DNA of 32,000 bases. It comes from Candidatus Heimdallarchaeota archaeon. GTDB taxonomy: Archaea; Asgardarchaeota; Heimdallarchaeia; Heimdallarchaeales; Kariarchaeaceae. A program made the position numbers and the translations under genes. Numbering within the stretch: the first letter of the stretch is position 1; each line of letters begins with the position of its first letter. This document shows positions 1-32,000 of the stretch, piece after piece. The stretch lies in assembly GCA_030149205.1 (NCBI GenBank), contig JASBSB010000001.1:180001-212000 (forward strand), written 5' to 3'. The notes below the pieces were generated by a model that did no database searches, had not been told where the DNA came from, and saw only the letters and a list, made by a program, of their open reading frames with translations.

Positions 1-1
1 A

Positions 2-886
2 ATTCTAGCGGTCACTTCATCCAGCTTCATTATTCTTGCTGCTTATGAACCAAGTGGTGCACAGGTCGATAGGGTGAGTCTTGCTTTTGTTAGAGTTCTT
101 TTTACAGCTTTGTTAAGTTTGACCATAGTTTGGATAAGAAGGAGCAAAACTCACAAACTTGTGAAACATACCTACTCAAAGAAAGATTTCTTAGTAATCT
201 CAAGCTCTGGACTAGCATTAGCTCTCCATTTCTCGTTTTGGTTCATTTCTTTGGACTATCTCCCAATTGGTGTGTCTTTAGCACTTACAAACACAGCTCC
301 AATTTGGATACTTGCATTTATGTTTATCTTTTATCGAGAAGTCCAAAAAGTTAAACAAGTGATTGGGGTTTTAGTGGGAGTGGGAGGAGCAGTGGTGCTT
401 AGTGTCAACAACTTGACATTGTTTTTAGACAAAGGACTTTCTTTGGGTGCACTCTTAGCTCTAATTTCTGCTTTTGGACTGGCTATATACTTGGCTCTTG
501 CAAAGTATGGTGTGGACAAGTTTGGGCTATGGTTATATTTTGGGCAGGTTAATCTGGTTGCTGCGGTTGGGCTTTATATTTATTTAACAATTTCTGGAAA
601 TTTATCTCACGTCAGTCTTATGGCGATCACTTATGGACTTAGTCTGGCTTTAATCCCAGGACTACTTGGTCACGCATCATTTCAATATTCAATGAGCAAA
701 CTTCCCTCATCACTGGTGTCTATAGCAACTTTGGGAGAACCTCTTCTTGGAGCACTGTTTGCTTGGTTCATCTTCTCGCAAAAATTATCATTTGTTGAGG
801 TCGTAGGGATGTTGTTAATCCCTATGGGCGTATTTTTAACACTTAATTTCAATGGAGATTCCCCCATTAATTATGAAGATCAATGA
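2..886 (+). CDS. DMT/EamA family transporter (probably 5'-truncated by the window edge)
   Basis: The frame is open from position 2 (ILAVTSSSFIILAAYEPSGAQVDRVSLAFVR...), upstream of the track start at 74. About 10 hydrophobic segments in two EamA-like halves; motifs LTNTAPIW and ATLGEPLLGALFAWFIF. Confidence 0.85.
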   Translation: MLAVTSSSFIILAAYEPSGAQVDRVSLAFVRVLFTALLSLTIVWIRRSKTHKLVKHTYSKKDFLVISSSGLALALHFSFWFISLDYLPIGVSLALTNTAPIWILAFMFIFYREVQKVKQVIGVLVGVGGAVVLSVNNLTLFLDKGLSLGALLALISAFGLAIYLALAKYGVDKFGLWLYFGQVNLVAAVGLYIYLTISGNLSHVSLMAITYGLSLALIPGLLGHASFQYSMSKLPSSLVSIATLGEPLLGALFAWFIFSQKLSFVEVVGMLLIPMGVFLTLNFNGDSPINYEDQ

Positions 887-1100
887 GAGAATTGGCGGTA
901 CAATTATACCATTGGTAATTTACAAAAGGTATCAATCCTTCTAATTTCTAACAACTTCAGCCAATTTAGCTGTAAATTAGAAATTTAGTAAATTATTGCT
1001 TATTCATCATCACAATAATTTGGTTGAAGCTTTGCACCATATCTTTAAATTTAAAATAGAAATTGATATAATTTAATTAGAAGTTCCAAAACAAAACTGT

Positions 1101-1105
1101 GGAGG
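1101..1105 (+). promoter_or_regulatory. Shine-Dalgarno GGAGG of the thermosome gene
   Basis: GGAGG lies 7 nt before ATG 1113. An AT-rich TATA-like TTTAAATTTAAAATA is at 1044-1058. Confidence 0.6.
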
Positions 1106-1112
1106 ATAAATT

Positions 1113-2741
1113 ATGAGTTTAACAGGACAACCAGTAATCATACTCAGAGAAGGCACAACCAGAACAAAAGGAAAAGATGCTTTAAGAAACAATATTCAAG
1201 CTGCAAAAGTCATTGCAGAAGCTGTAAGATCTGCCCTAGGTCCAAAAGGTATGGATAAGATGTTAGTTGATGGGTTTGGAGATGTTGTCATCACAAATGA
1301 TGGTGCAACAATACTCAAAGAAATTGACGTTCAACATCCTGGGGCCAAGTTTGTTGTAGAACTTGCAAAAACACAGGATCAAGAGGTGGGTGATGGAACA
1401 ACAAGTGTCGTTGTCCTCGCCGGTGAATTATTGAAGAAAAGTGAAGACCTTCTTGATCAAAACATTCACCCAACAGTTATAGTTGAAGGATACAGACTTG
1501 CGAGAGAAAAGTCTCTGAACATTTTGAAGGAAAATTCCATCAAGGTGGATGTAAATGACAGAAAACAATTAATTAATATCGCAAAAACATCAATGTCATC
1601 AAAGATAGTTTCTAATCAAAGTGACTTTCTTGCAGATTTAGTTGTAGACGCTATTCTTTCAGTTGCTGAGAAAAAGGAAGATGGGACATACACTGTAGAT
1701 TTAGACAAAGTCGTGAAGGTTAAAAAAGTTGGTGAGAATTTAGAGAAATCAGAACTGGTTAAAGGATTAGTGCTTGATAAAGAGGGAGTTCACCCTGATA
1801 TGCCTAACTATGTGAAGAATGCAAAAATTCTTGTGGTTAATTCTGCCTTAGAAATCACTAAAACTGAATTTGATGCCAAGCTAACAATTTCTACTCCTGA
1901 AGAAGTTAAAAGCTTCTTGAAACGAGAAAAAGAGATGTTAAGAGAGATGGCTGATAAAGTTATTAACTCAGGAGCTAATGTTATCTTTACCCAAAAAGGG
2001 ATTGATGATAATGTTCAACATTACCTTGCGGAGAAAAACATTCTTGCAGTAAGAAGGGTTAAGAAATCAGATATTTCAAGAATTTCTGAAATTAGTGGAG
2101 CCACAATTGTTACAAACATTAATGACATTGAAAAGTCTTACTTAGGTTCTGCTGGTTTAATTGAACAGGTTCCAATTGGTGGAGATGAGGTCATGGTATT
2201 AAGAGAAGCACCTCATGGTTCCGTAGTAACCCTTCTGATCAGAGGAAGTACAGAATTCGTGCTTGATGAATATGAGAGATCAATCCATGATGCACTATCT
2301 GTAGTTCGAAACATTGTTGAGGATCAAGAACTTGTGTCCGGAGGAGGTGCAGTTGAACTCCTTCTATCAAGAAAATTAAATGAGTTTGCAGATACTCAAT
2401 CACCAAAAGTACAACTTGCAATTAGAGCATTTTCTCAGGCGTTACTGGCCATACCAAAAGCATTATCAGAAAATGCTGGTTTAGACCCCATTGAAATCAT
2501 TGGTGAAATGAACAAAAAATTTGCCGAAGATAAAACCTCATTTGGTATCAATCCATATACAGGGAAAATAGATGATATGGCTGTTTTAGGTGTCTTAGAA
2601 CCACTGAGGGTTAAATACCAAGCAATCTCTTCCGCTTCTGAAGCGGCTTCCATTTTGCTCAGAATTGACGACGTCGTTTCTGCAAAAGACCTTGGAGGAT
2701 CTCCAGCCCCACCAGGTGGAGATATGGGAATGGACTATTAG
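1113..2741 (+). CDS. ths: Thermosome subunit (group II chaperonin)
   Basis: [28 protein letters not shown] and GGGAVE motifs; Gly/Met-rich tail GGDMGMDY; 542 aa. Alpha versus beta subunit not resolvable. Confidence 0.97.
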
Positions 2742-2778
2742 AAAAAGCATATTTTTATATCATTACAATTTCAGATTT

Positions 2779-3834
2779 ATCATCCATCACAAAAAATCGT
2801 TTTTATTCTTAATTGTTCTTATCTTGCTAATCAGTCAAAACCCTTTACACGCTAAAACGGTAGAAAAACTACAACCCATTTCGCAGGTTGAAATTACAAA
2901 AACCATGAAAAATCAGCTTGATTTTGGTCCAAGGTACCCTGGATCAGAAGGTATCAAGTTATTTAGAGACTATTTTCAATCATTCGTTGACCAGTACCCA
3001 AATTGGGTGATGCGAGAGGAACCATTTCAATATAAGGGAGTAACTCTAGTAAATATATTTGTACATGAAAGAAATTACCCTGAGTTGCCTCAAATTCTTA
3101 TAGGAGCTCATTATGATACAAGAAAGAGAGCCACCAAAGACCCTAATTATCCCACTCTTCCTATCTTAGGAGCTAATGACGGTGCCTCGGGAGTCTCTTC
3201 AATTATGGAGCTAATTCGAGTGATGAATAAAACACAGAATGGTAAGATTGGATTTGTCCTGTTTGATGGGGAGGACCAAGGATTTGACACTGGATTTGGA
3301 ATGGAAGGATGGGAATGGATTGTTGGCTCAACTCATTTTGTTGATTTTCATAAAAATGAGATCAATAACATCAAGAACTTTATATTACTGGACATGATTG
3401 CGAACAAAAATCTTCAGATATTTTACGAGGGAGGAAGTAACCTGACCCTTGCATCAAAAATCTGGGATGTTGCACACAAATACAATTTCACTAAAGAATT
3501 TGTCAAAAAGGTGGGATATTATCTAATTGATGACCACACACCGTTTGTCAAAGCTGGGGTTAATTCTGTTGATATAATCGACTTCAATTACCCCGAACAT
3601 CATACATTGGCTGATGATCTACAGTCTATATCAACATTATCCATAACAATAGTCACTAAGGTTGTTTATGAATGGATAAACCTTGAACTACAACCAACAA
3701 CCACAAAAATCTCACAGAGCTTATCAACCAAAACCCCTGCAACCCTATTTGAAGTGATTGCAGCAGGTGCCTTAAGCTTGATTATAATTGTTAAGAAATC
3801 GGGTAAGCGACGAAATGGGCACGCTGCACATTAA
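2779..3834 (+). CDS. M28 family Zn peptidase (glutaminyl cyclase-like), predicted exported and C-terminally anchored; start uncertain
   Basis: GAHYDTR, GANDGASG, FDGED, LDMI, DDHTPF and YPEHHT motifs. Signal-like HHKKSFLFLIVLILLISQNPLHA; C-terminal hydrophobic segment plus basic tail. The track start (2665) lies inside the thermosome gene. Confidence 0.85.
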   Translation: MIHHKKSFLFLIVLILLISQNPLHAKTVEKLQPISQVEITKTMKNQLDFGPRYPGSEGIKLFRDYFQSFVDQYPNWVMREEPFQYKGVTLVNIFVHERNYPELPQILIGAHYDTRKRATKDPNYPTLPILGANDGASGVSSIMELIRVMNKTQNGKIGFVLFDGEDQGFDTGFGMEGWEWIVGSTHFVDFHKNEINNIKNFILLDMIANKNLQIFYEGGSNLTLASKIWDVAHKYNFTKEFVKKVGYYLIDDHTPFVKAGVNSVDIIDFNYPEHHTLADDLQSISTLSITIVTKVVYEWINLELQPTTTKISQSLSTKTPATLFEVIAAGALSLIIIVKKSGKRRNGHAAH

Positions 3835-4362
3835 ACTAATTTTCTTTTGGCTGATTTTTCCTTTGTTTTGCTTCAGGTAGAGATACAATAGACCAGCAAA
3901 AATTGTGAGTGATTCTTCCCTAGAATTATTTGATGGTTGAAAATTCAACAGAAACCTCCTAAACTCAGGAACAAGGACATTTAATTTATTTAATGGTTGA
4001 TCAAAAATCCAAATTAGGTCTACGAGAGAGATTTGGATGGGTTTGAGACCTAATTTGCTCATGATTTCAACATAGGCAGTATAAGTTTGAGGAGAAGACA
4101 ATTGGTTTGCAATTTGATGAGGGAAAAGCAAATGGTTAGATATAATTCCATAGTAAACTATTCCAGAAAAAATATCGCGATTTAAAGCGATGTTTTTCCT
4201 TTGTAGAGCTGAAGAGACCACAAGCACACGAACTTTGAGTCTATAACCCAAATATTGTATGGAATCCTTAAGATAACCATCCAGATATGGTTCATACTTT
4301 GAATACAGGGTGTGAAATTTTGATTCTATGACACGCAAGAATGCCAAAGAGTATGAAAGCAC
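3772..4362 (-). CDS. Divergent TFB/TFIIB core (two cyclin-like repeats) paralogue lacking the Zn ribbon
   Basis: FSGIVYYG..HQIANQL, YVEIMSKLGLKPIQISLVDLI and AGLLYLYLKQNKGKISQKKISLMCSVPISSLTRF parallel TFB repeat 1, the linker and the repeat 2 HTH. Confidence 0.6.
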   Translation of the reverse strand: MLSYSLAFLRVIESKFHTLYSKYEPYLDGYLKDSIQYLGYRLKVRVLVVSSALQRKNIALNRDIFSGIVYYGIISNHLLFPHQIANQLSSPQTYTAYVEIMSKLGLKPIQISLVDLIWIFDQPLNKLNVLVPEFRRFLLNFQPSNNSREESLTIFAGLLYLYLKQNKGKISQKKISLMCSVPISSLTRFLNNYNQA

Positions 4363-4522
4363 GTAGGTCTAGCAATTAGATGGATTTTAAAAAAGTAAGC
4401 TTTCTCATTAAAATTATTCTCTAATTAGAACATTAATGGCTCTCAATTGTTTTCAGATTTTAAGTTAGGTTAATTAAGGACAAGAGAAGGAAATAGTAAG
4501 AGACTTCCAGGAGGATAAATTT

Positions 4523-5521
4523 GTGAAAAATTTTATTATTATAGTTCCTCAGAGTAAAAAGGATGTGCTTGCAGAATCTCTTCAAGAAATGAACATCCCC
4601 TACCATCTTATTCTGGGAGAAGGTAATGCAACCTTCAACTTTATCATCCAAACCGAATATTCTAACACCTTGCTACATGAACTTAAATTGAGGGGGGTCG
4701 GGACTGTTTTTGGTGAGATTGTTGTAGCACCAATAGTAACTCACCTTTCTCCAAAGAACCCATCACCGAGTATCAAGAAATCAGGGGGGGCAAATGTGGA
4801 AGAGATCAGATCAGTGTTACTTGAATCTGGGGACTTAAATATAAATTATATCATTCTTGTACTACTTTCTGCGATTTTAGCTAGTTATGGTTTGTATGCC
4901 AACAATGTCGTTATAATTATAGGATCTATGATTGTGGCACCTCTTATGGCCCCTATTGCATTGACATCTTTGGGAGCAATTTTACCAGGCTCTAGACTTT
5001 TGCAAAAAGGATTAATAGCTGAAATTCTAGGGATTTCCTTAACTGTTATTGTGGGGTATATAGTTGGGATAGTTGTTAATGTTCATTCAACTCCAATTGA
5101 TACCTTACCTGAGCTTAAGTCACGAGGTGTGATCGATGGGGTAGCATTAATTTTTGCATTGGTTTCAGGTCTTGCTGCCGGAATAATAATTGCAAAGGGG
5201 TCAAACCTATCTATTGTTGGTGTGGCAATTGCTGCATCATTAGCACCACCAGCAGCAGCCATTGGTCTATTCTTAGCGGGTACTATGTGGAAATATGCGT
5301 CAGAAGCATCATTGTTGCTCTTATTAAACATAGTAGCCATCAATCTAGCTTGCTCTTTAGTTTTCCTATTTTTAGGACTTGCTTCGACGACAGGAGAATC
5401 CAGGAGGTCAACTGAAATTGCAAGCCGTACGAATAAAATATTGATTTATGTTGCCAGTGTAATTCTGTTAGCAATTATTTTAGTAATTGCAAATAATAAC
5501 AGGGTATTTGGACCAATCTAA
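4523..5521 (+). CDS. TIGR00341/DUF389 family membrane protein
   Basis: IIGSMIVAPLMAP and GVAIAASLAPPAA motifs; about 7 TM segments; soluble N-terminal domain; SD GGAGG at 4510-4514. Confidence 0.88.
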   Translation: MKNFIIIVPQSKKDVLAESLQEMNIPYHLILGEGNATFNFIIQTEYSNTLLHELKLRGVGTVFGEIVVAPIVTHLSPKNPSPSIKKSGGANVEEIRSVLLESGDLNINYIILVLLSAILASYGLYANNVVIIIGSMIVAPLMAPIALTSLGAILPGSRLLQKGLIAEILGISLTVIVGYIVGIVVNVHSTPIDTLPELKSRGVIDGVALIFALVSGLAAGIIIAKGSNLSIVGVAIAASLAPPAAAIGLFLAGTMWKYASEASLLLLLNIVAINLACSLVFLFLGLASTTGESRRSTEIASRTNKILIYVASVILLAIILVIANNNRVFGPI

Positions 5522-5567
5522 ACATAGGAAATTTATTTGGATTTGTGCCGATATTACATATTGAGTA

Positions 5568-7001
5568 TTAACGGCTGTTTCGACCATCTCTGCCTTTTTT
5601 TAACCTGCGTGAGTGGAGTAAGGACTTTAAATCTCTTGGTTTTTCTCTCTCTTCTTTGAGATTTTTAATTCTACGTTGGTTAAGATGTTCCTCCCAGAAT
5701 TTCTTCCTCTCTTGAAAATTCATCCTAGACATATCATCAGGTTCAACTTTGTTTCCTTGAATTATGTTTCTTTTAAACCGTTTTTCCAAACTTTGACTTC
5801 CCTTAGAACTGGTTTCAGAACCCGTTTCAGAACTCGCAGCGGAACTAGTGGAAGAAGAAATATCAACCCTTGAAATTCTGTTTTCCCATAATTTCTTTCT
5901 CTCTTCAAATTGTTCCTTAAAATTTTTTAATTCATTTAACCTACTTGACTTTTTAGAGGTTACCTCAGTCTTTTGATTTCGAACACCTATTCTCGAAGGT
6001 GATCGGGGAGTAACAGAAATAGGTTCAGCCATTACATCCCCAATTTTTTGATAAACCCTATGACTACCAGATATTGTTTTAAGAGTGTTTTTCCAACTTC
6101 CAAAAAGAGTTTCAGTTCTCCCAATGATTAAGAACCCACCAGGGTTCAATGATTCTACAAATTTCTCAATTATCCTCCTCTGTTCCTGCTTATCAATATA
6201 AATTAAAACATTTCTGCAGAAAATTGCATCAAATCCCTTTGGATAGGTATCTTTATTGAGATCGTGTAAAGAGAAGTTTACTCTATTACGAATTTCCTTA
6301 TTTACCTTGTAATACCCTTCCCCTGTAAGTTTAAAATATTTTGTGGCTTCAATCTTACGAGTCTCACTTAAATAAGAGCCATCGTAAGTCGCATGTCGAG
6401 CAATTTCGAGTAAATCTGGATTGACGTCTGTGGCTAAAATTCTCAACCTCAGGTCATTTGTTCTTAATTTGTCTTCGAATATCATTGAGATCGTATAAGG
6501 TTCTGCTCCCACTGCGCACCCTGCTGACCAAATTTTGATTTCACTCCCTTTCCTCGAACCATTGGAAGTGATCTGTGGTACAATATGATCTCTCACAAGT
6601 TCAAATGTATCTCTGTTTCTGAAGAATCGAGTTACATTGATTGACAATGACTCCTTGATTTTCGAAATTTCACCAAAATTTCTTTTGATATAGGCCAAAT
6701 ACTCAGAATAAGAACTCATGTTTAACCTATTCATTCTCATCCTTATCCTACGAGTGATATATCGCTCTTTGTAAGCTGAGGTTTCGATTCCTTGCTTTTT
6801 AAGATGAGATAGCAAATAAGGCAGGTTGGTCTCATCTAGTTTACGCTCTTTTGTATTAATTGAAAATAGCCGTTCAGAAACAGTTGAATTACCCTTTCGA
6901 GGCGATTTACTTGAAGTTTTGTTCAAATAAGATTCTGGACCTAATCCCCGACCGAGGGTTGCTCCTTTTGCAACTTTTGGTTTATCTTTACCTGAGACCA
7001 C
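5568..7001 (-). CDS. cheR: CheR-type protein-glutamate O-methyltransferase with basic N- and C-terminal extensions
   Basis: SINVTRFFRN, IWSAGCAVGAEPY, ATDVN, FDAIFCRNVLIY and PGGFLIIG..E motifs. Confidence 0.9.
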   Translation of the reverse strand: MVSGKDKPKVAKGATLGRGLGPESYLNKTSSKSPRKGNSTVSERLFSINTKERKLDETNLPYLLSHLKKQGIETSAYKERYITRRIRMRMNRLNMSSYSEYLAYIKRNFGEISKIKESLSINVTRFFRNRDTFELVRDHIVPQITSNGSRKGSEIKIWSAGCAVGAEPYTISMIFEDKLRTNDLRLRILATDVNPDLLEIARHATYDGSYLSETRKIEATKYFKLTGEGYYKVNKEIRNRVNFSLHDLNKDTYPKGFDAIFCRNVLIYIDKQEQRRIIEKFVESLNPGGFLIIGRTETLFGSWKNTLKTISGSHRVYQKIGDVMAEPISVTPRSPSRIGVRNQKTEVTSKKSSRLNELKNFKEQFEERKKLWENRISRVDISSSTSSAASSETGSETSSKGSQSLEKRFKRNIIQGNKVEPDDMSRMNFQERKKFWEEHLNQRRIKNLKEEREKPRDLKSLLHSRRLKKGRDGRNSR

Positions 7002-7036
7002 AATAATAATAAGATTTACTCAAATAAAACTCTTAT

Positions 7037-8545
7037 CTATCTTTTTAACTTTCTAATAATTACCAAAATTAGTGTGAAAATAACGAATGAGATAATCGTA
7101 AAGGGAACAGGAGTAGTTTTGCTGTCAAACTGAGCGGACAAAATCCCTGAATTTTTGATTTGTCTAACCCATAGCCCATTAGAGTTTTGACTATCTAGCA
7201 AGGTAGTTGTTAATCTTTGAATTGTATTGTTGACTATCCCCGATAGTTGGAGAATCCGCAAAGTTTCATAATTTTTAGCCAAAACCTGCAATACCCCAGC
7301 TATACCTTCAGAATAGGAAAGATCGAAAAATCGATCTTCTTTATTAGACGAGTGGATCAGATAATAATTCCAACTACCTGTTTGGACGTTGGTTACATTC
7401 ACAATTTGTGAGTTAAGAAAGTCAAGAAAGGCAGATTTTAGAGATGTCTGTTGAGTCCGAGTAAGTTTATTATAACTACTCAAAAGGAAATCAAAAACAC
7501 CAAGGACACCTGAACTTAGGGAGTTTAGTTGAATTGAACTGTTCGGTTGCACGTGAAAATAGGGGGAGACAGAGGAAAGTTTATTCATCACTAATTGGAG
7601 TGGTGTTTGTATCTCTTTTGAATAATCAGTTTGTGAGCTTCCTAAAGATTCAAGGATACCAGAGACACCTGAATTAAGATTGTAATTAAGCTCAGTTGTA
7701 TCGTTTTCCGTATTCCAAAGACCATTGGGTAGCTGCCTAGAGACCAAGTAGGAATACACCTTTTTGGAAAAATCTAATATTGAGGAATTTTGACTTATTC
7801 CTGCAAAATTTTGAAGTGATAGGGCTATTCCTGCCATTCCCTTCCCATATCCGTATATTTCAACTCCAGCAAACCCCTTTTCAAATGGGTACCAAGGTAT
7901 TGATATCCCCGATTGGTGTTTGGTTGAAATTGAATACAACCAATTCACTACTTTTTCTCCCCATTTAAGATAGGTTTGATTCTTTGTTAATTTATACAAG
8001 GAACCAACTGCTCCTAAGATTCCTGCTGAGCCGAATTCAAGTCCTGACAGAGGGATGCCAAATGCTTTGCTCACATTTGAATCCGCATATCCCCAGAAAG
8101 CCTTGTTTCCATCCAAAATTGAGCGGGTAAATAATAAATTGAGGGCGGACTGAGCCTGGTCAAACCAAATCCTATTCTTTGAAAAATTGTAATAGGACAA
8201 CAACGAATTAATTATTCCTGACTGACCATATTTATCACCAACATAAATTACTGAATAATTATCAACCGTTTTTCGCCAAAGGGAGAGGGGGGTCCCATAT
8301 AGGTCATTTATACGCTCATTTAAAAGGCCCTGATAAAATTGACTTAAGCTCCTGTTTACTTCACCCTGTAACTTAACTGGGAGAATAGGGTAGACTTTAA
8401 TCAAAGTTTTTGCAATACCAGCCCCACCATATTCAAATCCCAGGTATGTTGAATAGTCTTGTTCTGGAAGCGGTGGTGCTTGAGAATGAACTGTCAGAGG
8501 CAAAATAAGAATTAATACTATAAATAACCCGGAAAATAACCTCAC
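7037..8545 (-). CDS. Predicted surface-anchored LanC-like alpha/alpha-barrel protein, catalytic residues absent
   Basis: Signal peptide; seven GxxG helix-cap repeats (GFEYGGAGI, GDKYGQSGI, GLEFGSAGI, GYGKGMAGI, NLNSGVSGI, SLSSGVLGV, SYSEGIAGV); C-terminal TM plus RKLKR. Confidence 0.7.
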   Translation of the reverse strand: MRLFSGLFIVLILILPLTVHSQAPPLPEQDYSTYLGFEYGGAGIAKTLIKVYPILPVKLQGEVNRSLSQFYQGLLNERINDLYGTPLSLWRKTVDNYSVIYVGDKYGQSGIINSLLSYYNFSKNRIWFDQAQSALNLLFTRSILDGNKAFWGYADSNVSKAFGIPLSGLEFGSAGILGAVGSLYKLTKNQTYLKWGEKVVNWLYSISTKHQSGISIPWYPFEKGFAGVEIYGYGKGMAGIALSLQNFAGISQNSSILDFSKKVYSYLVSRQLPNGLWNTENDTTELNYNLNSGVSGILESLGSSQTDYSKEIQTPLQLVMNKLSSVSPYFHVQPNSSIQLNSLSSGVLGVFDFLLSSYNKLTRTQQTSLKSAFLDFLNSQIVNVTNVQTGSWNYYLIHSSNKEDRFFDLSYSEGIAGVLQVLAKNYETLRILQLSGIVNNTIQRLTTTLLDSQNSNGLWVRQIKNSGILSAQFDSKTTPVPFTIISFVIFTLILVIIRKLKR

Positions 8546-8631
8546 AACTTTACTTGAATTCTCATGCTTATTATTTTAGTCATAACTTCAAGACTTCACG
8601 AATAATTTTTTCTAAACTTGTAAGGTTTTCT

Positions 8632-9255
8632 CTAAATTGCCTTCAACCAATGGAGAACCTGTTCTCCTAACAGATCAAAAGCCTCCTTAACGTTTAATCC
8701 GGTTTTTGCAGAGGTATCAAGGTAATGTACTTCAAACTTACCTTTACTGTATGATTTGTTCAAATTGGAAATAAAGTCTTCTATTTCTTCGGCTGGAACG
8801 CCTGTCCCGTCCTCCACCAAATCAGCTTTGTTTCCAAGGATAATTAGAGGGACATGTCCTCTAGAGCTATGTTTAGATAATTCTTCTAGCCAATGTTTCA
8901 AATTTTGAAATGAGGATGGTCTCGTTCTATCGAAGACTAATATTCCACCAAAACATCCCTTGTAATACATCGATCTCACCGAATTAAATGTTTCCTGACC
9001 TGCAAGATCCCAAATTTGAAAAGTTACATCATATTTCTTCCCATTAAACTCGTACTTCACAGATTTAGCAGCGAAATCCGCACCAATTGTTAAGATGTGC
9101 TCCTCAGTAAACCCTACACCAAGGTAATTTCGTCTTAGGCTAGTTTTTCCAACTGCACCATCTCCCATAAGCACGAGTTTTATAAAGTAAGCAGATGGAT
9201 CATCTTTCTTTGATTTTTGAGTGGTGGGTTCTGAGGACTTCTTTTTCCAAAACAA
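8632..9255 (-). CDS. Rab-like small GTPase (eukaryotic signature protein)
   Basis: G1 GDGAVGKT, G2 TIGADF, G3 WDLAGQE, G4 GNKAD, G5 TSAK; RabF-like IGADF, FQIWD, YYKG and LVFD. Confidence 0.93.
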   Translation of the reverse strand: MFWKKKSSEPTTQKSKKDDPSAYFIKLVLMGDGAVGKTSLRRNYLGVGFTEEHILTIGADFAAKSVKYEFNGKKYDVTFQIWDLAGQETFNSVRSMYYKGCFGGILVFDRTRPSSFQNLKHWLEELSKHSSRGHVPLIILGNKADLVEDGTGVPAEEIEDFISNLNKSYSKGKFEVHYLDTSAKTGLNVKEAFDLLGEQVLHWLKAI

Positions 9256-9441
9256 ACTAATTCAAACCTCCGTGTAATCTGAACTATAAAAAATTACTCT
9301 ATTCGAAGATAAGAATTTCTAAAATTATTTAGCAAGCTTCACAGACTTAGTAACTATTTTAAATTGACTAAAAATCACCTACAATAAACTTTTATAGCCA
9401 ATTATGATAAATACATTTGTTTACAATAGAGGTATGTAACT

Positions 9442-10095
9442 ATTCTTTGTCCTAAATGTCAGTCATATTTTGTAAGATACCCATGTCCGGAATGCGGAGC
9501 CACTGAGGCAGATGCAGACAAATTGATGGAACAATCCGTTGATGAAGCAATAGAGACTAAAGCCGAAGAAGTGGAACATGTTTTAACACCAAAGGAATAT
9601 CTTGCCAAAAAAAAGCAGGAAGCTAACCCAGAGCCTGAAGAACGATTGCTTAAGCCTTCTGAATTGATGAAAACAAAAGAAGATATGCCAGAGCCTGAAG
9701 AATCAAAGGAAATTCAAAAACCAACTGCCAAAGAACTACCAGTGAAACCGTCAGATGTTTATCAGAAAGCTATGGAAGAAAAATATGGGAAAGATGAGAA
9801 AAATCTCAAACCCTCTGAACTTATCAAATCACAAGACTCAAGGTTTGGAACCCCAGAATCAACTTCAAAGGATACGCTAAAGAAACCATCAGAAATTGCC
9901 AAGCAAGGTGTGATACAAAGACCCGCTCAACCTCCAAAAAAATATGACCCCGTCATTACAGATACGCGATATATTGATGGAGACTTACCAAACCATATTG
10001 AGAGAAAAGATGGGGAAACTGATGAAGAATACAAAGAAAGAGTAAAGGACACTCTACAAGAAGTGGTTTCATTACTTGAAAAGCTGTTAGATTAG
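9442..10095 (+). CDS. Zn-finger (CPKC-x8-CPEC) protein with a disordered KPS(E/D)-repeat region and C-terminal helix; start inferred
   Basis: The frame is open from 9430 (stop at 9427-9429) and encodes ILCPKCQSYFVRYPCPECG upstream of the track start 9523. Candidate ATT start at 9442 lies behind GAGGT (9429-9433). Confidence 0.65.
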   Translation: MLCPKCQSYFVRYPCPECGATEADADKLMEQSVDEAIETKAEEVEHVLTPKEYLAKKKQEANPEPEERLLKPSELMKTKEDMPEPEESKEIQKPTAKELPVKPSDVYQKAMEEKYGKDEKNLKPSELIKSQDSRFGTPESTSKDTLKKPSEIAKQGVIQRPAQPPKKYDPVITDTRYIDGDLPNHIERKDGETDEEYKERVKDTLQEVVSLLEKLLD

Positions 10096-10103
10096 GTGGT
10101 CTT

Positions 10104-10358
10104 ATGGTCTATAAAACCAGAATTGCTTTTTCCTGTCCAGAAGAATTGAATCAAGAACTATTTAGGCTGGCTAAACAGCAAGGAATCCCCAAAGGAACTT
10201 TAATTTCAGAGCTTTTGGAATACGCGATATCTGTTAAATATGACTTTGAAATCGAAAAATCAAACCTCAAGAGGATCAAAGAACTCGAAACGGACATTAG
10301 AGAACTTAAGAAATGGAAACATGAAACAGAAAAGATTCTTAAAAAGCTGTCAGAATAA
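10104..10358 (+). CDS. Ribbon-helix-helix (CopG/MetJ/Arc-like) DNA-binding protein with coiled-coil tail
   Basis: N-terminal strand TRIAFSCP followed by helices EELNQELFRLAKQQG and KGTLISELLEYAI; heptad-like tail; AGGTGG overlaps the previous stop codon. Confidence 0.7.
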   Translation: MVYKTRIAFSCPEELNQELFRLAKQQGIPKGTLISELLEYAISVKYDFEIEKSNLKRIKELETDIRELKKWKHETEKILKKLSE

Positions 10359-10424
10359 GAAGTAATGTGCTAAAATCTTTCAGTGCTGAGATAGTTTTAA
10401 GTTCCTTTAAAAATTATAATAACT

Positions 10425-10724
10425 ATGGTTAAAACCTTGTATTACTCCGGGGGAGAATTTAAGGAACAAGTTAAGGGAGAAGCACTAGCCACTCTAGAGC
10501 TTATTCCTGATGGAAGCGATGGTATAGCTAATTTAAACTTTAACGGAAATGTAGGAATCGTCAAACAAAGAACCATTATTAGACAATCAAATAACCTATG
10601 TGTCAGTGGATTCAAATTAGGTAGTGGAGAAATGATTGGAAGAAATTTCAAATTGGTGGTTCTCAATGAGGCTGAGGTTGAGGACAAATTAAAGGGTGCA
10701 AGAGACAGCTTTAAGGCGAGATAA
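10425..10724 (+). CDS. Hypothetical protein (99 aa)
   Basis: ATG start, protein-like composition, fills the gap between co-oriented genes; no family recognised. Confidence 0.6.
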   Translation: MVKTLYYSGGEFKEQVKGEALATLELIPDGSDGIANLNFNGNVGIVKQRTIIRQSNNLCVSGFKLGSGEMIGRNFKLVVLNEAEVEDKLKGARDSFKAR

Positions 10725-10792
10725 ACCTGATTTAATAGAAAGTAGATGGAGCTTATTGGTTAATTAACAAAGATTTTTGAAAACACTAAAAC

Positions 10793-12253
10793 TTGAAGCC
10801 TATGAATGACGATCGAATTGTCTTGCTCAGTGTAGGAATTGATATTGGGTCTTCTACCAGTCACTTGGTATTTAGTAACATTACATTAGAGAGAAATGAG
10901 CATTCTTACTCAAGAAGGTTTGAAATTGTAGACAGAAAGGTTGTATTTTCATCCATTATAATCGATACCCCCTTACTGAATCCCACAACAATAGATGTAA
11001 AACAATTGGTTAAATTCTTACAAGATCAGTACGAACTTGCAAAAATTACAAAAGAGCAGGTACAGACTGGTGTGGTCATAGTTACCGGTGAAACAGCAAA
11101 GAAGGAAAATGCAAAAGAAATAGTTGAAACCTTGGCAGAAGATGCAGGAAGCTTTGTTGCTGCAACAGCTGGACCAAATTTTGAGTCACTAATTGCAGCA
11201 TATGGAAGTGGTGCAGTTCAAAGGTCAGAACGGGAAGAAATAGCAATTCTTTCATGTGATATCGGAGGAGGCACCTCGAACATTGCCATTTCTAAAGGTG
11301 GCTTAGTCCAAGAAACCTCCTGTATTTCAGTCGGAGGTCGACTCATCGCATTTGACAAGGATAGGATTATAACCAGGATTGATGGACCAGGAAGACTGGT
11401 ACTTGATGAACTGGGACTGAATCTAAATATAGGTTCTGAGATAACAGAGACCCAACAGAAACAGGTTGCTGAAAGGCTTGCGACTGCATTACTAAATAGT
11501 ATTACTCGAAACCATTCGGATAAGCTTGTTGATAAACTTCTGATGACGGAAAACGTTTCAATACCTATTTCAGAAATCGACGAGGTGTTCTACTCTGGTG
11601 GAGTCTCAGAGTTTGTTTATGGATCAAAAAGAGAGTACTATAATGATCTAGGATACGAGCTAGGTAAAGCAATTAAGGTCAAAACAGAAGAATTAGGGAT
11701 CCAAATGTTTGAACCAGAAAATAAAATTAGGGCAACGGTAATTGGTGCTGGAAACTATACACTTCAGGTGTCAGGTTCTACCTGTTTCCTAGATGATATG
11801 GATTTTCCAATAAAAAATATACCCGTCTTGGAAGCAAACATCCAAAGAGAATTCTTGAGTGAAGATCATGTAATAGAAGAGATTTCTAAGGCTTTCAAGA
11901 GATTTGACTTCATTGAAGGAGAAGAGATAGTAGCTTTTCACTTTAAAGATCCTGTGAGAGCTGCATATCAAAAATTGAAGACCTTTGCGATCTCATTAGA
12001 GAAAGCACTTCCTAACACAATAAAGTCAGGGATACCTGTGATCTTGATTTTTGAAAGAGATATTGGAAATTCGGTTGGGAATGTAATCAGACGTGAAACA
12101 GCCATTGAAGATAATCTCATAAGTATTGATGAGATACATGTAAAAGAAGGAGATTGGATAGACATTGGCAAACCAATGGTAAGTGGTCAAGTTGTTCCAG
12201 TAACTGTCAAATCATTAGTCTTCTCCAAAACAAACAATAATAATGGAAGATAA
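10793..12253 (+). CDS. eutA: EutA family ethanolamine ammonia-lyase reactivating factor (actin-like ATPase fold)
   Basis: LSVGIDIGSSTSHLVFS, VTGETAKKENA, AGPNFESLIAAYGSGA, DIGGGTSN, ATVIGAG and VVPVTVKSLVF motifs. ATG 10802 is an alternative start. Confidence 0.9.
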   Translation: MKPMNDDRIVLLSVGIDIGSSTSHLVFSNITLERNEHSYSRRFEIVDRKVVFSSIIIDTPLLNPTTIDVKQLVKFLQDQYELAKITKEQVQTGVVIVTGETAKKENAKEIVETLAEDAGSFVAATAGPNFESLIAAYGSGAVQRSEREEIAILSCDIGGGTSNIAISKGGLVQETSCISVGGRLIAFDKDRIITRIDGPGRLVLDELGLNLNIGSEITETQQKQVAERLATALLNSITRNHSDKLVDKLLMTENVSIPISEIDEVFYSGGVSEFVYGSKREYYNDLGYELGKAIKVKTEELGIQMFEPENKIRATVIGAGNYTLQVSGSTCFLDDMDFPIKNIPVLEANIQREFLSEDHVIEEISKAFKRFDFIEGEEIVAFHFKDPVRAAYQKLKTFAISLEKALPNTIKSGIPVILIFERDIGNSVGNVIRRETAIEDNLISIDEIHVKEGDWIDIGKPMVSGQVVPVTVKSLVFSKTNNNNGR

Positions 12254-12275
12254 ACAAATTACACCTAAGACCTAT

Positions 12276-12761
12276 TCACTTTGAGTAAGCTGTTTTGATA
12301 GTCTCCCGAATATCCTGTCGAACATTCCCCGGGAGCTCTTTTAACATTTCAAGAACGGATTTAACCTCCGTTGGAATGTCTCTTTTGACGAAATTGTCAT
12401 AGCCAACAACAACTCTGGAAATGTAGCCTGACGCACAGATCTCTCCAGTTTCTTTGTTCACAATAACATGATTTGTTGTGAAGGAATGATTTCCAATCCT
12501 AGAAACATAACACAAAACTTCTACCTCATCACCAAATTTCAACGGATGGTGAAAGCTGGTCTTATGTTCAATTATTGGTAGCAAAAAATCCAACTTTTTG
12601 TGAGCTTCCCAATCCAATCCATAATACCGAAGAATTCCTAAAAAATTCTCATCAAAGTAAGTGGCAAATGACCCAAAGTACAGTATACCAGCTGCATCCG
12701 TGTCACTGAATCTCACTATCTCAGTTGTTTTATACATAGTAAATAGTCTCGAGAAGGTCAT
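12276..12761 (-). CDS. Acyl-CoA thioesterase (4HBT/YbgC hotdog fold)
   Basis: VRFSDTDAAGILYFGSFATYFD motif; PLKFGDEVEV and IGNHSFT strands. Confidence 0.88.
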   Translation of the reverse strand: MTFSRLFTMYKTTEIVRFSDTDAAGILYFGSFATYFDENFLGILRYYGLDWEAHKKLDFLLPIIEHKTSFHHPLKFGDEVEVLCYVSRIGNHSFTTNHVIVNKETGEICASGYISRVVVGYDNFVKRDIPTEVKSVLEMLKELPGNVRQDIRETIKTAYSK

Positions 12762-12816
12762 ATAAATTTAGCTTAAGAGATAAAGTTTGATGTTTACTCA
12801 ACTAAATTTCCATTGA

Positions 12817-13158
12817 TCAGATTGACTTTTCTCTCAGAGTTGATATCTTTACGATGCGAGGTTTCTCAATCGTAATTGATTCTACTACCTGTCGGGAAAT
12901 CCACTTTGAGATAGTCTTAAACTGTCTGATATCGTTGACTATTTCCTTTCCTCGATTAGTTAGCTTAAACAGACTAAACCTTTGAACTACCAACCCATCA
13001 TCCATAAACTCTTTTAAGAAGCGATTTGTGGTTTTAGCCTTAAGCCCAAATTCCATAAGCTCTTTAATTGTTCCAAGTCCCAGTGAATCTAGTGCAACCA
13101 AAGTTTTTGCCCTTAATGGTGTTCGAAGGCTATAGGGATAATCATCCTTGTCGAACAT
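12817..13158 (-). CDS. Winged helix-turn-helix protein
   Basis: TIKELMEFGLKAKTTNRFLKEFMDDGLV followed by the FKLTNRGKEIV wing motif. Confidence 0.6.
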   Translation of the reverse strand: MFDKDDYPYSLRTPLRAKTLVALDSLGLGTIKELMEFGLKAKTTNRFLKEFMDDGLVVQRFSLFKLTNRGKEIVNDIRQFKTISKWISRQVVESITIEKPRIVKISTLREKSI

Positions 13159-13199
13159 GACATCAAATGAGTTTCAAGATATAAAAACTCATGACTAAT

Positions 13200-14876
13200 T
13201 CAACTGGGTGTTAGTATATACCTAGTAAACCAATCAAATACTGCTTCAGACGAACTAATAGGATCATCTTTGGCTTTCCATGCAAGTGTGCTTATCGTAT
13301 CCTCATCATTTAGGGTAAATTCATTTGAAAACAAGGATTTTCGTGTAAATTTGTAATCTGATTCTAATATATTCCGATTTAAAAAATTTGAAAAGCTGGA
13401 TTTAGCCTTAGAAAACAATGAATCAGTACGTTCGATCTCTATTTCAGAGTGGTTAACATCACTCATTGCCTCCAGCAATTCGATAGGTGAAGCATCAAAG
13501 CTTTTGAAACTAAACATGCCCTCTGAACTCTTGTTAATTAGCAAAGCAATTGCACGAGATAAATCTAGTTCAGTTATCCATGAAATTTTATTCTTACCAG
13601 AGCTTGGTAATGAGATCCTCTGAAGTTTCACACCTTTGCAAAATTCAAATGTAAGTTCTCTATCAAAAGCACCGAAGTAGAATCCTGGTCTTAGTATGCT
13701 TAATTTGGGATAGTAGGGTTCTTCCTTTTCACTAGGCTGATCTGAAAGGTCTGGATCAAGAGATTCTTCAACTGTATTACTTAAATTAGGGACATTGGGT
13801 TTACCATCTAAGTTAGGGACACTGGGTTTACCATCCAAGTTGGGAACGCTCGATTTACCATCCAAGTTGGGGACATTGGGTTTACCATCTAAGTTAGGGA
13901 TACCAGGCTTATTGTCTAAATTGGGGACACTGGGTTTGCCATCTAGATTAGGGACACTGGGTTTACCATCCAAGTTGGGGACACTCGGTTTGCCATCTAA
14001 GTTGGGGACACTCGATTTGCCATCCAAGTTGGGGACACTGGGTTTACCATCTAAGTTAGGGATACTAGGCTTATTGTCTAAATTGGGGACACTCGGTTTG
14101 CCATCTAGATTGGGGACATTGGGTTTACCATGTAAATTGGGGACACTCGGTTTGCCATCCAAGTTGGGGACACTCGGTTTGCCATCCAAGTTGGGGACAC
14201 TCGGTTTGCCATCCAAGTTGGGGACACTCGGTTTGCCATCTAGATTGGGGACATTGGGTTTGCCATCCAAGTTAGGTGAAGAAGTAGAGATTTTTATATT
14301 TTTATCAGATTCCGAAGGGTCTTCATTTGTGTTTGATTTGAATCCTGTTCCTTCGGAGGACCTTATAGAATCCATCCATTCATCGTAATTTGAAGGTGTT
14401 CCAAAGTCTGAATGAGAGAAGTAGTTTTTACATACTTCAATTGCTCCAATCAAAGACAAATGATAAGGGTCATTCGTGTCATAATCAGAGTCGGGAGAGA
14501 TAAATTTCATAGAGTTCCAACTTAAGAACATTGGAACCACGCTTATGACCTGTTTGACCTTTTTCTCCTTTGCAATAGCCAGCAAATTGATTAACCCCTG
14601 TCTATGTAGTATCATAGAATCCATTGATGAAAGTCTTGGATTCAAGGAGAAATCAACTTGGCCGTTTACCACAATATCATTTTCTTGAAATATATGTTTT
14701 AAGCTCTCAGGATATCTGACATCTGCAAGATGTAAATCAAACCTTTGAAATATCCCTCGTGGAGCAGACCCCTCAGAGCTGCAAAATACCAGATCCTTAA
14801 TTGGCATCCGTGGAATGAGATATCTTGCAAAGATACTTCCCACCAAATAATCCACTCCAAGAATGACAACTCTCAT
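13200..14876 (-). CDS. Degenerate extended-SDR (NAD-dependent epimerase-like) protein with an internal tandem-repeat insertion
   Basis: N-terminal RVVILGVDYLVGS, then LADVRYPESL, PYHLSL, LSILRPGFYFG and ITELDLSRAI follow the SDR order of elements; an insert of about 230 aa precedes LRPG. Confidence 0.7.
   Translation of the reverse strand: MRVVILGVDYLVGSIFARYLIPRMPIKDLVFCSSEGSAPRGIFQRFDLHLADVRYPESLKHIFQENDIVVNGQVDFSLNPRLSSMDSMILHRQGLINLLAIAKEKKVKQVISVVPMFLSWNSMKFISPDSDYDTNDPYHLSLIGAIEVCKNYFSHSDFGTPSNYDEWMDSIRSSEGTGFKSNTNEDPSESDKNIKISTSSPNLDGKPNVPNLDGKPSVPNLDGKPSVPNLDGKPSVPNLDGKPSVPNLHGKPNVPNLDGKPSVPNLDNKPSIPNLDGKPSVPNLDGKSSVPNLDGKPSVPNLDGKPSVPNLDGKPSVPNLDNKPGIPNLDGKPNVPNLDGKSSVPNLDGKPSVPNLDGKPNVPNLSNTVEESLDPDLSDQPSEKEEPYYPKLSILRPGFYFGAFDRELTFEFCKGVKLQRISLPSSGKNKISWITELDLSRAIALLINKSSEGMFSFKSFDASPIELLEAMSDVNHSEIEIERTDSLFSKAKSSFSNFLNRNILESDYKFTRKSLFSNEFTLNDEDTISTLAWKAKDDPISSSEAVFDWFTRYILTPS
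13782..14276 (-). repeat. Coding tandem repeat: 18 x 27 bp (PNLDGKPSV consensus) plus a partial 19th unit
   Basis: Counted directly. Variants include PNLDNKPSI, PNLDNKPGI, PNLDGKSSV, PNLHGKPNV and PNLDGKPNV. Confidence 0.97.
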
Positions 14877-14990
14877 AAATTAAATATTAGCTTTACGCTT
14901 AAATTTATTTTGGAAAGGAATAAACATTTGTCCGTCCAAGTTTTCCAAAAAACTTTTAATTTAGACTATGAATCATAATACTATTTTGGA

Positions 14991-15275
14991 GTGAACTTAT
15001 TGGAACAAAACGATTCTGATCTAACTACTTGGTTGAGACTCGGGGAACTTGAAAAAGTGAACTTATTGGCGGTTCATTCAGATTTACCCATCGAAATATT
15101 AGTAACTGCAGCTAAAGACTCGTCTCTAAGTGTGAGGATGTCCCTACTGTCACACTTACACTCCATTTCTCCTTTAAATTTTAATATAGTAAGAATTCTT
15201 CAGATGGTTGAAACAAAAGACCCCGAAGACATTGTCAGAAAATCAGCAAGCCATATACTTAAGAAGGTCAGGTAG
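14991..15275 (+). CDS. Small HEAT-like repeat protein
   Basis: Two HEAT-type motifs: AAKDSSLSVRMSLL and TKDPEDIVRKSASHIL. Confidence 0.5.
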   Translation: MNLLEQNDSDLTTWLRLGELEKVNLLAVHSDLPIEILVTAAKDSSLSVRMSLLSHLHSISPLNFNIVRILQMVETKDPEDIVRKSASHILKKVR

Positions 15276-15942
15276 ATTTAATTAAATTCGCTATACGTAC
15301 AGCTATAGCAGCAGCAGAAATACCATTCCCTATGTTGACCACTGATAAACCAGGGGAACAGGATTGTAGAGCAGAAAACAAGGCTGCCTCACCTTGTCCT
15401 CCTTTCCCATATCCAACAGGAGAGGGTACTGCAATTACAGGTATTGAAAACAAAGAATTAACAACTGAGAACAGAGCACCCTCAAAACCTGCAACTACAA
15501 TAACTGAGGTGAAATCTGCCTCATCAATGTTAGAATAGAGAGACGAGAGTCTTCTTAAATTTGCGACACCAACATCTTGGTAACTTTCAAAGCCTAAACC
15601 ATGAAATTCTAAAGCTAATGCAATTTCTTCAACAACAGAAATATCACTTGATCCCCCAGATAGGATTAATACTTTACCTGTTCGTATCTTTGGTTTACCA
15701 CCCCCAATAATATAAGTTGACCCAAATCTGGATTTTTTGTAAACTGTCACATTTTTCTCTTTTAATAGATAAGCCTGTTCCTTAGTCACTTTAGAGAGCA
15801 GAAAAAGAGTATCATTTAGATTGTCTGTGATTTGATCTAATATTTCTAGAAAGACCTCATTTGGTTTTCCTTCACAATAAATTACCTCAGTGAACCCTTG
15901 ACGGTTCTCCCTATCAAACTCAAAATTAAAGTATTCACTCAT
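15268..15942 (-). CDS. larB: Nickel pincer cofactor biosynthesis protein LarB
   Basis: DRENRQGFTEVIYCEGK, GSSDISV, DVGVA, VAGFEGAL, VPSPVGYG and SCSPGLSVVNIGNG motifs. The likely start is ATG 15942, one base after the larC stop (TAA-A-ATG), rather than 15960. Confidence 0.92.
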   Translation of the reverse strand: MSEYFNFEFDRENRQGFTEVIYCEGKPNEVFLEILDQITDNLNDTLFLLSKVTKEQAYLLKEKNVTVYKKSRFGSTYIIGGGKPKIRTGKVLILSGGSSDISVVEEIALALEFHGLGFESYQDVGVANLRRLSSLYSNIDEADFTSVIVVAGFEGALFSVVNSLFSIPVIAVPSPVGYGKGGQGEAALFSALQSCSPGLSVVNIGNGISAAAIAVRIANLIKST

Positions 15943-15943
15943 T

Positions 15944-17191
15944 TTATTCACGACCTCCATCTTTAACTATATCTTGTTTCTTAGTTTTCTCCTTATTTGA
16001 TTCAATCTTTTCAATAGCTTGATCAAAAGAGAGTCTTTGTTGAAGCTCTAAAGGAGTAATACCAAGATGCTTTGCTGCATTCTGAAGATCTTCAAATTCA
16101 TATTTCTTGGAATATAACCCACGTTTAATTCGTATTTGTGGGTTCATGTCAACAACAGATTCAACTTTTCTACCGCTGATATGACGGAATGCTGTCGTTA
16201 TTCTAACACCTAATGTCCCAGTTTCCCTCATCACCAGTTCTGAGACCTTATCAACATCTTGAATTTTAGTTAGTACTCTTAAACACCAACCTGGCCTGTT
16301 TTTTTTCATAATTAGAGGATAGTAGGAGACATCCAATGCACCAGCGGTTGCTAAACTTTCAAAACTGTGACCGAGGAATTCTCCAGAGATATCATCCAAA
16401 TGTGTCTCTATAACTGCAATTTCAGAGGGAGTTTGTGCTAAATAGCCAATTCTAAGTCGAAGAAAGTTTGAAAAGTTCTCGAACTCTTTGACCCCAAATC
16501 CTAATGCAGATCCAGTCCAAATTACTTGGTTCACAGATTTGAAATTCTGAAATAATGAGCGAATAATTGACGCTCCGGTTGGTGTGAGGAACTCTCCTGA
16601 AACGATGGAGGGTACTGTCTGTAGTGGAACTCCCTCCAAAATTTTCAGAGTAACTGGACTGGGAACAGGAACGACACCATGAGAGGTTTTAACTCTTCCA
16701 GATCCGACATTAATTGGAGAAAACCCAACAAATTGAACGCTGAGAAAATCTAAGAGGTATGCTGTTGAATAAATATCAAAAAGAGTATCTAAAGTCCCAA
16801 GCTCATGTAAATGAAGATGCTTGGTTTCAACACCATGAACATCCTTTTCTGAACTTACCAACAAATCTAGTGCTTCCTGCCCAAATGACCTGTATTTTTC
16901 TCTTAAATTAGTACTAAATTCAACTAGGTTGTTCGATAATTCTTGAACCGTTTGCCTTTTTTCGAGACCAGTTAACATGAGTTGGTAACCAGAAAATCCG
17001 TGACTATTGACCTTTTTAAGATCAATTGTTACTCCTTCGCTGACCTTTGAAAACTTGGTTAAAATGTTCTCCAAAACCTTAATTCGATCAGATTCAGATA
17101 ACAGACCTAGTAAGGCTGAAACCACCATATCACCCGAAGCCCCAGCCACAGCGGCATCAACCCAGAGAACCAAATTTGTAATTTTCTTCAA
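15944..17191 (-). CDS. larC: Nickel insertase LarC (single in-frame LarC1+LarC2)
   Basis: AGASGDM, HLHELGTLD, GSGRVKTSHGVVPVP, TPTGA, ETHLDDISGE, MKKNRPG, ETGTLGVR and YEFED motifs. Confidence 0.93.
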   Translation of the reverse strand: MKKITNLVLWVDAAVAGASGDMVVSALLGLLSESDRIKVLENILTKFSKVSEGVTIDLKKVNSHGFSGYQLMLTGLEKRQTVQELSNNLVEFSTNLREKYRSFGQEALDLLVSSEKDVHGVETKHLHLHELGTLDTLFDIYSTAYLLDFLSVQFVGFSPINVGSGRVKTSHGVVPVPSPVTLKILEGVPLQTVPSIVSGEFLTPTGASIIRSLFQNFKSVNQVIWTGSALGFGVKEFENFSNFLRLRIGYLAQTPSEIAVIETHLDDISGEFLGHSFESLATAGALDVSYYPLIMKKNRPGWCLRVLTKIQDVDKVSELVMRETGTLGVRITTAFRHISGRKVESVVDMNPQIRIKRGLYSKKYEFEDLQNAAKHLGITPLELQQRLSFDQAIEKIESNKEKTKKQDIVKDGGRE

Positions 17192-17368
17192 TATGTCTGC
17201 TTATTTAGATTTTTGAAAAAATTATCTAAAGGGGGACACGAATAGAGGAATTTTATAACACGACACTGTATTTTTGGACTCTTTTATATATTAAATTTTA
17301 TATTATACGATTCCAAAGACGATAAGAAATAAATACACCTGTAGGGGAAGGTTCGAGATTGAGAATTT

Positions 17369-19594
17369 ATGGTCAGAGACTTAATCGAAAGAGTGAAAAA
17401 TTTTTATTCCTCTGAGCACCCATTCTCCGAATTAACACTTTCTGAGTTTGATATTCAATTAAAGGCAGCCTTTGAAACCAGACAATACTTCTCTTTAGGA
17501 AAGAATTCTGTTGTGGTTCCGGGATGGATACTTGAGCAACTTGCCCCTGGTGGAAAGGCAAAGCATGGTTTAGCTGCACTGCCAATCATTTCAAACAATG
17601 AGTATAGAGATTACTATGCGGTGGGGTCTCCTGATTCTAGTATTGAACCTGTAATAGACCATAGAGGAGGTATAATCCCAAAACCTGACTCCTACACTCT
17701 CGTTGTAGGGACAATTGTAAATGATAAACCAATTTACTCCTCTGAAGCAGGTAAAATTGATATTCAGCTCCATGATGACGGATTCCCTATAGTCATGGTG
17801 AATTGGAAAGTTGACGGAGATGAATGCTCGTATGAATGTGTTGCAGACAGAGATGAAGAAGGAGTAGAGACTCTCGCTATCAATGTTGTTAGAGGTTTTG
17901 CTAATCACCAACTACTTCTGACACTCACACCACTTGATCAGGTGAAACTTACAAGGGTTGAGACCCTTGAATGGATGGATAAGTCCCAGACATTAATTGT
18001 CAATGGGAAAGCACAAATCAAAGTTTCAGAAAAGCCCCTCAACGCTGTTGCATTACCTATTGAAAGAGGTCATGCTGGAAGGTGGGTCAATAAGCTTGAA
18101 CCATCACACGTAGCGACTTGTAAATCTCAAGCTGCTTCGTGGGCCGTAAGGTTTCCTGTAAGAACCAGAGTTTCAATTCTTGTTAACTTGACTGAGGGAC
18201 AAGAATTTGAGATGGTTGACTCTGATGATGTAGAGGATAAATGGATAGAGGAGATTGAAAACTTTCCAATAATCCACACTGGAGACCCTTTAGTTGACAC
18301 TTTGTTTAAGAATAGTGCAATAACACTGAGATTACTCCTCGATAAAATCAATGATGAGATTACACTTGGTCCAAGTTTACAAGAAGAAATGTGGCCACAA
18401 TGTTTATACACTCAGATTAAGGCGATTCACAGATTAGGGGTAGAAGATTCAACAATTCAGAGCATAATAGATAATGCACTGAGCAGGGTAAATGACTCAG
18501 GAACTATCAACGATTTAAATGAATGGGATGCATTGGGATCATTGGTTCTAAGTGTTGCTATCTCCAATCAGTTCACAAATGACACGAATTGGTTAGGCGA
18601 AAAATTTTCAATCATCAAAAAAATAATAGAAAATTTTTCAAAGCTTCGGAAAAAAAACCAAACAGATGATCCAAGGAATGTCCTACTCCCAGCAGGAACT
18701 CAGGCATTTTATGACCCTATCTTTAAAATATCAGACCAGTTTTTCTACCATAACATGTGGGCATTAAAGGGAATTGAGATATTTAGACAGCTAGCTTTAA
18801 AATTAGGAAGAAAGAACGAAAGTGAGGCAAAGACTTCTGAAATACAAAAATATCGTGACGACCTTAACTCACTAATGATTCAATCTTCCTCAACAAATGG
18901 GTTTGTTACCCTTGGTCCAAAATTACAGGAAAATGCGAGCATGTTTTTTAATTTACACTCATTCTATCCACTTAGGTTACACACAAACAATTTTCAGCCT
19001 CTCATTAACACCCTGAATCAGATATCAAAAGAATATGTTGTAGATGGGGGGCTTTTAATGTATCAACCATGGAATGCCTACGGAACTTATCTAACTATGC
19101 AATACGCACAGATGTTAAGGTATGTTGAGAGAACAGAGAAAATAAAGAACTCCATTGATTTCTTAATAAAGAATCCAACAAACAAACAGGGTTGGGGAGA
19201 AGGAATAAGTCCAAACAGGAACAGTGCATCTGTAGGAGATTCTCCCAATGGATATGCAGCCGCAGAATTCATTAACCTAATCGTTGACCTCTTTGTTGAT
19301 GAACCACTGTTTGAGGATATCACCTTGTTAAAAGGTATTCCCTTAGATTGGTTGAAGAATGGAGTCGAAGCCCAAAACCTCCATCTTTCAGATGGAGATC
19401 ACATTTCATTGAAAGCATCTCTCACAGCTAATATATTTGAGCTTGAATATGACTATTCTGGAAACAAACCACTTTTCCTCTACCTCCCCTTAAAACCTGA
19501 AAGAATAGATAAAACATTAACCCAAACCTCTCCAGATCATTATAAATTACCATCGAACAAAGGTTCAGTAAAAATACCAGTTATTCTAAACTAA
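17369..19594 (+). CDS. Six-hairpin glycosidase superfamily protein, no signal peptide
   Basis: Beta-rich N-terminal half, helical C-terminal half with WDALGSL, YHNMWALKG and WGEG...GDSPNGYAAAEF, then an LLKGIPLDW beta domain. Family and substrate not assignable. Confidence 0.6.
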   Translation: MVRDLIERVKNFYSSEHPFSELTLSEFDIQLKAAFETRQYFSLGKNSVVVPGWILEQLAPGGKAKHGLAALPIISNNEYRDYYAVGSPDSSIEPVIDHRGGIIPKPDSYTLVVGTIVNDKPIYSSEAGKIDIQLHDDGFPIVMVNWKVDGDECSYECVADRDEEGVETLAINVVRGFANHQLLLTLTPLDQVKLTRVETLEWMDKSQTLIVNGKAQIKVSEKPLNAVALPIERGHAGRWVNKLEPSHVATCKSQAASWAVRFPVRTRVSILVNLTEGQEFEMVDSDDVEDKWIEEIENFPIIHTGDPLVDTLFKNSAITLRLLLDKINDEITLGPSLQEEMWPQCLYTQIKAIHRLGVEDSTIQSIIDNALSRVNDSGTINDLNEWDALGSLVLSVAISNQFTNDTNWLGEKFSIIKKIIENFSKLRKKNQTDDPRNVLLPAGTQAFYDPIFKISDQFFYHNMWALKGIEIFRQLALKLGRKNESEAKTSEIQKYRDDLNSLMIQSSSTNGFVTLGPKLQENASMFFNLHSFYPLRLHTNNFQPLINTLNQISKEYVVDGGLLMYQPWNAYGTYLTMQYAQMLRYVERTEKIKNSIDFLIKNPTNKQGWGEGISPNRNSASVGDSPNGYAAAEFINLIVDLFVDEPLFEDITLLKGIPLDWLKNGVEAQNLHLSDGDHISLKASLTANIFELEYDYSGNKPLFLYLPLKPERIDKTLTQTSPDHYKLPSNKGSVKIPVILN

Positions 19595-22046
19595 AAGATT
19601 GTATCAACCTTAACCTTACGAGTATCTGTTTGGGGTCTGTCCAAAGATGAGAACTTACTTGATAAGAATATATTTCTGACAATTTGTGTCCATTATTACT
19701 TAAATTTTGATACAGAACAACCTTAGGGATTGAGAAATTTACAAGGAAAAACATAGAGTGATTAAATCTAGTAGAAGACACTATTATAAGTATCCCAAAT
19801 GTGCTTTTATTTCCAACTAAAATAGGTAAATCTAATAAATTACCCTTGCCTACTCTAAATATTGGATTTGGGATATTGATTGTGATGTTTTTGAATAATG
19901 TGAAATTTCTATCCACAAAAGAAACATTGACAGAACTAATTGTGGTGGAGATGAGTCCTCGAATTCTTACTGAAGATGCTGTTAAATTGACATTTTGAAT
20001 TACCAAAACAGTGGAATCACGTGTGATAGTTTGTATATTATTTAAAAAGTCTGACTCTTTGTTTGTTTTCTCAAAAACCAAATACCAGAGTTTTGACACA
20101 TTTGTGGGCCAACTGACGTTTGAATACATCCAATCACCTTTTGCAATCATTGGATAAACTGACCAATTTCGACCATAGTTTGAAGAGACTACTAGGTCAG
20201 CTGCAAATTTTAAACCACCAGTTAATATACCAATTGAAAAGTTATGATCATTGTTTGATAGAATCTCAGGGTTGAACTGTGGAGGTATTCTATCTTCTAG
20301 TTTAGAAGCTGGATTAACCAAAACTGAATATTGAACAAAATTTGACCTTGCATCAGCCCCTATAAAGCTTATTTGAAATTGACCTGAATAGCTTGATAAA
20401 TTCAATAATACCTCTATTGGACGACTTAAATTTTGATTAACGTAGGAATAACCTTTGTAAGGATTTCCAATCCTAAAGGAAGTTTTCCACCTAAGGTACA
20501 AAGCACTAGTATCGACCATTGTCACATTTAGTAATTTCTTCGTATCAACAACGGGATTTTTATTTATGTCGACCCCATTTAATAAGAGAGCAGGTTTGTC
20601 TGACTCAACTCGAAATGTAACTGCACGTAAAATAACTTTACTTGAGTTATAAAAATGGACCTCGAGTTTATATGTTCCATCAGAGAGGTGTAACTCTGCG
20701 GAAGTTGAAATGTTTATAAATTTGCCATTAAGAGTAACGGAGTAATTTAATCCAGCTGTAAATTGAACTGGCACATTGTTTGACATTACACCTCCGTTAT
20801 AAGGATATCTTATCCAGGGATCATTTAGTCTCCGACCCTGATGCAAGATGAGTAACCGAACTAACTCGAAAATGTCATTCTTTGCCATTACATCACTGGA
20901 AAATATACCAAGACAAGCAATACTTCCGCCATATGGACCATAAGGTAATTTTTCATACACCTTAATTCCTCTATACTTTTGACTAAAGGATGTTTTCCAG
21001 GTAGCAATCGTGTGAATGTTAGGTGTGATAACGGAATTTTCCTCATGAGATGTATAATAAGCGCTACCAATTTTTTTGATTCCTTTCTTCAAAAACTCCA
21101 TTGTCACAGGATGTGGGTTCGAATCATTATTTAATACCGCTCCATAGATTGGTCCTCTTCGAAAGGTATCATAAAAGCTACCAAACCAGTTCAAATGTTC
21201 AGAAGTTGACCGTTGATTGAAAAAACGCCCTTGATAATTATCGGTTCTTTTTGCTGAATGTCCATTGAATTGCCATCCATGACCTGAAATTAAAATAACC
21301 TCATTGGTTGTTGGATTGTAATCCACCTCCGCAAAAAAGGCGTTTCCATCAACAACTAAAATATTCCCACCCGATTTTACGAATTTCATAATATTTTGAT
21401 ACTCGTCTAATGTGATGTACTCATTATGAAAAAATATCATAGTTGAATAAATGGGTTGACCATCTTTGTCAAATATTTGTCCAAAATGAACTTGTTGATC
21501 ATTAATTAGAAAGATTGACCCTGTTGAATTAGGAATCCCTTTTAGAAGAGAATTTAATGTATTTGCTTTATATGAAGATGTTCCTGCCTTTGACTTCAAA
21601 TACTTTATTGGATCTAATTTTGGATTACCAAAGAAGGTGTAAAATTTGTTGTAAGCAGCATCTGTAAATGTTGGTTGAACAAGTGCGACTCTAGGAAACC
21701 GCGAGTTATGAATTGTTGAGTAGTAATTTAATGGAAGGATCCTTTCTGCTTTGAGTTGAGGAGATGGAATTTTAGGAATTTTGGTTTCGTTTGGAGGTGG
21801 AGTGTAAGGTGGATTTCTTGGACTTCTAGGAAATTTGGGTCTAGTATCATTCTTTGGAGGATATAAAACATCATCTCCATTATTTTTAGAATTGTTTGTT
21901 CTTGGATATGTATTAATTGGAGTTGGAGATTGTTTACCAGGTAATTTGGGTTCGTTATCTGTATAGTTTATCTGAACCAAGAAGCTGAATGCTAGGATTA
22001 CAATAAGCAATCCAACAAAAGCTTTTGAATCAGTTTTAGTCATCAT
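19581..22046 (-). CDS. Exported protein with an N,N-dimethylformamidase beta-subunit-like domain and C-terminal beta-rich domains
   Basis: N-terminal hydrophobic segment, Pro-rich linker, VALVQPTFTDAAYN and HNEYIT...GGNILVVDGNAFFAEV motifs; more than 20 N-x-S/T sequons. Confidence 0.65.
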   Translation of the reverse strand: MMTKTDSKAFVGLLIVILAFSFLVQINYTDNEPKLPGKQSPTPINTYPRTNNSKNNGDDVLYPPKNDTRPKFPRSPRNPPYTPPPNETKIPKIPSPQLKAERILPLNYYSTIHNSRFPRVALVQPTFTDAAYNKFYTFFGNPKLDPIKYLKSKAGTSSYKANTLNSLLKGIPNSTGSIFLINDQQVHFGQIFDKDGQPIYSTMIFFHNEYITLDEYQNIMKFVKSGGNILVVDGNAFFAEVDYNPTTNEVILISGHGWQFNGHSAKRTDNYQGRFFNQRSTSEHLNWFGSFYDTFRRGPIYGAVLNNDSNPHPVTMEFLKKGIKKIGSAYYTSHEENSVITPNIHTIATWKTSFSQKYRGIKVYEKLPYGPYGGSIACLGIFSSDVMAKNDIFELVRLLILHQGRRLNDPWIRYPYNGGVMSNNVPVQFTAGLNYSVTLNGKFINISTSAELHLSDGTYKLEVHFYNSSKVILRAVTFRVESDKPALLLNGVDINKNPVVDTKKLLNVTMVDTSALYLRWKTSFRIGNPYKGYSYVNQNLSRPIEVLLNLSSYSGQFQISFIGADARSNFVQYSVLVNPASKLEDRIPPQFNPEILSNNDHNFSIGILTGGLKFAADLVVSSNYGRNWSVYPMIAKGDWMYSNVSWPTNVSKLWYLVFEKTNKESDFLNNIQTITRDSTVLVIQNVNLTASSVRIRGLISTTISSVNVSFVDRNFTLFKNITINIPNPIFRVGKGNLLDLPILVGNKSTFGILIIVSSTRFNHSMFFLVNFSIPKVVLYQNLSNNGHKLSEIYSYQVSSHLWTDPKQILVRLRLIQSFSLE

Positions 22047-22166
22047 GTTTTTTTTGACACACCTCTATTTTAACCTATCTCATTTTTATTATAATAACCG
22101 AAAAAAACTCATTTTTGAATCTCTCTAGAAATTTGTGCGGATGATTTCAATTCTAATTTTGCTAAA

Positions 22167-22433
22167 TCATCGATGAGGAGATTAGATACTATATCGATAA
22201 ATTCATCAAACAGTATTAAATAATCCCCAATAATTACAGCTATAGCCGATAATAGGGCCCTTACATCATAAAATATTATAATTCATCGCTACACATCGGT
22301 GACTCACCATCAGAATCAAATATGATTCGATAGAGAGCATCACAAATCATCGATGTTACAACATCACTTCATCGCAATTTAATTGATGAACCATCGACAA
22401 CTATATCGATGAAATAATCATACATAATTTGAT
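22167..22433. repeat. Intergenic cluster of ATCGAT-type palindromes
   Basis: Perfect ATCGAT at 22169, 22193, 22349 and 22405; variants at 22285, 22295, 22326, 22371, 22382 and 22393. Confidence 0.6.
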
Positions 22434-22527
22434 AAGGTATTGAAATGTAAATGATATGAATAAAAACAGAAAGACGTAGAGGTTTAGAATCTCATGGATC
22501 CTGGTAGAAAATCTATGTGTAACTATT

Positions 22528-23208
22528 TCAACTATTCTGGGTTAAATTCAAATTATTTCTTTCCCTATGTTCTGAAGAAGTAAATACCTTTTTCTTTCTG
22601 AACAAGGCTCTAGGACGACTCAAAGTATAAAGGGTCCGCCATAATACGCCAACTGGGGTAATTAGTAGAGACTCGATGAAGAGCCATTTGAATATTTTAA
22701 ATTTTGTTGCCGCGAAGGTTTGTGGACAATATTTATTATACATTGACCTAATCCTCTCATCAATCAAATAATCAATATCATAAATTTCCAATTGTGTAAC
22801 CACATATTCATGTGCCGAATAACTATTCGTGAAAAGATGTTTTTTAATGCTCTTTATCCTCTTATGTTCGAACTCTGCAGTAATCTTACCGTTGTGGTAA
22901 ACTCGAATATGAATCTCTATTGGTATTTCTTGAAAGTGTGAAAATTTTACACCTCCAAATATTTGACCAACCCTCCGGATCTGAAATGGGGTATAGACAA
23001 ACCCTAATTCTTTGAAGAGATCAACACAGTCCCAAGCGGAGTTCGGATGTACATAAACCTTTACGTGCTCTGGGAAGTTTTTGGGTATCTCTTCCATAGC
23101 ATACTGTATCAATTGTTCTTTATAAGGACATTGATTGGCATTGATTAATCGAACCAAGGAAGAACCAAAATCAATCAGATGTTGATTTCTTTGGTTAGAG
23201 ACCCTCAT
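22528..23208 (-). CDS. Hypothetical protein (226 aa) with a hydrophobic/amphipathic C-terminal segment
   Basis: ATG start, long ORF filling the intergenic space; no family recognised. Confidence 0.65.
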   Translation of the reverse strand: MRVSNQRNQHLIDFGSSLVRLINANQCPYKEQLIQYAMEEIPKNFPEHVKVYVHPNSAWDCVDLFKELGFVYTPFQIRRVGQIFGGVKFSHFQEIPIEIHIRVYHNGKITAEFEHKRIKSIKKHLFTNSYSAHEYVVTQLEIYDIDYLIDERIRSMYNKYCPQTFAATKFKIFKWLFIESLLITPVGVLWRTLYTLSRPRALFRKKKVFTSSEHRERNNLNLTQNS

Positions 23209-23548
23209 GTATGAATTTATGATGAATTATTTCAAATCTAAGGTAAATAATCATAAGGCTTTTTAAGAGATAATTTAGCATATTTTAGGTTTGTTTCGTT
23301 CGAACTGTCCTAAAATATGTGTGTTGGGTCGGAAGAATACAATTTGAAATCTTTTTATATAATTTAAAATTCAGTAGACAGTTAATAACATGCTGATTTT
23401 TTTAATAAAATTCAGTTTCTTTATGCTATTTTAATAATTTTTCCGCAATATCTCAGGTTATTAAATAAGACATCACATATATTAACTATTTACTGAAAGG
23501 TTTAAATAGCCTTCCGACCAAGTAAGAATAGCATTTAGAGGGTTAGAA

Positions 23549-23845
23549 GTGACAGAATTAAGATTAACACAGGAAGACAGAAGTAAAATAATTACTATAT
23601 CAAAAGCAATGGCATCAGAAACCAGGTTTTCAATTTTACAACTATTATCTGAAGATGAATATGATATTAGTAAGCTTGCCCGTACTTTGGATCAGACAGA
23701 GGCAAATATTAGTGCACAAGTTAAGCATTTGGAGAAAGCCAAACTTGTCGAGTGTCGTTATGAACCAGGGAATCACGGTGTAAGAAAGATTTGTAAGACA
23801 ATTATTCACTCCTTAAACATTGAGATAATTAAAGAAGATTCGTAA
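23549..23845 (+). CDS. ArsR/SmtB-type HTH transcriptional regulator
   Basis: KAMASETRFSILQLL, DISKLARTLDQTEANISAQVKHLEKAKLV and wing GVRKIC; GAGGG upstream of the GTG start. Confidence 0.85.
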   Translation: MTELRLTQEDRSKIITISKAMASETRFSILQLLSEDEYDISKLARTLDQTEANISAQVKHLEKAKLVECRYEPGNHGVRKICKTIIHSLNIEIIKEDS

Positions 23846-23946
23846 TTTTAGCAGATTTATTCATAAAAACTTGGCATTTTTTCTTTGAATTCACTAGTCT
23901 TTTTAATTATGGAAACTAGTATAAGTTAGCTAAAACTGGTGAAACT

Positions 23947-24186
23947 ATGGCAGAAGCATACATTTTAATCAACACCAATGTTGGTGCAGAACTAGACCTT
24001 CTTCCCAAGATACGATCCTTGAAGGGAGTTGTCCTGGCAGACATTGTCTATGGAACTTTTGATCTGATTGTGAAGGTAAAGGCCACAAGTCAACAAGAAC
24101 TCAACCAGACTGTTCTTAAGCAGTTTCGTACTTTAGATGGTATTAGAACTACTATGACACTTATGGCACTAAGTGAAGACGATTAA
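23947..24186 (+). CDS. Stand-alone Lrp/AsnC ligand-binding domain protein
   Basis: AYILIN...VYGTFDLIVKV...GIRTTMTL pattern; 79 aa; no HTH. Confidence 0.9.
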   Translation: MAEAYILINTNVGAELDLLPKIRSLKGVVLADIVYGTFDLIVKVKATSQQELNQTVLKQFRTLDGIRTTMTLMALSEDD

Positions 24187-25098
24187 TTAATCTTGAGACC
24201 TTAATTTATTTTCAAAGTTAATTTCTACCGCATTGGCAATTAGAATTAAGATCATTCCTCCTATTACCACGATTGTTGGTAGAACCATTCGTATAATATC
24301 TATTAGCAGGGCAAATATTGGTTCCAATGCGAAAATTATTGCAATTGTGGGTGGGGTGACACCAACCTTCTGAGCAAAAGTTTGACTGACAAATGCGAAG
24401 GCACTTGCAAAAAAAGCGGTTACAAGTAGGGTGATCCAGACGATCATAGGTTCATTAGCTGTACCTGGTATCCAATATGTAGAATTTATAAGAGAAAGAA
24501 CACCAGATTCGAGTGAAACCACGTAGAGCTGAAGTGTTACAAGGGTGTACACAGGTAGATTAGCATATCTGTCTGTGAACAGAACGTGATATGCCACAGC
24601 GAAGGCTGTTACCACAATTAGCATATCCCCAATTTGTGGCATTAGGCTGTTAAAATCAAGTGTCATCAACGCAAGCCCTGTCAGTGAAATGACGGTTGTC
24701 CCAATCTGTGTTTTTGAAATTTTCTTTTTGAATGGGGGGGTGATTGCTACAATCGGCACGAGTACCACATTTATCCCAGTTATGAACGCTGCTTTAGCTG
24801 GTGTTGTCAGAGTTAATCCAATAGTTTGAAAGATGAATGATATGTACAGTAGGGTCCCCAGCAGGATTGCAGGAAGTAGTACACCTCTGATTGAAGTATG
24901 CTTTAATTCTCTCAAAGCCAATGGTGTGAGTATTACTGCTGCAATCAGAAACCTTACTGTTAAGAATCCATCGATCGGGATATATGTTACAGTCTCCTTT
25001 ACCAGAAAGAATGTACTTCCCCAGAAGAATGTTGTGAGTATCAACATTAAGAGGCTGGTCTGGTATGTTCTCACGAATAGCTCTACTTCTATGATCAC
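24187..25098 (-). CDS. DMT/EamA family transporter
   Basis: FWGSTF, FQTIGLTLTTPAKAAFITG, GDML, QTFAQK and AIIFALEPIFA motifs; about 10 TM segments. Confidence 0.92.
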   Translation of the reverse strand: MIIEVELFVRTYQTSLLMLILTTFFWGSTFFLVKETVTYIPIDGFLTVRFLIAAVILTPLALRELKHTSIRGVLLPAILLGTLLYISFIFQTIGLTLTTPAKAAFITGINVVLVPIVAITPPFKKKISKTQIGTTVISLTGLALMTLDFNSLMPQIGDMLIVVTAFAVAYHVLFTDRYANLPVYTLVTLQLYVVSLESGVLSLINSTYWIPGTANEPMIVWITLLVTAFFASAFAFVSQTFAQKVGVTPPTIAIIFALEPIFALLIDIIRMVLPTIVVIGGMILILIANAVEINFENKLRSQD

Positions 25099-25114
25099 TT
25101 AATGGTTTTGTTGT

Positions 25115-25301
25115 ATCCTGTGCAGTGCCGTTTGCAATTGAGCAGTGCATCACCATCCTGCGCAGTGCGCATGTCTGCTGAGCAGTGCACGCATGACCCT
25201 GCGCAGTGCCTAGAACTGCACATGCGCAATAAGATGCGCAGTGCACAAGGCAGACAAAGAAAGGATGTTGCAGTGCACAAGGCATTTACACTGATCCTGT
25301 G
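25115..25301 (+). repeat. Phased direct-repeat array of seven TGNGCAGTGC-type boxes with unconserved spacers
   Basis: GCAGTGC at 25122, 25142, 25162, 25182, 25203, 25238 and 25270; about 55% GC by hand count (25115-25284) in an AT-rich context. Confidence 0.9.
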
Positions 25302-25599
25302 GTTACCAAATCATAGATTCTTCAAGGGTATAACTGATCTTTCTTACATGAACAATGCAGAGATTAGAAGATTGGGTTAAAAAATTGAAGAGGGATCATT
25401 TAATTATGCATCTAGATTAGCATATGACTTCGACCTACTTTTTTACCAATGACGCAGATTTCAGAGTATGTAATTGTTTGTCCTGAAAAACAATCTTAGC
25501 ACTTCTAACTATTAAATACTTAATTTAAAAATTGCTACTTTATAATTAGTTGTTAGCGTTTACTATATCTTTTATAATAAATTAGGACATATTATTAAT

Positions 25600-26517
25600 G
25601 TGTCATTAGATTCATCTCTGCTTAAAGATTTAGACAATTCAGGTCTTCCAGCTAAGATTTTAGATAGTCTCCCTTATGCAATAAGCATTCAAAAGAACTC
25701 AAGAGAGGTGATTTATGAAAATAAGAAAATGGTAGAGATTTTTGACTCTCGCATAGGAAACTCGTGTTACACTCGCTGGTCTTATCTGGATGATTATACA
25801 AACGCTATTTGTGTTGATTGTCCTTCAAAATTCTCCATCCATGATGGAAAGGAACACTTCATTATTCGGAAGACAGAAAACAAGGATGGTGAGGAGATGG
25901 TGCTTGAGATTAGGCACGTTCCCATTTTTGAATCAGATGGTAGTATTCACGGATTTATTGAGATTATGCAAAATGTTACACCTCAAAAGAAGGTTCGATA
26001 TCTACAACTGTTGGACAGAGAGGGACTCAAGTCCAAAGTATTTGTAGCTTTAACACAGTTCAATGGATTACCAACAAACATGGTTATTCAAAAGGAACCA
26101 GTACCTTTCATCTCCTCTTCCTCAGATTCAGAGATTGAATTTTATGGAAAAAGTTCTATATTTTGGACTGCTGCGATTGGGCAAGGATCGTATTGGAAAT
26201 CTGGATTTTTTGGACCACTTCCGCTCCTAGACATCGAGGATTATCAAACATACGCTTTCAGCTTTAGGCTTAAATCGGAGCAGGAGATTGATGATCGATT
26301 AGAAGGTGAATCATTGCTGCTTCTTCAATTTTTTGTTCCTTTTGAAGCAACAATTTTGTTAACAAACCAGCCTGAGATCAAAGAATTCATCAGTGAGTGG
26401 GTATCACAATATACCAGTGTTGAGGATATACGAGAGAGGTTTAACATTTTGGAATTCAAAGAGAGATTTTTTGAAAAATTAAAAAGAGTTAATATTGAGG
26501 TTCAATCTTTTATTTAA
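25600..26517 (+). CDS. PAS-domain protein (Cys-motif variant) fused to an unassigned C-terminal domain
   Basis: ILDSLPYAISI...VIYENKKM...IGNSCY...CVDCP...EIRHVPIFESDGSIHGFIEIMQNVT is a PAS pattern; no kinase or HTH output domain. Confidence 0.75.
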   Translation: MSLDSSLLKDLDNSGLPAKILDSLPYAISIQKNSREVIYENKKMVEIFDSRIGNSCYTRWSYLDDYTNAICVDCPSKFSIHDGKEHFIIRKTENKDGEEMVLEIRHVPIFESDGSIHGFIEIMQNVTPQKKVRYLQLLDREGLKSKVFVALTQFNGLPTNMVIQKEPVPFISSSSDSEIEFYGKSSIFWTAAIGQGSYWKSGFFGPLPLLDIEDYQTYAFSFRLKSEQEIDDRLEGESLLLLQFFVPFEATILLTNQPEIKEFISEWVSQYTSVEDIRERFNILEFKERFFEKLKRVNIEVQSFI

Positions 26518-26660
26518 CAACAGGGTTCAACTAATTCAAACCAAAATTGGACTAAATCAATTGAAACTAATTTCTTTATAGTTAACTGCAATTTCACAAT
26601 CCAAGAAGATAGGAGATTAAAATCCTATTAACCTAAAAATGTCTTAGGTAATACAGTTAA

Positions 26661-26682
26661 ACCAAATTTTGGAAAATTTGGT
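26661..26682. promoter_or_regulatory. 10-2-10 perfect inverted repeat (operator or hairpin)
   Basis: ACCAAATTTT-GG-AAAATTTGGT, about 115 bp upstream of ORF 26796. Confidence 0.35.
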
Positions 26683-26795
26683 AAAATTTTAAACGATCCT
26701 CTAATATCAATAGAAATATTGAACATTGAAATCTTACAGATTAGTGAAGCTTTCATTTTGTAAGAAAAACATATTTATACTTGATTAGTTAAGCT

Positions 26796-27596
26796 TTGAC
26801 TATGTTTAACTTTGATGTTAATGACCAAAGATCGTGGCGTGAGATCTTTAGATTCGACATAAACTTGTATGGTTCCAAGGATTCTTTCTCATCTGGAGGG
26901 GGTGCATTATTCACTGTCCTAGGTATTATTTTGCTTGGGATATTGGTTCCAATTATTTTGATTTTTGTATTTGTGGTGTTTAGCTTTATCTCATTTGCAA
27001 ATTCTGCACCTCCAGGTTTGGGTGTTCCATCATTTGGGATTGATATAATTGTGCTTTCCTTGATTTTTTTAAGTCTCCTAGTTGCAATTTTTGTAGCTGG
27101 AATCTATTTTTTCAAGAAAAGATACAATTCCCAGTTAGAGCGTGAAATCATTTTTTACATCGATCCGATGAATACGCTATACAAAGATGAAGTCATCGGA
27201 GGGAGACATAGGTATCAATCTTGGGATCTTAGCACACTCTCACATTTTGAGGTAAATGATAAATCACTCGGCAGCGGGTTGGGTTCTCGAAGCGTAAGTT
27301 TGAATCTCTCAGCGGTACGCACAGACGGAGCTTCAACACTTGTGATGAAAACCACATTGGCGTATCGAGGTAATTTTTATGATTTTATTGAGGTCTTAAA
27401 AAACGAGGGTTTTAAGGTTCATGAGTCAGTTGATGAGACTATCCCCCGTGTGGCAAGGAACACAACACGCCTTATCAGCAAAGGAGTCGATAAAATCAAA
27501 TCTGAGGTTCTAGAACCACTTAGGTGTCCATCTTGTGATTCGGAAATTGCACTGGATGATAAATTTTGCTTAAACTGTGGGGTAACTCTACGTTAG
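26796..27596 (+). CDS. Two-TM membrane protein with a C-terminal zinc ribbon
   Basis: Two long hydrophobic segments, a soluble middle domain and a CPSC-x10-CLNC terminus; ATG 26802 is the likelier start. Confidence 0.75.
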   Translation: MTMFNFDVNDQRSWREIFRFDINLYGSKDSFSSGGGALFTVLGIILLGILVPIILIFVFVVFSFISFANSAPPGLGVPSFGIDIIVLSLIFLSLLVAIFVAGIYFFKKRYNSQLEREIIFYIDPMNTLYKDEVIGGRHRYQSWDLSTLSHFEVNDKSLGSGLGSRSVSLNLSAVRTDGASTLVMKTTLAYRGNFYDFIEVLKNEGFKVHESVDETIPRVARNTTRLISKGVDKIKSEVLEPLRCPSCDSEIALDDKFCLNCGVTLR

Positions 27597-27627
27597 TTGT
27601 AAATTCTTCAGATATTCCAATCTAGTA

Positions 27628-28422
27628 TTATTGTGTTGATCTACGTCTAATTAGTAAATCACTTGTATAAACTGTGACATCATCTATTTCGTTTTCATTG
27701 ACCATTTTCAGGATTAAGTCAGTTATCTGCTCAATATCAAGACCATATTCCTCACTTAGATCCTCAAATTTGATCTCAGTCTTTCCCCCTTCCCAGTCTA
27801 GTTTTACCTCTTCACTAATTATCTCAGGGAGAAGCTCTCTAAGTACAACGGTTCCATTCTGTCGGACACTTATTGGAGAAGACCTTGAGTAGACTATATC
27901 TTTAACAAAATTTCTTACCTCTTCTTCTTCAGGAATCTGTGACAAAAGGTCCTTAAAATTTATAATTTCCTCAGCAAAATCATATGAATTGAGTACAGAC
28001 TTCCATTTGTTTTCGACAAATTCTTTGGAATATATTGAATCTTGGGCAAATATGAAATTGTTAATAAGTTGTTTCCTTTTCATTTCATCTTTTAAAGCAA
28101 TTAATGAGCGTTTAGGGGAGAGTTTAACCATTGATCCTAGTTCGTCTATTGTTAATGGCTTTTTGCTAAGTAAGTCAATTGCATCCTGTAATTCTACACC
28201 ATCCCCTGGGAGAAACCACCCCTTTTTGCCAACCATTCTTCCCTGAATCTGTTTTGTGGAGATTAGTTCGTCCATGGCTTCCAACATTAGATCAGCTTGA
28301 ACAGGTGCATCAGGGAGTGTAGTTACTTGAACTGGATCCTTGAATTCATAACTTAATAAAAACAATTTTGCCTTCTCTATGGGTTTTGGTTTGCTTTTAA
28401 AGAACTTTTTTAGGAATGACAT
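27628..28422 (-). CDS. Tandem winged-helix (PCI-like) protein with a basic amphipathic N-terminus
   Basis: EAMDELISTKQIQGRMV, LTIDELGSMVKLSPKRSLIAL and IKFEDLSEEYGLDIEQITDLILKMVNENEI are WH-like units; starts MSFLKKFFKSK. Confidence 0.5.
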   Translation of the reverse strand: MSFLKKFFKSKPKPIEKAKLFLLSYEFKDPVQVTTLPDAPVQADLMLEAMDELISTKQIQGRMVGKKGWFLPGDGVELQDAIDLLSKKPLTIDELGSMVKLSPKRSLIALKDEMKRKQLINNFIFAQDSIYSKEFVENKWKSVLNSYDFAEEIINFKDLLSQIPEEEEVRNFVKDIVYSRSSPISVRQNGTVVLRELLPEIISEEVKLDWEGGKTEIKFEDLSEEYGLDIEQITDLILKMVNENEIDDVTVYTSDLLIRRRSTQ

Positions 28423-28610
28423 AAGAAAAATCAGAATTTGTTCCTTAAGAGATTTATGGTTAGTTTGTGTAAGTTCAGATTATATTTATTCAGTATAAGA
28501 AGCTATACAAATCATTTCCATGCTGGTGAATTAAATTTAGAATCGGGAGAAGGGAAAAATATTAAGAATAAAAAACCACAAAGTTGACTTAAAGTAAGCA
28601 AAACATATAA

Positions 28611-29573
28611 TTGTATCCTTTTACAGTACGAATCATGAAAGTGACTAGCGCGATGATTGACCCTCAACTTCGCTCTTTAGGTATGCTGATGAGGGTGTTC
28701 TTCCGACCTTCTCTACGTTTTTTTAAGCTGATCAACAAATTGTCGCAAAGACTTTCTGGAGCTAACATTCAAGGGTATGACTGTTCAGAGATATTTATAC
28801 CAAGCAGAGACCTGGAAAGAGACATTAGGGTTCGTAAGTACAAGCCTTGGGGGTCAAAAGAGAAAAATCTCCCTGTGGTGCTCTATCTCCATGGTGGTGG
28901 GTATGCAATTAATGTTCCGGAGAGTGACCACAAAATGATTCAAAGAATTTTGGATTCAACTCCTTGCGTTGTTATAGCACCGGATTATAGACGTTCATTG
29001 GAACATCCCTTTCCTTCAGGGATAGAGGACTGTTATGACACAGCAGAATGGATAAATTCAGAGTTTCTGGAAAACCAAAACCAGTGCTTTATAATTGCAG
29101 GTACAAGTGCTGGTGGTGGATTGGCGGTTGCTCTAACACTCTGGCTAAGAAAGTCAACTAAGATTAGGGTTACAATGGTGATTCCTATCTATCCTATGTT
29201 GGATCATCGGATGCAAACAAAGTCAATGATAAACAATAATGCCCCTGTTTGGTCAGTTGCCCATAACAAACTTGCCTGGTCCTTGTACTTAAAAGGTATA
29301 AAGGATATTCCAATCCTTGCCTCACCAGCCTTAAATTCAGATTGGGTAGGATTTCCTCCAACAATTACGTACGTCGGAGAGCTGGATCCATTTCGAGATG
29401 AAACTATTAATTTTTGTTTGGCTTTAGAAGATGCTGGAGTTTCTGTGACTTACCGTGTGTTTACGGGGGCATATCATGCATTTGATATATTAGTCGAAAA
29501 TGCGGAAATTTCAATTTCAGCTAAATCTTTCCTCGCTGAGTCAATTGAAAGGGAAGTAAAAAAATTATGTTAA
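28611..29573 (+). CDS. Alpha/beta hydrolase (hormone-sensitive lipase family esterase)
   Basis: LHGGGY oxyanion loop, GTSAGG nucleophile elbow, ELDP acid and YHAFD histidine; the true start is probably a downstream ATG. Confidence 0.93.
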   Translation: MYPFTVRIMKVTSAMIDPQLRSLGMLMRVFFRPSLRFFKLINKLSQRLSGANIQGYDCSEIFIPSRDLERDIRVRKYKPWGSKEKNLPVVLYLHGGGYAINVPESDHKMIQRILDSTPCVVIAPDYRRSLEHPFPSGIEDCYDTAEWINSEFLENQNQCFIIAGTSAGGGLAVALTLWLRKSTKIRVTMVIPIYPMLDHRMQTKSMINNNAPVWSVAHNKLAWSLYLKGIKDIPILASPALNSDWVGFPPTITYVGELDPFRDETINFCLALEDAGVSVTYRVFTGAYHAFDILVENAEISISAKSFLAESIEREVKKLC

Positions 29574-29604
29574 CATAAATCTGTATTAACTTAGGTTTGA
29601 GGTT

Positions 29605-31101
29605 CTATCTTAGTGCATCAATAATACTTTGATTAATACCGCCAATGTTATGAAGATATTCCAGACGATCTTTGGTAAGGTTTTCCACGAGTTCAGAATA
29701 TTTTTCTTTTCCAAAATAATTTCTTGGGAGAAATTTGTCTAGAGATTTGTTGTTGACCTTAATGGGAATCTCATATCCCAACTCTTCATCCATCTCCCAC
29801 ACAATATTTCCCCGGATAGCTGCTTCAATGAATTCGATTGTATCTTCAACACTAATGTTGTTAGATTCATCACCAACATATCCGGTGTTTACAACAAATG
29901 ACTGGATATCGGGTTTTTTACCAAAAATCTCAGCAATTCTATTGATGTTTACGTGTTTATCACTAATGATGAAGGGATCAAACCCCACAACTCGCTTTGG
30001 TTCCCCTACTCTAGTTGGATCCTCTGCTGAGGTAATTATAGATTCCCCAAGAGCATAATAGGCAGCAGATTGATTGGCATCTCTAAGCCTTCCAATTGGT
30101 GGAAGTTCTGGTCTCCTGGTATTGTACAAAACGAAATCAACACTTGGAAGGTCAATTGTCTCTCCTGTTCCGCGTACACTCTCTCTGGAAATGATAGCCC
30201 TTGTATTTGCTGCGATGGAGAAGTTTTTCCAATCTACTTTTCCAGTGCTGGGGTCAGCATAAACGTTTTCCATAACATTTCCAGGTTTGGTGGTAGCTGT
30301 TGTTAGCTGTTCGTGCTCTGGAAATGAATCACATTTTACATAAAATCCTTTCTCAGTTCCAAACCCATTACCCTCCTTGTCAAGAAGTGTAATGTCATCC
30401 TGAAGTATCACCACTTTTTCAGGATCCTTAAGGTTGTGGTCATGACAAGTCAGGGTTGTTTTACCTGTCCCTGATAATCCGAAAATCAACATTCCTTTTT
30501 CATTCAATTTTCCATCTGATTCTTTTAATTTGAAATATTTCGAACCTGCATGCAATCCCAACCCTTGTTGTTCTGTCCTCATGATTTCCATTGCCATTCT
30601 GAGAATGCTCATCTTAGCCTCACCATAATAATCAATTCCCAACACATAAGTGATTCTTTCAATTGGATCTAGGATCACCTTTACCTCTGGATATTGTGGA
30701 ACATACAGAGTCATGATATCTGGGTTTTCATGGAGTTTATCACTGGTAAAGAAGTTTATATCATTCATGAGTGGGATGTTTGGGTTTTTCTTATAGACGG
30801 CAATGGTAGCCTTCATTCGAATCTTAGGGTTTTGACCAACAAATAGATTCATGACAATGAAGTCTTCTGGCTTGATCATCCCATAGACCTTATCTATGAC
30901 CTTTTGGTTTTCCTCATTTAACAGAGAGGTAAATTTTGCAGATCTAGCTGAAATCTTTGAATGAAATAGAGGATTTCCAAATTCATTTTTGATTGATTGA
31001 GGTTGTGCCCATTCTTGGAGTTGCCTCCTTTTTGGTGAAACCTGTTCTTGTGGTATCTTTTGAACAAATTCTAGAAAGCGGCTTTTGTTCATAATTCGCA
31101 A
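29605..31101 (-). CDS. pckA: Phosphoenolpyruvate carboxykinase (ATP)
   Basis: LHAGSK, P-loop FGLSGTGKTT, LQDD and TEKGFYVK motifs. Confidence 0.88.
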   Translation of the reverse strand: MRIMNKSRFLEFVQKIPQEQVSPKRRQLQEWAQPQSIKNEFGNPLFHSKISARSAKFTSLLNEENQKVIDKVYGMIKPEDFIVMNLFVGQNPKIRMKATIAVYKKNPNIPLMNDINFFTSDKLHENPDIMTLYVPQYPEVKVILDPIERITYVLGIDYYGEAKMSILRMAMEIMRTEQQGLGLHAGSKYFKLKESDGKLNEKGMLIFGLSGTGKTTLTCHDHNLKDPEKVVILQDDITLLDKEGNGFGTEKGFYVKCDSFPEHEQLTTATTKPGNVMENVYADPSTGKVDWKNFSIAANTRAIISRESVRGTGETIDLPSVDFVLYNTRRPELPPIGRLRDANQSAAYYALGESIITSAEDPTRVGEPKRVVGFDPFIISDKHVNINRIAEIFGKKPDIQSFVVNTGYVGDESNNISVEDTIEFIEAAIRGNIVWEMDEELGYEIPIKVNNKSLDKFLPRNYFGKEKYSELVENLTKDRLEYLHNIGGINQSIIDALR

Positions 31102-31465
31102 ATAGATTCATAAGTTATTTAAATTATGATAAAAAGCAAGTTCACAAACTTAATATAGAATATTATACAATTTTCCAATATTTATATAATAAAAATGGAT
31201 ATTTTCTCGTAATAACAAATATTACTATCTGATGGTCTGGAGATGTTTTTAGCATTAGAAAATAATTTAGGTAAATGTATCAGAATCTCAAGAGTACCAA
31301 AAGTACTTAAATGGATGCTGAGGTTATTTAATCATAGTTTTATTCAATTTCGGATAATTTAACACACAAAATTTAGTTTTTGATTTTGTGGATCTTAGAA
31401 TTAATTTTTAGGAAGTTACCTATCTGATGAAGCCTTCATAGTCCACACACGGTTTAGATTTTTGA

Positions 31466-31897
31466 ATGATAATTGTCATGAGGTTTTCAGAAACTATAAA
31501 AAAGTTTGAACAAAGAAATTTTATGGGTAATTCTGATTATACCTCACTCGAAGAATTCAAAGAGTTTCGCCACAAGATGAATGAAAAAATATTTTCCTCT
31601 GGACATCTGGGGATCAAGCGGTTCTTTGCCTTAGATACCCGGGCTTATGAAGAGGGAGAACTTTCATCTAAAGTAAAAGAGCTATTAGGATTGATTGCAT
31701 CTTTGGTTTTGAGATGTGATGATTGTATAACCTACCATATAATACAGGGAGTATTAGTAGGTGTCACTGATGCAGAATTTTATGAGACCTTCAATATAGG
31801 ATTAATAGTTGGAGGGTCAATTGTGATTCCTCATCTGAGGAGGGCTGTTGCACACCTCGAGGAATGTAGAGAATTAGACAGCGAACTTTCACTCTAG
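31466..31897 (+). CDS. Carboxymuconolactone decarboxylase/AhpD family protein
   Basis: LSSKVKELLGLIASLVLRCDDCITYH with CxxC..H; the real start is probably a downstream ATG (MGNSDY). Confidence 0.88.
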   Translation: MIIVMRFSETIKKFEQRNFMGNSDYTSLEEFKEFRHKMNEKIFSSGHLGIKRFFALDTRAYEEGELSSKVKELLGLIASLVLRCDDCITYHIIQGVLVGVTDAEFYETFNIGLIVGGSIVIPHLRRAVAHLEECRELDSELSL

Positions 31898-31936
31898 ACT
31901 AAATTTTTATTAACATCCTGATTAGGATTACTTATC

Positions 31937-32000
31937 TTGAACATTATTTCAGCGGAGGACTTATTCAACAAGGTTCCTGAACTCAAGACAATTGATGTTT
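31937..32000 (+). CDS. 5' fragment of a possible rhodanese-like protein (runs off the window)
   Basis: TTG start after TAGGA; translates as MNIISAEDLFNKVPELKTIDV, resembling the rhodanese N-terminal I..EEL...IDV pattern. Only 21 codons are visible. Confidence 0.35.
   Translation, partial: MNIISAEDLFNKVPELKTIDV

Follow-up and report, generated by a model that had tools for sequence, protein, structure and literature searches.

A single-copy cluster of TGCGCA-type palindromes beside an ArsR–EamA–RAM gene module in one Heimdallarchaeia genus, most likely a docking platform for a DNA-binding protein

Structure of the repeat array and its gene neighbourhood

The window analysed here is a stretch of 32,000 bp (G000:C4:180001-212000) from a genome assembly of 3.3 Mb with a GC content of 35%. 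An ArsR-type regulator gene, a RAM-domain gene, a gene for an EamA-type transporter, a GC-rich array of short repeats, an AT-rich stretch, and a gene for a 305-aa protein follow one another in this order. The features of the locus are listed below with window coordinates and strand (a dot where none is assigned).

23549..23845, +, ArsR/HTH_20 regulator gene, 98 aa; its counterparts head an ArsR-EamA operon in related genomes
23947..24186, +, gene for a stand-alone RAM (AsnC_trans_reg) domain, 79 aa; the array sits upstream of it in related genomes
24187..25098, -, EamA/DMT-family transporter gene; start codon GTG 25098, GTG 25074 or ATG 25047
25099..25108, -, 10-mer AAACCATTAA, immediately preceding the EamA GTG
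25115..25301,., GC-rich box array made up of seven TGNGCA-G-TGCNCA doublets, an abutting pair of hexamers, and an incomplete eighth box
25119..25131, +, box 1, A type, ATCC-TGTGCA-G-TGCCGT
25139..25151, +, box 2, B type, TGAGCA-G-TGCATC
25159..25171, +, box 3, perfect dyad TGCGCA-G-TGCGCA, a 13-mer shared with the array of G001
25179..25191, +, box 4, B type, TGAGCA-G-TGCACG
25200..25212, +, box 5, A type, ACCC-TGCGCA-G-TGCCTA
25217..25228,., abutting hexamers TGCACA and TGCGCA without a central base; an 11-bp hairpin with box 6 is possible
25235..25247, +, box 6, C type, TGCGCA-G-TGCACA, followed by AGGCAGAC
25267..25279, +, box 7, C type, GTTGCA-G-TGCACA; left hexamer weak
25294..25301, +, ATCCTGTG, start of a truncated A-type box rather than a target-site duplication
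25376..25389, -, TATA-like site nearest to the array, facing the array and EamA; predicted transcript start near 25354
25600..26517, +, predicted tandem-PAS protein gene, 305 aa, the present right-hand neighbour of the array
27628..28422, -, gene X, 264 aa, ortholog (42% identity) of gene X of related genomes; 2.3 kb from the array

The heptamer GCAGTGC occurs seven times on the plus strand of the array, at 25122, 25142, 25162, 25182, 25203, 25238, and 25270; successive copies are 20, 20, 20, 21, 35, and 32 bp apart. A recount confirmed these positions and steps, which had been given in an earlier note on this DNA. No copy elsewhere in the window had been noticed at that time; one is in fact present on the minus strand at 17576, so that the word is almost, not strictly, missing from the rest of the window. 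About one copy per window is expected by chance, and eight copies were reached in none of 100 shuffles. Both strands of the whole genome (3.3 Mb) contain 90 copies, and the genome-wide cluster scan proposed earlier detected no pair of them within 60 bp outside the array. The genome contains no paralog or second cluster of the array, even at weak thresholds, and no derivation of the array from the CRISPR repeat or from a paralog was found. A scan for clustered 7-mers placed the array among the top three clusters of the genome. Of the four clusters with at least seven copies, the array alone shows regular spacing by a step not divisible by three.

With the central G as the reference point, all seven boxes have T-G-N-G-C-A-G-T-G-C in common. 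Their mean pairwise identity is 0.78 in the core (positions -6 to +5) and 0.27 in the flanks, where 0.25 is expected at random. The outer halves of the doublets are variable; none of the seven boxes has a change in the inner GCA-G-TGC (49 positions). Comparison of the two 40-bp units 25115-25154 and 25155-25194 gave matches at 13/14 and 11/11 positions in the boxes (24/25) and at 2/15 in the spacers. The earlier statement that boxes are kept while spacers are not thus holds, with a spacer count of two instead of about three. The perfect dyad in copy 3, the sequence GCAGTGCACAAGGCA common to copies 6 and 7, and the presence of ATCCTGTG at both array ends (25115 and 25294) were also verified. 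The 'partial inverted copy' of the earlier description corresponds to two abutting hexamers, TGCACA and TGCGCA, at 25217-25228. Counted as hexamers, the array holds five perfect TGCGCA and six copies with one mismatch, arranged in seven doublets and one abutting pair. Helical phasing, claimed earlier for the whole array, is weak across all seven boxes (Rayleigh p ~0.04-0.13 for 10.0-10.8 bp per turn); a strict spacing of 20-21 bp is limited to the first five.

The composition of the array is GC-rich and foreign-looking. GC-containing alternating purine-pyrimidine runs make up 78 of 200 bases at the array, the highest value in the genome, followed by 43 at the runner-up. The seven CpG dinucleotides in the array are not extreme for this genome and do not support a CpG island. 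The genomic count of TGCGCA (78, with 97 expected from a Markov model) is unremarkable and gives no indication of restriction-site avoidance.

The array is not an assembly artefact, since it is spanned by a single 373-kb contig in the probable source run and is present on two short contigs (93-97% identity) from an independent hydrothermal-vent run of a second study. Misassembly, named in the earlier note as one way to refute the feature, is thereby set aside. One vent contig corresponds to 24909-25243 and shows nine substitutions without a gap; the other corresponds to 25216-25464, with 17 substitutions and one deletion. Two substitutions and one deletion are listed for these low-depth contigs within the array's right 86 bp; up to three further differences of the right-hand contig are unlisted and cannot be placed, and those of the left part are unlisted as well. 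The next 163 non-coding bp beyond the array contain 12 substitutions. The three changes listed for the right 86 bp, namely the loss of 1 nt at 25259, 25268 T>G, and 25270 G>A, are confined to a spacer and the weak left hexamer of box 7.

A coding origin of the repeat was rejected, in agreement with the earlier view that it is not protein-driven. Overlapping open reading frames read the repeat in all three frames, none of the array ORFs matched a protein family, and the deletion at 25259 in the related vent strain breaks the long ones. These ORFs include a minus-strand frame of 61 aa, which shares a GTGA overlap with the EamA start, and a frame of 92 aa with low recognition in a protein atlas (low protein-likeness).

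Promoters were predicted with a model trained on 1050 genes of this genome. In this model, TATA boxes peak at 30 to 23 nt ahead of the start codon, which corresponds to leaderless messages (about a quarter of the genes), and Shine-Dalgarno sequences peak at -12. The array begins 17 bp from the EamA start, as reported before, if this is GTG 25098; an alternative gene caller places it at ATG 25047. No strong TATA box or Shine-Dalgarno sequence was detected in the vicinity of the EamA start. A weak EamA-proximal TATA-like site (95th percentile) is present at 25097-25110, and the model found nothing TATA-like on either strand of 25099-25375. Beyond the minus-strand site at 25376-25389, a second, more distal one occurs at 25522-25535, with a predicted start near 25500. 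The AT-rich stretch 25450-25599 falls to 18% GC in one 100-bp window. The 305-aa gene has its own leaderless-type TATA box (TTTTATAA, 25570-25577, at -29). This neighbour was considered as a Rep protein or a transcription factor and rejected: it is predicted to be a tandem-PAS sensor without a recognisable DNA-binding domain.

Homologous clusters in related genomes and rearrangement of the locus

The relatives compared were G001, G003, and the Logan contig L272, which carry an array, and G002 and G007, in which gene X has none upstream. The ArsR-EamA-RAM trio is kept in four species-level genomes from two genera and in two further metagenome contigs. The proteins share 72-75% (ArsR), 58-62% (RAM), and 52-57% (EamA) identity with those of the relatives. 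The recognition helix of ArsR is invariant across four genomes. The closest EamA homologs are 57% identical, and the exact RAM protein was found on the source contig only. By the names under which NCBI lists homologs, the genome belongs to Heimdallarchaeia.

All three array carriers show the same gene order, i.e., an ArsR-EamA operon, a convergent RAM gene, and a divergent gene X of ~265 aa. Their RAM-X gap holds a GC-rich island densely filled with perfect TGCGCA: 11 copies in 127 bp in G001, 10 in 136 bp in G003, and 10 in 98 bp in L272. Steps between these hexamers range from 7 to 23 bp, and none of the three arrays has a 20-bp period. The G001 array includes TGCGCAGTGCGCA, which equals the perfect dyad of box 3; the G003 array includes TGCGCAGTGCA and GCACAGGGCAGAT, which compare with GCACAAGGCAGAC (box 6 with its flank) in the window. 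Judged by these shared words and by its place, the array is this genome's version of a TGCGCA cluster kept by sister species at the same chromosomal spot. The conserved word, as read from the four arrays, is the palindromic hexamer TGCGCA, and GCAGTGC arises where two TGCGCA-like hexamers meet with a single base between them. Accordingly, the boxes described in the earlier note are real, but GCAGTGC is not their conserved unit. The central G does occur in all seven boxes; on comparison with the relatives, its constancy and the 20-bp phasing are limited to this lineage.

A scan of 47 genomes of the order for three TGCGCA separated by gaps of at most 17 bp detected such clusters in three, each with a single locus and all of them members of this genus. 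The reversed-pattern control gave no matches in the same 47 genomes. No TGCGCA cluster was detected at G007-type loci, at more distant EamA loci, or upstream of gene X in G002 and G007. A search upstream of EamA and ArsR in the relatives also found no array, which is misleading because the homologous array sits upstream of RAM. Public genome, metagenome, and viral contigs were scanned for three GCAGTGC at 19-21 bp, and the matches listed were unrelated perfect minisatellites and coding repeats; this pattern is too loose.

In a comparison of G001 with L272, identity amounts to 82-95% at box positions and to 47-52% elsewhere in the array, values that are somewhat generous since the repeats help the alignment; the EamA proteins of the same two are 73% identical. 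The earlier note had named a lack of preferential conservation of boxes or spacing at homologous loci as a second way to refute the feature. On this test the feature stands: boxes are preferentially kept, while spacing turns over (7-23 bp in the relatives), and outside the boxes the arrays do not align.

These homologs bear on the origin of the array. The earlier note had suggested, among other roles, a small non-autonomous insertion flanked by an 8-bp duplication; a solitary multi-site transposon end is a variant of the same idea. The ends of Tn7- and Mu-type elements have a multi-site layout that resembles the array, ATCCTGTG occurs at both ends, and the GC-rich composition looks foreign. 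We nevertheless consider an insertion hardly credible. Three other genomes have a homologous array at the syntenic place, so that there is no empty site. The apparent duplication is explained by the boxes themselves, since ATCCTG(Y)G is the start of an A-type box and recurs at 25155 and 25196. Furthermore, no second copy or opposite end is present in the genome, and only ordinary minisatellites were among the matches listed in the public pattern scans.

In the relatives, 55-86 bp separate the array from the RAM promoter TTTTTTAA, which faces away from it, the start of X lies 75-115 bp from the other edge, and the array ends just upstream of a conserved AT-rich element before gene X. With the RAM promoter and the X start on opposite sides, the relatives' array is upstream of both promoters. 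An island in this position would act, if at all, as DNA.

This geometry weighs on the role as a structured or multivalent leader RNA that had also been offered for the array. According to this proposal, a distal minus-strand promoter would give an EamA leader of 255-400 nt, in which seven GCACUGC bind a multivalent protein or fold. The site at 25376-25389, if used, would have the array transcribed as an EamA leader. Nothing TATA-like occurs in 25099-25375, and the nearest minus-strand starts are predicted near 25354 and 25500. All seven boxes have one orientation, and one stable hairpin (25213-25247) is possible. The folding z-scores of the two strands (-1.9 and -1.3), however, are near those of shuffled controls, and no match to Rfam was obtained. 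The conserved word is a DNA palindrome, it is conserved as identical direct words and not as compensatory pairs, and each of the homologous arrays in three relatives is framed by two promoters that face outward. A leader RNA is thus very unlikely.

The locus was rearranged in the genome studied here. Compared with the order in the sister species, the convergent genes RAM and EamA, located between ArsR and the array, are inverted as a pair, and gene X has been relocated; the PAS gene and a 266-aa gene now separate the array from X. The 10-mer AAACCATTAA, which directly precedes the EamA GTG, is found in G003 between the ArsR stop and the EamA start. This common sequence marks the old ArsR-EamA junction and places an inversion breakpoint at ~25109-25114, at the array edge. 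RAM retained its own short promoter after the inversion. As a result of the inversion and the relocation of X, the array now abuts the EamA start; both of its edges are breakpoints, and the array itself stayed put. A putative control region has in this way outlived the loss of both its original genes and now fronts EamA, another member of the same module. Its survival and its new position before EamA offer a natural experiment in regulatory rewiring by inversion.

Putative function of the array

A short palindrome in many copies that are kept while their surroundings change is the signature of a site cluster for one protein. On balance, we regard it as somewhat more probable than not that the array is a DNA-level cluster of putative sites for one sequence-specific protein. 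Given the conservation at the same spot in sister species, the array is most likely a docking platform for a DNA-binding protein beside an amino-acid-exporter gene module. Among the roles offered in the earlier note, a protein-loading site or a cooperative operator provides the best fit.

The recognised word would be TGCGCA, which occurs in this genome mostly as TGNGCA-G-TGCNCA doublets, and the binder would probably be dimeric and cooperative. The cluster may be viewed as a conserved cis-element of the neighbourhood formed by ArsR, the EamA exporter, the stand-alone RAM gene, and gene X in one Heimdallarchaeia genus. In the sister species, where it appears to occupy the untranscribed space that separates the divergent promoters of RAM and X, it could serve as a shared upstream operator or activator platform with cooperative loading along ~100-190 bp. 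In the genome studied here, EamA seems to have lost its ArsR promoter, and the array may now control EamA. It could do so from upstream, as an activating region that serves the weak TATA-like site at 25097-25110. Alternatively, a protein-covered array could form a roadblock on transcripts from the TATA-like sites at 25376-25389 or 25522-25535.

The rearrangement is also compatible with a decaying relic, that is, a RAM/X control region of the sister species that lost both promoters in this genome and whose 20/40-bp pattern arose by local tandem duplication instead of selection. Both flanks of the array are rearrangement breakpoints, and no strong promoter adjoins it. Perfect TGCGCA occupies 5 of ~15 hexamer positions here versus 10-11 perfect copies in the relatives, the variants are mostly single changes of the central CG (TGTGCA, TGCACA, TGAGCA), and box 7 is further altered in the vent strain. 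Uniform decay, however, would not leave 49 core positions unchanged beside flanks of random identity. The spacers of the 40-bp units match at two of 15 positions only, and a recent duplication therefore cannot explain the identical boxes. The array shows 97.3% and ~96.5% identity to the vent strain, whereas both the PAS gene and the non-coding DNA at its flanks show 92-93%; by these values, the array is kept at least as well as neighbouring coding DNA. We therefore regard a relic as unlikely.

Another reading separates the array from its gene neighbours and treats it as a chromosome-level cis site. This may be a centromere-like or pac-like loading site, or an element prone to form Z-DNA or cruciforms that senses supercoiling and favours breakage. 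Exactly one cluster per genome in three species would agree with such a function, as would the fact that the array stayed while both neighbours were exchanged, with breakpoints at both edges. The array is also the genome's richest window in GC-containing alternating purine-pyrimidine sequence (78/200 versus 43), and plasmid centromeres typically have 6-10 short repeats (PMC4627068). On the other side, the Z-DNA propensity would follow from the box sequence itself, no RHH_1 gene is present in the window, and a general Pfam search of 20 window ORFs revealed no terminase or partition family. There is no skew inflection at the locus, the Orc1/Cdc6 genes are distant, and confinement to one genus would be odd for a core chromosome function. 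A neighbour-independent site of this kind appears rather improbable. A related version, in which the TGCGCA cluster of this genus, instead of being a common operator, is a single-copy loading or structure site where a dedicated protein coats ~100-190 bp (centromere-like or boundary) or the boxes switch to Z-DNA on supercoiling, is slightly less probable still. If it were true, the array would be a hotspot for inversions at both edges.

Several known types of repeat sites that had been proposed, or that the layout recalls, found no support. An iteron-type origin, one of the roles offered earlier, is disfavoured by the lack of a Rep gene, by the lack of a turn in cumulative skew near the locus, and by the distance of at least 56 kb to Orc1/Cdc6; an AT-rich stretch as in such origins is present (25450-25599), but the adjoining gene encodes the tandem-PAS protein. 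A plasmid-type centromere, the other specific form of protein-loading site suggested in the earlier note, fares no better: the repeat array resembles one by analogy only, without RHH_1 in the window or a partition family among the 20 ORFs scanned with Pfam. A hexamer pac site as in P1-like phages is likewise unsupported. The array, unlike those sites, is chromosomal and has metabolic neighbours, the locus is syntenic across species, and no terminase or viral family was detected in the 20 window ORFs scanned.

Comparison with known systems and candidate binders

Operator-like repeat clusters are a known kind of element. The word, its density, its restriction to a single site in the genomes of one Asgard genus, and the survival through promoter exchange are undescribed as far as our literature searches reach; a search for TGCGCA in archaea returned primers only. 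To our knowledge, hardly any cis-regulatory DNA element has been defined in Asgard archaea. The cluster adds a putative one that is sharply defined, conserved, and exceptionally dense: in the relatives, 10-11 copies of the 6-bp palindrome share one locus per genome. Its exact sequence word offers a direct bait for an Asgard DNA-binding protein. If no binding could be shown, the array would amount to no more than an odd repeat island of this lineage.

MetJ metbox arrays and ParR parC iterons are cases related to the heptads of the omega protein. This RHH protein of plasmid pSM19035 binds 6-10 unspaced 7-bp heptads, which serve as operators and centromeres (PMC4627068). The likeness consists in many words of 6-7 bp, with steps of 7-9 bp, in direct or inverted orientation within a promoter region, and the implied cooperative coating of ~100 bp by a small dimeric protein is another likeness. 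However, the omega, MetJ, and ParR systems are plasmid-borne or bacterial, with a known RHH binder encoded alongside, while the array is located on an archaeal chromosome in a window without RHH_1. The hexamers also differ from the unspaced heptads in being irregular in the relatives and arranged in 20-bp doublets here.

EarA activates an archaeal promoter via four sites of 6 bp that immediately precede the BRE (PMC5512572). The likeness consists in repeated 6-bp words directly upstream of a core promoter. The EarA word is different, its sites number four versus 10-11 in the relatives' arrays, and its binder is known.

The sites of archaeal Lrp-type regulators form clusters of imperfect copies that are two or three helical turns apart (PMC2995911). 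The array shares several properties with the Lrp/FFRP clusters of Ss-LrpB, Ptr2, FL11, and BarR (PMC2995911). Both consist of clustered, imperfect 13-bp pseudo-palindromes, both are located upstream of weak promoters, and both are linked to amino-acid physiology, in our case through the RAM-domain gene and the exporter at the array. The differences are equally clear. The centre of the array boxes is GC-rich (CAGTG), whereas Lrp boxes are imperfect palindromes of 13-17 bp with an AT-rich centre (PMC2995911). A spacing of centres by two or three turns is seen in this genome (20, 20, 20, 21, 35, and 32 bp) but not in the relatives' arrays (steps of 7-23 bp), which have 10-11 sites, compared with the usual two to six of Lrp.

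No candidate could be linked to the array as its binder. Among the proteins encoded nearby, ArsR is unlikely. Neither TGCGCA nor GCAGTGC occurs in the ~200-300 bp upstream of ArsR in G000, G001, G003, and G007, and G007-type loci share the invariant recognition helix yet lack an array. A search for an operator common to the ArsR promoters revealed the TATA box alone as a shared element. Gene X gives weak winged-helix/PCI-like hints and has no solved relative; in G002 and G007 it occurs without an array, which counts against the site-cluster reading. As for an Lrp-like binder, the array locus itself has a stand-alone RAM domain only, in place of a full-length Lrp gene. The genome possesses eight RAM-domain loci, four of them within open frames long enough (162-202 aa) for a full-length regulator, and all four are located elsewhere.

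Open reading frames across the box array and its counterpart

The following reading frames cross the box array, which lies beside the EamA start, or its counterpart, the TGCGCA island, in a related genome:
25095-25280, minus strand: 61-aa ORF through the box array
L292:4132-4374 (related Heimdallarchaeia genome G001): 80-aa gene of the public annotation, spanning the TGCGCA island

The TGA of the 61-aa ORF overlaps the EamA GTG (GTGA), an arrangement that resembles translational coupling. No coding sign was seen for this ORF. In L272, a Logan metagenome contig that also carries the island, no gene equivalent to the 80-aa call was predicted. Sequence comparison shows the G001 island to be non-coding, and the 80-aa call is probably spurious, caused by GC-rich sequence.

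Genes in the neighbourhood of the array

The stretch 23549-25098 holds a conserved gene trio, made up of an ArsR-type regulator, an EamA/DMT exporter and a RAM (amino-acid-binding) domain that stands alone. Four species-level genomes, which belong to two genera, have the trio, as do two metagenome contigs (this window and the stretches L265 of G001, L267, L266, L272 and L293 from relatives). Gene order varies, with three arrangements. The recognition helix of the ArsR protein, TEANISAQVKHLEKA, does not vary. The trio looks like a sensor-regulator-exporter module.

Two further genes were considered:
25600-26517, plus strand: gene for a 305-aa protein, two PAS-like domains predicted
27628-28422, minus strand: gene X, 264 aa, N-terminus MSF(F/L)KK, ortholog of the gene divergent from the TGCGCA island in relatives
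L272:3892-4689: gene X counterpart in the Logan contig

The two PAS-like domains of the 305-aa protein are predicted by a high-confidence structural model (pLDDT 88; 36 sequences). The first contains a Cys-x15-Cys-x2-Cys pattern and the second a conserved AIGQG...GLFGPLP...D.R motif; a Pfam search with the second half gave no match. About 30 full-length relatives of this protein were found. Gene X occurs in 10 of the 12 genomes of the family. Its winged-helix/PCI/UFL1-like hints are weak, and a search for a relative of solved structure found none.

Promoters and other elements

The genome-wide promoter model was built from 1050 genes. About 24% of genes are preceded by an A-rich stretch and then a TTTAAA-type TATA element 30-23 nt upstream of the ATG; these genes have leaderless messages. 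A separate gene class carries a GGAGG/GGTGA site near -12.

ATCGAT-type palindromes mark the sequence at 22167-22433, between the 821-aa and 226-aa genes, which appears to be a second non-coding region. The same genome also has a CRISPR array outside the window (G000:C2:586650-589100; period about 66 bp; 30-nt repeat GTCTAAGAAGTACCTTTATGGTCTGGAAAC), unrelated to the box array.
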